Below are positions 1-64,000 of a DNA stretch of 64,000 nt, piece by piece. The position numbers and the translations under genes are program-made. The notes under the pieces were generated by a model. It saw only the letters and a program-made list of their open reading frames with translations. It did no database searches and was not told where the DNA came from. Positions within the stretch are counted from its first letter, which is position 1, and the number at the start of each line of letters is the position of its first letter. Source of the DNA: Spirochaetaceae bacterium (GTDB taxonomy: Bacteria; Spirochaetota; Spirochaetia; DSM-27196; SLST01); the NCBI GenBank assembly GCA_007118855.1, contig SKQU01000127.1, positions 5,660 to 69,659 of the forward strand, given 5' to 3'.

Positions 1-1
1 G

Positions 2-232
2 CGCATCTCTGAGAACGGCGTTCTCGTGCGGGTCGTCAGCCACGGCAGCGGTGAGGTCGGCGACGGCGAAGGGGCGCTGCTCGAGTACACGCGCGTCGAG
101 ACGCTCTACCGTGACGGCGCAGAGACCCTGCGCGTCTACTACCGTGCCGAGCAGCGGCTGCTCGAGCAGATCGTTCGCGACGGCGAGGTCGTGCGCACCC
201 GGCGGTTCGGCGCCGATGGCGGGGAGGGGTGA
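2..232 (+). CDS. 3' end of an unidentified protein (gene begins upstream of the window)
   Basis: Frame is open from the window edge. Stop TGA (230-232) overlaps the GTG229/ATG232 start of the next gene, which suggests translational coupling. No motif recognised in the visible codons. Confidence 0.3.
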   Translation, partial: RISENGVLVRVVSHGSGEVGDGEGALLEYTRVETLYRDGAETLRVYYRAEQRLLEQIVRDGEVVRTRRFGADGGEG

Positions 233-1521
233 TGAAGTCACGGTGGGTGTTCTTCGTCTCCGCGCGCCATTTTCGAACCAAACGCCGGGAGAAAGGCCAC
301 ACGGCCGGCCTGCTGTCGGTCCTGGGAATCGCGGCCGGCGTTATGACGCTCATCGCCGTGCTCGCGGTCATGAACGGATTCCAGCTCGGCACGATCGAGG
401 ACATCCTCGAGATCGGCAGCTTTCACCTGCAGGTGGACTCTTCTGATGCCGAGGCGGATGCAGCGGTGCTCGCGGAGCTCCGCGGGGTGCGCACGGCGGT
501 TCCGTACGCCGAGACCTACGGCCTCGCCTACGGGTATTTCCCGGACCCGCTCGCGGTGCTCATCCGTGCGGTCCCTTCGGGGCTGCTCAACCTGGACGAA
601 CGGCTGGCCACCCGGCTGGACATCGTGTCCGGGCGCTGGGACCTCGCCGACGACGGGATCGTGCTGGGGCAGGAGCTTGCCCGGCGCCTCGGCATACGGG
701 TGGGCGACGAGGTGGAGGTGGTCGGCTTCACGGGAGCCTTCTCCGCGACGGATCCCGCAGCGACCTCCTTTCCGGTCACCGCTGTCTTCAGGAGCGGGTT
801 CCTCGAGTATGACGGCGGATGGGGGTTCATCGGTTTCGGCTCCGGGGCCGAATCACTCGGGTTGGGACCGGCCGCACGCGTGGGAGTGAAGCTCGAGGAT
901 CGCTTCCGTGACCGGCAGATCGCCGGACGCATCGAGGCGCTGCTCCCCCAGAGTTCGGTCGAGACCTGGCGCGAGTACAATCGGGCCATATTCGGAGCGT
1001 TGCGGCTCGAGAAGACGATGATGATGCTCCTCGTCGGGCTCATCTTCGTGGTGGTAGGGGTCAACATCTACCAGTCGCTGCGTCGCAGCGTCGTCGAAAG
1101 GACCGAGGAGATCGCGGTGCTCAAGGCGATAGGCTCATCTCCCCTGCGCCTGCAGCTGGTTTTCGTGTTCGAGGGCCTGTGGATCGGGGTGTTCGGAGGC
1201 GGGCTGGGGCTCCTTCTTGGGCTGCTCGTGACGCACAATATCAACCGGCTCTTCGCCGCGGCTGAAGTCGTGGTCAATACCATTGCCTGGGTGGGGGCGT
1301 GGGCGGCGGCGCTCGTCACCGGCGCCGCCCGCCCCGCGCCCGGCGTGTTCTCAATCTTCAGTCCCGCCTACTTCTACCTGGAGGAGGTCCCCGCGGTGCT
1401 CGTGCCGGTTGAGGTCGCGGCGATCGTCGCCTTTGCGGTGCTCTGCGCGACGGTTGCCGCGTACGCGGCGTCCCGACGGGTGAGCATGGTATCGCCGGCC
1501 GGCATCCTGAGGTATGAGTGA
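229..1521 (+). CDS. lolC: Lipoprotein-release-type ABC transporter permease (LolC/LolE, FtsX/MacB family)
   Basis: 430 aa with an N-terminal TM, a large periplasmic loop and a C-terminal FtsX-type TM bundle (LEKTMMMLLVGLIFVVVGVNI, AVLKAIG). Stop 1519-1521 overlaps the next start. Permease-ATPase-permease order matches lolCDE. Confidence 0.75.
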   Translation: MMKSRWVFFVSARHFRTKRREKGHTAGLLSVLGIAAGVMTLIAVLAVMNGFQLGTIEDILEIGSFHLQVDSSDAEADAAVLAELRGVRTAVPYAETYGLAYGYFPDPLAVLIRAVPSGLLNLDERLATRLDIVSGRWDLADDGIVLGQELARRLGIRVGDEVEVVGFTGAFSATDPAATSFPVTAVFRSGFLEYDGGWGFIGFGSGAESLGLGPAARVGVKLEDRFRDRQIAGRIEALLPQSSVETWREYNRAIFGALRLEKTMMMLLVGLIFVVVGVNIYQSLRRSVVERTEEIAVLKAIGSSPLRLQLVFVFEGLWIGVFGGGLGLLLGLLVTHNINRLFAAAEVVVNTIAWVGAWAAALVTGAARPAPGVFSIFSPAYFYLEEVPAVLVPVEVAAIVAFAVLCATVAAYAASRRVSMVSPAGILRYE

Positions 1522-2210
1522 TGAGCATCGTACGGCTTCGCGGCGTCAGCAAGGTGTTTCGCAGCGGCGAGACGGATCTGACCGTCCTCCGGGGGATCGA
1601 TCTCGAGCTTTCCGAGGGCGAAGTCGTCTCGATCAGCGGCTCCTCGGGCAGCGGCAAGAGCACCTTGCTCAATCTGATGGGAGGGCTCGACCGGCCGACC
1701 GGCGGCGAGATTCACGCCTTCGACTACGCGGTCCACTCGCTGAACGAAGCCGACCTGACCGAGTTCCGGGCGCGCCGCCTCGGGTTCGTCTTTCAGTTCC
1801 ACTTTCTGCTGAAGGACTTCACCGCGCTCGAGAACGTCATGCTCCCGGCCTACATGATCGGGATGTCGCGCAAGGAGGCAACCGGGCGCGCCGAGCGGCT
1901 GCTCACCGAGGTCGGTCTGTCGGAGCGTCTCGATCACTATCCCTCGCAGCTCTCCGGAGGCGAGCGGCAGCGAGCTGCGCTCGCCCGTGCCCTCATCAAT
2001 GAACCGGGACTGCTGCTCGCCGACGAGCCCACCGGGAACCTCGACGCGGAGAACAGTGCACTGGTCGAGTCGGTGCTGCTCGAGGTCGTGCGTGCTCACG
2101 GCGCGACCCTCGTCATCGTGACTCATGACGAGCGGCTTGCACGGCTCGGCGACCGACGACTGCGCCTCGAACGGGGCGCTCTGACGCGCGGCACCGTTGA
2201 GGACCGATGA
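1518..2210 (+). CDS. lolD: ABC transporter ATP-binding protein, LolD-like
   Basis: 230 aa. Walker A GSSGSGKST, signature LSGGERQR, Walker B LLLADEPTGNLD. ATGA overlap with the downstream permease at 2207-2210. Confidence 0.85.
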   Translation: MMSIVRLRGVSKVFRSGETDLTVLRGIDLELSEGEVVSISGSSGSGKSTLLNLMGGLDRPTGGEIHAFDYAVHSLNEADLTEFRARRLGFVFQFHFLLKDFTALENVMLPAYMIGMSRKEATGRAERLLTEVGLSERLDHYPSQLSGGERQRAALARALINEPGLLLADEPTGNLDAENSALVESVLLEVVRAHGATLVIVTHDERLARLGDRRLRLERGALTRGTVEDR

Positions 2211-3559
2211 CTACGCGCTCCTCGCTCCTCCTCGCCGTCCGGTTCGTCTTTGGCCGGGCAGGGAACATCAACGCGGCACGACGAATCCGGGGCGGCATCA
2301 TCGGGGTCGGACTCAGTCTCGTGCCGCTCGTTGTTGTCCTGCAGGTCGCCGACGGCATGATCGCCGGAATCACCGCGCGTTACATTGAGGCAGGTTCGTA
2401 CCATGTCCAGGCGATCGCCCGTCAGGCGCCGCAGGCGGAGGAGCTCGAGCGTTCCCTCGAAGCGCTCTCGTCTCTGCCCGGTGTGCGTCTCGCGACTGTC
2501 GAACGACAGGGCCTCGGGCTGGCCGCCGCCGGCGAGCGCCGGACCGCCGTGACGATACGGGCGGTGGAGCCCGATCTCCGGGATCGCGATCCCGGGCTGC
2601 GCGAGTACATCGAGTTCTCCGCCGGGGAGTGGGACCTCGGCCCCGGAGGCATCCTCGTGGGCGAGTACGTCGCCCGGCAACTCGGGCTCGGGCCGGGCGA
2701 TGCGGTGAGACTTCTCACGGCGAGGACGCTCTCCGGCGGTCGCATACTGCCGCGCACGCGCACCTTCACCGTCCGTGGCGTGCTGTCAAGCGGATACGCC
2801 GACCTCGACCGACTCTGGGTCTTCGTTCCATACGCCGAAGGGGCCCCCATGCTTCCGCAGGAGAGCTCCCGGTTCGTTGTCGGGGTCAAGATCGACGATC
2901 CGCTCGCGCTTGCGAATCCCCTCTTTCGTGCTCCGTCCCGCGCTTCCGAGGAGCGTGCCGTCGGGATCGTCGAGTCGGTCCGCACGACGCTCGGGCCCGG
3001 GTTCCGGGTCGCCACCTGGTTCGAGAGCGAGCGCGCGAAGTACATGAGCTTCAAGACCACGAAGGATCTGCTCATCTTCATCATGGTGCTGATCGTCATC
3101 GTGGCGGTGGTCAATATATCGTCGACGCTCGTCATGCTCGTGCTTGAGAAGCAGGAGGAGATCGCGATCATCAAGAGCTTCGGCGCCTCGCCGGCAGGTA
3201 TCATGTACGCCTTCGTCGTCGCCGGGCTGCTGCTCGGCGCGATGGGTACCGCGCTCGGCGTCTCGGTCGGGCTCGCGATCGCGGTCAACATCAACGAGGT
3301 CCTCGCGGCTCTCGAATGGATGATCAACGCCGCCGCCTGGGCGGCAAGCGCTCTCGCGGGGCTCTTCACGGAGGTGACACACGTCCCGGTGGAGCTGCTC
3401 TCCGGCGAGTACTACCTCCAGGAGATACCGATCGCGATCCGTCTTCCGGATCTGGTGCTGGTGACAATCCTGACGCTCGTTCTCGCGACTGCGGCGGCCT
3501 GGTTCCCCGCGCGACGCGCTGCGCGCGTGCGTCCGCTCGACGTCCTGGCGAGGCATTGA
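2207..3559 (+). CDS. lolE: Lipoprotein-release-type ABC transporter permease (LolE-like, FtsX/MacB family)
   Basis: 450 aa with the same architecture as the first permease (N-terminal TM, periplasmic loop, C-terminal FtsX TM bundle with IAIIKSFGA). Third gene of the overlapping triad. Confidence 0.75.
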   Translation: MTTRSSLLLAVRFVFGRAGNINAARRIRGGIIGVGLSLVPLVVVLQVADGMIAGITARYIEAGSYHVQAIARQAPQAEELERSLEALSSLPGVRLATVERQGLGLAAAGERRTAVTIRAVEPDLRDRDPGLREYIEFSAGEWDLGPGGILVGEYVARQLGLGPGDAVRLLTARTLSGGRILPRTRTFTVRGVLSSGYADLDRLWVFVPYAEGAPMLPQESSRFVVGVKIDDPLALANPLFRAPSRASEERAVGIVESVRTTLGPGFRVATWFESERAKYMSFKTTKDLLIFIMVLIVIVAVVNISSTLVMLVLEKQEEIAIIKSFGASPAGIMYAFVVAGLLLGAMGTALGVSVGLAIAVNINEVLAALEWMINAAAWAASALAGLFTEVTHVPVELLSGEYYLQEIPIAIRLPDLVLVTILTLVLATAAAWFPARRAARVRPLDVLARH

Positions 3560-3605
3560 CCACTCCCACGCCGCGCTGTACCCTGTCCGGAATCAGGAGC
3601 AAACC

Positions 3606-4892
3606 GTGTTGGACTTGGCACTCATCCGCAAGAACAGGGAAGCCGTGGAGGACGCGCTGCGCATGCGCATGGACGAGGTGGACCTGTCGGGGCTGCTCGA
3701 CCGGGATGCCCGCCGGCGCGAGCTCGTCGGCTCGGCGGACGAGCTGAAAGCGCGGCGCAACCAGGTCTCCGCGGAGATTCCCCGTCTGAAGAAGGCCGGA
3801 GAGCCGGTCGACACGCTTCTGGCAGAGATGAAGGACGTCTCTGCGCGGATCAAGACGATGGACCAGGAGATTCGCGAGCTCGACGAGGCTATCCGCGATG
3901 AGCTCGCGCGGTTGCCGAACCTTCCGGCTCCCGATGTGCCGGCCGGAGGCAAGGAAGCGAATGTGCCGGTTCGCTCCTGGGGAGAGCCGCCTCAGTTCGA
4001 CTTTGCGGCGAGGGACCACGTGGACCTGGTCACGTCGCTCGGACTCGTCGACTACGAGCGCGGGGTGAAGATGGGCGGCAACGGCTTCTGGCTCTACCGG
4101 GGGACCGGCGCGCGACTCGAGTGGGCCCTTCTGAACTTCTTCGTCGAGAGTCATCTGGCCGACGGGTATGAGTTCGTCCTGCCGCCGCACCTGCTGACCT
4201 ACGAGTGCGGATTCACGGCCGGTCAGTTCCCCAAGTTCGAGGACGACGTATTCCAGATACGCGGTGAGTCGCAGGGGTTCACCCACTTCGTGCTGCCGAC
4301 CGCCGAGACCGCGCTGATCAACTTCCACCGGGACGAGATACTCAGCGAGGCCGAGCTGCCGCGCAAGTACTTCAGCTACACACCGTGCTACCGGAAGGAA
4401 GCCGGGAGCTACCGCGCGCAGGAACGAGGCATGATCCGCGGCCATCAGTTCAACAAGGTCGAGATCTTCCAGTTCACCGCGCCAGAAGACTCCGAACGGG
4501 GCCATGAAGAGCTCCTGGAGAAGGCCGAACGGCTCGTGCGGGAACTCGGTCTGCACTACCGGGTGAGCCTGCTCGCGGCTCGGGATGCATCGGCCTCCAT
4601 GGCAAAGACGTACGACATCGAGGTCTGGATTCCGAGCATGAATCAGTACCTCGAGGTGAGCTCGGTCTCCAATGCGCACGATTACCAGGCTCGACGAGGG
4701 AGTATACGGTTCCGGCGTGAAGGGCAGAAGCAGACCGAGTTCGTGCACTCTCTGAATGCCTCCGGCCTCGCGACGAGTCGCATTCTGCCGGCTCTCGTTG
4801 AACAGGGGCAGCAGGCCGACGGATCGGTGCTTCTTCCGGCCGCGCTTGCCGACCGGCTCGGCGCGGACCGGATTCCCGCAGCCTCCGCGTAG
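3606..4892 (+). CDS. serS: Seryl-tRNA synthetase
   Basis: 428 aa, GTG start. N-terminal coiled-coil arm (MLDLALIRKN...), class II core motifs (FVLPTAETAL, YRKEAGSYR, GHQFNKVE, NASGLATSR). Confidence 0.95.
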   Translation: MLDLALIRKNREAVEDALRMRMDEVDLSGLLDRDARRRELVGSADELKARRNQVSAEIPRLKKAGEPVDTLLAEMKDVSARIKTMDQEIRELDEAIRDELARLPNLPAPDVPAGGKEANVPVRSWGEPPQFDFAARDHVDLVTSLGLVDYERGVKMGGNGFWLYRGTGARLEWALLNFFVESHLADGYEFVLPPHLLTYECGFTAGQFPKFEDDVFQIRGESQGFTHFVLPTAETALINFHRDEILSEAELPRKYFSYTPCYRKEAGSYRAQERGMIRGHQFNKVEIFQFTAPEDSERGHEELLEKAERLVRELGLHYRVSLLAARDASASMAKTYDIEVWIPSMNQYLEVSSVSNAHDYQARRGSIRFRREGQKQTEFVHSLNASGLATSRILPALVEQGQQADGSVLLPAALADRLGADRIPAASA

Positions 4893-4913
4893 CCCCCGAC
4901 TTCCTTCGCGCCT

Positions 4914-4938
4914 GCCGGTCCGGGCCGGCGTTTTTTTT
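4914..4938 (+). terminator. Rho-independent terminator after serS
   Basis: GCCGG(tccggg)CCGGC stem-loop immediately followed by a T8 run (4931-4938), 22 nt after the serS stop. Confidence 0.7.
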
Positions 4939-4985
4939 CGTCGGTCGCAAAGATAGGAGGAACTACGCCGCGCTTTTCGCTACTA

Positions 4986-5492
4986 TTGAGGATGATGAAC
5001 GAACGCCATTGCGACGGATGCGGCAATTCCACGGCCCTGGTCCGGGTCTACCAGACGAAGGGCAGCGACTACAGTGAGCTCTGGCTGTGCGGCGTCTGCG
5101 CTGAGGCGCTCGGAGTCGAAGAGGCCGATCCGGTCTTCGCTCCAACCGTTGGCGAGATGCTCGGCGCGGCGCTGGGAGGTTCGCCGAATCGCAGCTGTTC
5201 GGGCTGCGGTACGAGGTTTCGCACCATTCGACAGACGGGTCGGGCTGGGTGTGCGGAGTGCTACCGGGTCTTCCGGTCGCGCATCCACTATCTGCTCGAA
5301 CAGGCCGGACTGACCGAGGAGCATGTCGGCCGCTATCCGGCCCGCCTCGGTTCGTTCAAGCGGCTGCTCGTCGATCGGGAGGCCCTGCGCGACCGGCTGA
5401 CCGACGCGGTTGCCCGGGAGGACTATGAGCTGGCGGTGACGCTGCGCGACCAGATGCGCGCGCTCGAGGAGCAGCCGGATGCCGAAGTCTGA
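4986..5492 (+). CDS. mcsA: McsA-like activator of protein arginine kinase (zinc-finger / UVR-domain protein)
   Basis: 168 aa. Two CxxC pairs per finger (CDGCG...CGVC; CSGCG...CAEC) and a C-terminal UVR-like helix (EDYELAVTLRDQMRALE). Directly precedes and overlaps mcsB. True start may be ATG 4992/4995. Confidence 0.65.
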   Translation: MRMMNERHCDGCGNSTALVRVYQTKGSDYSELWLCGVCAEALGVEEADPVFAPTVGEMLGAALGGSPNRSCSGCGTRFRTIRQTGRAGCAECYRVFRSRIHYLLEQAGLTEEHVGRYPARLGSFKRLLVDREALRDRLTDAVAREDYELAVTLRDQMRALEEQPDAEV

Positions 5493-6534
5493 GGTAGTTC
5501 GTCTGCCGCTCGTGCCGGCGTGGGCATGCGGGTCCGGTCCGGAGCGTGATGTCGTGCTCGCCTCCCGTGCCAGATTGTCGCGGAATCTGGCCGGCATGCC
5601 GTTTCCCCATGGCGCGTCGGACCCCGAGCGCAGGGCGGTCGATCAGCAGATCCTGGCAGCGGTTCGGGATGAGCTCTCTCCAAAGCCTTTTGGACCGCGC
5701 GCTCTCGACATTGCTCCCGATCGCCTGGATGAGGCCGATCGCGGTTTTCTCGCCGAGCGATCACTCGTCGATGACCCGCTCCCGTGGCGTGTGATAGCCA
5801 CGGATGACGAGCGTCTCGCCGTGCAGATAGGCGCGGTCGACCACCTGCGAATCGTCGGGATCGTGCCCGGGCTCGCGCCTCTCGTGGGTCTTGAGCTGAT
5901 CCGCGATGCCGACAAGGCGCTCGAGCGTTGCCTGAACTACGCGGTCGCCATGGACTGGGGATACCTCTCAACCGAGATCACGAATCTCGGCACGGCTCTT
6001 CGTGTATCGACGCTCGTCCATCTGCCCGCGCTCGAGATGCTCGATCAGATCGGACCGATCCGTGACAGCATGGAGAACTCCGGCTACGAGCTCGTGCCGT
6101 TCGCGAGCGCGATGCACGCCGCGCTTTATCTGCTTCAGAACCGTCGTACGCTCGGCTCGGATGAGGCCGCGATCGTGGCCAAGCTTGAAGAGTACACGGC
6201 CACGTTGGTACATTATGAACGTGGCGCGCGGCAGGAGCTCGTGGCTGCTCGCGGCGATCAGATCAGCGATTCGGCGAATCGGGCGCTCGGCGTCCTGCGT
6301 TTCGCGAGGTGTCTGCCGGCCGCGGAAGCCTGGGCCCTGATAAGCAGCCTGCGTTTTGGGGTGGTGGCCGAGGTGGTGCCTGGTGTCTCGGTTGAGACGG
6401 TGACCACGCTTCTGTTCATCAACCAGGACAACCACGTAGCGCAGAGACGCGTCCGCGAAGGGAATGGAGAGGATGGAGGCATGGTTCGTGCCCGGATCTT
6501 CCGTGAGATGCTGGGAGCGGGTCAGACCGAATGA
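5479..6534 (+). CDS. mcsB: Protein arginine kinase (ATP:guanido phosphotransferase family)
   Basis: 351 aa. SRARLSRNLAGMPFP N-terminal motif typical of McsB, then a phosphagen-kinase-like core (LGTALRVSTLVHLPAL). Sits between the mcsA-like gene and clpC. Confidence 0.85.
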   Translation: MPKSEVVRLPLVPAWACGSGPERDVVLASRARLSRNLAGMPFPHGASDPERRAVDQQILAAVRDELSPKPFGPRALDIAPDRLDEADRGFLAERSLVDDPLPWRVIATDDERLAVQIGAVDHLRIVGIVPGLAPLVGLELIRDADKALERCLNYAVAMDWGYLSTEITNLGTALRVSTLVHLPALEMLDQIGPIRDSMENSGYELVPFASAMHAALYLLQNRRTLGSDEAAIVAKLEEYTATLVHYERGARQELVAARGDQISDSANRALGVLRFARCLPAAEAWALISSLRFGVVAEVVPGVSVETVTTLLFINQDNHVAQRRVREGNGEDGGMVRARIFREMLGAGQTE

Positions 6535-6552
6535 GGCTGGGAGGATCTACAC

Positions 6553-9084
6553 ATGTTCAAGGGTTTGACGCAACGGGCTCAGAAAGTCCTCACGATACTC
6601 GCCCAGGACGAGGCGAAGCGATTTCATTCAGACCAACTGCTGCCGGAACACATCATGCTGGCGCTGTTGAAAGAGGGCGGTGGACTCGGATACAAGGCTC
6701 TTGAGAAGGCCGGGGTAGACCCCGCCAGGATGCAGATCGAGATTGAGAAAGAGATCCCGCGCAAACGGGGCGGTTTCATCCTTGGAGACGTTCCGCCGTC
6801 CGCCCGGGGAAAGAAGGTCCTCGAGGACAGCGCGGAGGAGGCGCGGAACCTCGGGCATGAGTACATCGGGACCGAGCACCTCCTGCTCGCCTGTGCCCGC
6901 GAGTCGGATTGCGTGACGACGCGTTTCCTCGCCGAGTACGGATCCGGCGTCGACGCCCTGCGGGAGATCATCTCGGACCTCAGCGGTTCCGTACAGCCCG
7001 CCGCGAGCAGCGGCACCCCTGCTACCCGCAGCACACAGCAGAAGCGAAAAGGATCAGGACAGGCAACCGCGACGAAGAAGAGCACTCCGACGCTTGATGA
7101 GTTCAGTCGGGACCTGACCCAGTACGCCCGCGACGACAAGCTCGATCCGGTCGTCGGCAGAGGCCGCGAGATCCAGCGTGTGATCCAGATTCTCGCGCGG
7201 CGGACGAAGAACAATCCCGTGCTCATCGGAGAGCCCGGGGTCGGTAAGACTGCGATCGTCGAAGGGCTCGCACAGCGCATCGTCGACGGAAGCGCTCCGG
7301 AGGTCCTGATCGGGAAGCGGGTGATGACGCTCGATCTCGCGTCGCTGATCGCGGGGACCAAGTACCGCGGCGAGTTCGAGGAACGCCTGAAGCGCGTGAT
7401 GAAGGAGATCATCACCGCGGGAAACGTCGTGCTGTTCATCGATGAGCTGCACACCATCATCGGCGCCGGCGGCGCGGAAGGCGCCATTGACGCGAGCAAT
7501 ATGCTCAAGCCCGCGCTTTCGAGAGGCGAGATCCAGTGCATCGGCGCGACGACGCTGAACGAGTACCGGAAGTACGTCGAGAAGGACGCCGCGCTCGAGC
7601 GGCGGTTCCAGACGATCTACGTGGACGAGCCGACGGTCGAAGAGACGCTCGAGATCCTCAAGGGTATCAAGGAGCGCTACGAAGACCATCACAACGTGAG
7701 CTACACGCCGGGCGCACTCGAAGTCTCGGCGCTGCTCTCGCGTCGGTATATCGCCGACCGGTTCCTGCCTGACAAGGCGATCGATCTGATTGACGAGGCG
7801 GGCAGCCGAAAGCGCATTCACAATTCGGTCCGACCCACCGAGCTTGCCGAGCTCGAACGCGAGATCGACAAGCTCAATGCGGAGAAGCTCAGTCTCGTTA
7901 ACAGCCAGAACTACGAGCGTGCCGCCGCCGTCCGCGACCAGGTGCGCCAACTGAAGGCGAAGGTCGAGGAGATGAAGACCCAGTGGAAGGTGACGCTGAA
8001 GACCGAGCAGAACGTCGTGGATTCGGAGGACATCCAGTATGTGCTCTCGGACATGACCGGCATTCCCCTCTCACGCATCGCGCAGAGTGAGAGCGAGAAG
8101 CTGCTGCAGATCGAGGATGAGCTTCACAAGACGGTCGTCGGGCAGGATCCGGCGATTCAGGTCATCTCGTCGGCCATTCGCCGCAGCCGCACCGGGCTCT
8201 CCTCACCGCGTCGCCCCATGGGTTCCTTCGTCTTCCTCGGACCCACCGGCGTGGGCAAGACGCTGCTTGCGAAGACGCTCGCCGAGTTCCTCTTCGGGAG
8301 CGAGGACGCACTGGTGCGGATCGACATGTCCGACTTCATGGAGAAGCACAACGTGAGCCGACTCGTCGGGGCACCTCCGGGGTATGTGGGCTACGACGAA
8401 GGCGGGCTTCTCACCGAGAAGATCAGGCGCAAGCCGTACAGCGTCGTTCTGTTCGACGAGATCGAGAAGGCCCATCCCGACGTCTTCAACATCCTGCTCC
8501 AGGTGCTCGAGGAAGGGCAGCTGCAGGACAGCCTCGGGCATACGGTGAGCTTCAGGAACACGGTGCTGATCATGACGAGCAATGCCGGGGCGCGCGAGAT
8601 CACTCGCGAGTCTTCGGTCGGGTTCAAGACGATTGACGGGCTCATGGACTATCGCGACATCAAGTCGAGTGCGATGAACGAGCTCAAGCGGCTGTTCCGT
8701 CCCGAGTTCATCAACCGCGTCGATGAGATCGTCGTGTTCCACAGCCTCAGCCACGACCAGGTGCGCTCGATCCTCGAGATCGAGCTTGCAGAGGTGCAGA
8801 CGCGCCTCGCCGAGAAGGAGATCACCCTCGAGGTGACCAAGCGAGCGAAGGAACACCTCATCAAGGTCGGCTACGACGTGAAGTTCGGCGCGAGGCCGCT
8901 GAGGCGCACGATCCAGCGCGAGATCGAGGATCCTCTTGCGATGGAAATCCTCAAGGAGCGCTTCGGCGAAGGCAGTCGCGTCGTGGTGACCATCCGGAAC
9001 GAGAAGATCAGCTTCCGGGAGAAGAAGAGCCCGACGAAGGAGCCGGCGGAGGAGCCGGCGGAGGTCACCGCCGCGACAGTATGA
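6553..9084 (+). CDS. clpC: ATP-dependent Clp protease ATP-binding subunit ClpC
   Basis: 843 aa. Double Clp_N repeat, two AAA+ modules (GEPGVGKT; GPTGVGKT) and a UVR-like linker between D1 and D2. RBS GGGAGG upstream. Confidence 0.9.
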
Positions 9085-9135
9085 GTCACCCCAGGACGAG
9101 GCGCATCAGTATGCGGCGCAGCGGGAGCGTTCGGG

Positions 9136-9342
9136 ATGATCCAGTGGTCCTACCTGAGATCGTGCCGCGCCTCGATGATGAGCGCGACCTACGATGTGGC
9201 CTGTGTAGCCGTTCCCCTGCTGCTCGTGCCCTTCATTGTGGGGACGTCGATGGTCGTCCCGTGGTGCGTCGTCGGAGTCGCCCTGCTGGGAGTCGGCGCC
9301 GCACTGACGGCGGGAGGCGAGCGCGAGCGAACACCTGCCTGA
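9136..9342 (+). CDS. Possible small two-helix membrane protein
   Basis: 68-aa ORF (or about 55 aa from ATG 9175) in a 283-nt gap between convergent genes. Hydrophobic hairpin VAVPLLLVPFIV...VVGVALLGVGAAL. Third codon positions are mostly G/C like the real genes. Weak GGGG-cgca-CCCC hairpin after the stop. No strong RBS. Confidence 0.3.
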   Translation: MIQWSYLRSCRASMMSATYDVACVAVPLLLVPFIVGTSMVVPWCVVGVALLGVGAALTAGGERERTPA

Positions 9343-9367
9343 AGTGGGGCGCACCCCCAGCGACGGG

Positions 9368-9931
9368 TCAGTCGTAGCGGTAGCCGCCGGCTTCGTTTTC
9401 GAGCTCGACGCCGAGCGCCAGGACTATGCGATTGACGAAGTTGAAGTACGAGGCGACGAGCGTCGCATCGAGGATTGCCCGGTCGTCGAGACCGCGGGCG
9501 CGCAAGCGTGCGTGCATCGTTACGGCTTCGAGCGACCGGGGCTCCCGGGTGACGAGCGCTGCATACGAGCAGAGCGATCGCTCGCGGTCGCTCAGGTCGT
9601 GGAGCCCGGCTCCTTCGGCGGCCAGCCGACTGACTCGGTCGTGATTCCTCCAGTAGTGGTTGAGCGCATCGCCGTGGTGCGCGACGCAGTATGCGCACTC
9701 GTTTGCCGCTGAGACGACGACCGCCATCATCTCGCGTTCCGCGCGCGAGAGCGGGGAGTGCGAGAACATGACGGTCATGTAGAGATTCATGTGATCGCGA
9801 ATGCTTGCAGGGTTGAGACTCCCGATCTTGTGAACCTCCGCCGGCTTTCCGCGCGACGATGCGAGTTCCTCGTAGATGTCGGCGAGCTCGCCCTGCGCGG
9901 CAGCCGGTTCGATGATGCGTATTCGAGCCAT
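9368..9931 (-). CDS. Carboxymuconolactone decarboxylase / AhpD-like peroxidase-related protein
   Basis: 187 aa with the CMD-family CxxC-x2-H motif (NECAYCVAHHGDAL). Size is typical of 'peroxidase-related enzyme' members. Confidence 0.75.
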   Translation of the reverse strand: MARIRIIEPAAAQGELADIYEELASSRGKPAEVHKIGSLNPASIRDHMNLYMTVMFSHSPLSRAEREMMAVVVSAANECAYCVAHHGDALNHYWRNHDRVSRLAAEGAGLHDLSDRERSLCSYAALVTREPRSLEAVTMHARLRARGLDDRAILDATLVASYFNFVNRIVLALGVELENEAGGYRYD

Positions 9932-9964
9932 GGGATCGATGGTAGTAGTTGCAGGTGCAAGTGT

Positions 9965-10930
9965 CTACGGGCCGCGTGTCGGTGCCGACGGAGCATCCAA
10001 CCGCAACGGATCGACCGGTCGGCCGCGGTGGAACACCATGTAGTGGATTGCGTCGTCGGTGAAGCCGATCAGCGATTCCCGGTACACGAGCTCGCCGTGA
10101 CGGACGACCGGTTCGATCGGCCCGGAGATAATGATGCTCCATGCGGCGCGTGCGTTCGTGATCTGCAGCCGCAGTCCGAGCGGAGTATCTGCGTGAACCC
10201 GGACGATGCCGGTCAGGGGTGCGCGAACCGGTGCGCGTCCTCCTGACCGCGGGGCAACCGTCATTCCTGCGAGGAGCGGGTTCTCAGCCCCGGCCTCCTC
10301 GAAGTCCTTGCGCGTCTCGTACTCACCGAACAGAGGCACCCCGGACGGTTCGGCGAGGGGGTACGCGTGCACTGCGGGCCGGGCCGGGCTGAGCCCGAAG
10401 GTCCGTTCGATCCACGTGACCGGGTTGACGTCCGCGACCCAATCGGTTCCGCGCTGATGGCCGGTGGCGATCGCAAAGTGGAGATGCGGTTCGAGCAACT
10501 GCGTCCACGTTCCGGTTCGGCCGATGAGGCCGAACGGTTCGCCTTGCGACACCCGCCGCGGCTCGTCGATCGTTGACTCGGAAAGGTGTGCGTAGTAGTA
10601 GGTGCGGTTGTCGTCACCGTGCAGCAGGACAGCGATTCCGCCCCGGGGATTGTCGAGACGCGAGGCCTCTCCTGCGATGACCGCCACGACGCTCCTCTCG
10701 TAGAATTCCTGACGCTCCGGAGCACCCGGGGGGAAGTCCGGGCTGACTCCTATGTCGACCGCAAGATTGCCGTCCCAGTGGCGCTCTTCCCACCAGAGGA
10801 TGCTTGTGTCTCCCTCGACGGGAAAGACATAACGCTCGGCGTACACCGATTGCGCGGCGCACACGAGGCAGAGGCACAGGATGAACACGAAACGGCCGGG
10901 AAGACCGCGCTGCCCGATCACCCGCCGCAT
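9965..10930 (-). CDS. Secreted M23 (LytM-type) peptidase-family protein
   Basis: ORF 9965-10966. Likely start is M13 (10930), giving a signal peptide MRRVIGQRGLPGRFVFILCLCLVCAAQSVYA. YYYAHLSE and EPHLHFAI motifs are present. The first HxxxD motif reads NLAVD. Confidence 0.7.
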   Translation of the reverse strand: MRRVIGQRGLPGRFVFILCLCLVCAAQSVYAERYVFPVEGDTSILWWEERHWDGNLAVDIGVSPDFPPGAPERQEFYERSVVAVIAGEASRLDNPRGGIAVLLHGDDNRTYYYAHLSESTIDEPRRVSQGEPFGLIGRTGTWTQLLEPHLHFAIATGHQRGTDWVADVNPVTWIERTFGLSPARPAVHAYPLAEPSGVPLFGEYETRKDFEEAGAENPLLAGMTVAPRSGGRAPVRAPLTGIVRVHADTPLGLRLQITNARAAWSIIISGPIEPVVRHGELVYRESLIGFTDDAIHYMVFHRGRPVDPLRLDAPSAPTRGP

Positions 10931-10934
10931 CCGT

Positions 10935-11891
10935 CTATTGCAGCCCGCCGAGATCGATGAACGCATAGATCATGTTGGACATCGCGGCGCGCTCGGGAAC
11001 CGAAGGTCTATACACGATTCGCCCATTGTCTCCCACGAGCGTTACCAGGAAGTGCCGCGAACCGAGCATCGCGGTCAGCCGGCTGGTGGTCGACGCGTCG
11101 GCTTCCTTGACGAGGGCCTCCCGCAGAAGCGTACCGTCGGTCTCCCTGATGGGTTCGGAATCAAGGACGATCGGTTCGATCGGATCGATCGGATCGCCTC
11201 CTTCTGTTGTGATGAACGCGGCCTGCAGCCCAAACGGCGTGTCGCGGTCGACGTACTGGACCGTGAGGATCAAACGCGCCTCCTTCTCCGGGTCGGCGAT
11301 CGACAGGTACACACCGGTCTGGTCGAGTTGCAGCCGGGTATCGAACATCACCGGCGGTGTCTGCGCAGTGTCCACCCCGATCCCCGGAGCGGACGATGCG
11401 AGTCGCTGCGCTGCCCGCGGATCGTTCCGCAGGCCAATGTAGGGGACGCGCTCCAATCGCGGATCGTCAGAGGGTTCAGGCGGCGCCGAATCGGTGTCGG
11501 TCTCCAGGGTCGCAGGCACCGGCTCCACGACTTCGATGACGCCTGCAGCAGCCCGTAGCCGGTCGAGCTCTCGCTCGAGTCCGTCGAGCTCGTGCTGGAG
11601 ATCGAGGCGGTCCTCGCGCAGCGTACCGAGTTGTCCTAACGCGCGGGTAAGAGCATCCTGAAGCCCCTCGAAGTCGGTCTCGAGACGAGCGATCCGCTCG
11701 TCTCGTTCGGCAAGGCCGGCGGTTGCGCGAGTGAGCTCGTTCTCAAGCTGCCTGATCTCGTCGCTGAGACACTGATCCTCGGGAGTCGAGAGCTCTTCAG
11801 CCGGAGGGGTGCGGCAGCCGGAAAGAGAGGTGACGATGGCGGCCGAAGCGGCAAGCAGCAGATAGGGCGCGAAGCGCCGGAGGATGCGCAT
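10935..11891 (-). CDS. Lipoprotein with coiled-coil segment, function unknown
   Basis: Start at MRILRR (11891) gives a lipobox LAASAAIVTSLSG-C. Heptad-like region EIRQLENELTRATAGLAERDERIARLETDFEGLQ. Its stop lies 4 nt before the M23 gene start. Confidence 0.5.
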   Translation of the reverse strand: MRILRRFAPYLLLAASAAIVTSLSGCRTPPAEELSTPEDQCLSDEIRQLENELTRATAGLAERDERIARLETDFEGLQDALTRALGQLGTLREDRLDLQHELDGLERELDRLRAAAGVIEVVEPVPATLETDTDSAPPEPSDDPRLERVPYIGLRNDPRAAQRLASSAPGIGVDTAQTPPVMFDTRLQLDQTGVYLSIADPEKEARLILTVQYVDRDTPFGLQAAFITTEGGDPIDPIEPIVLDSEPIRETDGTLLREALVKEADASTTSRLTAMLGSRHFLVTLVGDNGRIVYRPSVPERAAMSNMIYAFIDLGGLQ

Positions 11892-11992
11892 GGGTGGATT
11901 GTCCGTCACGGCATCGATTTGATCAAGCCCACCAGTTGTGGTACCCTCAGATCACTATCGGCCGGCTCTTTGCGGCCTTACCGTGAGGTTGT

Positions 11993-13846
11993 ATGGGAAG
12001 GGGAACAACCGCCGCGGCAAAACGCGGCGTCGCGGCGAAGCGCGACCAGGCGTCTGCATCCAGGAAGCAGGCCTACGACGAAAGCAAGATAAAAACGCTG
12101 AGCTCCCTCGAGCATATCCGCCTGCGGACCGGAATGTACATAGGACGGCTCGGTGACGGATCGAACCTCGACGACGGCATCTATATCCTGCTGAAGGAAG
12201 TGATCGACAATGCAGTCGACGAGTACATCATGGGAGCAGGGTCGACGATCCAGATAGACGTGAAAGGTCGTCGGGTGAGAGTTCGTGACTACGGACGAGG
12301 TATTCCGCTCGGCAAGGTCATCGAGTGCGTCAGTGTCATTAACACCGGCGCGAAGTATAACGACGATGTGTTCCAGTTCTCGGTCGGGCTGAACGGCGTC
12401 GGCACGAAGGCAGTCAATGCGTTGAGCAGTGAGTTCCGTGTGGTCTCCATGCGCGACGGCAGGTATACGGAGGCACTCTTCCGCCAGGGAACGCTGATCC
12501 ACGAGAAGTCAGGCAAGACCAGGGAGAAGAACGGAACGTACATCGAGTTCGAGCCCGACGAGGATATCTTCGAGGAGTACGAGTTCAACAATGAGTTCAT
12601 AGAACAACGCCTGTGGAACTACGCCTACCTCAACAGTGGGCTTACGCTCTGCCTTGGCAAACAGAAGTTCGAGAGCAGGAACGGTCTCCACGATCTGCTG
12701 TACAGCGAGGTGGGCGATGAGACCGTCTACCCCATCGCCTATCACAAGGGCGAGCGGCTGGAGATCGCGCTGACCCATACGCAGAACTACGGCGAGACCT
12801 ACTTCAGTTTCGTGAACGGTCAGTACACCTCGGACGGCGGAACCCATCAGAGCGCCTTTCGGGAGGGCCTGCTCAAGGGTGTGAACGAGTTCTACAAGAA
12901 GAACTTCTCCGGTGTGGACGTCCGTGAAGGGGTCGCCGGCGCGATCGCGATCCGGATCAAGAACCCGGTCTTCGAGAGCCAGACGAAGAACAAGCTCGGG
13001 AACACGGAGATCCGCAGCTGGATCATCAACGAGACGAAGAGCGCCATCGTCGACTTCCTGCACAAGAATGCGAAGGCGAACAAGGCGCTCCTGGACAAGG
13101 TTCTCAGCAACGAGCGGTTGCGGAAGGAGCTCAATGCGGTTAAGAAGGAGGCCCGCGAGGCGGCGAAGAAGATCGCGCTCAAGATCCCCAATCTCAAGGA
13201 CTGCAAGTTCCATCTTCAGGACGGTCAGAAGGGGAGAGAATCGACGATATTCATCACCGAGGGCGCAAGCGCCTCCGGGAGCATGGTAAGCTGCCGTGAC
13301 GTCTACCGGCAGGCCATCTTCAGCCTGCGCGGCAAGCCCCAGAACGTCCACTCACGCAAGCGCGCGGATCTGTACCGGAACGAAGAACTGTACAACATGA
13401 TGATGGCCCTCGGAATCGAGAACGATGTGGAGGAGTTGCGCTACGACAGAATCGTGATTGCTACCGACGCCGACTACGACGGTTTTCACATTCGCAATCT
13501 CCTGCTGACGTTCTTCCTGAACTACTTCGAGGACCTTGTGGTGACCGGACGCCTGTGCATACTCGAGACTCCTCTCTTCAGGGTGCGAAACAAGCGTGAG
13601 ACTCGCTACTGCTACAGCATGAAAGAGCGCGATCAGGCGATGAAGGAGCTTTCGAGTCCCGAGGTCACGAGGTTCAAGGGACTCGGGGAGATCTCCCCGA
13701 GCGAGTTTGGGCAGTTCATTGGTCCGGACATACGCCTCGTCCCCGTCAACCTGAAGAATATCAAGAGCATACAGGCGACGCTCGAATTCTACATGGGCAA
13801 GAACACGCCGGAGCGCCGCGAGTTCATCATGGAGAATCTGATATAG
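11993..13846 (+). CDS. parE: Type IIA topoisomerase ATPase subunit, ParE-like (topoisomerase IV subunit B)
   Basis: 617 aa. GHKL ATPase motifs (LEHIRLRTGMYIG, EVIDNAVDE, GLNGVGTKAVNALS), Toprim (FITEGASASG, IATDADYDGFHI). Called ParE because the partner A subunit is too short for GyrA. Confidence 0.8.
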   Translation: MGRGTTAAAKRGVAAKRDQASASRKQAYDESKIKTLSSLEHIRLRTGMYIGRLGDGSNLDDGIYILLKEVIDNAVDEYIMGAGSTIQIDVKGRRVRVRDYGRGIPLGKVIECVSVINTGAKYNDDVFQFSVGLNGVGTKAVNALSSEFRVVSMRDGRYTEALFRQGTLIHEKSGKTREKNGTYIEFEPDEDIFEEYEFNNEFIEQRLWNYAYLNSGLTLCLGKQKFESRNGLHDLLYSEVGDETVYPIAYHKGERLEIALTHTQNYGETYFSFVNGQYTSDGGTHQSAFREGLLKGVNEFYKKNFSGVDVREGVAGAIAIRIKNPVFESQTKNKLGNTEIRSWIINETKSAIVDFLHKNAKANKALLDKVLSNERLRKELNAVKKEAREAAKKIALKIPNLKDCKFHLQDGQKGRESTIFITEGASASGSMVSCRDVYRQAIFSLRGKPQNVHSRKRADLYRNEELYNMMMALGIENDVEELRYDRIVIATDADYDGFHIRNLLLTFFLNYFEDLVVTGRLCILETPLFRVRNKRETRYCYSMKERDQAMKELSSPEVTRFKGLGEISPSEFGQFIGPDIRLVPVNLKNIKSIQATLEFYMGKNTPERREFIMENLI

Positions 13847-15760
13847 ATGGCCTACGTAGACACGCTGTTCAACACGAACTTCCTCGAATACGCGAGCTAC
13901 GTTATCAAGGACCGCGCGATACCGCATCTGGACGACGGGCTGAAGCCGGTTCAGCGCCGAATTCTGCACAGCCTGCTGGAGATGGACGACGGCAAGTACC
14001 ACAAGGTGGCGAATGTCGTCGGCCATTGCATGCAGTATCATCCCCACGGCGATGCATCGATCAACTCGGCGCTCGTCGTGCTTGCGAACAAGGACCTGTT
14101 CATAGACAAACAGGGCAATTTCGGCAACATACTCACCGGCGATGAGGCGAGTGCTCCGCGATACATCGAGTGCAGGGCGACTCCGCTGGCGAGGCGCATG
14201 CTCTATCAGCCCGACATCACCGAATACGAGCCGTCCTACGATGGACGTCGAAAGGAGCCGGTGGTCTTCCCGGCCAAGTTTCCGGTGGTGCTCGCGCTCG
14301 GAGCAGAGGGAATTGCCGTCGGGATGTCGACGAGAATTCTCCCGCATAACTTCATTGAGGTGTGTGAGGCGGTACAGCGGGCCCTGCGCGGTGAGCCGTT
14401 CGAGCTGTTTCCGGATTTTCCCGGCGGCGGGTACGTGGATGTATCCGGATACGACGACGGCCAGGGAAAGGTTCTCGTGCGCGCCAAGCTCGACACGTCG
14501 GATCCAAAGCGTATCGTGATCCGGGAGCTTCCGTACGGATCCACGACTGAGAGTCTCATCAACAGTGTGGAGGCGGCGGCGCGGAAAAACAAGGTGAAGA
14601 TCGCCTCGATCAGCGACTTCACCGCGGAGCATGTGGAGATAGAGATCAAGCTCGCCCGAGGCGTCTATACGCAAGAGGTCGTCGACTCGCTGTTTGCGTT
14701 CACCGAGTGCGAGAACTCGATCAGCGCCAATCTCCTCGTTATCAAGGACGGGAAACCCACCCTGATGACCGTGACGGAGGTCATTCAGCACCACGCGAGG
14801 CGGCTCGTCGCGGTACTCAACCAGGAGCTCGAGCTCGAACGCGGCCAGCTGCTCGACCGTCTGCACGCGCGGGCGCTCGAGCGGATCTTCGTGGAGGAGC
14901 GGCTGTACAAGCGGATCGAGGAGGAGAAGACTGCGGACGCCGTCACGAAGACCGTGATCGAGGGGTTTGAGCCGTTTCGCAACGAGATACGCCGGAAGGT
15001 TACCGTGGAGGATGTCGAACGCCTCCTCAAGATACCCATCAGGCGGATCTCGCGTTACGACATTGAGCGGGCAAGGAAGGAGATCGCCGAGATCAAGGAG
15101 CGCCTGAGCGAGGTCAGGCACCATCTCGCCAATATCACCGACTACGCCATCGACTACCTGGGAGACGTCATGGGCGACTACCAAAGCGCCTATCCGCGGC
15201 GGACCGAGATCGGGAGCTTCGAGCGAGTAGACGTCCGGGAAGCCGCCGTGCGGAACCTGAGTCTGCGCTACGATTCCTCGAGCGGCTACCTCGGGTATAA
15301 CCTCTCGTCGGGGAAAGAGCTCTTCAAGGTCTCGCCCTACGATCGAGTGCTGGTCATCCGGGCGAGCGGGACCTACTCGGTGATCACAGTTCCGGAGAAA
15401 CTGTTCGTCGACAAGGGCATGCTTTCCTGCGGCCTTGCGGACAAGGAGGTGCTTGCGTCCAGGGTGTTCAGCATCGTCTACAAGGACCGCAAGACACACT
15501 ATCCCTACCTGAAACGAACGCGGATCGAGCAGTATATCCTGGACAAGGGGTACGAGATCGTTCCGTCCGGGACGACCGTGCTCGCGCTGACGACGCGGGA
15601 CGGTGTCGTGGCGAACGTGAAGTACCGCAAGAAGAAGAATATCCGGGTGCTCGAGGAGGACTTCGACGTCGATGACTACCTGATCAAGGGGGTCAAGGCG
15701 CTCGGAGTTCGCCTGGCGACGCGCGAGGCCACCAGCGCGCGGTTCGTCGCCAGGCGCTGA
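13847..15760 (+). CDS. parC: Type IIA topoisomerase DNA-cleavage subunit, ParC-like (topoisomerase IV subunit A)
   Basis: 637 aa. LKPVQRRIL, HPHGD, and catalytic-Tyr region SAPRYIECR. The C-terminal domain is much shorter than the roughly 800+ aa GyrA form. Starts 1 nt after the parE stop. Confidence 0.8.
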   Translation: MAYVDTLFNTNFLEYASYVIKDRAIPHLDDGLKPVQRRILHSLLEMDDGKYHKVANVVGHCMQYHPHGDASINSALVVLANKDLFIDKQGNFGNILTGDEASAPRYIECRATPLARRMLYQPDITEYEPSYDGRRKEPVVFPAKFPVVLALGAEGIAVGMSTRILPHNFIEVCEAVQRALRGEPFELFPDFPGGGYVDVSGYDDGQGKVLVRAKLDTSDPKRIVIRELPYGSTTESLINSVEAAARKNKVKIASISDFTAEHVEIEIKLARGVYTQEVVDSLFAFTECENSISANLLVIKDGKPTLMTVTEVIQHHARRLVAVLNQELELERGQLLDRLHARALERIFVEERLYKRIEEEKTADAVTKTVIEGFEPFRNEIRRKVTVEDVERLLKIPIRRISRYDIERARKEIAEIKERLSEVRHHLANITDYAIDYLGDVMGDYQSAYPRRTEIGSFERVDVREAAVRNLSLRYDSSSGYLGYNLSSGKELFKVSPYDRVLVIRASGTYSVITVPEKLFVDKGMLSCGLADKEVLASRVFSIVYKDRKTHYPYLKRTRIEQYILDKGYEIVPSGTTVLALTTRDGVVANVKYRKKKNIRVLEEDFDVDDYLIKGVKALGVRLATREATSARFVARR

Positions 15761-15768
15761 TGTCGGTG

Positions 15769-15791
15769 CGAAGGGGCGCTATTCCCCTTCG
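15769..15791 (+). terminator. Terminator-like hairpin after parC
   Basis: Perfect 8-bp stem CGAAGGGG / CCCCTTCG with a 7-nt loop, 9 nt after the parC stop. No U-tract follows. Confidence 0.45.
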
Positions 15792-15818
15792 TGGCGAACG
15801 GGCGGTATACTACGGCCG

Positions 15819-16739
15819 ATGCGGGTGAAGGCGCGAGTCCGGACACTGGCGAGCCGTGCGTTGGCTGAGTCGATGGAAGTCAAGACGATGGTCCATCTGG
15901 TGCGGCGCCTGTTCGGCACATACGATCTCCATGAACGTACCGGGTTCCCGGCGTCGGTACCTATTCCCAATCGCGATGCCGCTCGGCAGATCGTTGACGA
16001 TGTCGTCGAAGCGGGGCGTTTTCTCGAGTTTGCCGCGCTCATGCTCGAAGTCGAGCGGCTCGGGATGGAGGGGAGGAAGTACCGGTTCCCCCGGCTGCAC
16101 GCGATCGTTCGCGAAATACTGGAGACCGGGTACTGCTTTGACGAACAGACGCGCGTCTTTGTAGAGGACAGTACCATTCGCACGACCCGTAACTGGGGTG
16201 TTCTGCGTGAGGGCGAAACGTACGTGATGGCGTTCCTCGGGATCGACGTGGTGGGCAATTCAGATCTGGTGCGTCGGCACGGACAGGCGGCAATGAGCGA
16301 TCTCTACCGGGCCTTGCGCAATCTCGTCGCGACGTCCGCCGGCCGTCGCAATGGCCGTCTGTGGGGTTGGGAAGGCGACGGCGGGATCGTCGCCTATACT
16401 TTTGAAGAGCAGAATCTCCGCGCGACGCTCACCGGAATGGAGCTCCTGAACGAGTTGCTCATCTACAATCTGGTTGAGTGCCCGCTGGACGCGGGGCTCC
16501 ACGTGCGAATGACCGTCCACAACGGGACCTGCGAGTATACCGACAGCGGAGCGGAGCTGAAGTGCGATACGCTCAAGCGCCTCTGGGAGATCGACACCCT
16601 GCACGGAATGCCGGACACGATGATCGTGACCGATTCGGTCTATCCGAGTCTCGACAGGGTCGTCGCCACCGGCCTGAAGCCGGTTGATGTAGCCGAAGAT
16701 CAGCGGTTCTACGCCTACTCGGTGAGGTTCGCGGACTGA
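15819..16739 (+). CDS. Cyclase-homology-domain (class III nucleotidyl cyclase-like) protein, catalytic Asn/Arg not conserved
   Basis: 306 aa. The C-terminal half aligns by eye to the CHD: VMAFLGIDVVG (F-x-D-x-x-G), WEGDGGIVAYTF (GD), LHVRMTVHNG (RIGIHTG-like), CDTLKRLWEID where GDTVNxAxRxE is expected. Start uncertain. Confidence 0.5.
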   Translation: MRVKARVRTLASRALAESMEVKTMVHLVRRLFGTYDLHERTGFPASVPIPNRDAARQIVDDVVEAGRFLEFAALMLEVERLGMEGRKYRFPRLHAIVREILETGYCFDEQTRVFVEDSTIRTTRNWGVLREGETYVMAFLGIDVVGNSDLVRRHGQAAMSDLYRALRNLVATSAGRRNGRLWGWEGDGGIVAYTFEEQNLRATLTGMELLNELLIYNLVECPLDAGLHVRMTVHNGTCEYTDSGAELKCDTLKRLWEIDTLHGMPDTMIVTDSVYPSLDRVVATGLKPVDVAEDQRFYAYSVRFAD

Positions 16740-16740
16740 G

Positions 16741-17730
16741 ATGACCGTATACGTCGTCACAAACAGCCGAACCGTTCGCGCCTCATTCGCCGCAATCGAC
16801 CGAAGCAGGACGTACACGGTGGAGTACGCCGCGGTGAAGGATCTTGGCGAGACTCTGCGACGGGCAGCCACCGTTCCCGAGTCGTTCGTCTACATGGACG
16901 CGGGCGGGATGGATCAGCCTACTCTCAGACGTCGCCTGCGCCGGCTTGAGAACGAGCGCCCGTACCGGTTCGGTGTGATTGACCATCAGGGACGCGTCTG
17001 CGACGTCGCAGAGCTCTTCCACAGCACCGCTGCCGATTACCTGGGGAAGTCGATGCTCGCGGCCGGGATTACCACAGCACGTCTGCGGCGCGTCGTCGAG
17101 TACGAACCGGCGCTGCCCGCCCGCCCGGCGGACGCGCATGTTCCCGAGCACGAACGCCATCGTTTCACGCCGTCAGGTTCGGATTGGACTGAGGTCGAAG
17201 ACGGGAAGGTGTATACCTTCCTTATGGTCTATGCAGGGCTCGACCAGGCCGGAGACCTGCGGCGAAAATCGAGCGAGGGGTTCCTCGCGGCGCTCCGCAG
17301 GAGCTTCAGCGGCATGCTCGAGCGAGCGTTTGCCGAGTACGCCGCCCGGGTGTGGATGTGGAAGGAGGACGAGGGGCTGCTCCTGATGCCGTTCGACGGA
17401 CGCGGGATGGACGCGGTCATCCCCGCGCTCCGTCTCGTACTGAACCGGACGGTCATCAATGCCGAGGAGTTCTCGCAGTTCGGTGAGCTCAGCTGGCGCC
17501 TCGCGCTGCACCTCGGGAACACGACGTACCGGTCGAGCGGACGAACCGGCGCGATCGTCTCGGAATCCGTGAACTTCCTGTTTCACCTCGGATCGCGGTT
17601 CGTGGAGCCCGGGGGGCTCGCCGTGACCGGACCCTGCCATGCGCTCGTGCCCGAAGGGATCCGCCCGCTCCTGAACCATTGCGGTCTGTTCGAGTCGGTA
17701 CAGGTCTACACCTTGCGCGAGCGGATGTGA
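16741..17730 (+). CDS. Receiver-like N-domain plus degenerate cyclase-homology domain protein
   Basis: 329 aa, ATG 1 nt after the previous stop. N-terminus resembles a CheY-like fold (MTVYVVTN...VYMDAGG...FGVIDHQG). C-terminus is CHD-like: [48 protein letters not shown] (Asn kept, Arg position is His). Confidence 0.5.
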
Positions 17731-17749
17731 CCGGGAGCGCAGGCGGGGC

Positions 17750-17780
17750 CCGGGTCCCGGCCGACGCACCGGGTCCCGGC
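17750..17780 (+). terminator. GC-rich hairpin (two CCGGGTCCCGGC copies) after the cyclase-like pair
   Basis: 12-mer CCGGGTCCCGGC at 17750-17761 and 17769-17780. The near-palindromic copies can pair as an 11-bp stem with one central T-T mismatch and a 7-nt loop. Begins 20 nt after the stop at 17730. Confidence 0.45.
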
Positions 17781-17828
17781 GGCTGCCCGTTGGCAGTTCC
17801 TCCGCGGATCAGTACCTTAGAGGAACCC

Positions 17829-19454
17829 ATGGACATAGCACACGAGATCTCCCGTCGACGAACATTCGGGATCATCAGCCACCCGGACGCCGGGAAGACG
17901 ACGCTCACCGAGAAGCTGTTGCTGTTCGGAGGCAGCATCCGAAGCGCCGGGGCCGTTAAGTCGAACAAGATCCGGAAGACTGCCGCTTCCGACTTCATGG
18001 AGATCGAGAAGCAGCGGGGCATCTCGGTTGCCACGTCGGTCATGAGCTTCGAGTATCGCGGGCAGCTCATCAACATTCTCGACACTCCGGGCCACCGGGA
18101 CTTCGCTGAGGACACGTACCGGACGCTGACCGCCGTCGACAGCGTCATCCTCGTCGTCGATTCGGTGAAGGGCGTGGAGGAACAGACCGAGCGGCTGATG
18201 GAGGTCTGCCGGATGCGGAACACGCCGGTGATCATCTTCATCAACAAGCTCGACCGCGAAGGGCGACCGTCTTTCGAGCTTCTCGATGAGATCGAAGAGA
18301 AGCTGCAGATCGCCGTGCGCCCGCTTACCTGGCCGATCGGGATGGGGCGCGGATTCCGGGGGGTGTACAATCTCCGGGAGCAGAACCTCTACCTCTTCCA
18401 GGCCGGGAAGACCGTTGTCGAGAACGACCGGATACTCGTTGAGCGGCTCGACGATCCGATGCTCGAGAACCTGCTTGGTTCTGCGGCTGACCAGCTTCGC
18501 GAAGATGTCGAGCTGATAGACGGGGTGTACGAGCCTCTCGACGAGGCCGAGTACCGTGGCGCAAACGTGGCACCCGTGTTTTTCGGGAGCGCGCTGAACA
18601 ATTTCGGCGTGCGCGAGTTGCTCGAGACCTTTGTGAGACTCGCGCCGACGCCGACTCCCCGGGATTCCGACCTGCGCACGGTACAGCCGAGCGAGGCGAA
18701 GTTTTCCGGGTTCGTGTTCAAGATCCATGCGAATCTCGACCCGCGTCACCGCGATCGGATCGCATTCCTGCGCGTCTGTTCCGGGGTCTTCCGCAAGGAC
18801 GTCGCCTTTCACCACGTGCGTCAGGGCAGGAGCATCCGCTTCTCGCGTCCCTACAGCTTCATGGCTGAGCGCAAGGCCGTCGTCGATGAAGCCTATCCCG
18901 GGGATGTCGTGGGGCTCTACGATCGCGGAGACCTGAAGATCGGCGATACCCTGACCGAGGGAGAGAACCTTGTCTTCCGCGGTATCCCGAGCTTCGCTCC
19001 CGAGATCTTCAAGGAACTCGTCTCGACCGATCCCATGCGGTCGAAACAGCTGGACAAGGGGATCCAGCAGCTGACCGAGGAAGGGGTCGCCCAGCTGTTC
19101 ATCCAGGACCGGGGACGCCGCAAGATCGTCGGCGCTGTTGGCGAGCTGCAGTTCGAGGTCATCCAGTATCGCCTGACGAACGAGTACGGGGCCGCGTGCC
19201 GGCTGGAACCGCTCCCGTATGCCCGGGCCTGCTGGCTCACGTCTGACGATCCGAAGGTGCTCGCCGAGTTCATGAGGTACCGCGACCGCCAGGTCGCGTA
19301 CGATCGCGACCGACGACCCGTCTACCTCGCCGAGAGCGAGTGGATGCTGCGCTCCATGATCCGGGACAACGCGAAGGTGATGTTCCACTTCACGTCCGAG
19401 TTCAAGACGGCATCATCCGGCGAGACCGATGAGGACAGCGCGTCAGTCGCGTAG
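17829..19454 (+). CDS. prfC: Peptide chain release factor 3 (translational GTPase)
   Basis: ORF is open from 17679, but the homologous N-terminus is [31 protein letters not shown] at ATG 17829. G-motifs AGKT, DTPGH, NKLD. 541 aa from that start. Confidence 0.9.
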
Positions 19455-19585
19455 GAGGCCGCTGACCGCCCTGGAGCAGTTGCGAGTACCGTGGACCGGG
19501 TGTATACTTCGGATGACGGATCGGGCACCGCCCGGTGAGCAGCATGCCTTTCTGCAGCGCGGGCACCGCTTCGGAAGGAGCAACC

Positions 19586-19828
19586 ATGGCAGACATCATC
19601 GAGATGATCCGCAGGGACGTGGAGGACGATGTGTCCCTCAAGGTACGGGCGTTCACCGTCGACATGCTCAAGAAGGGCTTCTTGGTCAAGCGCAAGACGA
19701 TACGGGTCTCCGGGCGTGTCGCGAACGAACACGATCGCGACAAGATAGCCGGAATCGTCAATCACCACGCCGGCGACGGGTATGACATCGAGATTGATAT
19801 ACGCGTCGAGGAGCCCGCTGAAGCATAG
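19586..19828 (+). CDS. Small protein, BON-domain-like
   Basis: 80 aa from ATG 19586 with RBS GGAAGGAG 6 nt upstream. The pattern IRVSGRVANEHDRDKIAGIV...YDIEIDIRV resembles a BON domain. Weak by-eye call. Confidence 0.4.
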   Translation: MADIIEMIRRDVEDDVSLKVRAFTVDMLKKGFLVKRKTIRVSGRVANEHDRDKIAGIVNHHAGDGYDIEIDIRVEEPAEA

Positions 19829-19841
19829 GAGCGCAGCGCTC

Positions 19842-21146
19842 TCAGTACGACCACTTGCGGCTGATCGAGTGAATGACGTCGAGCATGTCGAGAAAATGCT
19901 GAACGAGCGCGGGGTCGAACCGCCCACCCGCCTCGCTTCGCAGATGGTCGATCACACGGGGCTCGGGCCACGGCTCCTTGTACGCCCGATGTGACATCAG
20001 CGCATCGTAGACGTCGGCAATCGCGACGATTCGTGCAGTGACCGGGATCTCGGTGCCGCGCTTGGGGCGTCCGACGCGTACCTTGCGAGCGAAGATGTTT
20101 TCTATGTGCCCGGGATAGCCGGTTCCGTCCCAGCGCTCGTGATGGTTCAGGGTCACTTCCCGGGCGACCAGATCCCAGGCGGAATCGTCGCGTTTGAACA
20201 GACGCGCGCCGTAGATCGTATGCAGCTGCATCCGGCGCCGTTCATCACCCGAAAGATTCCGCCCTTTGCGTAGAATGGTGTCGCTGATCGCGACTTTCCC
20301 CACATCGTGCAGCATCGCCGCGGTCCGGATGATCTCGCGATTGGCTCGCACCTCATCCGGCGGGGTTCCTTCCGCTGTCGCCCACTTGTCGTACAGTTCC
20401 ACCGCGTACGCGCCGACGCGCTTGGCATGCTGGCCGGTTTCGTACGGGTCACGCAGACCGCTGAGCTCGACGAGGCGCAGTACCATGTCGCGCGAGAGTC
20501 GGGCCCGCTCGATCGCGTCCGCCGCCGCCTGCGCGAACTGGTTGGCGTACTGCGTCTCCTGGTAGGAGAATGATACCGTCGAGCCGTCGTCGTCGATTGC
20601 GTTTATCAGCTGCAGCACGCCAACCAGGCTGTTGTCGCGGGTGAGCAGCGGGACGATGAGCATGCTCTTCGTCCGGTAGTTCGACCGGGTGTCGAACTCC
20701 GGGTTGAACGCGTAGCTGACGTTGCTCTGGATGTCGTACACGTCGTCGATCACCAGGGACTCGCCGCTGGCTGCAACGTATCCGGCCAGTGACGATCGGT
20801 TGATCGGGAGGCTGTTGGCCGAGTAGACGTAGCGCGAGTCCGGGGTCTGGCCGGCGAAAAGGGTATCGTTCTGGACGTAACTGAAGAAGAGCCGGTTCTT
20901 GGCTTTGAGGTAGATCGTCCCCGCGTCGGCCCGCACCAGACGGCGCGCCTTCAGGAGGACCTGCTCGAGGAGCGTGTCGAGGTCGCGAACCCGGTTCAGG
21001 CTCTGGATCGCCTGCAGAACCCCCTGCGCATCCCGCCGAGCCGGTTGGGTCTCGGAATCGATCTGGTGGGGCAGGATCGACTCCACGAGCGACAGGTCCG
21101 AGTCCTCAGACGGACCCAGGTCGAATACGTGTACAGGTTGTGCCAC
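19842..21146 (-). CDS. GAF domain / HD-GYP domain protein (putative c-di-GMP phosphodiesterase)
   Basis: 434 aa, GTG start. N-terminal GAF-like region, C-terminal HD-GYP motifs (AAMLHDVGKVAISDTIL, HHERWDGTGYPG). Starts 5 nt after the ROK gene stop. Confidence 0.85.
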   Translation of the reverse strand: MAQPVHVFDLGPSEDSDLSLVESILPHQIDSETQPARRDAQGVLQAIQSLNRVRDLDTLLEQVLLKARRLVRADAGTIYLKAKNRLFFSYVQNDTLFAGQTPDSRYVYSANSLPINRSSLAGYVAASGESLVIDDVYDIQSNVSYAFNPEFDTRSNYRTKSMLIVPLLTRDNSLVGVLQLINAIDDDGSTVSFSYQETQYANQFAQAAADAIERARLSRDMVLRLVELSGLRDPYETGQHAKRVGAYAVELYDKWATAEGTPPDEVRANREIIRTAAMLHDVGKVAISDTILRKGRNLSGDERRRMQLHTIYGARLFKRDDSAWDLVAREVTLNHHERWDGTGYPGHIENIFARKVRVGRPKRGTEIPVTARIVAIADVYDALMSHRAYKEPWPEPRVIDHLRSEAGGRFDPALVQHFLDMLDVIHSISRKWSY

Positions 21147-21151
21147 TCTTC

Positions 21152-22351
21152 TTATTGTAGAGTGTTTACTCGAGCATAACCATAAGAAAACTCGGTTCCG
21201 CGGTTGTCCGATCCGGCGAGCTCATTGAGCGGCAGGGCCGGACTCTCCGGTGAGAACAGGGTCTCAACGACCATCTGCGCGGCGCCGTGCGCAACCGCGA
21301 GGAGCTCCGGCTCGCGAAAGGCTATCTCGACCTGGCCCGGCGGGACGAGGTCTGCGGCAAGCCTTCGCATCTCCAGGCCGAGTGCGCCGAGATCCCCGGC
21401 TACCACGATTCGGGGAGGGTCGAGCAGTGAGGAGATCACGACCAGATTGCGGATCAGCTCCGTCGCGGCGGCGTTGACCGCGGCCTGCTGCCCGTCACGG
21501 AGCCGAATCTGCTCGAGGTCAACGCCGAGCTGGTCCGCGTCACGCACGGTATACCCGTATCCGCGCAGTTCCCCGGCGGCGCCCCGGTGACCGCGGAGAA
21601 TGCGCCCCTCGGCTACGACTATCACCCCGACTCCCATCCCCGTGGGGAGGAATCGTTCACCATCCGTGTGGAGCTTGGTGTAGACGTAGACGCCGTCGGC
21701 GGCGGTCGTCTCTCCGCGCGAGAGCTCGGTGCGGCAGGCGGCGATCTCACGCCATGCGTAACAGGTTGCATCGTTCGCCGCGCGCAGCGGAGGATCGTCG
21801 CAGTTCCAGACAGATGCGATGTCGAGGTCCGAGAGCCCGAGCTCGAACGACTCGACGAGCCGGGAGCGCGAACGGTCGAAGAGCCCGGGGAGCGCCAGCC
21901 CGACCCCGAGAACCCGACGGCCGTCCGGATGCGACCGGACGATATCGCGCAGGTCGGCGAGGACGCCCTCCATCCAGGAACGACGCACTGCTCCGCCGGC
22001 CGAAGGCATGCTCGGCCCGAGTGCCCCGTCCGCGAGCGGCTCCCCCTGCAGGTCGGTGAGCAACCATCGCACGCTCCTCGATCGCACCTCGGCGCTGAGT
22101 ATCGAGTACCTGCTCCGCTCGACGGAGAGCAGCTCGGCGCGCCGTCCTCCGCGGCTGCCCGCCGGCGCCTCGGCTACCGCCTCGATGAGTCGTGCGGCGA
22201 GCAGTGCGGAGGTGATGTGGGTCATCGTCGATCGATCGAGCCCGAGTTGAGCCGCCAGCTCGCTCCGGCTCGCCCTTCCGAGCGATATGAGCGCGCGCAT
22301 GACCGCGAAAGCGTTCTGTGCGCGACCGCGCTGCCGGCTCCTGCCGTTCAC
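21152..22351 (-). CDS. ROK-family transcriptional regulator (NagC/XylR-like)
   Basis: 399 aa. N-terminal winged-helix (RALISLGRASRSELAAQLGLDRSTMTHITSALL) and a sugar-kinase-like ROK body. GTG start overlaps the upstream TAG by 1 nt. Confidence 0.8.
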   Translation of the reverse strand: MNGRSRQRGRAQNAFAVMRALISLGRASRSELAAQLGLDRSTMTHITSALLAARLIEAVAEAPAGSRGGRRAELLSVERSRYSILSAEVRSRSVRWLLTDLQGEPLADGALGPSMPSAGGAVRRSWMEGVLADLRDIVRSHPDGRRVLGVGLALPGLFDRSRSRLVESFELGLSDLDIASVWNCDDPPLRAANDATCYAWREIAACRTELSRGETTAADGVYVYTKLHTDGERFLPTGMGVGVIVVAEGRILRGHRGAAGELRGYGYTVRDADQLGVDLEQIRLRDGQQAAVNAAATELIRNLVVISSLLDPPRIVVAGDLGALGLEMRRLAADLVPPGQVEIAFREPELLAVAHGAAQMVVETLFSPESPALPLNELAGSDNRGTEFSYGYARVNTLQ

Positions 22352-24729
22352 TACGCGTTCTCCGCGCGCCGGCGCAGATCGCGGGAGTACCGGTAGAACT
22401 CCTGCGGGCTCATGGTGCGCACGAAGACGAATCCTCGCGTCGCCCGTATGAGGGGGCTTTCGTGGCCGTAGAAGTAGTCTCGCCCGAGGCAGTTTGCCAA
22501 CATCTCGTACTGACTGACCTGGATCCGCTGAGAGAGCTCGCAGAATGGTCCCTGGTGATCGTGACTCGGGAAGCTCGCTTCGCGCTGCGAGAGATACGTG
22601 TTCATGAACGAGTAGTGCTCGAGCGTGAGCATGTTGAGTGAGACGGGCACGAACACGCTTGCCTCGGACGGATGGAACCGAAACCAGACATTGCGGTAGC
22701 CGAGCACCGTGATGTCATCACGCCCTGACTCCTCCTGGTAGATCCGCAACGCCTCAGCGATCGCCTGCATAACCTTGTAGTGGGTATCCGGACCGCTGGC
22801 CTCCGGATCAAAGGCGACGGTGATGTAGTCCGGCTCGACCTTCCGGATGAGTTCGAGAACCGGGCCGACGTCACGGCCGAGCTGCGGTTCAGGAGTGAAG
22901 ACATCACCGGTGTAGAATCCGAGCCGCAGGTCCTCAACCGAGTTCGAGTCCCACCCGAAGTATCCCCACAGACAGGCGCTCTCCCACTCGCGCACCATGC
23001 CCTTGAGGGTCTGGATGTGCGGCAGATCCTTCTTCCCCGGGTACTGTGTCTCGAAGTAGTTCACGAGCTCCTCAACACGTTCGCGCAGATCGCGCGGTTC
23101 GAGCTCGTCGAATACGTGAATGAGATTGCGCAGAAACCGCCGCATCGTACCCTCGAGCTTGAGCTCTTCGTCCTCCGCGGCGATGCCGTCGAGGTACCGA
23201 AGTACGTCGTAGTCCTCGTACTGCTCGGCTTCCGGGCTGAAGTAGCCCTCCTCGAGCAGTCGGGAGAAACCGAATCGCTCTTCGTCGATCGTGCGCCGCA
23301 TCTCGCGGCAGAGGCGAAGCATGTACTCGTTGGTGACCGACGTGAAACCGCTGGTGAGCGTCGCGAAATGGTGCGTGTTCGAGTGGTCGCGGATTGTCCG
23401 CACGACGAACGGCATGTAACCGAGCATTATGTCGTCGTGATGGGGTTCGGTGTGCAGGAATCGCTTGCCGGTCGGCAGGTGCCGTCCCGCCTCGATCCGC
23501 GCGCGCAGATCGTCGGCGACGAGGCGCGTGAGCTGGTCGACCGGTCCGTCGGTGAGGCGCAGCAGCACCGTGCCGTACGGGTCTTCGGCGAAGTCGTCCC
23601 GGCTGAGGTCGACGACCCGTTTGCCGGTCTTGAGCGCAAGGTCGATCACGATCCGCTGGATTTCCCGTTCGTCAAGCGTTCCCGTCGTCTCGAGCGATGC
23701 AATACGGCGAGCGGTCAGGTGCTTCGCGGCACCCTTGGTCAGGTAGACCCGGCTCTCGCTCAGGCTGGTCAGCGCCGTGGCGGGGTAGCGGACGTCGCGG
23801 TCGTGCTGGACCGCGTCCGCGACGACAGCGGCCTTCGCCTCGCCGGCGGCCATGATCAGCGCGACGGTCTCCGGATTGAAGGTGATGGTCGCGAGCCCGA
23901 TGGTGATCACCAGGCGCTCCTCGGCGACCTCGATCCCGCCAAGGTCGGTTGCCGCGGCCGCCTTCGTCTCGTAGTTGACCTGCGTCAGGCGGGTCGTGGA
24001 GTGCATGTCACTGCCGCGGACGTTGAAGCCGATGTGGCCGTCTGGACCGATTCCGCCGAGGAAGAACCCGATTCCGCCGAGCGCACGGATACGGTCCTCG
24101 AATTCCACGCACCATTGATCAACGTTCCGGATGACGCGTTGCTGGAGCTGTTCGCGCGGTCCCCGCGGGAGCCGGTACCGCAGCTCGAGGTCGACTCCGC
24201 CGCTCCCCCAGATCGACTCGAGGCTGTGTCCCTCGGGAATCCCGATCTCGTCGCACCGGATGAAGTGCCCTCGCCGCGGGTCGAGCTCCAACCCCTCCAC
24301 ATAGTACTTGTGCACGTAGTAGTAGAAGCTGTTCTGGTGACGCGGGTTGATCGGGTAGAACTCGTCGATCTGCACGAAGCGGAGTCCTTCGGTTCGGGGC
24401 CTGATTCCCGGATCGAGTCCGAGCCCCTCGACCTCCGTGCGAGTCCCGGGGGAATCCCAGCTGTTGAGGATGCGGAGAGTCTCCTTGATGAAGTGTTCCG
24501 GCGTCCGCCCGGTGGGCAGCGCGATCGTTCCCTCCGGGTGGGTCTGTACCCATTCGAGGAATCGGGCCGCGGTGAGCGTCCCGAGCGTCGGGAAGCTGTC
24601 CACGACGATGACCCCTATCCGCTCGTCAGGAGCATACTGCAGCGATTGGCCCGAACGATCGAGAAAGGTCTTTTCAACGGGGGACGGCACCGGCGCTCCT
24701 CTTCTCCGGGCCCGGCGACGTCCTGCCAC
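22351..24729 (-). CDS. nagB: Glucosamine-6-phosphate deaminase fused to a LmbE/PIG-L-like deacetylase-fold domain (long NagB form)
   Basis: 792 aa. N-terminal half has NagB motifs (ALPTGRTPEHF, VQIDEFYPI, GGIGPDGHIGFN). C-terminal half has an LmbE-type motif (TEPHHDDIMLGYMPF). GTG start at 24729 is uncertain. Confidence 0.8.
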   Translation of the reverse strand: MAGRRRARRRGAPVPSPVEKTFLDRSGQSLQYAPDERIGVIVVDSFPTLGTLTAARFLEWVQTHPEGTIALPTGRTPEHFIKETLRILNSWDSPGTRTEVEGLGLDPGIRPRTEGLRFVQIDEFYPINPRHQNSFYYYVHKYYVEGLELDPRRGHFIRCDEIGIPEGHSLESIWGSGGVDLELRYRLPRGPREQLQQRVIRNVDQWCVEFEDRIRALGGIGFFLGGIGPDGHIGFNVRGSDMHSTTRLTQVNYETKAAAATDLGGIEVAEERLVITIGLATITFNPETVALIMAAGEAKAAVVADAVQHDRDVRYPATALTSLSESRVYLTKGAAKHLTARRIASLETTGTLDEREIQRIVIDLALKTGKRVVDLSRDDFAEDPYGTVLLRLTDGPVDQLTRLVADDLRARIEAGRHLPTGKRFLHTEPHHDDIMLGYMPFVVRTIRDHSNTHHFATLTSGFTSVTNEYMLRLCREMRRTIDEERFGFSRLLEEGYFSPEAEQYEDYDVLRYLDGIAAEDEELKLEGTMRRFLRNLIHVFDELEPRDLRERVEELVNYFETQYPGKKDLPHIQTLKGMVREWESACLWGYFGWDSNSVEDLRLGFYTGDVFTPEPQLGRDVGPVLELIRKVEPDYITVAFDPEASGPDTHYKVMQAIAEALRIYQEESGRDDITVLGYRNVWFRFHPSEASVFVPVSLNMLTLEHYSFMNTYLSQREASFPSHDHQGPFCELSQRIQVSQYEMLANCLGRDYFYGHESPLIRATRGFVFVRTMSPQEFYRYSRDLRRRAENA

Positions 24730-24742
24730 CAGTGCATCCCGG

Positions 24743-24769
24743 CTAGTTGATTTATGTTATAAACTAACG
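24743..24769. promoter_or_regulatory. AT-rich imperfect inverted repeat in the 52-bp divergent promoter region (candidate ROK/NagC-type operator)
   Basis: CTAGTTGATTTATGTTATAAACTAACG: TAGTT...AACTA and TTTAT-gtt-ATAAA arms. One of only two clearly AT-rich intergenic patches seen in the window, lying between the nagB fusion and the NahK-like kinase. Confidence 0.35.
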
Positions 24770-24781
24770 TAGACTACCGGC

Positions 24782-25870
24782 ATGAGTCAAGCGTTTCACC
24801 CGCAGCAGCAACTGCCGCAGCAACCGCTGCCGGTTGCCCGCGCCTTCGCGACCGCGAGTGAGGTGATCGAGGTCACTCCGATCAGCGACGGTCATATCCA
24901 CGACACCTACCGATGTGCCTGCCGGGACGGGGCGCTCTCTATCCTGCAGCGGATCAACACCGCGGTCTTCGTCGATCCGGCCGCCGTCATGCGCAACATC
25001 GTGATCGTGCTGAGCGCGGCGAACGCCGGGCACCGGGCGATACGGCTTCCGGCGCTCATCGGCGCGTCGCAGCCGGACGCAGCGCTGCCGGTCGTGCGCC
25101 GGCCGGACGGGAGTTGGTGGCGCATGTGGCATGCGATTCCGGGCGCCGTTTCGGCGCCGATCCCCGCGCGGCCCCGCGAGGCGAACGCCTGCGGCCGGGG
25201 CTTCGGCGCATTCCTCGCATTCACCCGGGAGCTCGAGCCGAAGAGGCTCACCGAGACGATTCCGCGCTTCCACGACATAGAACGCCGGCTCGGCGAACTT
25301 GCCGACGCGATCCGACTCGATCCGGCCGGTCGGCTGTCCGGAGTCAAACGTGAAGTGGGACTTGTGGAGGAGCGGGCTTCGCGGATGACCTCGTACTTCC
25401 GGTCGCTTGGACGGATCGCGCCGCGGGTCACTCACAACGACACGAAGTTCAACAATATTCTGCTCGACGCACAGTCGGGCGAGCCGCGCGCGGTCATCGA
25501 TCTCGACACCGTGATGGCGGGCTATGCGGCCTACGACTTCGGCGACGGTGCGAGAACCGGCGCCGCGACCGCCGCGGAAGACACCGGCGAGCCGCAACTG
25601 ATGGGCCTGAACCGCGAGAGCTTCCGTGCCTATGCCGACGGGTTTCTTGAGGAGGCCTCGCTCTCGGCCGACGAGCTCGCGACCCTGCCGCAGGCGACCG
25701 CCTATATGACGTTCATCATGGCGGTCCGGTTCCTTACCGACTACCTCGCCGGCGACCGGTACTACCACGTCGATGACCCGGAGCACAACCTCAGGCGGGC
25801 TCGCGCGCAGCTTTCGCTCGTCCTCGCGCTCGAGGCCGACGCGGATCAGATCAGGGCCGTCTTCCCGTAG
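24782..25870 (+). CDS. APH-family phosphotransferase, N-acetylhexosamine-1-kinase-like
   Basis: 362 aa. Catalytic-loop THNDTKFNNILLD and metal-binding VIDLDTV, typical of the aminoglycoside/sugar kinase fold. Amino-sugar context supports a NahK-like role (inference). Confidence 0.6.
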   Translation: MSQAFHPQQQLPQQPLPVARAFATASEVIEVTPISDGHIHDTYRCACRDGALSILQRINTAVFVDPAAVMRNIVIVLSAANAGHRAIRLPALIGASQPDAALPVVRRPDGSWWRMWHAIPGAVSAPIPARPREANACGRGFGAFLAFTRELEPKRLTETIPRFHDIERRLGELADAIRLDPAGRLSGVKREVGLVEERASRMTSYFRSLGRIAPRVTHNDTKFNNILLDAQSGEPRAVIDLDTVMAGYAAYDFGDGARTGAATAAEDTGEPQLMGLNRESFRAYADGFLEEASLSADELATLPQATAYMTFIMAVRFLTDYLAGDRYYHVDDPEHNLRRARAQLSLVLALEADADQIRAVFP

Positions 25871-25898
25871 ATTTCGGCCGCCAGCCGCGTGCGCCGGC

Positions 25899-26771
25899 CT
25901 ATGCGCCGAGGGCGGTTCGCATCAGGCCGGGGATCTCATCCGGTTTGTCGGCAACGGCGACCCCGGCGTTCCGGAAGGCCTCGACCTTCGCCTGCGGGGT
26001 TCCCTTGCCTCCCGAGATGATCGCGCCCGCGTGGCCCATGCGCTTCCCCGGCGGTGCGGTGCGACCCGAGATGAACGCCACCACCGGCTTGGTCATCTTC
26101 GTATTGATGAACTCGGCGGCCCGTTCCTCGGCCTCGCCGCCGATTTCTCCTATCAGCACAACGCCCGCGGTTCCCGCGTCGGCTTCGAAGAGCTCGAGCA
26201 GATCGGTGAAGGTCGTACCGATGATGGGGTCTCCGCCTATGCCGATGCATGTCGACTGGCCGAGCCCCGCGACCGTCAGATTGTAGACGACCTCGTAGGT
26301 CAGGGTACCGCTGCGGCTGATGACGCCGATGGCGCCCTCCTTGTGGATGCGGTACGGCATGATGCCGATCTTGCTCTTGCCCGGAGAGATCAGCCCCGGA
26401 CAGTTGGGACCGATCAGGCGCAGTCCCCGCTCCTTGACGTACCGGTAATTCTCCACCATCTCGAGGACCGGCATCCCCTCGGTGATACAGATGATGAGCG
26501 GCACGCCCGCGTCCGCGGCCTCACGGATCGCGGCCGAGGCGAACTTCGGTGGAACGAAGATGACCGTCGCGTCGACCCGGTGGTCCGCCGCGGCTTCACC
26601 CACGCTGTTGTAGACCGGTATCTCGTCGAGCTTCTGCCCGCCCTTGCCTGGGGTCACGCCCGCGACCACGCGGGTGCCGTCGGCGACCATCTGTCGCGCA
26701 TGGAAGGAGCCGTCCCGGCCGGTGACGCCCTGGACGATCACGTTGGTGTTCTGGTCTATCAATATGCTCAT
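25899..26771 (-). CDS. sucD: Succinyl-CoA synthetase alpha subunit
   Basis: 290 aa. [18 protein letters not shown], phospho-His loop [17 protein letters not shown]. Confidence 0.95.
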
Positions 26772-26781
26772 CCTGCTCTCC

Positions 26782-27924
26782 CTACGCCTTCACGCCGCCG
26801 GCGGCGGCCACCACGTGCTCCACCGCCTCGCCGAGCGACTGGTATGACTCGAGTCCCGCCCCTTCGAGGATCCTGCGCCCCTCATCGTCGTTCGTCCCGA
26901 TCAGGCGTATGACCATCGGCAGCTTGAGATCTATCTGAGCGAGCGCCTCGAGGATGCCGTTGGCGATGTCGTCGCACCGCGTGATGCCGCCGAAAATGTT
27001 GATGAGGATCGCCTCCACCCGGGGATTGCCCGTGATGATCTTAAGCGCGCTCACGACCTTCGCGGGATTGGAGCTGCCGCCCACGTCGAGAAAATTGGCC
27101 GGGTCGCCGCCGTAGAGCTTGATGATGTCCATCGTGGCCATCGCGAGCCCGGCGCCGTTTACCATGCACCCGATCGTCCCGTCCATGCTCACGAAGGAGA
27201 GGCCCGCGGCGTTCGCAGTCGTCTCGTCGGCCGAAAGCTCCTCCGGGTTGCGCAGCGCCTCCACCTCCGGGTGCTTGAACACCGCGTTGTCGTCGAAGTT
27301 CACCTTTGCGTCGAGCGCGACGAGCTTCTCATCCTCGACGAGCGCGTACGGGTTGATCTCGACGAGCGAGCAGTCCTTCTCCATGAAGATCCGGTAGAGC
27401 CTGTGCACCGCGTCCTTCGCCTGGCTCTGGAGGGTCGGTGTCTCGAAGACCTCGGCGAGCGCCGCCTCGAGGCCCGACTCGTCGATGCCGTCGGCCGGGT
27501 GGATGGGGAATCTGATGATCTCCTCGGGGCGGTTCACCGCGAGATCCTCGATGTCGACGCCGCCTGCCCGGCTCATCATCAGCAGCAGGTTGTTGTCGTT
27601 GCGGTTGACGGTGATCGAGACGTAGTACTCGCGGTTGATCTCGCTCGCCGGCGTGATCATCACCTTCTCGACGGGGATACCCTTGATCGTGAGCGCGAGG
27701 ATATCGCGCGCTCGAGCGTCGGCCTCCTCCGGCGTCTTCGCGATTTTCACGCCGCCCGCCTTGCCTCGGCCGCCCACGAGAACCTGCGCCTTCACGACGA
27801 CCGTGGTTCCCATCGCAGACGCCGCCTCCCGTGCGGCCTCCGGAGTCGTCACGATCGCCTGATCGTTGACCGGTATGCCGTACTCCTTGAAGATCTCCTT
27901 GCCCTGGTACTCGTGGATATTCAC
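26782..27924 (-). CDS. sucC: Succinyl-CoA synthetase beta subunit
   Basis: 380 aa, GTG start. [22 protein letters not shown]-grasp N-terminus, [11 protein letters not shown]. The start overlaps the sdhB stop (GTGA). Confidence 0.95.
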
Positions 27925-28676
27925 GTCGCGGCTCCTCCGTCGTTTGTCTGTTCACCGCGCGCCTCTCTGAGCTTCTTGATCTCGCGCTTGGTGAAGTTGA
28001 TCATCTTCGTCACCTTGATGTCACGCGGACAGACACGCGTGCACTCGAAATGGTTCTCGCACGCCCATACGCCGTCGGGCCTGTCGAGGATGTCGAGTCG
28101 GGCCTCGATGCCTTTCTCCCGGCTGTCGAAGACGAAGCGCGCCGCCTGGACGATCGCCGCCGGTCCGATGAAGCTCGGGTTCTTGTCGATGACCGGGCAT
28201 GCGGAGTAGCAGGCGCCGCAGAGGATACACTTCGTGGGATCGTCGAAGACCGAGCGTTCCTCGACGCTCTGCAGGTACTCCTTCTGCGGCGCCGGTTTCG
28301 CCTCGTCCGCGATGAAGAACGGCTTGACCGCGCGGTAGTTCGCGAAGAAGGTGTCCTGCTTGACCATGAGGTCCCGCTGGACCTCCATGTGACGGGCAGG
28401 CGCGATCGTGATCGTCGCGCCGTCCGACTCGGCGACGTCCTGGATAAGGGTCTTGCAGGCGAGCGCCTCCTTCCCGTTGATGACCATCGCGTCGGAACCG
28501 CACACCCCGTGGGCGCAACTGCGCCTGAAGGTCAGTGTCCCGTCGACGTTCCGGTTGATCGTCGTCAGCGCGTCGAGTACCCGGTCCGTGGGTTCGACGT
28601 CGAGCGTATACCGCTGGACGTGCGACGCCCGGTCGGCTTCCGGGTTGAAGCGCTCTATATCAAGATGAACCGTCAT
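27921..28676 (-). CDS. sdhB: Succinate dehydrogenase / fumarate reductase iron-sulfur subunit
   Basis: 251 aa from ATG 28676 (RBS AGAGGAG). 2Fe-2S motif SCAHGVCGSDAM, 4Fe-4S CILCGACYSACP, 3Fe-4S CxxxxxC...CP (CENHFECTRVCP). The longer ORF to 29288 lies antisense inside sdhA and is rejected. Confidence 0.9.
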   Translation of the reverse strand: MTVHLDIERFNPEADRASHVQRYTLDVEPTDRVLDALTTINRNVDGTLTFRRSCAHGVCGSDAMVINGKEALACKTLIQDVAESDGATITIAPARHMEVQRDLMVKQDTFFANYRAVKPFFIADEAKPAPQKEYLQSVEERSVFDDPTKCILCGACYSACPVIDKNPSFIGPAAIVQAARFVFDSREKGIEARLDILDRPDGVWACENHFECTRVCPRDIKVTKMINFTKREIKKLREARGEQTNDGGAAT

Positions 28677-28696
28677 GCTCGCTCCTCTTCTGCGCC

Positions 28697-30430
28697 TCAG
28701 TAGGTGCGCGGTTTTGGCTTCCAGATGGATACGTCGACATCCTTGTAGTCGATCGTCACGTCGGCTCCGTCGAGGCCGGCCAGGGTGTGCTTGAGCCAGT
28801 TGGGGTCGTCGCGTTCGGGGTAGTCCTCGCGGCTGTGCGCCCCCCGACTCTCGGTTCGGTTCAGCGCGCTCGCCGCGGTGACCAGAGAGAGGTCGAGCAG
28901 ATTCTCGAGCTCGAGGATCCCCAGGATGTCCGAGTTGAAGGCGCTGCTCGAGTCTTCCGTACGTACGTCCCGGTACTCTTCGCGCAGGCGCCGGATCTCG
29001 TCGACGGCCTCGGACATCGGCCCTGCGTTTCGGTAGACCCCCACCTTGGCCATCATCGTCTCCTGCATCTTCTCGTAGAACGGGCCGACGTGCGGTCCTT
29101 TGCGGCCGTCGCGCAGCCGTTCGATCTTCTTCACGCCGCGCTCTTCGCCTCCCGGCGGGATGGACGGCATGGAGGCGTTCTTCACGTACTCGGCCACGTG
29201 CCTGCCGGCGCGGCGGCCGAACACCACGAGGTCCACGAGACTGTTCGTTCCGAGCCTGTTGGCCCCATGGACGCTTACACAGGCACACTCGCCGGCGGCA
29301 TACAGTCCTTCGTACGTGACGGCGCCGGTCGTCACCTGCCCGTCCACGTTCGTCGGGATACCGCCCATCGCGTAGTGCGCCGTCGGCTGGACCGGCATCG
29401 GCTTCTCGGCCGGATCGATCGCGAGGTACGTCTTGCAGAAGTCGGCGATGTCCGGGATCTTCTCGTACACGACATCCCGGCCGAGGTGGGTGGCGTCGAG
29501 CATGACGTAGTCGTCGATCTTCCGGTCACCCCGGACACCGTTGCCCCGGGAGATCTCCGTCATGATCGCGCGGCTGACCATGTCGCGCGGCGCGAGATCG
29601 AGCAGGGTAGGGGCGTACTCCTCCATGAAGCGCGTGCCGTGGCGGTTGCGCAGAATCCCGCCCTCGCCCCGTACGCCTTCGGTGATGAGGATTCCCATCC
29701 CGAGGATTCCCGTGGGGTGGAACTGAAAGAACTCCATGTCTTCGAGCGGGATGCCCGCTCGCGCGAGCAGCGCCGGCCCGTCGCCGGTATTGGCGTAGGC
29801 GTTCGAGGTAATCCGGAACATCCGTCCGAAGCCGCCGGTGGCGAAGAGGACCGCCTTCGAGGTGAAGAGGTGGAGCTCCCCGGTCGCGAGCTCGAGCGCG
29901 AGGAGCCCGGTGACTCGATTACCGTCCATGATGATGTCGATCGCCTGGAACTCGTCGTAGAAGCTCACCTCGTTCTTGATGCACTGCTGGTACAATGTCT
30001 GCAGGATCATGTGACCGGTCCGGTCGGCCGCGTAGCAGCTGCGGTGTACCGCCGATTCGCCGAAGTTGCGCGTATGACCGCCGAAGCGGCGCTGTGCGAT
30101 TCTGCCGTCCTCTGTTCGGCTGAACGGAAGTCCCCGGTTCTCGAGATCGTAGACCGCGCGGACCGCCTCCTCGGCGAGGATCTTTGCCGCCTGCTGGTCG
30201 ACGAGATAGTCGCCGCCCTTCACCGTGTCAAAGGCGTGCCACTCCGGCTTGTCTTCCTCAACGTTCCCGAGCGCTGCTCCTATGCCGCCCTGGGCCGCTC
30301 CGGTGTGGCTTCTGCTCGGATAGAGTTTGCTCACCACGGCGGTGCGCGCCGTCCTGCTCGCTTCGAGCGCGGCATAGAGGCCCGAGCCCCCCGCGCCAAC
30401 GATTACTGCGTCGTACTCATGTCTGATCAA
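28697..30430 (-). CDS. sdhA: Succinate dehydrogenase / fumarate reductase flavoprotein subunit
   Basis: 577 aa from TTG 30430, preceded by GGAAAGGAG 6 nt upstream. [16 protein letters not shown] fold, SHTGAAQGG (FAD-linked His), HPTG, HGANRLG. Confidence 0.9.
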
Positions 30431-30536
30431 AGCCGACTCCTTTCCGGGGCGAAAGTCTACTGAATCTCTGTGAATATATGCCGCAGACGAAAGGAGGGGC
30501 AACCACCAGTGGCTGCCGGGTCGGTTTTCACCACCC

Positions 30537-30968
30537 ATGGTACCATGGGGCATGAGCGTCCACCAGACAACAGTCACGATTTCCCCGCAGCGTCGCGGGT
30601 GCCGGTTGATCACGCGCGAGATCCAGAGCGCGGTGTCCGGGCTCGACTTCACCGGCGACGGGCTCGCCCACCTCTTTCTCCAGCACACGTCGGCTTCGCT
30701 GACCATCAACGAGAATGCGAGTCCGGATGTCCGCTCAGACATGGAGAGCGTCCTGAACCGGATCGTCCCCGAGCAGTCGTCGTATCGTCACTCCATGGAG
30801 GGTCCGGACGACATGCCCGCTCACGCCAAGTGCTCGCTCTTCGGCGTAAGCCTGACGGTTCCGGTGTCAGGCGGGCGGCTCGCGCTCGGTACATGGCAGG
30901 GCATCTACCTCTGCGAGCACCGCTCGCAGGCTCCGCGTCGAACGGTCGTGATCACCGTGATGAGCTGA
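30537..30968 (+). CDS. YjbQ/UPF0047-family protein
   Basis: 143 aa (or from MSVHQ at 30552). Family-typical blocks [48 protein letters not shown]. Confidence 0.75.
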
Positions 30969-30970
30969 TG

Positions 30971-31019
30971 CGCCGCTGCCGGGTCCCGGGTCCCGGGTCC
31001 CAGGCCCGGGACAGCGGCG
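30971..31019. terminator. Long GC hairpin between convergent genes (bidirectional terminator candidate)
   Basis: CGCCGCTG (30971-30978) pairs perfectly with CAGCGGCG (31012-31019), with further CCGGG/CCCGG pairing inside. The interior holds three tandem GGGTCC units. No U-tract. Confidence 0.5.
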
Positions 31020-31028
31020 TCGGCCGGC

Positions 31029-31634
31029 TTAGAACGCCTCGGCGAGCTCCGCGAAGCTGAACTCCTGAGCGTTGACGAGCACGCCGCCTTCGGTCGCCGG
31101 CTCTTCGGCGTCGGCGAATCCTGAGAGGTCGATCGCCACACGCCGTGCGGGGTGGGTCTCAGGCTCGTCGTGATCCGCCTCGAGTTCCATCACAAGCCGC
31201 GTCCGCGCGCCGGTTTCTGATTGGAGCAGGATCGTCCCGCTCAGGCGATAGCCGTGGTAGGCCACGGCAAAGGGGTCGTCCTCGGCCACGGCGTAGCGGT
31301 CGAGCGTGATCTCGTAGGTGCCGGCGCCTGAGAGGAAGTCGGCATCCTCGCTCCACGTGAGCGACAGCCGCCCGTCGTCGCTCGAGACAGACCGGTCGGA
31401 CGCCGAAGCAGTGATCGCGAGGTAGAGGGCCTGGGAGGCCACGAGCATCGCATCGGCGACGACCTCGCCGGCCTCGGTCGCCGTGAGCGGCGCCTGCGCC
31501 GGGTCCGGGACCGGGACCGGGACTTCGGGATCATCGGCCGCGCACGAGAGGAGCAGCGCCAGTGCGATGAGTGCGGCGAACGATGTGCGGCTGATGCCTG
31601 GCCGGCTCGCGGTTGGGAGCTCAGAGGCGATCAT
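31029..31634 (-). CDS. Lipoprotein, function unknown
   Basis: 201 aa. Signal peptide plus lipobox (FAALIALALLLS-C). No catalytic motif recognised. Confidence 0.45.
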   Translation of the reverse strand: MIASELPTASRPGISRTSFAALIALALLLSCAADDPEVPVPVPDPAQAPLTATEAGEVVADAMLVASQALYLAITASASDRSVSSDDGRLSLTWSEDADFLSGAGTYEITLDRYAVAEDDPFAVAYHGYRLSGTILLQSETGARTRLVMELEADHDEPETHPARRVAIDLSGFADAEEPATEGGVLVNAQEFSFAELAEAF

Positions 31635-31723
31635 ACGCCGTCCAGTATAGAATCGATCGAGCTGCGCGCCAATGCGTTCCTGGGCACGATCGTCCTCCGC
31701 GGTGCCGCCGGGTAGTATGGCGT

Positions 31724-31951
31724 ATGCGCCCTTTCGAGATCATCATGCTCGTCTGCTTCGGCCTCGCGTGGCCGTTCTCGATCTACAAGAGCGCCACCAC
31801 GCGGCAGATCGGTTCGGCGAGTCTTCCGTTTCTCGTCGCTCTGCTGATCATCCTCTACGCCCTGAACGGAACCATGGTCTCCACTCACATCACACTCTAT
31901 CTGCGTAACCGCGGGTACCACGTCCGTGAGAGTGCCGGGAAGGCGCACTGA
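31724..31951 (+). CDS. Small membrane protein (PQ-loop-like N-terminus), function unknown
   Basis: 75 aa from ATG 31724. Two clear TM helices (IIMLVCFGLAWPFSIY, LPFLVALLIILYAL). A -10-like TAGTAT lies 5 nt upstream of the ATG. Confidence 0.4.
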   Translation: MRPFEIIMLVCFGLAWPFSIYKSATTRQIGSASLPFLVALLIILYALNGTMVSTHITLYLRNRGYHVRESAGKAH

Positions 31952-32013
31952 GAGTCGCGATCCTCTGCGTCAGCAAGTATGGTGCAATGTGGCACGGCGC
32001 GCTCCGCCGGACG

Positions 32014-32541
32014 CTACGGCTCGTCCCGTCGTCCCGGCCGGCGCAAGCCCGCCGGTGGTCCGAGGAGCTCGCTGTATACGACCGCGCGCTGAAGCGGAGA
32101 CAGCGGGGCGACTCTCGCTTCGAGCACCTGTCCAGGAGGGCGCCGCTCAGGCGACACAGACACTCCGAAAGAAACGCCGCCGAGGCGTTCCCGCCTGACG
32201 CCGGCTATCCTGGCGGCATCCTTCAGCTCCTGCTCCAGGGTCTCACGCCGCCTCTGCGGGTAGATCTCTCGCACCGGGCGCGGCGGCTGCGGGCGCGACT
32301 CCTGTAGACGCGGTCTCTGGTTCGCCTGGTCGTTCTCAGGTCGGTCGGAGAGCCGGCCCATGATCGGCTGCGCTTCCGGCCCCTGCGAGTTCGCGCCCGG
32401 GGGAGTCTTCGCGTCGGGAGCGCCCCCTTTGTCCTCCCGTATTGACCGACTCTGGACGGCCCGCCTGCCCATCAGCAGGAGAACCGGCAGCAGGCTGATG
32501 AGCGCGGCGAAGATCAGCGAAAAGATCGCCGGCAGATTCAT
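32014..32541 (-). CDS. Single-TM protein with Pro/Arg/Gln-rich disordered tail, function unknown
   Basis: 175 aa. N-terminal TM MNLPAIFSLIFAALISLLPVLLLMG. Starts 6 nt after the floA stop, so it is the last gene of the NfeD-FloA operon. Confidence 0.4.
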   Translation of the reverse strand: MNLPAIFSLIFAALISLLPVLLLMGRRAVQSRSIREDKGGAPDAKTPPGANSQGPEAQPIMGRLSDRPENDQANQRPRLQESRPQPPRPVREIYPQRRRETLEQELKDAARIAGVRRERLGGVSFGVSVSPERRPPGQVLEARVAPLSPLQRAVVYSELLGPPAGLRRPGRRDEP

Positions 32542-32547
32542 CGATTC

Positions 32548-33561
32548 CTACCCCTGATCCGTCGGCGGCCGGTTGGCGCCGCCCTGACCTTCACCTCCGA
32601 TGCTTTGTCGCATCGATGTATCGGCCTGAACGTTGCGCAGCCGGTAGTAGTCCATGATTCCCAGGTTGCCCTCGCGGAACGCCTCGGCGATCGCCTTGGG
32701 GATCTCCGCCTCGGCGAGCACGACCTTCGCCCGGTTCTCCTGCGTGAGGGCGTGCATCTCCTGCTCGCGGGCGAGCGCGGCGGCGCGCCGCTTCTCGGCC
32801 TCGGCCTGGAAGCGTCGCTTGTCCGCCTCCGCCTGGTCGGCCTGCAACTTCGCCCCGATGTTCTCGCTCACGTCGATGTCCGCGATGTCGATTGAAAGGA
32901 TCTCGAACGCCGTACCGGCGTCAAGGCCCTTCTCCAGCACGCGCTTGGAGATCAGATCCGGGTTCTCGAGCACCGCCTTGTAGTCCTCCGACGAGCCGAT
33001 CGTCGTGACGATGCCCTCGCCGACGCGCGCGATAATCGTCTCTTCGGTTGCCCCGCCGACGAGGCGTTCGATGTTCGCGCGCACCGTGATGCGCACCTTC
33101 ACCTTGAGCTGAATCCCGTCCTTCGCAACCGCATCGATTGCCTGCTTGCCCTTGGTCGCGTCCGGGCAGTCGATCACCTTGGGGTTGACGCTCGTCCTTA
33201 CCGCCTCGAGGACGTCGCGTCCGGCGAGATCGATCGCGGCGGCGCGCTGAAACGGAAGCGGAATGTTCGCCTTGTTCGCGGCGACGAGCGCCTGGCTCAC
33301 GCGCTTCACATCGCCGCCGGCGAGGTAGTGCGTTTCGAGCATATCCGTATCGAGCGGTATCCCCGCCTTCGCGAGCATGATTCTCGCGTCCACGATCGTC
33401 GACGGGTCGACGCGCCGCAGCCACATGCCGATCAACCGGGCCGGACCTACCGGCGCTCCGGAGAGCAGCGCGCGGAACCAGAGACCGAAGAACTTGACGA
33501 ACAGCACAAAGAGGCCAAGTGCGACGATTCCGAGTACGACGTAGAGAATGATAACTTCCAT
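32548..33561 (-). CDS. floA: Flotillin-like protein FloA (SPFH/UPF0365 family)
   Basis: 337 aa. N-terminal hairpin [38 protein letters not shown] typical of FloA/YqfA, an SPFH body and an Ala/Glu-rich coiled coil ([26 protein letters not shown]). Confidence 0.85.
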
Positions 33562-33570
33562 CGGTTCCTC

Positions 33571-34110
33571 CTATTCCTGTGGCTCGGGAGCCTTGCGAAC
33601 GACCACCCGGCTGCCTTCCACGCGGATCACCCGAATCCGGGCCCCGCGCTCAATATAATCTCCTGCCGTCACGACGCTCATCTTCCGGTCACCGAACCGT
33701 GCCGTTCCGGAAGGTCGCAGCACCGTGAGGGCTTCGCCTTCGTCTCCCTCTTCGATGCCGGCGACCGGCAGAGCGATCGAAGCGGCGATATTCACGGCCG
33801 GCGGTTCTTCGTTCCGCCTGCGTGACGACGGCGCGTTGCTGCCGCCGTCGCCGAGGATCAGTCGCCGACCAACCGGTGTCTTCGGGAACACCTTGAGGCC
33901 GAGCACGACGGCGGTGGGCGTCGCGATCAGCGCGGTGAAGAGCACGATCGAGCCGGTTATCACGTCGTGGTGCGCGTACCCGAGCACCACTCCGGCGACG
34001 ATCATCCCGCCCCCGGCGAGTCCGATCAGGCCGGCCGCGGGCACAAAAATCTCCACGTAGATCGCGATAATTCCTATCGCGATCAGCCCGAACGAGACCC
34101 ACAGCTGCAT
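33571..34110 (-). CDS. Short NfeD-family membrane protein (TM region plus C-terminal OB-fold NfeD domain)
   Basis: 179 aa from ATG 34110 (TGATG overlap with the upstream gene). MQLWVSFGLIAIGIIAIYVEIFVP TM bundle. C-terminal LRPSGTARFGDRKMSVVTAGDYIERGARIRVIRVEG matches the NfeD OB pattern. Confidence 0.7.
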   Translation of the reverse strand: MQLWVSFGLIAIGIIAIYVEIFVPAAGLIGLAGGGMIVAGVVLGYAHHDVITGSIVLFTALIATPTAVVLGLKVFPKTPVGRRLILGDGGSNAPSSRRRNEEPPAVNIAASIALPVAGIEEGDEGEALTVLRPSGTARFGDRKMSVVTAGDYIERGARIRVIRVEGSRVVVRKAPEPQE

Positions 34111-35600
34111 CAGCCGATCCTCCTGACGATGATCCGGTTCCCGTTGACCGACGCGATTTCTATGGGCGTCCCCGCCTCGATGTACTCGCCGTCCGACTCC
34201 ACAACCAGCGTATCGTCGGCGAAGTCGGCCTTGCCGGACGGCCGCAGCGGGGTGATCGTGACTCCTTGCTTTCCCAGGTACTCGGCTTCGAGCGAGCTCT
34301 CCTGCACCGTATACCCGGCGGTTGCATCCTGCGCTTCGGCCAGAACGAGCCGCGAAAACGCTCCGAACTTGGGCACGAAGTGCGCGAGCACCCCGAAGGC
34401 GATCAGCGCTCCGAAGATGTTGCCGACCACGATGAGAATATTGCGATGGAACGCGTCCCACTCCCACTCGAAGGTGGGGATGACGAAGGTCTGAAGCGAG
34501 AGCACGAGCGAGACCGCGATGAGGCCGATTCCCGAGATACCGGCGATCCCGAAGCCCGGTATTACGAACACCTCGAGGATGAGGAGTACCGTGCCCAGCA
34601 TGAAGAGCAGCAGCTCCACGGATCCAACCCGGCCGAGCAGGCCGTTCGCCACGAAGATGACCGCGAAGCAGAGGATGCCGACGGTTCCCGGGACGCCGAA
34701 TCCCGGGCTCGTGACCTCCGCGAAAATCGCGATCAGTCCGATCAGGATCAGGAGACTCGTGAGGCCGGCGCTCGTCACGATTGAGACCGCCTGGTCGGCG
34801 GCAGTGGGCTCAAGCCGGACGATCTCGCGTTCCTCGAGCCCGAGGTCGGCAAGGAGCGCGTTCAGGCTTCCCACGGTACCGCGCGAAACCCCGTAGTACT
34901 CCATCTGACCGGCGGTCAGCGAGAGGAGCTTCCCCGCCTCAGAGAGCGTCGGGCCGACCTCCACGGTACTCCCGGCGGCCTCCGCCCTGCGAACGACCGC
35001 ATCCTTCTCGCCGGAGGTCACAACGACGATTTCGCCGTCAATCGTGAGCTCGATCAGCTCGATGTCGAAGTCGACCATTGCCTGGGCGATCGCGACCGGG
35101 TGGTCGTTCTTCTCCGCGAGCGCGGCCATCTGCGTGCGGACGGCGCTCACGGTCTTCTCGTCGGCCGGTTGCGCGCCTTCCGGGCCCTGGATTACCGGCG
35201 CCGCTGCGCCCATGGAGGTGCCGGGCGCCATGTAGATCGCGTCGCAGGCGAGCGCGATGAGCGCGCCCGCGGACCAGCTGACCGCCGTGCCCTCGGCGCG
35301 TACCGGGACGAAGGCTATCGTCTCGATCTCCGTGAGGGCGCCGATGACGGTCGTGATCTGCAGCGCCGAATCCACGCGACCGCCGAAGGTATCGATGTCG
35401 AAAACGATGTGGGTCGCGCCGGCGTCCGCGGCCCGGTTGACCGAACGCCGCAGAAAGACCATGAGACTCGGGTTGATCTCGCCGTGGATGGGCACGACGT
35501 AGACCGGACCCTGCATGTCCGGCGTCTCAGGCGCTGCGGATGTCACGGCCGCGAAGAACAGGGCAGGCACGAGCAGGAAGCGAAGCAGAAACTCTCTCAC
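34110..35600 (-). CDS. Long NfeD-family membrane-bound serine protease (ClpP-fold, STOPP-like)
   Basis: 496 aa. Signal peptide, ClpP/crotonase-like domain (IVFDIDTFGGRVDSAL, SAGALIALACD), several TM helices, and a C-terminal NfeD OB domain (LRPSGKADFADDTLVVESDGEYIEAGTPIEI). Confidence 0.8.
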   Translation of the reverse strand: MREFLLRFLLVPALFFAAVTSAAPETPDMQGPVYVVPIHGEINPSLMVFLRRSVNRAADAGATHIVFDIDTFGGRVDSALQITTVIGALTEIETIAFVPVRAEGTAVSWSAGALIALACDAIYMAPGTSMGAAAPVIQGPEGAQPADEKTVSAVRTQMAALAEKNDHPVAIAQAMVDFDIELIELTIDGEIVVVTSGEKDAVVRRAEAAGSTVEVGPTLSEAGKLLSLTAGQMEYYGVSRGTVGSLNALLADLGLEEREIVRLEPTAADQAVSIVTSAGLTSLLILIGLIAIFAEVTSPGFGVPGTVGILCFAVIFVANGLLGRVGSVELLLFMLGTVLLILEVFVIPGFGIAGISGIGLIAVSLVLSLQTFVIPTFEWEWDAFHRNILIVVGNIFGALIAFGVLAHFVPKFGAFSRLVLAEAQDATAGYTVQESSLEAEYLGKQGVTITPLRPSGKADFADDTLVVESDGEYIEAGTPIEIASVNGNRIIVRRIG

Positions 35601-35676
35601 ATGCTTAGTATACTCGATTTTTCCTTCGGGAGCACCCGCCTTTACGCCGCATCGTGCCCGCGATACCGTATCAAGG

Positions 35677-36429
35677 GTGATACACTCCTCCCCGCAGCTG
35701 GCCGCGGCGCTCGATCGGCTCTTTCCCTTTGTCGACGGTCCGGATGACCTGCCGTTGGTCCCCCGGCTCCTCGAGGAGCGCGGCGGCGAGTTCTGCGTGG
35801 CGACGCGTCACGACCCGCAGATGGTCGCCGCCGTGTGCCGGCACGGCTACATGCCCATGAGCGAGGACTCGACCGGCCTTGACCTGCTGCTGATCAAATC
35901 TCATCGCTCGCGTTGCGTGCTCGACCCGTCTTCGGTCCATGTCTCGAAGAGCACCCGTCGTCGGTCGAGCGGGCTCGATATCCGCGTCGACTCCGCCTTC
36001 ATCGAATGCCTGGGCCGGATCGTCCGCCACCATCGGGACCGGTGGCTCTCCCGCAGCCTGCGCGAGGCACTCCGTTCGCTGCACCGCACGCCCATGAACG
36101 GGGTCGCGGCCCGCTCCGTGGAGGTCTACGCCCGCGGGGAGCTCATCGCCGGCGAGATCGGCTATACCTGCGGTCGCGCGTACACGAGTCTGTCAGGGTT
36201 CTACGCGGTGAGCGGCGCCGGGTCCGTGCAGCTTGCCTGTCTGGGCCGGTTGCTCGCCCGGGCGGGGTTTGCACTGTGGGACCTGGGGATGGAGATCGAC
36301 TACAAGATCAGGCTCGGCGCCAGGCTCGTCGAGCGCAGTCGATTTCTCTCCGAGTACCGTACCGCCTGCGCCGAACCGACTCCGTCGATTCAGTTGCGCG
36401 CGAGCTGTGAGGAGCTCCTGGAGCGCTAA
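35677..36429 (+). CDS. Leucyl/phenylalanyl-tRNA-protein transferase-like protein
   Basis: By-eye collinearity with Aat: HGYMPM... / SRCVLDPSSVHVSKSTRR / FIECLGRIV / VEVYARGELIAGEIGYTCGRAYTSLSGF / LGARLVERSRFL. GTG 35677 is chosen because upstream ORF codons overlap the NfeD gene, so the start is uncertain. Its stop overlaps the rhodanese stop (CTAA). Confidence 0.5.
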   Translation: MIHSSPQLAAALDRLFPFVDGPDDLPLVPRLLEERGGEFCVATRHDPQMVAAVCRHGYMPMSEDSTGLDLLLIKSHRSRCVLDPSSVHVSKSTRRRSSGLDIRVDSAFIECLGRIVRHHRDRWLSRSLREALRSLHRTPMNGVAARSVEVYARGELIAGEIGYTCGRAYTSLSGFYAVSGAGSVQLACLGRLLARAGFALWDLGMEIDYKIRLGARLVERSRFLSEYRTACAEPTPSIQLRASCEELLER

Positions 36430-36767
36430 TCATCGACCGGATAGCCGGCCTCCTTCCATTCCCGCTTGCCGCCTGAGAACTCATAGACGTGCCTGTACCC
36501 CATTCCCTCGAGCTTCTTCGCGGCGATCGGACTGGCGTTGCACTCCTCGTCGTGGCAGTAGAGGACGATGTCGCTGTCCTTGTCCAGTCGCTCGCGGGCC
36601 TGCTTGGTGATCTTGTTGAAGTGGATGTTGATCGCGCCGGGCAGGTGCCACTTCTCGAACTCTTCGGGCAACAGGGTCTCAACGAGGTGGAAGCTCTCTC
36701 CGCGGTCCATCTTCGCCTTCAGCTCGCTGGCGGTGATCTTCTCTGCCATGGATGCCTCCAAAGACAA
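36426..36767 (-). CDS. Rhodanese-domain sulfurtransferase
   Basis: 113 aa. HLPGAINI and active-site loop VLYCHDEECNAS, GGKREWKEAGYPV. Confidence 0.8.
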   Translation of the reverse strand: MSLEASMAEKITASELKAKMDRGESFHLVETLLPEEFEKWHLPGAINIHFNKITKQARERLDKDSDIVLYCHDEECNASPIAAKKLEGMGYRHVYEFSGGKREWKEAGYPVDD

Positions 36768-36844
36768 GTGTACCGGCAGCAGTGGAGGCTGTCACGAGCT
36801 TGCCCCTCTGCCGTCACCCCGCGTAGAATCTGCCCGGAGGCGGC

Positions 36845-37606
36845 ATGAAGTATCTCCATGGACGGGTAGAGAAGGGCGAACGGTTGTTCGGCACCTGGTG
36901 CAACCTGGGGTCGAGCATCACCGCGGAGATCGCCGGGCTCGCCGGTTTCGACTGGGTGCTGATCGATATGGAGCACGGCTCCGGCGACTACGGGAACCTT
37001 GTTCACCAGATCCAGGCGGTCGCCGCTACCCCGGCGGCGCCCATCGTCCGGATCGCGTGGAACGACCCTGTTGCCTTTAAACGGGTCCTCGACCTTGGCG
37101 CGTCCGGAATCATGGTTCCCTACGTGCAGACCGCGGACGAGGCGAGGAGTGCGGTTCGCGCCATGCGCTACCCGCCGAACGGCGTTCGCGGCGTTGCGTC
37201 GCTGAACCGTGCGACCCGGTTCGGCGTCGGCTTCGCCGAATATGCCGCGCGCGCCGATACCGAGCTTCTGACGATCGTGCAGATAGAGACTCCCGCTGCG
37301 GTTGAGAACGCGGCGCAGATCGCGGCGGTTGAGGGGGTCGACGTGCTCTTCGTGGGACCGCTCGATCTGAGCACCGGGCTCGGGGTGCAGGGTCGCTACG
37401 ACGAGCCGGCCTATCTCGACGCGATCGACCGTGTCGTAGAGGCCGCGCGCGACGCCGGCAAGGCGAGCGGCATTCTCCTGCTCTCTGCGGACGCGGTCGA
37501 GCCGATGGCGGCCCGGGGGCTGCGGTTCATCGCGCTCGGATCCGACGGGGGCCTGGTCGCCGCCGGCATGCGGGCCAACGCGGAGCTCGTCGCGAAGAGC
37601 CGGTGA
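36845..37606 (+). CDS. HpcH/HpaI-family 2-keto-3-deoxy-acid aldolase
   Basis: 253 aa. FGTWCNLGSSITAEIAGLAGFDWVLIDMEHG, RYPPNGVRG, QIETPAAVENA, FVGPLDLS. Confidence 0.85.
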   Translation: MKYLHGRVEKGERLFGTWCNLGSSITAEIAGLAGFDWVLIDMEHGSGDYGNLVHQIQAVAATPAAPIVRIAWNDPVAFKRVLDLGASGIMVPYVQTADEARSAVRAMRYPPNGVRGVASLNRATRFGVGFAEYAARADTELLTIVQIETPAAVENAAQIAAVEGVDVLFVGPLDLSTGLGVQGRYDEPAYLDAIDRVVEAARDAGKASGILLLSADAVEPMAARGLRFIALGSDGGLVAAGMRANAELVAKSR

Positions 37607-37617
37607 GCTCCCCGCTC

Positions 37618-39060
37618 TCAGCTCAGTACGGTGCGTTCGAGCTCCTGGGCGTACTCGAGCAGGTTCTTGAGGATCACCTTGTCACGGGCGGGGGTGTCGA
37701 TCCGTGAGAGGCGGTTCTGCACGTCGCGCCGGAAGGTCCCTATGTCGATCGCGCCGTCGGGCTCGGGGGTGAGAATGCGCGAGGCGCAGAAGCTCTTCCA
37801 CTTCTCGCGCTCATCCGCGCTGAGCGATTCCGGATAGTTTCGCGCGATGTAGCGCCACAGCATCTCCGGACCGCGAGGGTCGTAGAGGCGGGGCGGGTCT
37901 GCCTGGAGCTCGTCCGGTGGGAGCGAGCGGATCTGCTCGAACTCGACGCGGTCCTCGTCCGGGAAGAAGTCACCGCTGTAGATCTGGAGATCGGGGTCAC
38001 GGTAGGAGCGCGAGGGCCGCTCGGCGTAGACGCTGCGGATGCGCTGGACCAGGTCCCGTCGGGCGCGGATGAGCTCGGCGTGACGCAAGCACGCGTCGAC
38101 GTCCAGACCGAGCGCCGCGGCTCGATCCGCGTCGATCGTCGACAGCGGTGCGATCGCGGGGCAGCGGTTGATATGGATGCTGTTCAGCGGGACGCGCGGG
38201 GTGTCGCCGAGCTCTTCCTGTCTGGTGAAGACCCGACGTCGGATCTCCCGGACCGGCGCATCGATCCAGTCGCCGGGGTCGCGGCGCAGGTCGCAGGCGA
38301 TGATCTCGTTCGCGTTCGACGGCGAAACGCTGAGCGGGATCACCACCGTCGTGCACCCGGCAGGAGAGGTGAACATGGGTGAGGTATGGAGGACCGGCTC
38401 CATCTGCTGAAGGTTGAGCCGACGTCTGACCTCTTCCTTCTTCCGCAGTGAGAAGTGGTACCGGAAGAGCTTGCGCTGCGAGCGGTGGACGCGCTTCGCG
38501 AGACCGATCGTGGCGCGGACGTCCGAGAGCGCATCGTGCGCCTGCTCGTGCTCGACGCCGTTGGCCGCCGCGAGCTCGTCGAGCCTGAATACCGGGACGC
38601 CGCGGTCGTCGTATCGCCACTCGATTCCCTCCGGCCGCAGGTCGTGGCACATGCGCAGGAGGCCGAGGATGTCCCACCGGGAGTTACTCTCGGCGTACTC
38701 CCGTCGGTATGGATCGTAGAGACACCGGTAGAAGAGCGCTCTGATGAACTCGTCGTCGAACCGCAGATTGTTGAACCCGACCGTGCACGTCCCGGGGCGG
38801 ATCATCTGCTCATAGACAAGCGCCGCGAACTCGCGTTCCGACGACCCCCGCTCCTGCACGAGTTGCGGCGTGATACCCGTCAGCAGGCATGCGTCAGGGT
38901 TGGGGACGTAATCCGGGGTGAGCCGGCAGTAGGCCACGATCGGGTCATCAACCTGCTCGAAGGCGTCGGTCGTGCGGATCGCGGCGAGCTGCGCGATACG
39001 ATCCCACTGCGGGTGACGCCCGAAGGTCTCCAGATCGTACCAGAGCAGCGTGAACGGCAT
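37618..39060 (-). CDS. sbcB: Exodeoxyribonuclease I
   Basis: 480 aa. DnaQ-like Exo motifs (LWYDLETFG, GFNNLRFDDEF, HDALSDVRA) followed by the SH3-like and helical ExoI C-domains. Starts 11 nt after the MutS-like gene stop. Confidence 0.85.
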   Translation of the reverse strand: MPFTLLWYDLETFGRHPQWDRIAQLAAIRTTDAFEQVDDPIVAYCRLTPDYVPNPDACLLTGITPQLVQERGSSEREFAALVYEQMIRPGTCTVGFNNLRFDDEFIRALFYRCLYDPYRREYAESNSRWDILGLLRMCHDLRPEGIEWRYDDRGVPVFRLDELAAANGVEHEQAHDALSDVRATIGLAKRVHRSQRKLFRYHFSLRKKEEVRRRLNLQQMEPVLHTSPMFTSPAGCTTVVIPLSVSPSNANEIIACDLRRDPGDWIDAPVREIRRRVFTRQEELGDTPRVPLNSIHINRCPAIAPLSTIDADRAAALGLDVDACLRHAELIRARRDLVQRIRSVYAERPSRSYRDPDLQIYSGDFFPDEDRVEFEQIRSLPPDELQADPPRLYDPRGPEMLWRYIARNYPESLSADEREKWKSFCASRILTPEPDGAIDIGTFRRDVQNRLSRIDTPARDKVILKNLLEYAQELERTVLS

Positions 39061-39071
39061 GGGTGACTCTA

Positions 39072-40838
39072 TCAGAGACCCTTCGTGCTCTCAAGCGCGC
39101 TCTCGATAACGTCTTCAGGGTACCCGATCAGCCGCAGGAGCTTGATGGCGTTTCGCGTCTGCACGACGCCCGGGTGAATCTGGTAATCGAAGGAGAGGCC
39201 CTTCTCGTCGGCGCTGTCGGTGAAGTAGTGCAGTGCGTAGCGGTCGGCGACGCCGTTCGCTATGGCCACATCGTGCGTGGCGGCGATCGTGAGCGCCGGA
39301 CGGTCTGCAAGGTAATGGAGGATCGCAACCGACGCGCTCTCGCGCTCGAGCGAATTGGTTCCCGAGAGCAACTCGTCTATGAGCAGCAGAACCGGCGTCT
39401 GCGCCTGGGCCTCCTCGATCATCCGGTAGATGCGCTCGGCCTCGTCGTAGTAGAAACTCTTTCCTTCGGCGAGATCGTCGTGCTTCTCGATCGACGACAT
39501 GACCCGGAATCGCGGAGCGCGGTATGCCTTCGCAAAGGCGTATCCGGCCGTCTGCGCGAAGAGGACGTTGATCCCAACCGTGCGCAGAAAGGTCGACTTG
39601 CCGGCCATGTTGGTTCCGGTCACGATCGCGCCCGGCCGGCGGAGCTCCACCGTATGGGGAACCGCGCGAGCGATCAGTGGATGGTAGGCGCCGGAGAGCT
39701 CGAGGTTCCCATTCTCCAGGATCTCCGCGTCACAGATACGGTTCCTGCGGGACCGGTAGGAGGCGAGCGCATAGAGCGCGTCGATCGACCCGATTCCCTG
39801 GTAGATCGCCCGGAAGGCATCCCGCTCCGCGGTGATGGTACGGATGATTTTGTTGTACGCGATGAGGTCGATCTGAAAGTAGATCTTCACGTAGAGGAGG
39901 ATCGTCTCCATGATATCCCCGGTGAAGGTGGGAGAGGGGCTCGGGGCGCCGGTGAGCAGCCAGCCGAATGCCCGCCGGGCCGGGCCCGTTCGAGAACGAA
40001 GCTCCGGCAGATCGTGCCAGGGCAGGTCCACCGCGATGTTGATCATCCGGCTCAGCACCCGGAGCGCCGGTACGTAGATCGAGACGTGGCGGGCCTTGCG
40101 GTAGTAGATCCACATGTTGCTGACGAAGGTGACGATGATCATGATGATACCGAGCGTGGGATTGACCGCCGCGGCAACGAGAATCGAGGCGATCGCAAGC
40201 CCGCACATCGCGATGAACATGGGGAACAGATCGTCGCTCTCTACCGCGTCGCTCCAGAGGAGGTCCGCCGGGTCCGCGTCACGCTCCTCGCCCACGTAGG
40301 CGAGCGACTGCGCGACTCGCTGCCGAAGCGCCTCGTCGTCGGTGAGTTCCTCGATGAGCCTGGAGCGCTCGCCGATGGTCTCACCCGGCGGCAGCACGTG
40401 CCTGAGCATGCGGTAGAGCTCGTTGCGCCCGGCCATCGTGAAGGCAACGTCGATCCGGTCGTGGATCTCGTCCATTCCCAGATCGTTCCACGTGCGATCG
40501 TCCACGAATCCCAGGCTCGGGTCGCGGGTGTAGTCACCGTATTGCGATCGCAACTGCTCGAACCGCGTGTAGGGAACGCGCTCGACCGACGGACCGTACG
40601 CTCGCCACCTCGCGCGTCCCCGCACGCGGGCATCGGCTACCGGAACCGCGCGGCGGAGCGTGAAGTAGAGCGAGGCCGGCACGACCGCACTCACCATCAG
40701 CCAGTACCAGTCCGGCGAGAGGTTGTAGCCGATCGAGCCGAAAACGGCGATCGTCGCGAGCGTGAGGACACCGCAGCTCGTTCGCAGAAAGCGAAGTCGG
40801 GAGGGGCGGAACCGTGAGATGCTGGTTGTGAGGCTCAT
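39072..40838 (-). CDS. Membrane-anchored MutS-related ATPase (MutS domain V only)
   Basis: 588 aa with about 4 TM helices in the N-terminal half. C-terminal MutS ABC-ATPase: Walker A GTNMAGKSTFLRTVG, SFYYDEAERI, Walker B LLLIDELLSGTNSLE, ATHD. No mismatch-binding domain I recognised. Confidence 0.75.
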   Translation of the reverse strand: MSLTTSISRFRPSRLRFLRTSCGVLTLATIAVFGSIGYNLSPDWYWLMVSAVVPASLYFTLRRAVPVADARVRGRARWRAYGPSVERVPYTRFEQLRSQYGDYTRDPSLGFVDDRTWNDLGMDEIHDRIDVAFTMAGRNELYRMLRHVLPPGETIGERSRLIEELTDDEALRQRVAQSLAYVGEERDADPADLLWSDAVESDDLFPMFIAMCGLAIASILVAAAVNPTLGIIMIIVTFVSNMWIYYRKARHVSIYVPALRVLSRMINIAVDLPWHDLPELRSRTGPARRAFGWLLTGAPSPSPTFTGDIMETILLYVKIYFQIDLIAYNKIIRTITAERDAFRAIYQGIGSIDALYALASYRSRRNRICDAEILENGNLELSGAYHPLIARAVPHTVELRRPGAIVTGTNMAGKSTFLRTVGINVLFAQTAGYAFAKAYRAPRFRVMSSIEKHDDLAEGKSFYYDEAERIYRMIEEAQAQTPVLLLIDELLSGTNSLERESASVAILHYLADRPALTIAATHDVAIANGVADRYALHYFTDSADEKGLSFDYQIHPGVVQTRNAIKLLRLIGYPEDVIESALESTKGL

Positions 40839-40871
40839 CGTGGTGAGCCTACCATCCCTCGCCGGCTTATG

Positions 40872-41159
<288 letters not shown>

Positions 41160-41286
41160 ACGCGCTCCTTTGAGTCTCCTCCATAGTGTACCCCGATCTC
41201 CGGGCGTTTCAAAGGCGTCCGCGGCGCCCCGGTTCCGGGCCTGCCACCTTCTTGGAAAAGCCGCATCCCGGCTGTACACTGATGGT

Positions 41287-41817
41287 ATGGCAGGAAACGT
41301 GGAGAAGCTACCCGAACGGGTAAGGGAGCACGTGCGACAGCTCGTTGAGCCGGCCGGTCTGTCCGGCGTCGAGAATGCCGAGGAGCTGCTCGCCGAAGGG
41401 TGGATGGAGAAACACCGCGCTTTTGAGCGTCACACCGCCGAGCGCGGGATGGCCCCGGCCGAGACCTTTGCCGCGGGCGAGTTTGGCGGCGCCCTCGCGA
41501 TGACCTACTCGGGCTCGATCGTGAGCGTCGGTCCCATGATCGACGGGGAGCGGGACGTCGCGTACGCGAGTATCGGGGCCCGGCGCGACGTTCCGCAGAT
41601 GTCGGTCAAGCAGGACAGCCGGCTCGCGTCGGACATCGCCGTCGATCAGGTGATCGAGTTTGCCGAAGGCCCGGTGCAGAAGACCTCGCCCGTCTTCGCG
41701 ATCGCGGTCTTCCAGAAGGCACTGCCGGCGGCAAAGGAGCAGGCTGCACTCGTCGAGGTGACGCAGGTGCTGACCGAGCGGTTCGTCGACATCAACAACG
41801 ATACGCTGCACGGTTAG
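41287..41817 (+). CDS. Hypothetical protein, first gene of the kinase/FHA cluster
   Basis: 176 aa from ATG 41287. No motif recognised. Ends 10 nt before the kinase start. Confidence 0.4.
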
Positions 41818-41827
41818 CGGACCACCC

Positions 41828-43555
41828 ATGGCACGGACCCCGGACCAGATCGGCAAGTACTCGATCGTCGATCAAATCGGCAAGGGTGGGATGGGGATGG
41901 TCTACAAGGCCGAGCACCCCACGCTCGACCGGCTTGTGATCCTCAAGAAGCTGAACATTTCCGGCGACCCGGTGATGCGCGAGCGGTTCCGTCGTGAGGC
42001 GGCGATCATGATCGACTTCCGCACCGACTACGTGGTCGACGTCTATGACCACTTCCGTCACGGGTCGTCGGACTACATCGTGCTCGAGTACATCGACGGG
42101 GTCTCGCTCGAGGAGATCCTTGCGCGCGAACGGTACCTGCCGAGCGATCTCGCGCTCTTCATCGCGCGCGACGTCTTTCGCGGGCTCGAGTACGTGCACG
42201 GCAAGGGCGTCGTGCACCGCGACGTGAAGCCGGGGAACGTCGTCATCGCCCGCGACGGCTCGGTGAAGCTGCTCGACTTCGGGATCGCCTCACGGGGCGG
42301 CGAGTTCCAGGACGAGCTGACGCGAGAGGGCATGACCCTCGGCACCGTCGCGTACATCGCGCCCGAGCAGATCGAGCGCAGTCGGGACGTGGACCGGCGG
42401 GCGGACATCTACTCGGCCGGCGCCACGCTCTACGAGATGGTGACCGGCGCGAAGGCGTTCTCCGGCGGGTTCAACCCGGAGACGGTCAACCGGATCCAGC
42501 GCGGCCGCTATCGCCACCCGCGGAGACTCAATCCCCGCGTCTCGCGGCCGGTTGTCAGGGTCATCAGGCGCTGCATGCGCCGCAAGCCCCGGCGGCGGTT
42601 CCAGCATGCCGCGGATGTCGTGGGGCGGCTCGACGCGCTCTTCCGCAGGGAGGACGAGGCGCGGATGCGCCGACGTCTTTCCGCGCTCGCCGAAGGCAGA
42701 CCCGAGAGCGTCGAGCGGCCGCGCCGGAAGCATCGCTCCTGGATGCGACCCGTCGTCGCGGGGGTGCTCATCCTGCTCGTCGCGGGGGCGCTCGCCTGGT
42801 GGACCGGCGAGGCTCAGGGCTTGATCCTCGGGCGCACGCACGCGCTCGTGCGCGCGGAGATACGCCTGCGCAAGACCGATCGCTCCGTGGACGAGCACCT
42901 GATCCGCATCGAGCTCGCCCGCGAGGAGAACGGCCGGTTTGCCGACGTGCCGTTGCGGTTGCCGTTGATGCGCACGGTCGACGCGCTCGAGACCCCTGAC
43001 TACGTCGTCGTTCGATCGCGCCTGCTGACCATGCCTGCCGGGCGCTACCGGGTGACGGTCGCCGTAGAGGATTCGGTTGACCGGAAGATCCTGACGCTGG
43101 ACTCCGTCGCCACTGCGGGCGAGACCCAGGTCATTGCAGTGCGATGGGACCCGGTTCCGCCGGCGTCGTTCACGCTCGATCTCGCGGTTCACGATGCCCG
43201 GACCGCAGCCCCGGTGGACGAGGTGAAGGTCGAAGCATGGCTGAACGATGAGTGGCGGGTGCTGAACCGACGAGGCACCGGCTGGGAGACTCCGGCGCGA
43301 ACGGACCCGGCTCGGCAGCTGACCGCGGACGGCGCGCTGACGGCGGACGGCGAGGAGATTCACCCGCTGCGGGGAATCGGATCGGCCTACCTCTCGTTGG
43401 CCCGCGCCGTGCGCTTCGCGCCGGGAGATACCGTGCGGCTGCGTCTAGCGCACCCGGACTACCATGAGGAGCAGGTCTCCCTGGAGACCGACCGCCTCAC
43501 GCGACAGGTCACGGTGGAGGTTGCGCTTCTGCCTCGCACCGAGGAGGAGAGATGA
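41828..43555 (+). CDS. Transmembrane Hanks-type Ser/Thr protein kinase with extracytoplasmic beta-rich (PEGA-like) region
   Basis: 575 aa. GKGGMGMVYKA, VILKKL (VAIK-like), HRDVKPGNVVI, DFGIAS, YIAPE. One TM (WMRPVVAGVLILLVAGALAWW) around residue 300, then about 250 aa outside. Confidence 0.9.
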   Translation: MARTPDQIGKYSIVDQIGKGGMGMVYKAEHPTLDRLVILKKLNISGDPVMRERFRREAAIMIDFRTDYVVDVYDHFRHGSSDYIVLEYIDGVSLEEILARERYLPSDLALFIARDVFRGLEYVHGKGVVHRDVKPGNVVIARDGSVKLLDFGIASRGGEFQDELTREGMTLGTVAYIAPEQIERSRDVDRRADIYSAGATLYEMVTGAKAFSGGFNPETVNRIQRGRYRHPRRLNPRVSRPVVRVIRRCMRRKPRRRFQHAADVVGRLDALFRREDEARMRRRLSALAEGRPESVERPRRKHRSWMRPVVAGVLILLVAGALAWWTGEAQGLILGRTHALVRAEIRLRKTDRSVDEHLIRIELAREENGRFADVPLRLPLMRTVDALETPDYVVVRSRLLTMPAGRYRVTVAVEDSVDRKILTLDSVATAGETQVIAVRWDPVPPASFTLDLAVHDARTAAPVDEVKVEAWLNDEWRVLNRRGTGWETPARTDPARQLTADGALTADGEEIHPLRGIGSAYLSLARAVRFAPGDTVRLRLAHPDYHEEQVSLETDRLTRQVTVEVALLPRTEEER

Positions 43556-44433
43556 GTCTGTTCATGCGGCGTATCATCGTGCTCGCGGCCGGGGTTGTGG
43601 GCGGGCTGCTCGCCTGGCCCTTCGCCGAGCTCCTGCTCGGCGCCCAGCCGGGCTTCCCCTCGTACCTGTTCTTCATGGTGACCACCGGCTCGGTCTACGG
43701 AGCCTTCTTCGGTCTCGCCTTCGGAAGCGTCGACGGCATTACCGCCGGCGTGGGCGCCAGGAAGTGGCTCGGACTCGGGACCGGAGCCGCCGCCGGCCTG
43801 CTTGCCGGGGCGACCGGTGTGCTCGTAGGTCAGGCGGTCTATCTCGCGCTTGGCCAGTACCTGCTGCAGCGGCCGGACGCCCGTCTCGCCGGCTTCGTGA
43901 TCGCGCGCGGGCTCGGATGGTCGGTGACGGGCGCCGTGATCGGCGCGGTGGAGGGGCTGCGGCTGCGCTCCGGGAAACGTGCCGGGATCGGCGCGCTCGG
44001 CGGTTTCGTTGGGGGGCTTTCCGGGGGGCTTCTCGTCGAGTACGGGATGCACGTGTTCGCGGATGCGTGGTGGGTCCGTCCGGTGGGCACCGTGGTGCTC
44101 GGTCTGCTGCTCGGGGCAGGCTTCGCGGCGATCGAGCGCGGGTTCCTGCTCGGGCGACTCGCGCTCCTGACCGGAGCCCTTCGCGGGCGTGAGTACCCGC
44201 TTCCTCCGGGCCGGACGACGATTGGAGACTCACTCGGCGACACGGTCACCATTGCCAACTACACCGAGGTCTCGCCGAGGCACGCGGTGGTGGTGGGCGA
44301 TCGGGCCGGGCTCAGGATCGAGCGGGGGCGCGGTGAGCTGCGGGTGAACGAGGAGCCGGTCGACCGGGCCGAGCTCAAGTACGATGATGTGATCGACGTG
44401 GGCACGGCACGCTTCTACCTGAAGCGGCCGTGA
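43552..44433 (+). CDS. Polytopic membrane protein with C-terminal FHA domain
   Basis: 293 aa, ATGA overlap with the kinase. Gly-rich TM helices (GLGTGAAAGLLAGATGVLVG, GIGALGGFVGGLSGGLLV). C-terminal FHA pattern GRTTIGDS...VSPRHAVVV...LRVNEEPV...DDVIDVGTARFYL. Confidence 0.8.
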   Translation: MSLFMRRIIVLAAGVVGGLLAWPFAELLLGAQPGFPSYLFFMVTTGSVYGAFFGLAFGSVDGITAGVGARKWLGLGTGAAAGLLAGATGVLVGQAVYLALGQYLLQRPDARLAGFVIARGLGWSVTGAVIGAVEGLRLRSGKRAGIGALGGFVGGLSGGLLVEYGMHVFADAWWVRPVGTVVLGLLLGAGFAAIERGFLLGRLALLTGALRGREYPLPPGRTTIGDSLGDTVTIANYTEVSPRHAVVVGDRAGLRIERGRGELRVNEEPVDRAELKYDDVIDVGTARFYLKRP

Positions 44434-44456
44434 CCGGACGGTCGAGGAGGTATCCC

Positions 44457-45863
44457 ATGATTCGACGGGCAATGATGCTGATCGTGCTCTGCGCCGCGGT
44501 CGCGGCGAGCGTCCCGGCCCAGCGCCTGGCGGTCGGCCAGATCGATACCGGCCGCCTCCTGTTCGGTCAGCGGGTCGACCTCTATCTGTCGCTCGACCTG
44601 CCGGCGGGCCGCACGATCGACCCGGAGCGTCTGGGAGAGCTTCTGCGCGTGTACGAGTCGGGTGACGGCAGACTGTACCACGAGGTCGACGCCGTACTCG
44701 ATGTCGTGCCGGTGCGCAGCCTTGACGCGCCGCTCTCCTTCTACATGCTCGTCGACTATTCCGGCAGCATGTACGATGAGCATGTGCCCGGAAGGCCCGA
44801 CCTTCGGCGCATCGACGCCGCGCGTCAGGCGATCCGTCACTTCGTCAACAACATCACCCACGAGCGGGACCGGGTCGGCCTCGCCCTGTTCGGCACCCGG
44901 TATCACCAACTCGCGCCTCCGGGCCGGGACAAGGCGCGCCTTGGTCCAATCCTCGACGACATCGAGCGGCCGCCTCGAGCCGAGGGGTATACCGAGCTCT
45001 ACGCCGCGCTCGTCGAGTCGGCCTCGGATGCGGCAGACATCGGTCGTCGGACCGTCATCGTTCTCTCCGACGGCGAGAACTACCCCTACTCGATCTACGA
45101 GGGCGAGCCGCATCCGGAGCACGGCGAGCGGCTGTTCACCTATACCGAGGCTGTTGATGCATTCCAGCGCGAAGGACTGAGCCTTTTCGCCATCCACTAC
45201 GGAGACGATGAGGAAGATCCGCACCTTGGGCGGATCGCCGAACAGACCGGCGGACGGGTGTACCGTGCCGTGACGACGGACGAGCTTGCACGGGTCTACC
45301 AGGACATCCGCTCGGTGCTGCTCGAAGAGTACCGGGTCTCCTACACCGCGACGATGATCCCGTCGCAGCGGCGCATCGTGCGGGTGACCTACCGTGACGC
45401 GGATGTCGACCTTCGCGTCGAGCGGCCGTACTTCGCCGGGACGCTTTTCGCCGGGCCAGAGGAGGCGCCCGCGCCTGCACCCATCATCGTGTTCCTCGCG
45501 GGGATCCTCGGTCTTGCGGCGCTTCTGGCGGTCGCCATACGGGCAGGCCGCGCCGGGACGAGTCTGGTGCTGCTCGATTCCGGGGGGGCCGCCGCGCTCT
45601 CGAAGACGGTTGTGCTCGGCGACGGGGAGACCGTGATCGGCGCGAGCCCGGACGCGGACCTGACGATCGCCGGGAGTCCGGCGGTCGGCGAACGGCACGC
45701 GGTCGTGACGTACGAGCCGAAGCGCGGCGAGTACACAATCGTCAGCGACACACCGGTCCGGGTGAACAACAAACCGGTGACCCGCAGGATCCTCAAGCGC
45801 GGCGACGTGATCAACATCGAGGGCACCGTCTTCGCATTTGATGAGCCTGACGAGAAGGAATGA
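44457..45863 (+). CDS. Signal peptide - vWA domain - TM - FHA domain protein
   Basis: ATG 44457 with RBS GAGGAGG. MIDAS residues VDYSGSM...GYTELY...LSDGEN. TM PIIVFLAGILGLAALLAVAI. C-terminal FHA (TVIGASPDADLTI...ERHAVVTYE...VRVNNKPV...GDVINIEGTVFAF). Confidence 0.8.
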   Translation: MIRRAMMLIVLCAAVAASVPAQRLAVGQIDTGRLLFGQRVDLYLSLDLPAGRTIDPERLGELLRVYESGDGRLYHEVDAVLDVVPVRSLDAPLSFYMLVDYSGSMYDEHVPGRPDLRRIDAARQAIRHFVNNITHERDRVGLALFGTRYHQLAPPGRDKARLGPILDDIERPPRAEGYTELYAALVESASDAADIGRRTVIVLSDGENYPYSIYEGEPHPEHGERLFTYTEAVDAFQREGLSLFAIHYGDDEEDPHLGRIAEQTGGRVYRAVTTDELARVYQDIRSVLLEEYRVSYTATMIPSQRRIVRVTYRDADVDLRVERPYFAGTLFAGPEEAPAPAPIIVFLAGILGLAALLAVAIRAGRAGTSLVLLDSGGAAALSKTVVLGDGETVIGASPDADLTIAGSPAVGERHAVVTYEPKRGEYTIVSDTPVRVNNKPVTRRILKRGDVINIEGTVFAFDEPDEKE

Positions 45864-45923
45864 GCGATCGAAAAGCGTCGGGCCCGGCAGACGACGGGGC
45901 GGTTCTCTGAGTACGTTCTTCCG

Positions 45924-47360
45924 GTGAACGGATCTGAGCCCACGAAGATACGCTACGGCATCGCGATCGCCGCGATCGCGGTTCTCGCCGCGTGCGCTCC
46001 TGAGATCGTGGAAGAGCGCTTCGAGCCCGCGACCTCGCATCAGGAGTACCGCGCCGCGCTCGAGCTCCTCGACCTGGACGACACGGCGCTCGGTCAATCG
46101 TGGATCGCCGCGGCCGAGGCCGCGGTCGCCGAGCCTCTGACCGTCGAGACACCCTTCGAGGAGGTTGTGCTCTTCGATCCCCATGAGCCGCGGGCGATCG
46201 GGTACGAGTTCGTCGCCGAACGCGGCCGGGCCGTAACCGTCTCCATGGAGACCGGGATCGAGCGCTACTACGCAGACCTCTTCCGGGTGGAGGCCGGATC
46301 CGGGCTCGTCATGGTCGCAAGCCGGCCCGCCGAATCCTCCGAAATCCGGTTCGAGCCGCGGCGCGACGGGCGGTATCTCCTTCGGGTGCAGCCGGAGCTC
46401 CTGCGTGGCGGTCGGGTGGTTGTCCGGATCGTCGCGACCGCCTCGCTCGCCTTTCCGGTTGAGGCGGTCGGGCCCGGGCAGATTCTGAGCTACTTCGGCG
46501 ACGGACGCGACGGCGGACTCCGCATACACGAGGGGGTGGACATCTTCGCCCCTCGCGGGACACCGCTTCTCGCGGCGAGCGATGCGGTGGTGCACCGTGT
46601 GGGGGTTCGCGACCGAGGCGGCAATATCGTCTCACTCTACGACGAGAAGCGCGACCTGTTGCTCTACTACGCCCATCTGGAGGAGCAGATGGTGCGGCAG
46701 GGCGAGCGCGTGACGGCCGGGCAGGTCATCGGTACCGTCGGCAATACCGGGAACGCGATCACGACGCCACCGCACCTGCATATTGGCGTCTATCAGGGCG
46801 GATGGCAGCACGCCGTGGATCCGTGGAACTACTTCGTCGATCCGCCGCTCACCGTTCCGCAACCGGCGCTGCACGAGGATCTCCTTGGATCGTGGCACCG
46901 TCTGGCGGCCGGGACCTCCTTGCGGGTCGGCCTGGAGGCGCCGGCCGTGGGGCCGCGCTGGATCAACCGGAATCCGCTCCTTCGAGTCGAGGGCGCCGGG
47001 GACAGCCGGGGGTCCGGCCGGTTGGAGAGCGCCGACGCCGGTTCCGTGACGCCCCCGATCCGCGACGCCGGCGGGACCCGCGACATGCCCGCCGACACTC
47101 CGCTTCTCGTCGTGGGGGCGGCAGGATCGGTCGTCCGGGTTCGAACGCCCGACGGCGATTACGGCTACATGGATCCGTCGCCGCTGGCCTCCGCGACCGA
47201 GATGCGTCTCCTCGAGCGCGAGGTCGGCCTGCGCGACCCGGTCACCGGCGATCTCTTCCGCCGGCTTTCCGGCGGCGGAGCCGTCGAGTACCTGGGGTCG
47301 TACGAGGGGCGGATCTACCTGCGCACCGAAGACGGGAGGGTCGGGTTCGTCGACGCTTGA
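45924..47360 (+). CDS. Lipoprotein M23 peptidase with extra N- and C-terminal domains
   Basis: 478 aa, GTG start. Lipobox IAVLAA-C. Canonical M23 motifs HEGVDIFAPRGTPL, YYAHLEE, PPHLHIGVY. C-terminal about 120 aa is SH3-like (VVRVRTPDGDYGYM...IYLRTEDGRVGFV). Confidence 0.8.
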   Translation: MNGSEPTKIRYGIAIAAIAVLAACAPEIVEERFEPATSHQEYRAALELLDLDDTALGQSWIAAAEAAVAEPLTVETPFEEVVLFDPHEPRAIGYEFVAERGRAVTVSMETGIERYYADLFRVEAGSGLVMVASRPAESSEIRFEPRRDGRYLLRVQPELLRGGRVVVRIVATASLAFPVEAVGPGQILSYFGDGRDGGLRIHEGVDIFAPRGTPLLAASDAVVHRVGVRDRGGNIVSLYDEKRDLLLYYAHLEEQMVRQGERVTAGQVIGTVGNTGNAITTPPHLHIGVYQGGWQHAVDPWNYFVDPPLTVPQPALHEDLLGSWHRLAAGTSLRVGLEAPAVGPRWINRNPLLRVEGAGDSRGSGRLESADAGSVTPPIRDAGGTRDMPADTPLLVVGAAGSVVRVRTPDGDYGYMDPSPLASATEMRLLEREVGLRDPVTGDLFRRLSGGGAVEYLGSYEGRIYLRTEDGRVGFVDA

Positions 47361-47371
47361 GGAATCCCCGG

Positions 47372-47950
47372 CTACGGCGCCGCGTGGTCTTCGATCGTCT
47401 CCACGATTGTTATGAAGGCGTCCTGGTCTATGACGCCTTCCTCGCGCAGCCATTCAATGCGCCTCCGCTCGAGCGGAGCCGGTCGAGCGACGTCGATCCT
47501 TGCGTACCGGTCACGCAGGTAGGCATCGCGACGGGCGAAGAGTGTACGGCGGAAGTCCACGTATTCCCGGCGCGTCGGTCGGCCCCACAGCAGTCGAAAC
47601 ACGCGACCGTCTGCGAGCGGATACACCTCGTAGCGAACTCCGGTGAGCCGGTAGGCCGCGTAGCATGCCCCGGCGACGAGCGCCCAGAGGATGGCGACCC
47701 GCGGGTCGAGGCTGACCAGAAAACCGAACGCCACCGTTCCGACGACCAGGATGCCGAAGTAGATCGCCACGTTACGGAAGAAGAGATTGGACCGATAGTA
47801 GTCGGTGGTCCGACGACACAGCAGTTCGTACGGTACTGCGGCCGAGCCTTCGCTGCCGCGAACCCTGGACGCGTAGGTGAACTGTGTGTCGTCGAGCTCA
47901 ACCCGGTACTCTTCCCTGCCGCGTCGCTGCTCGAATACGCGCTGGTTCAT
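47372..47950 (-). CDS. Two-TM membrane protein, function unknown
   Basis: 192 aa. Central hairpin VAIYFGILVVGTVAFGFLV / ILWALVAGACYAAY flanked by Arg-rich soluble segments. ATGA-type 4-nt overlap with the upstream gene. Confidence 0.45.
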   Translation of the reverse strand: MNQRVFEQRRGREEYRVELDDTQFTYASRVRGSEGSAAVPYELLCRRTTDYYRSNLFFRNVAIYFGILVVGTVAFGFLVSLDPRVAILWALVAGACYAAYRLTGVRYEVYPLADGRVFRLLWGRPTRREYVDFRRTLFARRDAYLRDRYARIDVARPAPLERRRIEWLREEGVIDQDAFITIVETIEDHAAP

Positions 47951-49053
47951 CGGTGGTTCCCTCTGCCCCGCTTCCCGGTTCTTCGCGCGCGGGCGCTACC
48001 AATCGCGGTGAAGGCACGCACCGCCGCGGACCGCACAAGTATCCCGGCTCCCGAGAGATAGAGGATCGGGATGAGGGTGGCTTCCGTCAAGAGCAATCCG
48101 GGCGGGGCCGCCGCGGAGGCGATCGCGACGGCGACCTGGGTGAGGGCCGCGATGCCGGCTACGGAGAGGACGAGCGCCATGGCGATACGGGCTGCCTGAA
48201 CGCGCCGCATCAGGCCCACGGTGAGCAGTGCGAAGACGATCAACTGGACGGTGTGGGTCACGAGGGAACTCGTGACTCCGCCGCCCGCCGTTCGGATCAC
48301 CAGCGAGAGCGACAGCAGAACCGCGCTCAGTCCGACCGAGAGGCTCCACAGGCGTCCGTCGTGGCGCAACGCCTGCTGGAGACGGGCGTACCGCTCAGGG
48401 CTGATCCACCGCGGCAGGCGTGGTGTGCGGCGTTCGGCCCGATCCGGCAAGGGCATCTGGACATGAGGAGGATCGGGGTGGAACGATGCGCCCGGGTAGA
48501 TTCGAAGCGGCGGGGGTACGCGGCTGGTGCTCGAGTCGGACTCGAGGAGCTGCGGATAGATGCCGTAGGGCCGGTCGGGCCCTACCATCGCGTCCACGAG
48601 GATCATGCGCCGTACCCGGTCAGGCACCCCGGCACGCGCTTCGATGAGGACCGAATCGCCGGGAACGAGGGTGACGTTTGCGGCAATCGGGTACCGGTAG
48701 TTCGGCACACCGGTACCCAGGTGCTGGCGCTGGATCGCGGTTGCGCCGAAGACGCCGCCCGGTTCGTCGGCGACGTAGATGACCTCGCCACCGGAGCTCG
48801 AGACCGTGGCCGGCACCACGTGCAACTCCGGATCGCGCAGGTCGTCATCGCTCTGGGAGTACTGGTAGAGCAACGTCAGCCCCGACTGTATGGGGACCGA
48901 CACCGTGTGATCGTAGGGGTTGGTGAGCGTGTACCGGACGATGATCTGCGGGCCGGGGGCGTCGCGCATGACCTCGATCGATTCCACACGTTTCTCGACC
49001 ACCTGTCCGTCTGCCGAGATGGGAGTGTAATACGAGCCCTCACCGCGAAACAT
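47947..49053 (-). CDS. Protein with N-terminal beta-rich soluble domain and C-terminal 4-TM region, function unknown
   Basis: 368 aa. No signal peptide. TM helices after residue 235 or so (LWSLSVGLSAVLLSLSLVI, QLIVFALLTVGLM, MALVLSVAGIAALTQVAVAIA, LIPILYLSGAGILV). Confidence 0.45.
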   Translation of the reverse strand: MFRGEGSYYTPISADGQVVEKRVESIEVMRDAPGPQIIVRYTLTNPYDHTVSVPIQSGLTLLYQYSQSDDDLRDPELHVVPATVSSSGGEVIYVADEPGGVFGATAIQRQHLGTGVPNYRYPIAANVTLVPGDSVLIEARAGVPDRVRRMILVDAMVGPDRPYGIYPQLLESDSSTSRVPPPLRIYPGASFHPDPPHVQMPLPDRAERRTPRLPRWISPERYARLQQALRHDGRLWSLSVGLSAVLLSLSLVIRTAGGGVTSSLVTHTVQLIVFALLTVGLMRRVQAARIAMALVLSVAGIAALTQVAVAIASAAAPPGLLLTEATLIPILYLSGAGILVRSAAVRAFTAIGSARARRTGKRGRGNHR

Positions 49054-49155
49054 CTCTGTGTACAGCTTCCCATACGACGGGCCGTGCGGTCAACCGCGCC
49101 GCGGCATGGACACAGCGCGTCGGGCCCCGTATCATGGCCCGGAGGTGCATGTGCG

Positions 49156-49851
49156 ATGCCGTCAGCAGTGAGAGTTTCGTCGGTCCATGTGGGTATGCCC
49201 GCGCGGTTCGGGCCCTCGGGAGAGCCGAGCGCGATCCACAAGAAACCGGTGTCCGCTCGCGTGTTCGTGACCGCCGCGGGGCTCGAGGGAGACGGGCACG
49301 GAGACACGATACACCACGGCGGGCCGGACAAGGCGGTGCATCACTATGCCTTCGACCACTACGAGTTCTGGGCGCAGACGTATCCGCAGGCGCAGGCGCA
49401 CTTCCGCGCGCCGGCCTTCTTTGGAGAGAACCTGAGCACAACCGGTGTGGTTGAAGCCGACGTCTGTGTTGGCGACGTCTACCGCGCCGGGAACGCGGTC
49501 CTGCAAGTGTCAGAGGTTCGACAGCCGTGCTGGAAGCTGTCACATCGCTGCGGCGTCCCCGGGTTTGCCCGTCGGGTTCAGGATACCGGACGTACCGGGT
49601 GGTACTACCGGGTGCTCGAACCGGGTTCGCTCGAAGCGGGCGATGCGATTGTCCTTGACGACCGCCCCCATCCGGAGTGGCCTCTGTCGCGAGTGCTCGA
49701 AGCGCTGTACGTGACGCCGCTCGATCCCCATGAGTTGAGGGCGATGACGGCACTGTCTGAGCTTGCCTCCGGTCAGCGTGCGGTCGCCGAACGTCGTCTG
49801 GAGACCGGGGTCGTGGAGGAGTGGGATGGTCGGCTCGAGGGCCGGCGTTGA
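49156..49851 (+). CDS. MOSC-domain protein (YiiM-like)
   Basis: 231 aa from ATG 49156 (RBS GGAGGTG). GLEGDGHGDTIHHGGPDKAV, QVSEVRQPCWKL (conserved Cys), C-terminal helical domain. The long upstream ORF extension is antisense to the membrane genes and is rejected. Confidence 0.8.
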   Translation: MPSAVRVSSVHVGMPARFGPSGEPSAIHKKPVSARVFVTAAGLEGDGHGDTIHHGGPDKAVHHYAFDHYEFWAQTYPQAQAHFRAPAFFGENLSTTGVVEADVCVGDVYRAGNAVLQVSEVRQPCWKLSHRCGVPGFARRVQDTGRTGWYYRVLEPGSLEAGDAIVLDDRPHPEWPLSRVLEALYVTPLDPHELRAMTALSELASGQRAVAERRLETGVVEEWDGRLEGRR

Positions 49852-49923
49852 CATTGAGGGCTCGCTCCGTTTGAACCGGGTGATATTCCTGAGTATCTTC
49901 AGCAGGAAGAAAGGAGTTTCGCC

Positions 49924-50508
49924 ATGGCTTTCACGCTCGAATCAGGCGCCAGAGCCCCCCTGTTCTCGCTCCCGGCGACCGATGGCAGGAGGTATTCGCT
50001 CGACGACTTCTCGGAGTCGCCGGTTCTCGTGGTCTTCTTCACCTGCAATCACTGTCCGTACGTCACGGGGTCTGATGAGGTGACCAGGGCGACCGCGGAG
50101 ACGTATGCTTCCAGAGGCGTTTCCTTCGTCGCGATCAACTCGAACGACACCGCCGCGCACCCGGACGACGACTTCGATCACATGGTCGCCCGCATGAAGG
50201 AGCACCGGTTTCCGTGGGTCTACCTGCACGATCAGACGCAGGATGTCGCACGGGCTTACGGTGCGCTGCGCACGCCTCACTTCTACGTGCTCGACAAGGA
50301 TCGCAGGCTGATCTACACGGGCCGAGGCGTCGATAATCCCAAGGACACGGACAGGATGACCGTGAACGACCTTGATCGCGCGCTTGCCGAGGTGACCGAC
50401 GGGAAGCCGATCAGCGTGCCGGTGACGAACCCCATCGGCTGTAATGTGAAGTGGCGCGGCCAGGATGCGCACTGGATGCCGCCGGAGGCGTGCGACCTGG
50501 TGCTCTGA
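49924..50508 (+). CDS. Thioredoxin-fold redoxin (AhpC/TSA-like, CxxC)
   Basis: 194 aa, [20 protein letters not shown]...[14 protein letters not shown] motif. [10 protein letters not shown]. Confidence 0.75.
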
Positions 50509-50520
50509 TCACCCGTCGGG

Positions 50521-50859
50521 TCATCCGTCGCACGGCGCCTCTTCGGCTGCACGCGGTCGGTCTGTAGTGTGACGCCATCGTTCGGCTATGACCGGCGCGT
50601 ATTCCTGGTGCCGGTCTGCGTATGTCTGCACGAAGGGGCAGCTCGGCACGACCTGTTTGCCGTGTGCCCGGGCGTACTCGAGCGCGCTCCTGATGATCGC
50701 GGTCGCGATCCCTCTCCCCCGAATCTCGTTCGGTGTGTAGGTGTGCGAGTAGTCGAGCAAGCCGTCGGGCAGCTCGTAGTACTCGAGGTACGCCTCGTGT
50801 CCGAGCTCCCGGACGACGAACCGGTGCCTTTCCGTGTCATGAATCACTGAATGCTGCAT
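50521..50859 (-). CDS. Small GNAT-like acetyltransferase (YjdJ-type)
   Basis: 112 aa from ATG 50859 (RBS AAGGAGGAG). RGRGIATAIIRSALEYARAHGKQVVPSCPFV matches the GNAT-like acetyl-CoA site of this small family. Confidence 0.65.
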   Translation of the reverse strand: MQHSVIHDTERHRFVVRELGHEAYLEYYELPDGLLDYSHTYTPNEIRGRGIATAIIRSALEYARAHGKQVVPSCPFVQTYADRHQEYAPVIAERWRHTTDRPRAAEEAPCDG

Positions 50860-50970
50860 GACTGCTCCTCCTTCGGTTCGCACTAGGACGAAACCGCTGG
50901 TATACTCGGTAGACTGGAGATCGATTGCAGGCAAGGGAGGGCGACTCGCCGGCGGTGCTCTTCTCGGTTC

Positions 50971-52152
50971 TCATGCCACCGGCTCCTGCTCGCCCTTCGT
51001 CGCGAGCCGCTTGCGGGCGGGGCACCGCGGCGCCTCCTTGAACCAGTAACAGTGCGGTTCGCAGTGCCGGCACGGCTCGATGGGCCGCTCGTCGAGCCCG
51101 AGCGCCTTGCGCGCCCATGCCGGATCGGCGAGCGTGCCGCGCCCGACGGCCACCAGGTCGGCGATGCCGGCGATGACTGCACGGGCGGCATGGGCGGGGG
51201 TGCGTATTCCCCCGACGCCGATGACCGGGACCGAGACGGCAGTCTTCGCGATTGCCGCGAGCCTCAAGGTGGACGACCAGCCGTCTGCCTCGTCGGCCCG
51301 CCCGGAGCCCTTCGCCGCGAAGTTCGCCGCGAAGCTCGCCGCGATCTGCGAGGCAAGCTCATCATCGATTGGCCCGCCGTGCGAGACGTCCAGCAGATCA
51401 GCTCCCGCCTGCTCCGCTGCGATCGCGGCGACACACCCCTCCTCGAGCGACAGCGAGCTCGGCGGGCTCGCGGCGAGCCCGAGCCGGACGGTGAGCGCGG
51501 CGGAGTCCGCGCGTCCCGCACGGGAGATTTCGTGGCGAACCGATCTCAACGCCTCGAGGAGGAAGCTCCGGCGGGAGTCCGGAGAGCCGCCCCACCGGTC
51601 TGGGCGCCGATTCGTGTCGGGCGAGAGGAACTGGCTGATGAGGTACCCGTGGGCGCCGTGCAGCTCGATCACGCGGAACCCCGCGTCGAGCGCGCGCCGG
51701 GCGGCATGGGCGAAGGAGGCGATCGTGTGCTCGATGTCCTTCGCACTCATCTCAGTCGCTGCGTCAGGGGAACCTCTGACGAGCGACGGGACCCGTGGGG
51801 GCAGCCCGCAGGTGTTCTTGAGGCTGGTGCTGCCGCCTGCGTGATGAAGCTGGATGCCGGGCAGGCCGCCGGCGTCCGCGATGACGCGGGCGAGGCGGCT
51901 GAGTCCGACGATCTGGTCGTCGGACCATGCCCCGAGCTGGGTGGCGGCGAGACGGCCCTCCGGCGCGATCGCGGTTGCCTCCACGACGATCAGCCCGGGG
52001 CCTGCGGAGCGCCGGTAGTGCGCGACGTGGTAGTCGGTGACCATGCCGGTCTCGTCGGCCTTCCAGATGACGAGCGGTGGCATCACGATGCGGTTGGGCG
52101 CGGTGAGCGGGCCGATTCGGACCGGCTGGGAGAGGACGTCTGCGTGCTGCAT
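50971..52152 (-). CDS. NADH:flavin oxidoreductase (Old Yellow Enzyme family) with C-terminal Cys cluster
   Basis: 393 aa from ATG 52152. PNRIVMPPL, ELHGAHGYLISQFLSP TIM-barrel motifs. C-terminal CRHCEPHCYWFKEAPRC (C-x2-C-x3-C-x8-C). Confidence 0.85.
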   Translation of the reverse strand: MQHADVLSQPVRIGPLTAPNRIVMPPLVIWKADETGMVTDYHVAHYRRSAGPGLIVVEATAIAPEGRLAATQLGAWSDDQIVGLSRLARVIADAGGLPGIQLHHAGGSTSLKNTCGLPPRVPSLVRGSPDAATEMSAKDIEHTIASFAHAARRALDAGFRVIELHGAHGYLISQFLSPDTNRRPDRWGGSPDSRRSFLLEALRSVRHEISRAGRADSAALTVRLGLAASPPSSLSLEEGCVAAIAAEQAGADLLDVSHGGPIDDELASQIAASFAANFAAKGSGRADEADGWSSTLRLAAIAKTAVSVPVIGVGGIRTPAHAARAVIAGIADLVAVGRGTLADPAWARKALGLDERPIEPCRHCEPHCYWFKEAPRCPARKRLATKGEQEPVA

Positions 52153-52244
52153 GGTACAGGGAAGTATACCAGGGATGATCCCGTCACCCAAGGCGCGACC
52201 GCCGGCATGGGAATGAGTACTATACGCCGAGGAGGCGAAGCAGT

Positions 52245-53243
52245 ATGTCAGAGATCACCACAACCGTCGTCGGCAGCTACCCGGTTCCCGAGTGGCTGCG
52301 CGCCTATCCGTCCGCGCCCAACCTGCGTGACGCCATTCTCACCGTGCTCAAGACTCAGGAGCTCGCGGGAATCGAGGTCGTCACCGACGGCGAGCTCTCT
52401 CGCTGGAGCGTGAATCATCCGGATACCAACGGGATGATCGAGACCTTCATTGCGCCGCTCGCAGGCGTTCGGACCCGTCTGTCACGCCACGAAATCGCCG
52501 AGTTTCGCTCCATGCCCGGGATGGGCTTTCGTGCGATGCCGGCGGGCGTCGTCGAGGGGCCCCTCACCGAAGGCCTGCTCGATCTGGTTGCCGAATGGCG
52601 TTCCATCCGGGATCTCGCATCGGCGACGCTCAAGTTCACGGTAACCTCTCCCTACATGCTCGCGCGAACGCTGCTCGACCATCACTACCGCGATCTGCCC
52701 ACGCTGACCGCGGCGATCGCCTCCGCGCTCGCGAAGCAGGTTTCGGGGATCGACGCGGCCGTCGTGCAGGTGGATGAGGCGAACCTTCCCGGCAATCCCG
52801 GCGACGGGACCTGGGCGCACGAGCCGATCAACACGGTCCTGGACGCGATCACGGGGGCAAAGGGAATGCACTTCTGCTTCGGCAACTACGGCGGGCAGAG
52901 CATTCAGAGCGGCACATGGGACGACCTGATCGAGTTTTTCAACAAGCTCCATCTCGATCACCTGGTGCTGGAGTTTGCGCGCCGGGGGTACGGGGAGCTC
53001 GAGCGGTTCGGCAGCCTCCGGGAGGACATCCACCTCGGGATCGGCGTGATCGACATCAAGGACAACGAGGTGGAGACGGCGGAAATCGTGGCGAGGAGAA
53101 TCGAGGAAGCGGTCAGGGTGCTCGGACCCGAGCGGGTCCGCTGGGTGCACCCCGACTGCGGATTCTGGATGCTGCCACGCAGCATCGCAGACCGTAAGAT
53201 GGTGAGCCTCGTTGCGGGCCGGGATCTCTACCTGGGTCGCTGA
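52245..53243 (+). CDS. Cobalamin-independent methionine synthase-like protein (short MetE catalytic-domain form)
   Basis: 332 aa. TTVVGSYPVPEWL, VQVDEANL, HFCFGNYGG, VHPDCGFW (Zn-ligand His/Cys pattern of the MetE C-domain family). Confidence 0.75.
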   Translation: MSEITTTVVGSYPVPEWLRAYPSAPNLRDAILTVLKTQELAGIEVVTDGELSRWSVNHPDTNGMIETFIAPLAGVRTRLSRHEIAEFRSMPGMGFRAMPAGVVEGPLTEGLLDLVAEWRSIRDLASATLKFTVTSPYMLARTLLDHHYRDLPTLTAAIASALAKQVSGIDAAVVQVDEANLPGNPGDGTWAHEPINTVLDAITGAKGMHFCFGNYGGQSIQSGTWDDLIEFFNKLHLDHLVLEFARRGYGELERFGSLREDIHLGIGVIDIKDNEVETAEIVARRIEEAVRVLGPERVRWVHPDCGFWMLPRSIADRKMVSLVAGRDLYLGR

Positions 53244-53279
53244 GGAGTTCCGCGACCTGAACCACAGGCCGCGGATGCA

Positions 53280-53309
53280 CGGCCGCCGCGAGCTGCTGCG
53301 AGGCGGCCG
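53280..53309. terminator. Hairpin between convergent metE-like and hydA genes
   Basis: CGGCCGCC (53280-53287) pairs with GGCGGCCG (53302-53309), with a 14-nt loop. No U-tract. Confidence 0.4.
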
Positions 53310-53314
53310 GCGGG

Positions 53315-55102
53315 CTACACGACCTGCCGGGCCACGTACTTCGTGTGCAGCAGGTGGTGGGAGCGTTCGCCGAGCGGTGCCTTCAGGTAGCGCTCGTAGA
53401 TCTCCGAGATCTGCGGGTTGAGGTGCGACTTGCGCAGCTCCTTCCCCTCGTCCTCGCGGTAGATCGCGGCGATACGCTTGCGCCGGACCTCGTCGGTCGT
53501 CATGCGCGGCTGCCCGCCGCCCCCAATGCATCCGCCCGGGCAGGTCATGATCTCGACGAAGTGGTACTCGCGCTGACCGCTCTTGATCTCTTTGATGAGC
53601 TGCGCTGTGTTGCCGAGCCCATGCGCGACTGCCACCTTGAGCTCCACGCCGTCGAGGAAGCTCCAGTCCGGAAGGGGATCCTCTATGACCAGCGACGCTT
53701 CCTTGATGCCGGCGAGCCCTGCCACCGGTTCGACGTGCAGATTCCCGGTCGGCAACTCGCGACCGGTCACGAGCTCCCACGCGGTGCGAAGCGCCGCCTC
53801 CATGACCCCGCCCGAGTTCGCGAAAATGTCCGCAGCACCCGAGCTCAACCCCATGGGGGCGTCCATCTCGTCGTCGGGCAGCGATCGGAAGTCGATGCCC
53901 GCGGAGGCGATCATCCTCCCGAGCTCCCGCGTCGTGAGAACGTAGTCCACGTCCCGGTAGCCGCTGGCATTCATCTCGTCGCGCGTGGCCTCGAACTTCT
54001 TGGCCGTACACGGCATCACCGACACGACGACCATCTTCTCCGGGTCCACTCCGGCCTGCTCGGCGTAGTAGGTCTTCGCCAGGGCGCCGAACATCTGTTG
54101 CGGCGACTTGCAGGTCGAGAGGTTGGGGAGCATCTCCGGGTAGAAGTACTCGGCGAACTGGATCCAGCCCGGCGAACAGCTCGTGAACTGCGGCAGCGCG
54201 CTGGGTCCGTGGTATCCCTCGGCCTTCCCGGTCAGTGCCGCCTTGAGTCGCATGAGCAGCTCCGTTCCCTCCTCCATGATGGTCAGGTCGGCGGTGAAGT
54301 TCGTGTCGAACACGGCGTGGAAGCCGATCTCGCGCAGCGCGCTCACCATCTTCCCGGTGACCAGCGTGCCCGGCTCGTACCCGAAGCACTCACCGAGCGC
54401 GGCGCGAACGGCCGGAGCGGTCTGGACGACCACGTGTTTCTCCGGATCGTCGAGCGCGCGCCACACACCCTCTATGTGGCTCGCCTCGCTGATCGCGCCG
54501 ACGGGGCAGACCGCGGCGCACTGGCCGCACTGGACGCAGGCGACCGAGTCGAGGTCCATGGCGAAGGCTGGTCCGACCACCGTGTCGTATCCCCGGTACT
54601 GGGGAAAGAGCGCGCCGATCTGCTGCACCTCGTTGCAGACGGTGACGCATCGGCGGCATTTGATGCACTTGCCGGAGTCGCGGATGAGCCCCGGTGTGCT
54701 CGTGTCGAGAACCGACGGGACGCGTTCGCCCTCGTACTCCGGCGCTTCGATCGTCAGATCGTGGGCGATCTCCTTCAGCTCACAGTCCACGCTGCGGTCG
54801 CAGTACTGGCAGTTCCCCTCGTGTTCGCTCAAGAGCAGATCGATCACCGTTCGGCGAGACTGCCGCGCACGGCGGGAGTTCGTGTTGACGACCATGTTGT
54901 CCGTCACGGGCGTTGCGCAGGCGGCCTGGAGTGTCCGCGCGCCCTCAACCTCAACGACGCAGACCCGGCAGGCGCCGAGCGGCGCCCGGTGCTCGAGGAA
55001 GCAGAGGGTGGGAATGGACACCCCTGCCTGCCGGGCGGCGTCGAGTATGGTCGACCCTTCGGCGATCTGAACGTCTTTTCCGTTAATCGTCACGTTATAC
55101 AC
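53315..55102 (-). CDS. hydA: [FeFe]-hydrogenase catalytic subunit (CpI-like M3 architecture)
   Basis: 595 aa. N-terminal 2Fe-2S (CxxxxxxxxxxCxxC), His-ligated 4Fe-4S (HEGNCQYCDRSVDC), 2x 4Fe-4S (CIKCRRCVTVC; CVQCGQCAAVCP). H-domain motifs FTSCSPGW (variant L1), MPCTAKKFE, EIMTCPGGCIGGGGQP. Confidence 0.9.
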   Translation of the reverse strand: MYNVTINGKDVQIAEGSTILDAARQAGVSIPTLCFLEHRAPLGACRVCVVEVEGARTLQAACATPVTDNMVVNTNSRRARQSRRTVIDLLLSEHEGNCQYCDRSVDCELKEIAHDLTIEAPEYEGERVPSVLDTSTPGLIRDSGKCIKCRRCVTVCNEVQQIGALFPQYRGYDTVVGPAFAMDLDSVACVQCGQCAAVCPVGAISEASHIEGVWRALDDPEKHVVVQTAPAVRAALGECFGYEPGTLVTGKMVSALREIGFHAVFDTNFTADLTIMEEGTELLMRLKAALTGKAEGYHGPSALPQFTSCSPGWIQFAEYFYPEMLPNLSTCKSPQQMFGALAKTYYAEQAGVDPEKMVVVSVMPCTAKKFEATRDEMNASGYRDVDYVLTTRELGRMIASAGIDFRSLPDDEMDAPMGLSSGAADIFANSGGVMEAALRTAWELVTGRELPTGNLHVEPVAGLAGIKEASLVIEDPLPDWSFLDGVELKVAVAHGLGNTAQLIKEIKSGQREYHFVEIMTCPGGCIGGGGQPRMTTDEVRRKRIAAIYREDEGKELRKSHLNPQISEIYERYLKAPLGERSHHLLHTKYVARQVV

Positions 55103-58100
55103 GGAGTTCCTCCCGGACTGGTTCTACCTGGGCCGCTGCCGGCTTTCCGTAATCGCAGCGCAGGCAACGCTTGGCCTGGCGCAGGGCGACCGCCTCGCAC
55201 CAGGATTGTTCAACCTCGTCGAAGTTATGACGCCGTCGTCCGACTTCGATCGTCTGATACGGCTCTCGCGGATACGGCGCAGGGTCGGCCTCGGAGTCGA
55301 ATGCGGTGTCGATGGTCTCTGCCTTGCGCCAGAAGGCATGCGACTCTCCCGTCAGGTACAGATCGATTCCGACCGCGGCTCGCTCTCCGGCGGCAATCGC
55401 CGTGACTACGGAGGCGGGTCCGCTCGCCGCATCACCGCCTGCAAAGATCCACGGCACGCTCGTCTGGCCGGTCAGCGGATGGATGCCGATGAAGCCGTCG
55501 GGGGTCATCTCGAGCTCGCTCCCGAGCGCCAGGTCGGGCTGCACGAGCGGCGTGAGATCGAGTGTCTGGCCAATCGCCACGATGACCTGGTCCGCCGGCA
55601 GCTCGAATTCGTCGTGCTCGGAGCGCTGCGGCCGGCGTCGTCCCGAACGGTCGAACTCGCCGAGTGTCATGCGGGCGCACGTGATCGTCCGTGCCTTGCC
55701 TTCCTCGTCCACGTTGACCCGAAGCGGCTGGGTCAGGTCACGGAGCTCGACGCCTTCGTGCAGCGCTTCTTCGATCTCCTCGGCGTAGGCCGGCATCTGC
55801 TCGCGCGTGCGGCGGTAGATGACCGTGACCGTTTCGGCGCCGAGCCGAAGCGCGGTGCGTGCCGCATCGATCGCGGCGTTGCCGCCACCGACGACGACCG
55901 TGTTCTTGCCGACCGGAACCGAGCCGCGGATGTTGTACTGGCGCAGGTAGTCTCCTGCGAGGACCACCCCGTCGGCGTCCTCTCCCGGTACTCCCATGGC
56001 CTGGCAGCCCGGGGCTCCCACGCCGAGGAAAACGGTGTCGTACCCGTCGTCCTGCAGGCTGCCGAGGGTGAAGTCGCGGCCGAGCGCGGTTCCCGTCCGG
56101 ATTTCGACGCCGAGCTGCTCGATCATGCGAATTTCGCGCGCGAGCGTCTCGCGCGGAAGCCGGTACGCGGGAATCGTCTGAACGAGCATGCCGCCGGGTC
56201 GGGACTCGGCCTCAAAGACCGTGGGGCGGTACCCGAGGCGCGCAAGGAAGTACGCGCAGGAGAGGCCCGCGGGCCCCGCGCCGACGATCGCGATCTTTCG
56301 TTTCTCGTTCTCCGGCGATTCGCGGACCTCGGGCGTCTGGATGACGACTTCCTGGTCAACCATGAACCTCTTGACCGCGCGGATGGCTACCGGCTCGTCG
56401 AGCGAGGATCGTCGGCAGTGGTCCTCGCAGGTGTGGAAGCAGACCCGGGCGCAGACGGCCGCGAAGGGATTGCGCTCGCGGTGTACCTGCAGCGCCTCCG
56501 CGTACCGCCGTTCGGCGATCAGGGAGACGAAGCCGGGGACGTCCACGCCGGCCGGACACGCGCTCTGGCAGGGTGCGCGTACCAGCCCCGGGCAGACTCC
56601 TGCCTCGCAGTGCTTCTCCCGGATGTGCGCCTCGTACTCGTGGCGGAAGTGACGAATCGTGGAGAGCACGGGATTGGGCGCCGTCTGTCCGAGCCCGCAG
56701 AGCGAGGTGTCCTTGATCCGCTCTCCGAGTTCGATGAGGCGGTCGATATCGTCCGGTCTGCCGTGGCCGGAGGTGATTCTGTCGAGGATTTCGAGCATCC
56801 GCCGTGTGCCGACGCGACACGGGACGCACTTCCCGCACGACTCCTCCTGGACGAACTCGAGGAAGTAGCGCGCCACGTCGACCATGCAGGTCTCGTCGTC
56901 CATCACGATGAGTCCGCCCGAACCCATGATTGCTCCGAGCTCCTGGAGCGACTCGTAGTCGAGCGGAATGTTCAGATGCTCGCGCGGCACGCAGCCGCCG
57001 GAGGGGCCGCCGATCTGTGCGGCCTTGAATGCGCGTCCGCCCCGGACGCCGCCGCCTATGTCGTAGATCAGCTCACCAAGGGTCGTGCCAATGGGAACCT
57101 CAACGAGACCGGTATTCTCAACGGCTCCCGCGAGCGCGAAGACCTTCGTGCCGGGGCTGTCAGCGGTCCCGATAGCCCGCCATTGTCCTCCGCGCGTCAT
57201 GATGGCGGCGACATTGGCGTAGGTCTCGACGTTGTTCAGGACGCTCGGCCTTCCCCAGAGCCCTTTCTGGGCGGGAAAGGGCGGTCGCGGGCGCGGCTCG
57301 CCGCGCTTGCCTTCGATCGAGTTCATCAGTGCGGTCTCTTCTCCGCAGACGAAGGCGCCTGATCCCTTGCGGATCTCCAGGTCGAACGAGAACCCGCTGC
57401 CGAGGATATCCTCGCCGAGCAGCCCGTATTCGCGGGCCTGGCCGAGTGCGACCTCGAGCCGCTCAATGGCAAGCGGGTACTCGGCGCGAACGTAGACGAA
57501 CCCGCGGACTGCGCCGATCGCCCGTGCGGCGATCGTCATTCCCTCGATCAGGCTGTGCGGATCGCCTTCGAGAATGCTGCGATCCATGAACGCGCCGGGA
57601 TCACCCTCGTCGGCGTTGCAGATCACGTACTTCGCACCGTCCTCCGACTGCGCGTCGCGCGTGAACCGCCACTTCATCCAGGTGGGAAATCCGGCGCCTC
57701 CGCGTCCCCGCAGGCCGGATTCCCTCATCCGCTCGATGATCGCGTCGGGGTCGAGCTTCAGGGCCTCCGCGAGCGCCGCGTACGCCTCATGCGAGATCGC
57801 ATCGTCAATACTGCCCGGGTCCACCGTACCGCAACGTGCAAGGACCGTGCGCGTCTGCGCGTCGAGGAAGGTCTGCACGTCGTCGACCGCATCCCGTTCC
57901 TTGCCGGACAGCGCCTCCTCGATGATACGGTCGATGTCCTGCGGCTCCACATGCGTGTAGCTTCGGCCGGAGGGCAGGACCGTGACGACCGGGCCGCGCG
58001 AGCACGGCCCCATGCAGCCGGTCCCCACGAGCTCGACGGTGCCGTTGCGTTCCGCCAACCGCGCCCGCAGGCGCTCGAGCACCTCGTCGGCCCCTGATGC

Positions 58101-58220
58101 GATACAGCTCGCGCCCATGCAGACACGAAACCGGTGTTCGCACCGGGCCGCGTGCCTGGAACGCTCATCCCGCAGGCTGTGGAGGTCGGCCTGTGTGTTG
58201 ATTCGTCGGTTCGCGCTCAT
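55095..58220 (-). CDS. hydB: HydB-like NuoF-type flavoprotein fused to a GltD/NfnB-like FAD/NAD(P)H oxidoreductase module
   Basis: 1041 aa. N-terminal Trx-like 2Fe-2S (CMGASC...GCMGPC). NuoF motifs GRGGAGFPTWMKW, ICNADEGDPGAF, ESCGKCVPCRVG. Then a GltD-type Fe-S segment (CQSACPAG...CARVCFHTCEDHC), FAD fold IAIVGAGPAGLSCAY and a second Rossmann VVVGGGNAAIDAAR. ATGA overlap with hydC and an 8-nt overlap with hydA. Confidence 0.85.
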   Translation of the reverse strand: MSANRRINTQADLHSLRDERSRHAARCEHRFRVCMGASCIASGADEVLERLRARLAERNGTVELVGTGCMGPCSRGPVVTVLPSGRSYTHVEPQDIDRIIEEALSGKERDAVDDVQTFLDAQTRTVLARCGTVDPGSIDDAISHEAYAALAEALKLDPDAIIERMRESGLRGRGGAGFPTWMKWRFTRDAQSEDGAKYVICNADEGDPGAFMDRSILEGDPHSLIEGMTIAARAIGAVRGFVYVRAEYPLAIERLEVALGQAREYGLLGEDILGSGFSFDLEIRKGSGAFVCGEETALMNSIEGKRGEPRPRPPFPAQKGLWGRPSVLNNVETYANVAAIMTRGGQWRAIGTADSPGTKVFALAGAVENTGLVEVPIGTTLGELIYDIGGGVRGGRAFKAAQIGGPSGGCVPREHLNIPLDYESLQELGAIMGSGGLIVMDDETCMVDVARYFLEFVQEESCGKCVPCRVGTRRMLEILDRITSGHGRPDDIDRLIELGERIKDTSLCGLGQTAPNPVLSTIRHFRHEYEAHIREKHCEAGVCPGLVRAPCQSACPAGVDVPGFVSLIAERRYAEALQVHRERNPFAAVCARVCFHTCEDHCRRSSLDEPVAIRAVKRFMVDQEVVIQTPEVRESPENEKRKIAIVGAGPAGLSCAYFLARLGYRPTVFEAESRPGGMLVQTIPAYRLPRETLAREIRMIEQLGVEIRTGTALGRDFTLGSLQDDGYDTVFLGVGAPGCQAMGVPGEDADGVVLAGDYLRQYNIRGSVPVGKNTVVVGGGNAAIDAARTALRLGAETVTVIYRRTREQMPAYAEEIEEALHEGVELRDLTQPLRVNVDEEGKARTITCARMTLGEFDRSGRRRPQRSEHDEFELPADQVIVAIGQTLDLTPLVQPDLALGSELEMTPDGFIGIHPLTGQTSVPWIFAGGDAASGPASVVTAIAAGERAAVGIDLYLTGESHAFWRKAETIDTAFDSEADPAPYPREPYQTIEVGRRRHNFDEVEQSWCEAVALRQAKRCLRCDYGKPAAAQVEPVREELRV

Positions 58221-58765
58221 TCGGCAACTCCTTCTGTGACCAGATCCGTCTCGTGCTCCTCGTTCTCCTCCTCGCGGTACGAGGCGAGTAGCTCGCGGAC
58301 TCGAGCGGGTTTCACCCGTTGATGCACGTCGTCGTCGACCATCACAACCGGCGCAAGCCCGCAGGCGCCGAAACAGCGTCCGATCTCGAGCGAGAAGAGG
58401 CGATCCTCAGTCGTCTGACCGACCTCGATTCCGAGCTCATGCCGCAGTGCGGCGAGCACTTCCTGTCCTCCGCGGACATAGCAGGCGGTGCCGAGGCATA
58501 CCCGGATGAGGCGGCGCCCGCGAGGGACGGTCGAGAAGAACGAGTAGAAGGTCACCACCCCCGCAACTTCGCTGAAGGGAATGTCGAGTCGCCTGCTGAT
58601 GTGGCGGATCACCTCGTCCGGCAGGTACCCGAAGAGCTCCTGCGCCCGCTGGAGAGCCGGGATGAGCAGTCCCTTGACATCCTTTCGCTCGTCAATGAAG
58701 CGGTCGAGCTCGGCAAGCTTGACCTGGTCCACCTCTTCGGCACACTGGTTGTTCTGCCGCACCAT
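58217..58765 (-). CDS. hydC: NuoE/HydC-like thioredoxin-fold [2Fe-2S] subunit
   Basis: 182 aa, RBS AAAGGAG. LIPALQRAQELFGYLP, CLGTACYVRG...CFGACGLAPV cysteine pattern. Confidence 0.85.
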   Translation of the reverse strand: MVRQNNQCAEEVDQVKLAELDRFIDERKDVKGLLIPALQRAQELFGYLPDEVIRHISRRLDIPFSEVAGVVTFYSFFSTVPRGRRLIRVCLGTACYVRGGQEVLAALRHELGIEVGQTTEDRLFSLEIGRCFGACGLAPVVMVDDDVHQRVKPARVRELLASYREEENEEHETDLVTEGVAE

Positions 58766-58832
58766 ATGGGTCTCCTTTCTTCTCGTATCTCATCGGAACC
58801 GAAGCTCCGCGCTCAACAGAAAGAAGAGGACT

Positions 58833-58895
58833 GTCGGTAATCTATTATCGATATAACCGAATCGATATCCTCAAATCGATACTACATGAACGATA
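58833..58895. promoter_or_regulatory. Array of 14-bp-phased ATCGATA repeats upstream of the hydrogenase operon
   Basis: GTCGGTA 58833, ATCGATA 58847, ATCGATA 58861, ATCGATA 58875, AACGATA 58889, giving an exact 14-bp spacing. It lies in an AT-rich 138-bp gap, 68-130 nt upstream of the hydC start on the minus strand. Confidence 0.5.
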
Positions 58896-58903
58896 AGAGA
58901 ATG

Positions 58904-60082
58904 TCAAATGGTATCCGGCCTCTGTCCTGCGGCGAAGTACGCCTCGATCTCGCCCGCCAGCGGTGGTACGCGTCGCAGCCCGTTGTCCGTCCGCAGTGAG
59001 TCCGTTGCCATCACGCCGGCGGCAACCGCGTACCGTGCGGCGACCGGCGAGGTATTGGGAGGCGTCCCGTTGCGGAGAAAGTCCACGAAACTCCGGACGA
59101 TCGCCGGGTCCGACCCGCCATGGCTCCCCGATTGGGGGCGCATCGCAATCGTCTCATCGGGCTCGCTCCGGCCGCCGGACCTCGTCGTGTAGAGATGAAC
59201 CGCGCAGCTTCCCGAGTCGCCGAAGTTCTCAATCCGTCCTTCGGTCCCGATGAAGGTGTAGTTGCGCCAGTAATCGGGCGTGTAGTGGCACTGGACGTAC
59301 GAGGCCTGGACGCCGTTGGCCAGCTGCATGAGCACCATGGTGTGGTCTTCAACGTCGATCTGCGGCGAATAGTCGTCGGCGGCCAGCGGCGGCCAGTTCT
59401 TTGAGTCGATCGACACGGACATCGTCTCGCCCGGTTCTCTGCGCCGGGCACGGTTGTAAACGGAGAGCTTGCCCATGGACACGACCGCCTGCGAGTAGCT
59501 TCCCGCGAGCCAGTGGATCACGTCGATGTCATGAGCTCCCTTCTGCAGGAGCAGTCCGGTCGTGTTTTTCCGCTCGGAGTGCCAGTCCTTGAAGTAGGCA
59601 TCGCCTCCAATCCCCACGAAGTGGCGGCACCAGACCGCCTCCAGGCGCCCGATCCTGCCGGAGTCAAGGAGGCGCTTCATCGCGAGGACCGCCGGGAAGT
59701 AGCGCATGTTGTGGCCGAGGTAGAGCCGACTGCCGGTTCGCATCGCGGTCTCAAGGATCCGGTCGGCGCCCTCGATTGTGATCGCAATCGGCTTCTCGAG
59801 GTAGACCGCCTTCCCGGCCTCGAGCGCCGCGGTCGCGTGCGATTCGTGCAGGTGGTCCGGGCTGCAGACGAAGACGCCGTCGAGGTCGTCCCGTTCGACG
59901 AGCTCCCGGTAGTCCGAGGTCACAAAGCGATCGGGCCCGTGCTTCTCCCGGAACCGCTCCAGTGCCTCCGGAACGACGTCCGCGGCCGCGACGAGCCGGC
60001 TTGCCGGGTCGACATCCTCCACACAGGAGGCGAGAGAGCCTCTGCCCCCGGGACCGATCACGCCGAAACGTAATGCTTCCAT
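58904..60082 (-). CDS. Gfo/Idh/MocA-family NAD(P)-dependent oxidoreductase
   Basis: 392 aa. N-terminal Rossmann FGVIGPGGRG, EKP motif (VYLEKPIA), C-terminal alpha/beta dimerisation domain. Confidence 0.85.
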   Translation of the reverse strand: MEALRFGVIGPGGRGSLASCVEDVDPASRLVAAADVVPEALERFREKHGPDRFVTSDYRELVERDDLDGVFVCSPDHLHESHATAALEAGKAVYLEKPIAITIEGADRILETAMRTGSRLYLGHNMRYFPAVLAMKRLLDSGRIGRLEAVWCRHFVGIGGDAYFKDWHSERKNTTGLLLQKGAHDIDVIHWLAGSYSQAVVSMGKLSVYNRARRREPGETMSVSIDSKNWPPLAADDYSPQIDVEDHTMVLMQLANGVQASYVQCHYTPDYWRNYTFIGTEGRIENFGDSGSCAVHLYTTRSGGRSEPDETIAMRPQSGSHGGSDPAIVRSFVDFLRNGTPPNTSPVAARYAVAAGVMATDSLRTDNGLRRVPPLAGEIEAYFAAGQRPDTI

Positions 60083-60092
60083 TGGCTCCTCT

Positions 60093-60587
60093 CTACACGA
60101 ACTCCCGAATCAGCGTCTGGGACTTGAGCGGTAGCCGCCCGAGGCGCGGGATATCGTAGCGGTTCCCGTCGACGTCCTTGACGATGTATCTTCCGCCGCC
60201 GACCGATCGAACGTTCTTGCGTGGATCGCGAACCTCGAAGGTCCGCGACCCCTTGTCCGTGAAGACGTTCCAGGTGATGACGTTCAGGTCGTCGGTGACT
60301 GAGAAGATCTCCTCGATTCGGGGCAGGAAGTACGAGCGGTTGAGCTCTTCGTGCACGATGTGCCTGGAGGTTCCGTCGAGGTCGTCAGTCCGCTCGAGCA
60401 CGGCTATCTCGTCGCCGTTGAGGTCGCGAAGCGAGACGAAGGCGCCCCGGTTCGAGATTGGAAAGACGCTCAGCACGTGTCCGAGCACGATCTGCGTCTC
60501 CCCGATCCGTGCGACCGGATCGCCGTGCTCGTTCCGTGTGATGCGGACATCCGCGGGTTTCAGCATTGCTCCGTATTCGACGCTCAC
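60093..60587 (-). CDS. Small beta-rich protein, DUF1854-like (ABC-transporter-associated)
   Basis: 164 aa. Pattern FPIS...FVSLRD..G.EI..L...D.L....R.IV.EEL..R.F.P.I..I......W.V.TD.G...F......V....GG..IV.D.DG.RY.I resembles my recollection of DUF1854. Starts 23 nt after the ABC gene stop. Confidence 0.45.
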   Translation of the reverse strand: MSVEYGAMLKPADVRITRNEHGDPVARIGETQIVLGHVLSVFPISNRGAFVSLRDLNGDEIAVLERTDDLDGTSRHIVHEELNRSYFLPRIEEIFSVTDDLNVITWNVFTDKGSRTFEVRDPRKNVRSVGGGRYIVKDVDGNRYDIPRLGRLPLKSQTLIREFV

Positions 60588-60610
60588 AGGCGCCTCCCTC
60601 TTCTCACAGC

Positions 60611-62953
60611 TCAGGCGATAAAACCGGCATTGCCGGTTCCGATCATCTCGCGGGCGAAGCCCGCCTGCTTCTCCACGAGATCGGCGTAGATGCCGCCGGC
60701 CGAGAGAAGCTCCTCGTGGGTGCCCGTCTCCACGATCTCGCCTTTCTCCATCACGATGAGCTTGTCGGCGTTGCGGAGCGTCGACAGCCGGTGGGCGATC
60801 GCGATCGTGGTCCGACCCGTCACGAGACGGTCCATCGCCTCCTGGATCGACGCCTCGGTCGCCGAGTCTACCGCCGACGTGGCTTCGTCGAGTATCAGTA
60901 TTGCCGGGTTCTTCAGGATCGCGCGGGCGATCGAGACGCGCTGCTTCTCGCCCCCGGAAAGCGTGATCCCCCGTTCGCCGACTTCGTTGTCGTACGCGTC
61001 CGGGAAACCCATGATGAACTCGTGAGCATTGGCCGCCTTTGCCGCCTCGATGATCTGGCGGTCGGACGTAACGTCGGTCCCGTAGGCGATGTTCTCCTTG
61101 ATCGTCCGCGCGAACAGGAAGGTGTCCTGAAGAACGAGACCGATGTTCTTGCGAAGCGATTGCGTTCGGACGTTCCGGAGATCCTCGCCGTCAATCGTGA
61201 TCGTCCCGGACGTCGGGTCGTAGAACCTGCAGACCAACGAGACGAGCGTGCTCTTTCCTGAGCCGGTCTGCCCGACGACGCCGACCATCTCGCCCGGCTC
61301 GATCGTCAGGTTGACGTTCTTCAGCACCCGCTCGCCCACGTTGTACCCGAAGGAAACGTTTTTCAGTTCGATTCGCCCCTCCGGGCGATCGAGATCGACG
61401 GCCTGATCGTGGTCGGTGAGCTCGGAGGGCATGTTCATGATGTTGAATACGCGCTCGGCCGCGGTGGCGCTCTGCTGGTACACCTCCGTGAGCTGAATCA
61501 GCATCTGGATGGGCGCGTAGAACTGGTTCATGTAGGTGATGAACTGCAGGAGGAGGCCCAGGGTGAGCACACCGACGACCACCTGGTGTCCGCCGTATGC
61601 CCAGACAACGACCGTGCCGATTGACATGACGAAGAGCACGATCGGCTGGAAAAACGAGCGCGTCTGCACGGCCGAGAGGCTCGCGTCGTAGAAGTCCTTG
61701 TTCCGCCCCTCGAAGGTGTCGTACTCGCGTTCTTCCTGCGCGAAGGACTTCACGACACGGACGCCGGTCACGCTTTCGGCGACTGCCGCGGAGAGCGAGG
61801 AGTACTTCCTGCGGACCGATCGGAAGACTCCCTTGAACCTTTTCGAGAAGAAGCGGCCGAGGAAGATCACCAGCGGAATCGGCCCGAGCGCGATGAGCGC
61901 GAGCGTCGTATTCGCGCTGAACAATGCGACGCTGATCCCCACGATCATCAGCACATTGATGATCGCCTGCTGCAGCGCGTTGACGATGAAGCCCTGTACC
62001 ATCTGCGTGTCGCCCAGAACGCGGGCCATGATGCGCCCGGTGAGCTCACTGTCGTAGTAACTGAGCGACAAGCGCTGAAGGGCGCGGTACGCGTCGATCC
62101 GCATCGCTCGCACCACGCTGCTCCCGAGAACCCCCATGATCTTGATGCGGAAGTGCTGGCAGAGCATGCGAAGGAATATGAGCCCGAGAAATGCACCGCT
62201 GATGAGCGCGAGCATCCGAAATCGACCGGCGGCATCGAGGTGCTCGGCCATGATCGCCTCATCGACGAGCAGCCGTACGAAGAAGCCGGGGCCGAGGTTC
62301 GCGATCGTGACGACGATCGACAGGAGCGAGCCGACCACGATCAGCCCGACGTGTGGCTTCAGGTATCGGGTGATATTCGCGATGAAGCCGCGCTTGTTGG
62401 TGCACTTGGGGCAGACGTCGCCCTGGTGGGCGAGCGGGTATCCGCAGGTGTGACACCGGTAGGTCGTGTCCGACTCTCTGACGCCTGAGGTCTTCTCGGT
62501 GGGTTCCTCAGGGCCGCCGGCCTGAGCGTCTGTGCCGTTCGCCGTCAGCCCGATCCTGCGGTTCGTCTCGCGGATGAACTCGTCGACCGCGTCTGATAGC
62601 GTTCGCGTGTATCGCGCGATCTCTATCTTGCGCCGGTCGCTCATTCGCAGCTCGATAACTCCGTTGCCCACGAAGTCGCGATTGAAGATCTCCGCGATGG
62701 TCGAGATCTCCGCATTCGTCGTCACCGCGGTCCCCGAGATCACCACGACACGTTCCCGGCACCGGATGACGTAGCTTCTGCCGAACTCTCCGGTGGGCAG
62801 CATGTCGGAGACGATGATCTCCTCGGTCTCGGCCGGATCAACTCCGGCCGAACGGATAATCTCCTGGTCGCTGGACGGGAGCGTTTCAAATGTCTGACTG
62901 ATATGAAGAGGCTTGTCGTCCTCCGAACCGTCGCGCACAATTCGCCGCAGCAT
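60611..62953 (-). CDS. ABC exporter (fused TMD-NBD, MsbA-like) with about 190-aa N-terminal extension containing a zinc ribbon
   Basis: 780 aa. N-terminal soluble domain plus CHTCGYPLAHQGDVCPKC. Six-TM exporter domain. NBD with Walker A GQTGSGKST, signature LSGGEKQR, Walker B ILILDEATSAVD. Confidence 0.85.
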   Translation of the reverse strand: MLRRIVRDGSEDDKPLHISQTFETLPSSDQEIIRSAGVDPAETEEIIVSDMLPTGEFGRSYVIRCRERVVVISGTAVTTNAEISTIAEIFNRDFVGNGVIELRMSDRRKIEIARYTRTLSDAVDEFIRETNRRIGLTANGTDAQAGGPEEPTEKTSGVRESDTTYRCHTCGYPLAHQGDVCPKCTNKRGFIANITRYLKPHVGLIVVGSLLSIVVTIANLGPGFFVRLLVDEAIMAEHLDAAGRFRMLALISGAFLGLIFLRMLCQHFRIKIMGVLGSSVVRAMRIDAYRALQRLSLSYYDSELTGRIMARVLGDTQMVQGFIVNALQQAIINVLMIVGISVALFSANTTLALIALGPIPLVIFLGRFFSKRFKGVFRSVRRKYSSLSAAVAESVTGVRVVKSFAQEEREYDTFEGRNKDFYDASLSAVQTRSFFQPIVLFVMSIGTVVVWAYGGHQVVVGVLTLGLLLQFITYMNQFYAPIQMLIQLTEVYQQSATAAERVFNIMNMPSELTDHDQAVDLDRPEGRIELKNVSFGYNVGERVLKNVNLTIEPGEMVGVVGQTGSGKSTLVSLVCRFYDPTSGTITIDGEDLRNVRTQSLRKNIGLVLQDTFLFARTIKENIAYGTDVTSDRQIIEAAKAANAHEFIMGFPDAYDNEVGERGITLSGGEKQRVSIARAILKNPAILILDEATSAVDSATEASIQEAMDRLVTGRTTIAIAHRLSTLRNADKLIVMEKGEIVETGTHEELLSAGGIYADLVEKQAGFAREMIGTGNAGFIA

Positions 62954-62970
62954 GGTTCCCCCCTTTCGTG

Positions 62971-63019
62971 CGGTCGTCGGTGCGGTACACCTTGACTATG
63001 GAACTACGATCGACGACCG
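62971..63019 (-). other. 9-bp perfect inverted repeat in the 236-nt leader of the ABC exporter gene
   Basis: CGGTCGTCG (62971-62979) and CGACGACCG (63011-63019), 31 nt apart. On the mRNA the 3' arm ends 17 nt before the start codon, just upstream of the GAAAGGGGGGA RBS. Confidence 0.3.
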
Positions 63020-63189
63020 GGACCCGAGCCTCGCGAGGGGACGGCCGGAACACGAGGAATCGATGGACGCAGGGTATGTGTCGCACAGGACATGAAGAAA
63101 CCTCTTGGCCGCGTGGGCCGGAGTCACGGCGCCTGAACTGACGCCGACTCCTTACCAAAATGCTACATCCTCGAGCGCGAGGCAACCGT

Positions 63190-64000
63190 CTACCAGTCGA
63201 TCAGATTACCGCCGTAGCTCAGACCCGCGCCGAAACCGACCGTCAGGACGCGCTGTCCTCGGGTGAGCAGCCCGCGCTCCTCCATCTCGACCAGGGCAAT
63301 GGGGATAGATGCCGCAGACGTGTTCGCGTAGCGATCCAGGTTGAGATAGAACCTCTCCAGCGGCAGCCCAAGACGCTTCGCAGCCGCTTCGATGATCCGG
63401 GCGTTTGCCTGGTGGGGCACGATCCAGTCGAGCTCGGTTCGTTCGATCCCGGCACGCTCGCACAGCGCCCCGATCGTCTGGACGATCGCGTCGACGGCGA
63501 ACAGGTAGACCTGCTTGCCGTTCATCGTGAGCGTGAGGTCCGTTGCCGAGTGGGTTCCGTCGACAAAGGGCGTTCTCGTGCCGCCGGCGGGCCTGATGAG
63601 TGCCTTCCCTCCACTGCCCTTCGACCTGAGCCACGAATAACAGATCTCGTGACCCGCGTCGCCCTCGGCCGGCTCCACGACCGCCGCGCCGGCACCGTCG
63701 CCGAGCAGGACGCAGGTATTCCGATCGTTCCAGTTGGTGATCTTGGACAGCACCTCGGCTCCGACGACGAGGACGCATCGGGCGCCGCCGGAGACAACCG
63801 CGCTTCGAGCGGACTCGAGCGCGTAGGCGAAGCCCGTACATCCGGCCTGCAGGTCGAACGCCCCCGCATTGGAGCAGCCGAGTCGGTTCTCCATCATGCA
63901 GGCCGTGGATGGAAAGGTCAGGTAGTCCGGAGTCGAGGTGGCACAGATGATGAGGTCTACCGCTTCGGGACCGATGTTCCGTTTCCTGAGTGCCGCCCGG
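63190..64000 (-). CDS. fabH: 3-oxoacyl-ACP synthase III (C-terminal about 270 codons; N-terminus beyond the window)
   Basis: Frame is open to the window edge (…DLIICATSTPDYLTFPSTACMM). Active-site DLQAGCTGFAYAL, HQANARII, GFGAGLSYGG. Confidence 0.9.
   Translation of the reverse strand, partial: RAALRKRNIGPEAVDLIICATSTPDYLTFPSTACMMENRLGCSNAGAFDLQAGCTGFAYALESARSAVVSGGARCVLVVGAEVLSKITNWNDRNTCVLLGDGAGAAVVEPAEGDAGHEICYSWLRSKGSGGKALIRPAGGTRTPFVDGTHSATDLTLTMNGKQVYLFAVDAIVQTIGALCERAGIERTELDWIVPHQANARIIEAAAKRLGLPLERFYLNLDRYANTSAASIPIALVEMEERGLLTRGQRVLTVGFGAGLSYGGNLIDW

Follow-up and report, generated by a model that had tools for sequence, protein, structure and literature searches.

The window, that is, the whole 64-kb stretch of DNA analysed here, encodes an [FeFe]-hydrogenase catalytic subunit, HydA, in which the L1 motif of the active site reads TSCSP. 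By analogy with characterised relatives, this protein appears to be an ordinary catalytic enzyme that carries a known natural Ser ligand variant. The finding is ordinary because Ser is the rule in the whole clade of this HydA and has already been described in an enzyme that is both structurally solved and active. TSCSP is thus an already known natural variant, noted in 2013 and present in the cryo-EM structure of an active enzyme in 2023. The first-pass annotation had treated the motif as unusual, a view replaced here by that of a previously described and widespread form.

Domain organization and family assignment of HydA

The hydA gene (positions 53315..55102, minus strand) codes for a 595-residue protein, identified as an [FeFe]-hydrogenase catalytic subunit by Pfam, NCBIfam, PDB matches and Foldseek. 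From the N-terminus, the domains are arranged in the order of a [2Fe-2S] domain, a NuoG-type [4Fe-4S] domain, a 2x[4Fe-4S] ferredoxin domain, the H-domain and a small-subunit-like C-terminus. The Pfam models detected were Fe_hyd_lg_C (2e-95), Fe_hyd_SSU (7.5e-23), Fer2_4, NADH-G_4Fe-4S_3 and Fer4_7, and the N-terminal set of Fer2_4, NADH-G_4Fe-4S_3 and 2x[4Fe-4S] domains is typical of M3-type HydA. The H-domain was matched by PF02906 (319 bits), PF02256 (81 bits) and TIGR02512 (513 bits; cutoff 406). The NCBIfam model NF040763 ('NADH-dependent [FeFe] hydrogenase, group A6') gave 865.3 bits against a cutoff of 765, the match extending over profile positions 2-571 of 571. This model takes in both types of L1, with scores of 871 bits for Acetobacterium woodii HydA1 (TSCSP) and 851 bits for Thermoanaerobacter kivui HydA1 (TSCCP).

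The best PDB matches were HydA subunits from electron-bifurcating HydABC complexes, those of A. woodii (7q4v_A, E=2.9e-176) and T. kivui (8a6t_A, E=6.4e-175); CpI of Clostridium pasteurianum came next. An AF2 model of HydA, which supports the fold only (mean pLDDT 75, low confidence in the Fe-S loops), retrieved 8a6t_A and 7q4w_A as the top Foldseek matches. The initial identification of the protein as an [FeFe]-hydrogenase is therefore in agreement with the H-domain models, NF040763 and the PDB matches. The bacterium is uncultured and of high GC, with Spirochaetota MAGs as its nearest named relatives (76-80% identity), and the G+C content of the window is 65%. Hydrogenase maturases are commonly encoded elsewhere, and no gene for HydE, HydF or HydG was found among the 43 ORFs scanned within the 64-kb window.

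The hydC-hydB-hydA operon

Two genes, hydC and hydB, are located upstream of hydA on the same strand. The hydB gene (55095..58220, minus strand) encodes a 1041-residue NuoF-like FMN/NADH subunit that carries a [2Fe-2S] domain at its N-terminus and a GltD-like fusion at its C-terminus, as recognised by Pfam and NCBIfam. The hydC gene (58217..58765, minus strand) encodes a 182-residue NuoE-like [2Fe-2S] subunit, as recognised by Pfam 2Fe-2S_thioredx (1.3e-48) and the NCBIfam NuoE/HoxE models. The end of hydB overlaps the start of hydA by 8 nt and the end of hydC that of hydB by 4 nt. The three genes form an operon, hydC-hydB-hydA, and the adjacent NuoF-like and NuoE-like genes are those that define the HydABC-type (Bfu) hydrogenases.

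HydB is fused to a GltD-like NAD(P)H/FAD module composed of Fer4_20 and Pyr_redox_2. The Pfam matches along HydB were Complex1_51K (1.5e-47), NADH_4Fe-4S (2.8e-36), Pyr_redox_2 (1.5e-32), Fer4_20 (5e-22) and 2Fe-2S_thioredx, the NCBIfam matches being nuoF_fam and PRK12771/PRK12814. Along the chain, NADH_4Fe-4S (aa 448-532) is followed by Fer4_20 (535-624) and Pyr_redox_2 (642-945), so that the GltD-like module stands where the characterised bifurcating enzymes have a C-terminal 2x[4Fe-4S] ferredoxin-like domain. The hydC-hydB::gltD-hydA arrangement was found in about 30 of 80 related loci, across phyla. A GltD-extended HydB, with a suggested second NAD(P)H site, has been described in the genome paper of Vallitalea guaymasensis (PMC6163223); there too the GltD domain follows the FMN/NADH domain in a HydB that lies beside a trimeric-type HydA, this hydrogenase being known from genome annotation alone. 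Our literature search found no biochemistry on the hydC-hydB::gltD-hydA arrangement. A strict link between Ser in L1 and the GltD-fused HydB was considered and rejected: Bacteroidales loci and A. woodii combine Ser with an ordinary HydB, and one locus (L017, JAFGTF010000072.1) combines Cys with a GltD-fused HydB.

Position of Ser310 and the rest of the active site

The L1 motif was read directly from the window. The minus strand at 54184..54170 is ACG (54184-54182), AGC (54181-54179), TGT (54178-54176), TCG (54175-54173) and CCG (54172-54170), giving T-S-C-S-P; the coordinates, codons and translation of the first-pass annotation were exact. With residues numbered from the start codon at 55102, the motif (54170..54184, minus strand) corresponds to T307, S308, C309, S310 and P311. 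In the translation of the ORF (53315..55102, minus strand), it lies within ALPQFTSCSPGWIQF and within GPSALPQFTSCSPGWIQFAEYF.

When HydA was aligned by HMMER with CpI and with the HydA1 proteins of T. kivui and A. woodii, there was no gap between a point some 10 residues ahead of L1 and one well beyond it. Since no gap intervenes, Ser310 (codon TCG, 54173..54175, minus strand) corresponds to the second L1 Cys, equivalent to CpI C300, CrHydA1 C170, T. kivui Cys299 and A. woodii Ser301. Within xTSCSPGW, Ser310 is aligned directly to A. woodii Ser301, the A. woodii numbering ending at S301 in 'ITSCS'. The placement of the Ser on a ligand position of the [4Fe-4S]H subcluster, proposed at first from an ungapped alignment, was thus borne out against all three references, and the alignments show that Ser310 occupies the site of the fourth protein ligand to [4Fe-4S]H. 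The preceding Cys309 (codon TGT, 54176..54178, minus strand) aligns with the proton-relay Cys (CpI C299).

The other two motifs are canonical, as first annotated. L2 (MPCTAKKFE, aa 363-371; 53990..54016, minus strand) follows the pattern MPCxxKxxE and includes the ligand Cys365 and Lys368; L3 (EIMTCPGGCIGGGG, aa 517-530; 53513..53554, minus strand) follows the pattern ExMxCxxGCxxGGG and includes the ligand Cys521 and the bridging Cys525. In place of the four Cys that hold [4Fe-4S]H in CpI (C300, C355, C499 and C503), HydA has C365, C521 and C525 plus Ser310. This textbook four-Cys motif is too strict for membership in group A, because A. woodii HydA1, an accepted active member, deviates in the same way.

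Landmark residues were counted by pairwise alignment in the 120 closest database homologues (69-100% identity). The proton pathway E278, E281, R285 and S329 (CpI E279, E282, R286 and S319) and the relay C309 were kept in 120 of 120, as were the ligands C365 and C521, the bridging C525, and K368, M363, M519, P334 and Q335.

Conservation and spread of the Ser-type L1

In the same set of 120 best database homologues, the pairwise alignments gave Ser at the position of Ser310 without exception, and a motif search detected SCSPGW in 119. This orthologue comparison, the check proposed at the outset, leaves no room for a strain-specific singleton. The exact HydA protein is encoded by five independently assembled contigs (three NCBI assemblies, GCA_007124615.1, GCA_007132295.1 and GCA_003563635.1, and two ENA assemblies, ERZ27301261 and ERZ27301263), all of which carry ACGAGCTGTTCGCCG with the same TCG codon, and all of which differ from the window by SNPs at other places.

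Among the H-domains in 80 loci of GTDB species-representative genomes, 64 were of the Ser type and 5 of the Cys type. The sampled loci belong to more than 10 phyla or classes, including Spirochaetota, Lentisphaeraceae, Verrucomicrobiota, Hydrogenedentota, Planctomycetota, Kiritimatiellia, Omnitrophota, Thermoleophilia, Bacteroidales, Bacillota and Deltaproteobacteria. All six Ser codons are in use in the 64 Ser-type loci (TCG 22, TCA 14, TCT 11, TCC 8, AGC 6 and AGT 3). One of the relatives in the same clade as the window's gene (L017) has the Cys-type sequence TSCCPAW.

For a wider survey, 1.84 billion 50%-identity cluster representatives were searched without filters and the best 150 were scored. 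About 127 were scorable, 29 with C-S and 98 with C-C; roughly one in five of the nearest 50%-identity clusters belongs to the Ser clade. When Fitch parsimony was applied to a crude NJ tree, at least 18 C/S changes were required, which suggests that the site may have flipped repeatedly; since this tree of sequences of no more than 50% identity is poorly resolved, only the uniform presence of Ser in the clade of the window's HydA is taken from it, and no count of origins.

The possibility that the Cys/Ser exchange is balanced by a second change was also considered. Mutual information with the C/S state was calculated for every H-domain column among 108 representatives, and no convincing second-site partner was detected; the highest value, 0.21 bit, was given by multi-state, surface-like columns. 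Cys331 (in STCKSPQ; CpI Ala321) was considered as a swapped-in ligand and rejected: 54 of 98 Cys-class representatives have it, as do 21 of 29 in the Ser class, and some Ser-class proteins have Ala or Thr there instead. Being equally common in the Cys class and missing from some of the Ser class, Cys331 is not a compensating ligand.

Published precedents for Ser at the ligand position

The closest characterised relative is A. woodii HydA1 (PDB 7Q4V, 7Q4W and 8A5E), which shares with the window's HydA the full-length architecture at about 52% identity, the L1 sequence TSCSPGW (ITSCSPGW in A. woodii), L2, L3, the proton pathway and NF040763. In this HydABC enzyme, Ser301 replaces the Cys ligand, and the H-cluster shows normal infrared signatures and activity (Katsyv et al., JACS 2023, PMC10021017). 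The canonical Hox, Hred, HoxH and Hhyd states were observed, and the infrared signatures and catalytic activities were similar between the Ser-class A. woodii enzyme and the Cys-class T. kivui enzyme (PMC10021017). The systems also differ: the loop before L1 is 11 residues longer in the window's HydA, and A. woodii HydABC(D) has an ordinary HydB with a ferredoxin-like C-terminus in contrast to the GltD-like C-terminal module of the window's HydB. Because of this difference in HydB, the complex may also have another physiology than that of A. woodii.

T. kivui HydA1 (8A6T) and CpI (e.g. 4XDC) share the fold, domain order, the other three ligands, the relay Cys and the proton pathway with the window's HydA, but have the canonical TSCCP with a thiolate ligand (Cys299 and C300, respectively) where the window's HydA has Ser. 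In Melainabacteria, the form 'TSCSPGW rather than TSCCPAW' was noted in confurcating hydrogenases of the trimeric type (Di Rienzi et al., eLife 2013, PMC3787301). These ACD20 hydrogenases share the TSCSPGW L1 in trimeric NuoEF-linked enzymes; the two ACD20 proteins, however, are also without one L3 Cys, while L3 of the window's HydA is complete.

Kertess et al. (Chem Sci 2017, PMC5855289) made this exchange artificially at the equivalent ligand of CrHydA1; the mutant, C170S, retains a wild-type-like occupancy of [4Fe-4S] and takes up [2Fe] slowly. After 30 h of maturation, C170S was active at 231 vs 728 umol H2/min/mg and was biased to H2 evolution (PMC5855289). In contrast to the natural enzyme, this mutant has the Ser in a Cys-adapted scaffold, with slow and partial [2Fe] insertion and lower activity. 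Our search of later literature on a Ser ligand of the H-cluster found nothing beyond the work cited here.

Ser ligation and alternative explanations

The best explanation, which we hold to be very probable, is that HydA is a competent HydABC-type subunit from a naturally Ser-type clade. HydA would then be the normal, catalytically active subunit of a multimeric NuoE/NuoF-linked [FeFe]-hydrogenase, and would belong to a large clade with natural Ser at the second L1 Cys. Ser310 would bind one Fe of [4Fe-4S]H through its oxygen, so that the cluster is held by three Cys and one Ser, with [2Fe]H attached via the bridging Cys525. From the cryo-EM model of the 52%-identical A. woodii homologue and from C170S, we infer that Fe-O(Ser) ligation probably holds in the window's HydA as well. 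Protons would reach the adt amine by way of R285, E281, S329, E278 and C309, and the F-clusters would carry the electrons away to HydB and HydC. Normal H2 turnover is to be expected by analogy with A. woodii HydA1. As a speculation, the O-ligand might exert a modest tuning of the cluster potential, the catalytic bias or the kinetics of maturation, leaving function unchanged. Among the functional consequences listed in the first-pass annotation, Ser ligation is thus the one retained, matching Ser301 of A. woodii (PMC10021017); a register shift and a sensory function are not.

Ser310 might instead be located at the ligand position without being bound to Fe. Water, hydroxide or a different residue would then take the fourth site, or three Cys would effectively hold the cubane. 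The A. woodii assignment rests on cryo-EM, and the nearby extra Cys, C331, is invariant among the close homologues in the clade of the window's HydA. We nevertheless consider this arrangement improbable. The A. woodii authors both modelled and described Ser301 as a ligand on the basis of the cryo-EM data (PMC10021017), and in CrHydA1 the C170A mutant refuses [2Fe] while C170S and C170D accept it (PMC5855289), a contrast indicating that the oxygen donor matters. The distribution of C331, absent from 8 of the Ser-class representatives and found in more than half of the Cys class, and the lack of a covarying column in the 108 representatives also argue against it.

Far less probable is a shift of register, in which Cys309 would serve as the cubane ligand and the relay Cys would be lost, with impaired proton transfer or an altered mechanism. 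Since L1 has a single Cys, the sequence alone would allow it to play either part. Against CpI, T. kivui and A. woodii HydA1, however, no indel was found across F-T-S-C-S-P-G-W, and both flanks are kept; the A. woodii structure places Ser, and not the preceding Cys, at the ligand position in an active enzyme. Replacement of the relay Cys by Ser is reported to give a completely inactive enzyme (review PMC11376134). Moreover, C309 is invariant, and the proton pathway maintained throughout the 120 homologues would be purposeless without its terminal relay Cys, which argues against the shift.

An equally slight probability is given to a sensory or non-catalytic paralogue (HydS-like, group C/D). Sensory hydrogenases typically deviate in the motifs of the H-cluster, and in these enzymes the relay Cys and the proton pathway are altered. 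In HydA both are intact, and such a conserved active site speaks against a paralogue that is sensory or degenerate. In addition, Pfam detected neither a PAS domain nor any other signalling domain in HydA, the architecture is of the catalytic M3 type, the group A/A6 models including NF040763 scored above cutoff, and hydA is translationally coupled, within one operon, to the NuoF-like and NuoE-like genes.

Finally, a sequencing or assembly error, raised at first since a GC/CG dinucleotide inversion of a true TGC (Cys) would give TCG, is effectively refuted by the identical TCG in five assemblies that carry SNPs elsewhere, by Ser in all 120 closest homologues and by the use of TCA, TCT, TCC, AGC and AGT in orthologues, AGC and AGT not being derivable from TGC by such an inversion.

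Implications

Beyond the assignment of HydA as a competent enzyme, the Ser exchange could represent an adaptive tuning of the [4Fe-4S]H potential, of the catalytic bias or of the O2 or maturation behaviour, fixed in a very large, multi-phylum NuoEF-linked clade and working, in this operon, together with the HydB::GltD fusion, from which the complex would gain a second NAD(P)H site. This reading is tentative and, in our estimate, rather unlikely; if true, the window would encode a type of hydrogenase without biochemical precedent. Pairs of natural Ser and Cys forms from a single clade, for instance the window's gene and its TSCCPAW relative, would suit the question of whether and how an oxygen ligand affects potential and bias. 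In annotation and motif screens of [FeFe]-hydrogenases, TSCSP should not be taken for a defect, an error or a mark of a sensory hydrogenase.

Domain organization of HydB and gene surroundings

HydB (1041 aa; window positions 55095-58220, minus strand) is composed of an N-terminal [2Fe-2S] domain, a NuoF-like FMN/NADH subunit and a GltD-like module, the last consisting of Fer4_20 and Pyr_redox_2 and fused to the NuoF-like FMN/NADH part. The characterised bifurcating HydB proteins carry a ferredoxin-like C-terminus, whereas in the window HydB the GltD-like module takes its place. The same gene order, hydC-hydB::gltD-hydA, was detected again in about 30 of the 80 related loci from species-representative genomes, distributed over many phyla. 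The sole mention of the hydB::gltD arrangement that we found in the literature is the Vallitalea genome paper (PMC6163223), and no biochemistry of the HydB::GltD fusion was found in the literature.

Directly downstream of hydA are the genes for an Old-Yellow-Enzyme-type NADH:flavin oxidoreductase with a Cys-rich C-terminus (50971-52191, minus strand) and a MetE-like (Meth_synt_2) protein (52245-53243, plus strand), and both neighbours are also present in every near-identical assembly that extends this far. The operon is otherwise surrounded by housekeeping genes, including serS, sucCD, floA/nfeD, clpB-like and prfC-like genes, and the genes for gyrase/topoisomerase subunits, a Ser/Thr kinase, a MutS-related protein and a flavoprotein of sdhA/frdA type. 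A scan of 43 ORFs over the whole window (1-64000) found no gene for the radical SAM maturases HydE/HydG or the maturase HydF.

Residues and loop near the L1 motif of HydA

An extra Cys of HydA, C331 (54110-54112, minus strand), is located within the segment LSTCKSPQ, two residues past the proton-pathway Ser329, at the position where CpI has Ala321. C331 is invariant in the close clade. As a compensating ligand, it was rejected because Cys is common at this position in the Ser (TSCSP) and Cys (TSCCP) classes of L1 alike.

Residues 281-306 of HydA (54185-54262, minus strand) form the loop that leads from the proton-pathway helix (IMEEGTEL...R) to L1. This loop, predicted with only moderate confidence in the AlphaFold2 model, is 11 residues longer than that of A. 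woodii HydA1 or CpI, and 6 residues longer than that of T. kivui HydA1. Across the homologues, the distance from IMEEGTE to L1 ranges from 21 to 41 residues.

H-domain proteins outside the window

Outside the window, the representative search detected P0121, a predicted protein of 4122 aa with seven tandem H-domains, three flavodoxin domains and a CysJ-like FAD_binding_1 domain. Six of the seven H-domains repeat every 444 aa and are almost identical, each with FTSCCASW. Either P0121 is a tandem fusion of several hydrogenases, which would be extraordinary, or it is an artefact of the gene model or the assembly.

Loci L018, L037 and L068 (Thermoleophilia MAGs) and L045 (Deltaproteobacteria MAG) each encode, within about 17 kb, a pair of H-domain proteins of the Ser type (TSCSPGW). 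Each pair combines a protein with SSAKSPQ or STAKSPQ and a protein with S[ST]CKSPQ.

A relative with 65% identity, encoded in a Spirochaetes MAG (locus L017, 7946-9718; JAFGTF010000072.1), carries the canonical TSCCPAW at L1 alongside a GltD-fused HydB. This protein is a natural Cys-state comparator within an otherwise Ser-type group.

Follow-up and report, generated by a model that had tools for sequence, protein, structure and literature searches.

A row of abutting 14-bp sites over a predicted hydCBA hydrogenase promoter is a probable target of an NF003994 Rex-family repressor

The predicted promoter of the hydCBA hydrogenase operon in a 64-kb stretch of spirochete DNA (the window) is covered by what is most likely a row of five abutting 14-bp operators, which, judging from their sequence and genomic associations, are likely to be the target of a Rex-family, NADH/NAD+-sensing repressor of the little-studied, hydrogenase-linked NF003994 branch. 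In anaerobes, the NADH/NAD+ balance is sensed chiefly by Rex, which controls fermentation as well as the production of hydrogen. The link to Rex is drawn from the statistical association of such arrays with rex and Rex-type genes and from the similarity to known Rex operators that emerges when the sites are aligned on their dyads. The regulator family and its physiological logic are already known, while the operator sequence and its tandem architecture appear to be new.

A phased array upstream of the hydCBA operon

The operon and its upstream neighbor are arranged as follows.

53315..55102, minus strand: hydA, [FeFe]-hydrogenase catalytic subunit, last gene of the operon
55095..58220, minus strand: hydB, NuoF-like subunit fused to a GltD/NfnB-like module, 1041 amino acids
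58217..58765, minus strand: hydC, NuoE-like 2Fe-2S subunit, first gene of the operon
58904..60082, minus strand: GFO/IDH/MocA oxidoreductase gene, upstream boundary of the element and not part of it

The gene that follows hydA is convergent, and the array occupies the 138-bp gap between the GFO/IDH/MocA gene and hydC. The window matches contigs in two metagenome-assembled genomes from soda lakes (GCA_007124615.1 and GCA_007132295.1), and both the nearest named HydC homologs and the closest species representative (L098, Spirochaetales bacterium CSSed162cmB_334) point to Spirochaetota. The C-terminal module of the 1041-residue HydB of the window clade consists of Fer4_20 and Pyr_redox_2 domains and is absent from the 638-residue HydB of rex-linked operons; this extra module may confer a different nucleotide specificity.

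An earlier note, made from the sequence of the window, had reported five ATCGATA-type boxes at an exact 14-bp period upstream of the hydrogenase operon, and every position was recovered.

58833..58895, minus strand: five-box array, exact 14-bp period, reading TATCGTT, TATCGAT (three times) and TACCGAC in the order of the transcribed strand
58833: box 1, GTCGGTA on the plus strand, TACCGAC on the minus strand
58847, 58861 and 58875: boxes 2 to 4, each ATCGATA on the plus strand and TATCGAT on the minus strand
58889: box 5, AACGATA on the plus strand, TATCGTT on the minus strand

The placement of the array 68-130 nt upstream of the hydC start codon, which lies at 58765, was likewise correct, as was its assignment to the most AT-rich intergenic region, positions 58840-58909 being the AT-richest 70 nt of the window (31% GC, against 65% across the window). 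Across the whole window ATCGATA shows no over-representation, with seven matches where 5.5 are expected, and four of the seven fall inside a single 35-bp stretch of the array. The periodicity, by contrast, is sharp: at period 14 the best three-box and five-box scores are 18/18 and 27/30, while the maxima at all other periods from 9 to 20 are 12 and 17, respectively, and neither period-14 score was reached once when these 145 bp were simulated 20,000 times with a first-order Markov model, each simulation being scored as the best of 12 periods. No second such array was found in the 64-kb window.

Boxes and phase are retained in relatives

Loss of the boxes or of their phase in related genomes had been named as an observation that would speak against function. 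We compared contigs of six lineages with HydC identities of 78-98% (about 98, 88, 86, 82, 80 and 79%), and in all six, three, four or five TATCGAT boxes at 14-bp spacing lie downstream of a TTGACA, so that both boxes and phase are kept. The spacers differ freely among these lineages and the upstream gene differs too. In L008 and L012 the first box on the transcribed strand (box 5 above) is a perfect TATCGAT, which indicates that the weak first box of the window is a local change.

An origin of the array as a functionless product of chance, or as a decaying 14-bp tandem duplication, was given some initial plausibility by the many plain 7- and 14-bp tandem repeats containing ATCGAT that were returned by a genome scan described below. 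This explanation is effectively refuted: the spacers of the window array share no sequence when compared with one another, the observed score was never reached in simulation, relatives keep the boxes while their spacers diverge, and the same layout stands before related genes in unrelated phyla. A plain tandem repeat or iteron-like DNA was rejected on related grounds, with the spacers unrelated within the array and divergent between relatives, and the whole unit therefore not conserved.

The array overlies a predicted promoter

A consensus scan predicts a sigma-70-type promoter that overlaps the array, and a small hairpin was found in the leader.

58902..58907, minus strand: predicted -35 hexamer TTGACA, from the consensus scan, kept in all relatives
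58879..58884, minus strand: predicted -10 hexamer TAGTAT, from the consensus scan, separated from the -35 hexamer by a 17-nt spacer
58794..58809, minus strand: small 5'-UTR hairpin CGGAGC-uucg-GUUCCG, between the array and the ribosome-binding site, also present in the computed leader fold

The stop codon of the upstream GFO/IDH/MocA gene, TGA at 58904-58906, falls within the predicted -35 hexamer, and the last three bases of the predicted -10 hexamer, which reads TAGTAT or TAATAT at the same position in relatives, are the first three bases of a box. With transcription predicted to start at about 58872, two boxes lie within the predicted promoter, one in the spacer between the -35 and -10 hexamers and one at the -10 hexamer, and three lie downstream of the start. 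This layout fits a repressor. No terminator was predicted between the upstream GFO/IDH/MocA gene and the promoter, making read-through from the upstream ABC-DUF1854-oxidoreductase genes possible.

The three boxes that would be carried into the transcript, together with the conserved small hairpin downstream of the array, raise the question of whether the array acts in the mRNA leader, as a repeated UAUCGAU that is bound by an RNA-binding protein or that forms a regulatory structure. The hairpin reads CGGAGC-cacg-GCUCCG in L008, a change from G.U to G-C, and CGGAG-cauuga-CUCCG in L012, and in L014 another hairpin occupies the same place. We nevertheless regard action in the leader as very improbable, given that two of the boxes sit in the promoter itself, that the leader fold is no better than that of shuffled sequence (z = -0.9), and that the motif, a palindrome, is found in either orientation with respect to genes, as expected of DNA sites. 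A search for known cis-regulatory RNAs, riboswitches or leaders, found no Rfam family near threshold, the sole match, speF, reaching 12 bits where the gathering score is 37, and this candidate was rejected.

Arrays are associated with rex and with Rex-type target genes

We scanned one genome per species for the pattern ATCGAT-N8-ATCGAT-N8-ATCGAT and obtained at least 120 loci. Among the matches listed, about 35 have divergent AT-rich spacers, and many others are plain 7- or 14-bp tandem repeats. One Gemmatimonadales genome contributed at least 11 loci of ATCGATG/ATCGATC heptamer tandem repeats (L051, L055, L066, L068, L097, L100, L102, L118, L129, L137 and L139), simple repeats unrelated to the operator that are also matched by the 14-bp pattern. 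The gene directly downstream of the roughly 35 divergent-spacer arrays among the matches listed is a rex homolog in 15 cases, an iron-dependent alcohol dehydrogenase gene (Fe-ADH) in four, adhE in three, hydCBA in three, ldh in one (from a soda-lake member of the Spirochaetia) and an SDR gene in one. The genes behind the arrays are thus the textbook Rex regulon, and the arrays listed come from Clostridia, Spirochaetota, Flexilinea, Syntrophorhabdaceae, Verrucomicrobiota, a Bacteriovoracaceae genome and others.

A second set of loci was assembled from the protein side, comprising 80 metagenome loci with relatives of eight array-linked Rex proteins and yielding 78 usable upstream regions; as these loci were picked by protein sequence alone, circularity is avoided. 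The mean best three-box score across the 78 rex upstream regions is 13.7 at period 14, compared with 10.1-11.5 at other periods, and scores of at least 16/18 were reached at period 14 in 27 of the 78 regions and at no other period from 9 to 20 in any of them. Expressed by length, there are 27 strong arrays in 22.7 kb of rex upstream sequence and none in 308 kb elsewhere in the same loci. Where enough downstream sequence was available, hydC starts no more than 200 nt after rex in 53 of 68 loci, indicating that the NF003994 branch is mostly the first gene of rex-hydCBA operons. Homologs of this branch were found in Spirochaetota, Clostridia, Chloroflexota, Desulfobacterota, Verrucomicrobiota, Acidobacteriota and other phyla. 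No array was present in the rex upstream regions of a high-GC subgroup of the same branch (L174, L175, L181, L185, L188 and L202), the Rex proteins of which carry the helix and wing sequence TQVRKDLAATGSQGKPKVGHRV.

The window lineage differs from most of these cases in that the array lies directly before hydC with rex not adjacent, and no rex gene is present in the 64-kb window. Candidate homologs were rejected as the window genome's own rex, having come from other samples, and HydC from rex-linked operons shares no more than 49% identity with that of the window, so that no rex-linked relative serves as a proxy for the Rex of the window genome.

Two further loci carry additional features near the array. 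In a Bacteriovoracaceae genome (L061:5689-7986), genes for a PP2C-type phosphatase and a PAS-containing HydS-like sensory hydrogenase precede an array-hydCBA arrangement, and are a second, H2-sensing layer of control beside the same type of operator. In L074 (5787-5930), a fragment similar to the Rex C-terminus lies between the array and adhE and, from its sequence, may be the remnant of a rex gene.

The binding unit spans the spacer between two boxes

The unbiased logo, built from 126 boxes in 35 non-redundant arrays of three to six boxes each, is TATCGATA, in which T at position -1 has a frequency of 0.79 and A at position +6 a frequency of 0.81; the flanks are A/T-rich. The longest array seen, in a Treponema locus (L070:1733-1822), consists of seven perfect TATCGATA boxes at 14 bp and has no obvious gene start within 300 nt.

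These boxes also bear on whether ATCGAT might be the target of a methylation or restriction system and the array an epigenetic switch. Type II systems recognize 6-bp palindromes of this kind, and ATCGAT is one. Such a switch is extremely improbable in our view, because ATCGAT is frequent in the window (31 sites, the majority within coding sequence) and so is not avoided, and because the 14-bp phase, the conserved T and A on either side of the boxes and the presence across many phyla of degenerate boxes (TCTCGATA, TATAGATA) speak for a protein-binding matrix rather than for the strict site of an enzyme.

The protein-binding unit itself appears to be better read as (TC)GATA-N6-TATC(GA), with its dyad in the middle of the spacer, and as a variant of the clostridial Rex operator. 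A dimer straddling one spacer would read the inner halves of two boxes, and the palindromic TATC/GATA box is therefore probably not the binding unit but the seam where two abutting 14-bp operators meet. Defined in this manner, the window holds five units, each with at least six of eight matches, that together span 58836-58905.

58892..58905, minus strand: operator 0, GACA-ttctct-TATC, left half-site formed by the end of the -35 hexamer
58878..58891, minus strand: operator A, GTTC-atgtag-TATC, covering the -10 hexamer
58864..58877, minus strand: operator B, GATT-tgagga-TATC, covering the predicted transcription start
58850..58863, minus strand: operator C, GATT-cggtta-TATC
58836..58849, minus strand: operator D, GATA-atagat-TACC

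The register of operator 0 is also found in L008, L012, L014, L016 and L018. Operator A is weakened in the window genome, relatives reading GATC-...-TATC, and operator B is invariant in L008 and L012.

If boxes are junctions of units, a terminal box should require no more than its inner half, and this asymmetry was observed in the unselected flanking boxes of 43 arrays. In the 5' flank box GATA is kept at 0.64 and TATC at 0.24 (p about 1e-5), and in the 3' flank box TATC is kept at 0.55 and GATA at 0.31 (p about 1e-4), these p-values being optimistic on account of the phylogenetic relatedness of the sampled sequences. The pattern-first genome set displays the same trend, which there is not significant, and the last box of the window clade retains the outer half GATA, which the model of abutting operators does not need. 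The sequence evidence upholds two proposals of the earlier note, that a phased array of protein-binding sites lies in the hydC promoter region and that several protein units would bind in a row rather than a single dimer operator being occupied, with the row now resolved into probable abutting 14-bp operators. Its geometric reading also stands, as a 14-bp step turns each successive unit by about 120 degrees around the helix.

Relationship to known Rex operators

The canonical Rex operator has a 7-4-7 arrangement, TTGTGAA-N4-TTCACAA, and in the structure of the S. agalactiae Rex-operator complex Arg50 reads the G located 6.5 bp from the dyad and Arg51 the one at 4.5 bp, with Ala47 reaching position 5.5 through a water molecule (PMC8376106). 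The half-sites, written toward the dyad, compare as follows.

Canonical: T T G T G A A n n
Clostridial: T T G T T A A n n
Array type: T C G A T A w n n

When their dyads are superimposed, the clostridial TTGTTAA and array-type TCGATAw half-sites agree at four of seven positions. Canonical and array operators alike are inverted repeats that carry a G/C pair 6.5 bp away from the dyad and are A/T-rich further in, and by alignment GATA-N6-TATC places its G and C at the 6.5-bp position seen in the 3KET complex. Both types are also situated on promoters of NADH-recycling genes (adhE, adh, ldh and hydrogenase) and on that of rex itself, in keeping with autoregulation. The array operator differs from the clostridial form in its bases at 7.5 and 5.5 bp, and from the TTGTGAA form also in the base at 4.5 bp. 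A further distinction is architectural: whereas canonical Rex operators are described as single 18-bp sites, the outer TC flank of the array operator completes a palindrome with the next unit, such that the units abut every 14 bp in runs of three to six boxes.

No match to TTGTGAA-N4-TTCACAA or TTGTTAA-N4-TTAACAA with up to two mismatches occurs anywhere in the window, including near hydC, and the rex upstream regions of relatives contain only weak matches to canonical Rex boxes. The earlier note was thus correct that no TTGTGAA-type string is present; its dismissal of Rex did not hold, as arrays of this kind front rex genes and classic Rex targets across phyla.

Array-linked proteins belong to the Rex family

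The array-linked proteins of relatives are, on sequence criteria, genuine Rex. They score 260-281 bits on the NCBIfam model NF003994 (cut-off 130), carry an N-terminal winged helix (PF06971) and a Rossmann NAD(H) domain (PF02629), and give full-length alignments with the solved structures of Rex from T. ethanolicus (3WG9), T. maritima (5ZZ5), B. subtilis (2VT2), T. aquaticus (3IKT) and S. agalactiae (3KET), at E-values of 7e-38 to 3e-29. Two motifs of the NAD(H) site, GxGxxG (Rossmann) and FD, do not vary among them.

Differences from the structure-solved proteins emerge in the DNA-reading elements. The recognition helix reads [ITV]-Q-V-R-K-D-L, compared with A-T-I-R-R-D-F or S-Q-I-R-Q-D-L in structure-solved Rex, and the wing reads G-[KR]-P-[KR]-x-G-Y, compared with G-x-x-G-Y-G-Y; the array-linked proteins also have a separate NCBIfam model, NF003994. 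Arg50 is retained in all of them, Ala47 is replaced by Ile, Thr or Val, and Arg51 by Lys, so that where the operator bases differ, at 5.5 and 4.5 bp, the residues that read them (47 and 51) differ too. Clostridial Rex offers a comparable case, with Arg51 replaced by Gln together with the change from G to T at 4.5 bp. The second Rex of C. thermocellum (Clo1313_1799 / Cthe_0422) is a divergent paralog with 34-36% identity to characterized Rex, for which a DAP-seq study reported no binding motif (PMC8457756); by description, it resembles the array-linked proteins in being a divergent Rex.

A different transcription factor, such as a filament-forming ribbon-helix-helix or Xre-type protein that controls rex and the fermentation genes, could in principle bind the array instead. 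The binder is proposed here from sequence associations, no rex adjoins the operon in the window, and each box is an 8-bp palindrome able to seat a small dimer alone. Precedents exist for filament-forming repressors on contiguous short repeats, including omega of pSM19035 (7-bp heptads), MetJ (8-bp met boxes) and MraZ (10-bp repeats), and these share with the array a run of short phased sites over a promoter and a multi-unit, probably cooperative occupancy. They have other protein folds and other periods, however, while the array unit is a 14-bp inverted repeat suited to a winged-helix dimer, and no genes of the omega, MetJ or MraZ type were found linked to the arrays. We consider another factor unlikely, since rex recurs beside the arrays and no other regulator gene does, the genes that the arrays precede make up the classic Rex regulon, the unit, once aligned on its dyad, agrees with known Rex operators where conserved residues read the bases, and array ends keep only the inner half-boxes, unlike what binding centered on the box would leave.

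Discussion

With a Rex-family protein of the NF003994 branch as the probable binder in the window organism, a course of regulation can be proposed by analogy with characterized Rex proteins, from which we infer both the response to NADH and the action as repressor rather than activator. Rex dimers would occupy the abutting units, each lying across one AT-rich 6-nt spacer, and would block access to both promoter hexamers and to the start site, over a stretch from -35 to about +35. As long as the NADH/NAD+ ratio is low, the promoter would stay covered and transcription blocked; a rise in NADH would release Rex, as in characterized members of the family. The derepressed operon would then provide the electron-bifurcating (confurcating) hydrogenase, which would re-oxidize NADH and ferredoxin to H2. 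A link between Rex and bifurcating hydrogenases has already been proposed (PMC10084766; PMC8457756).

The neighboring dimers of such a row may be bound simultaneously and may cooperate. As the operators abut without a gap and each box is shared by its neighbors, side-by-side binding of Rex is possible, and a more speculative extension, which we put forward as doubtful, is that the dimers, each turned by about 120 degrees relative to the last, form a short helical protein coat over the promoter whose contacts would make derepression by NADH steep and switch-like. Redox sensing through a helical coat is not known to have been described for Rex.

In the literature searched, we found no description of ATCGAT-type or tandem abutting Rex operators, though an earlier description may exist, and the Rex motifs encountered were all of the TTGTGAA or TTGTTAA type. 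The Rex regulons found so far were rebuilt with a TTGTGAA or TTGTTAA motif, which would miss GATA-N6-TATC sites. Should Rex proteins of the NF003994 branch, which is widespread across phyla, prove to bind these arrays, the redox regulons of many uncultured hydrogen producers would become readable from sequence. The tandem abutting operators would further offer a simple test case for how site number tunes a metabolic switch, and the motif could serve in the engineering of hydrogen or ethanol production.
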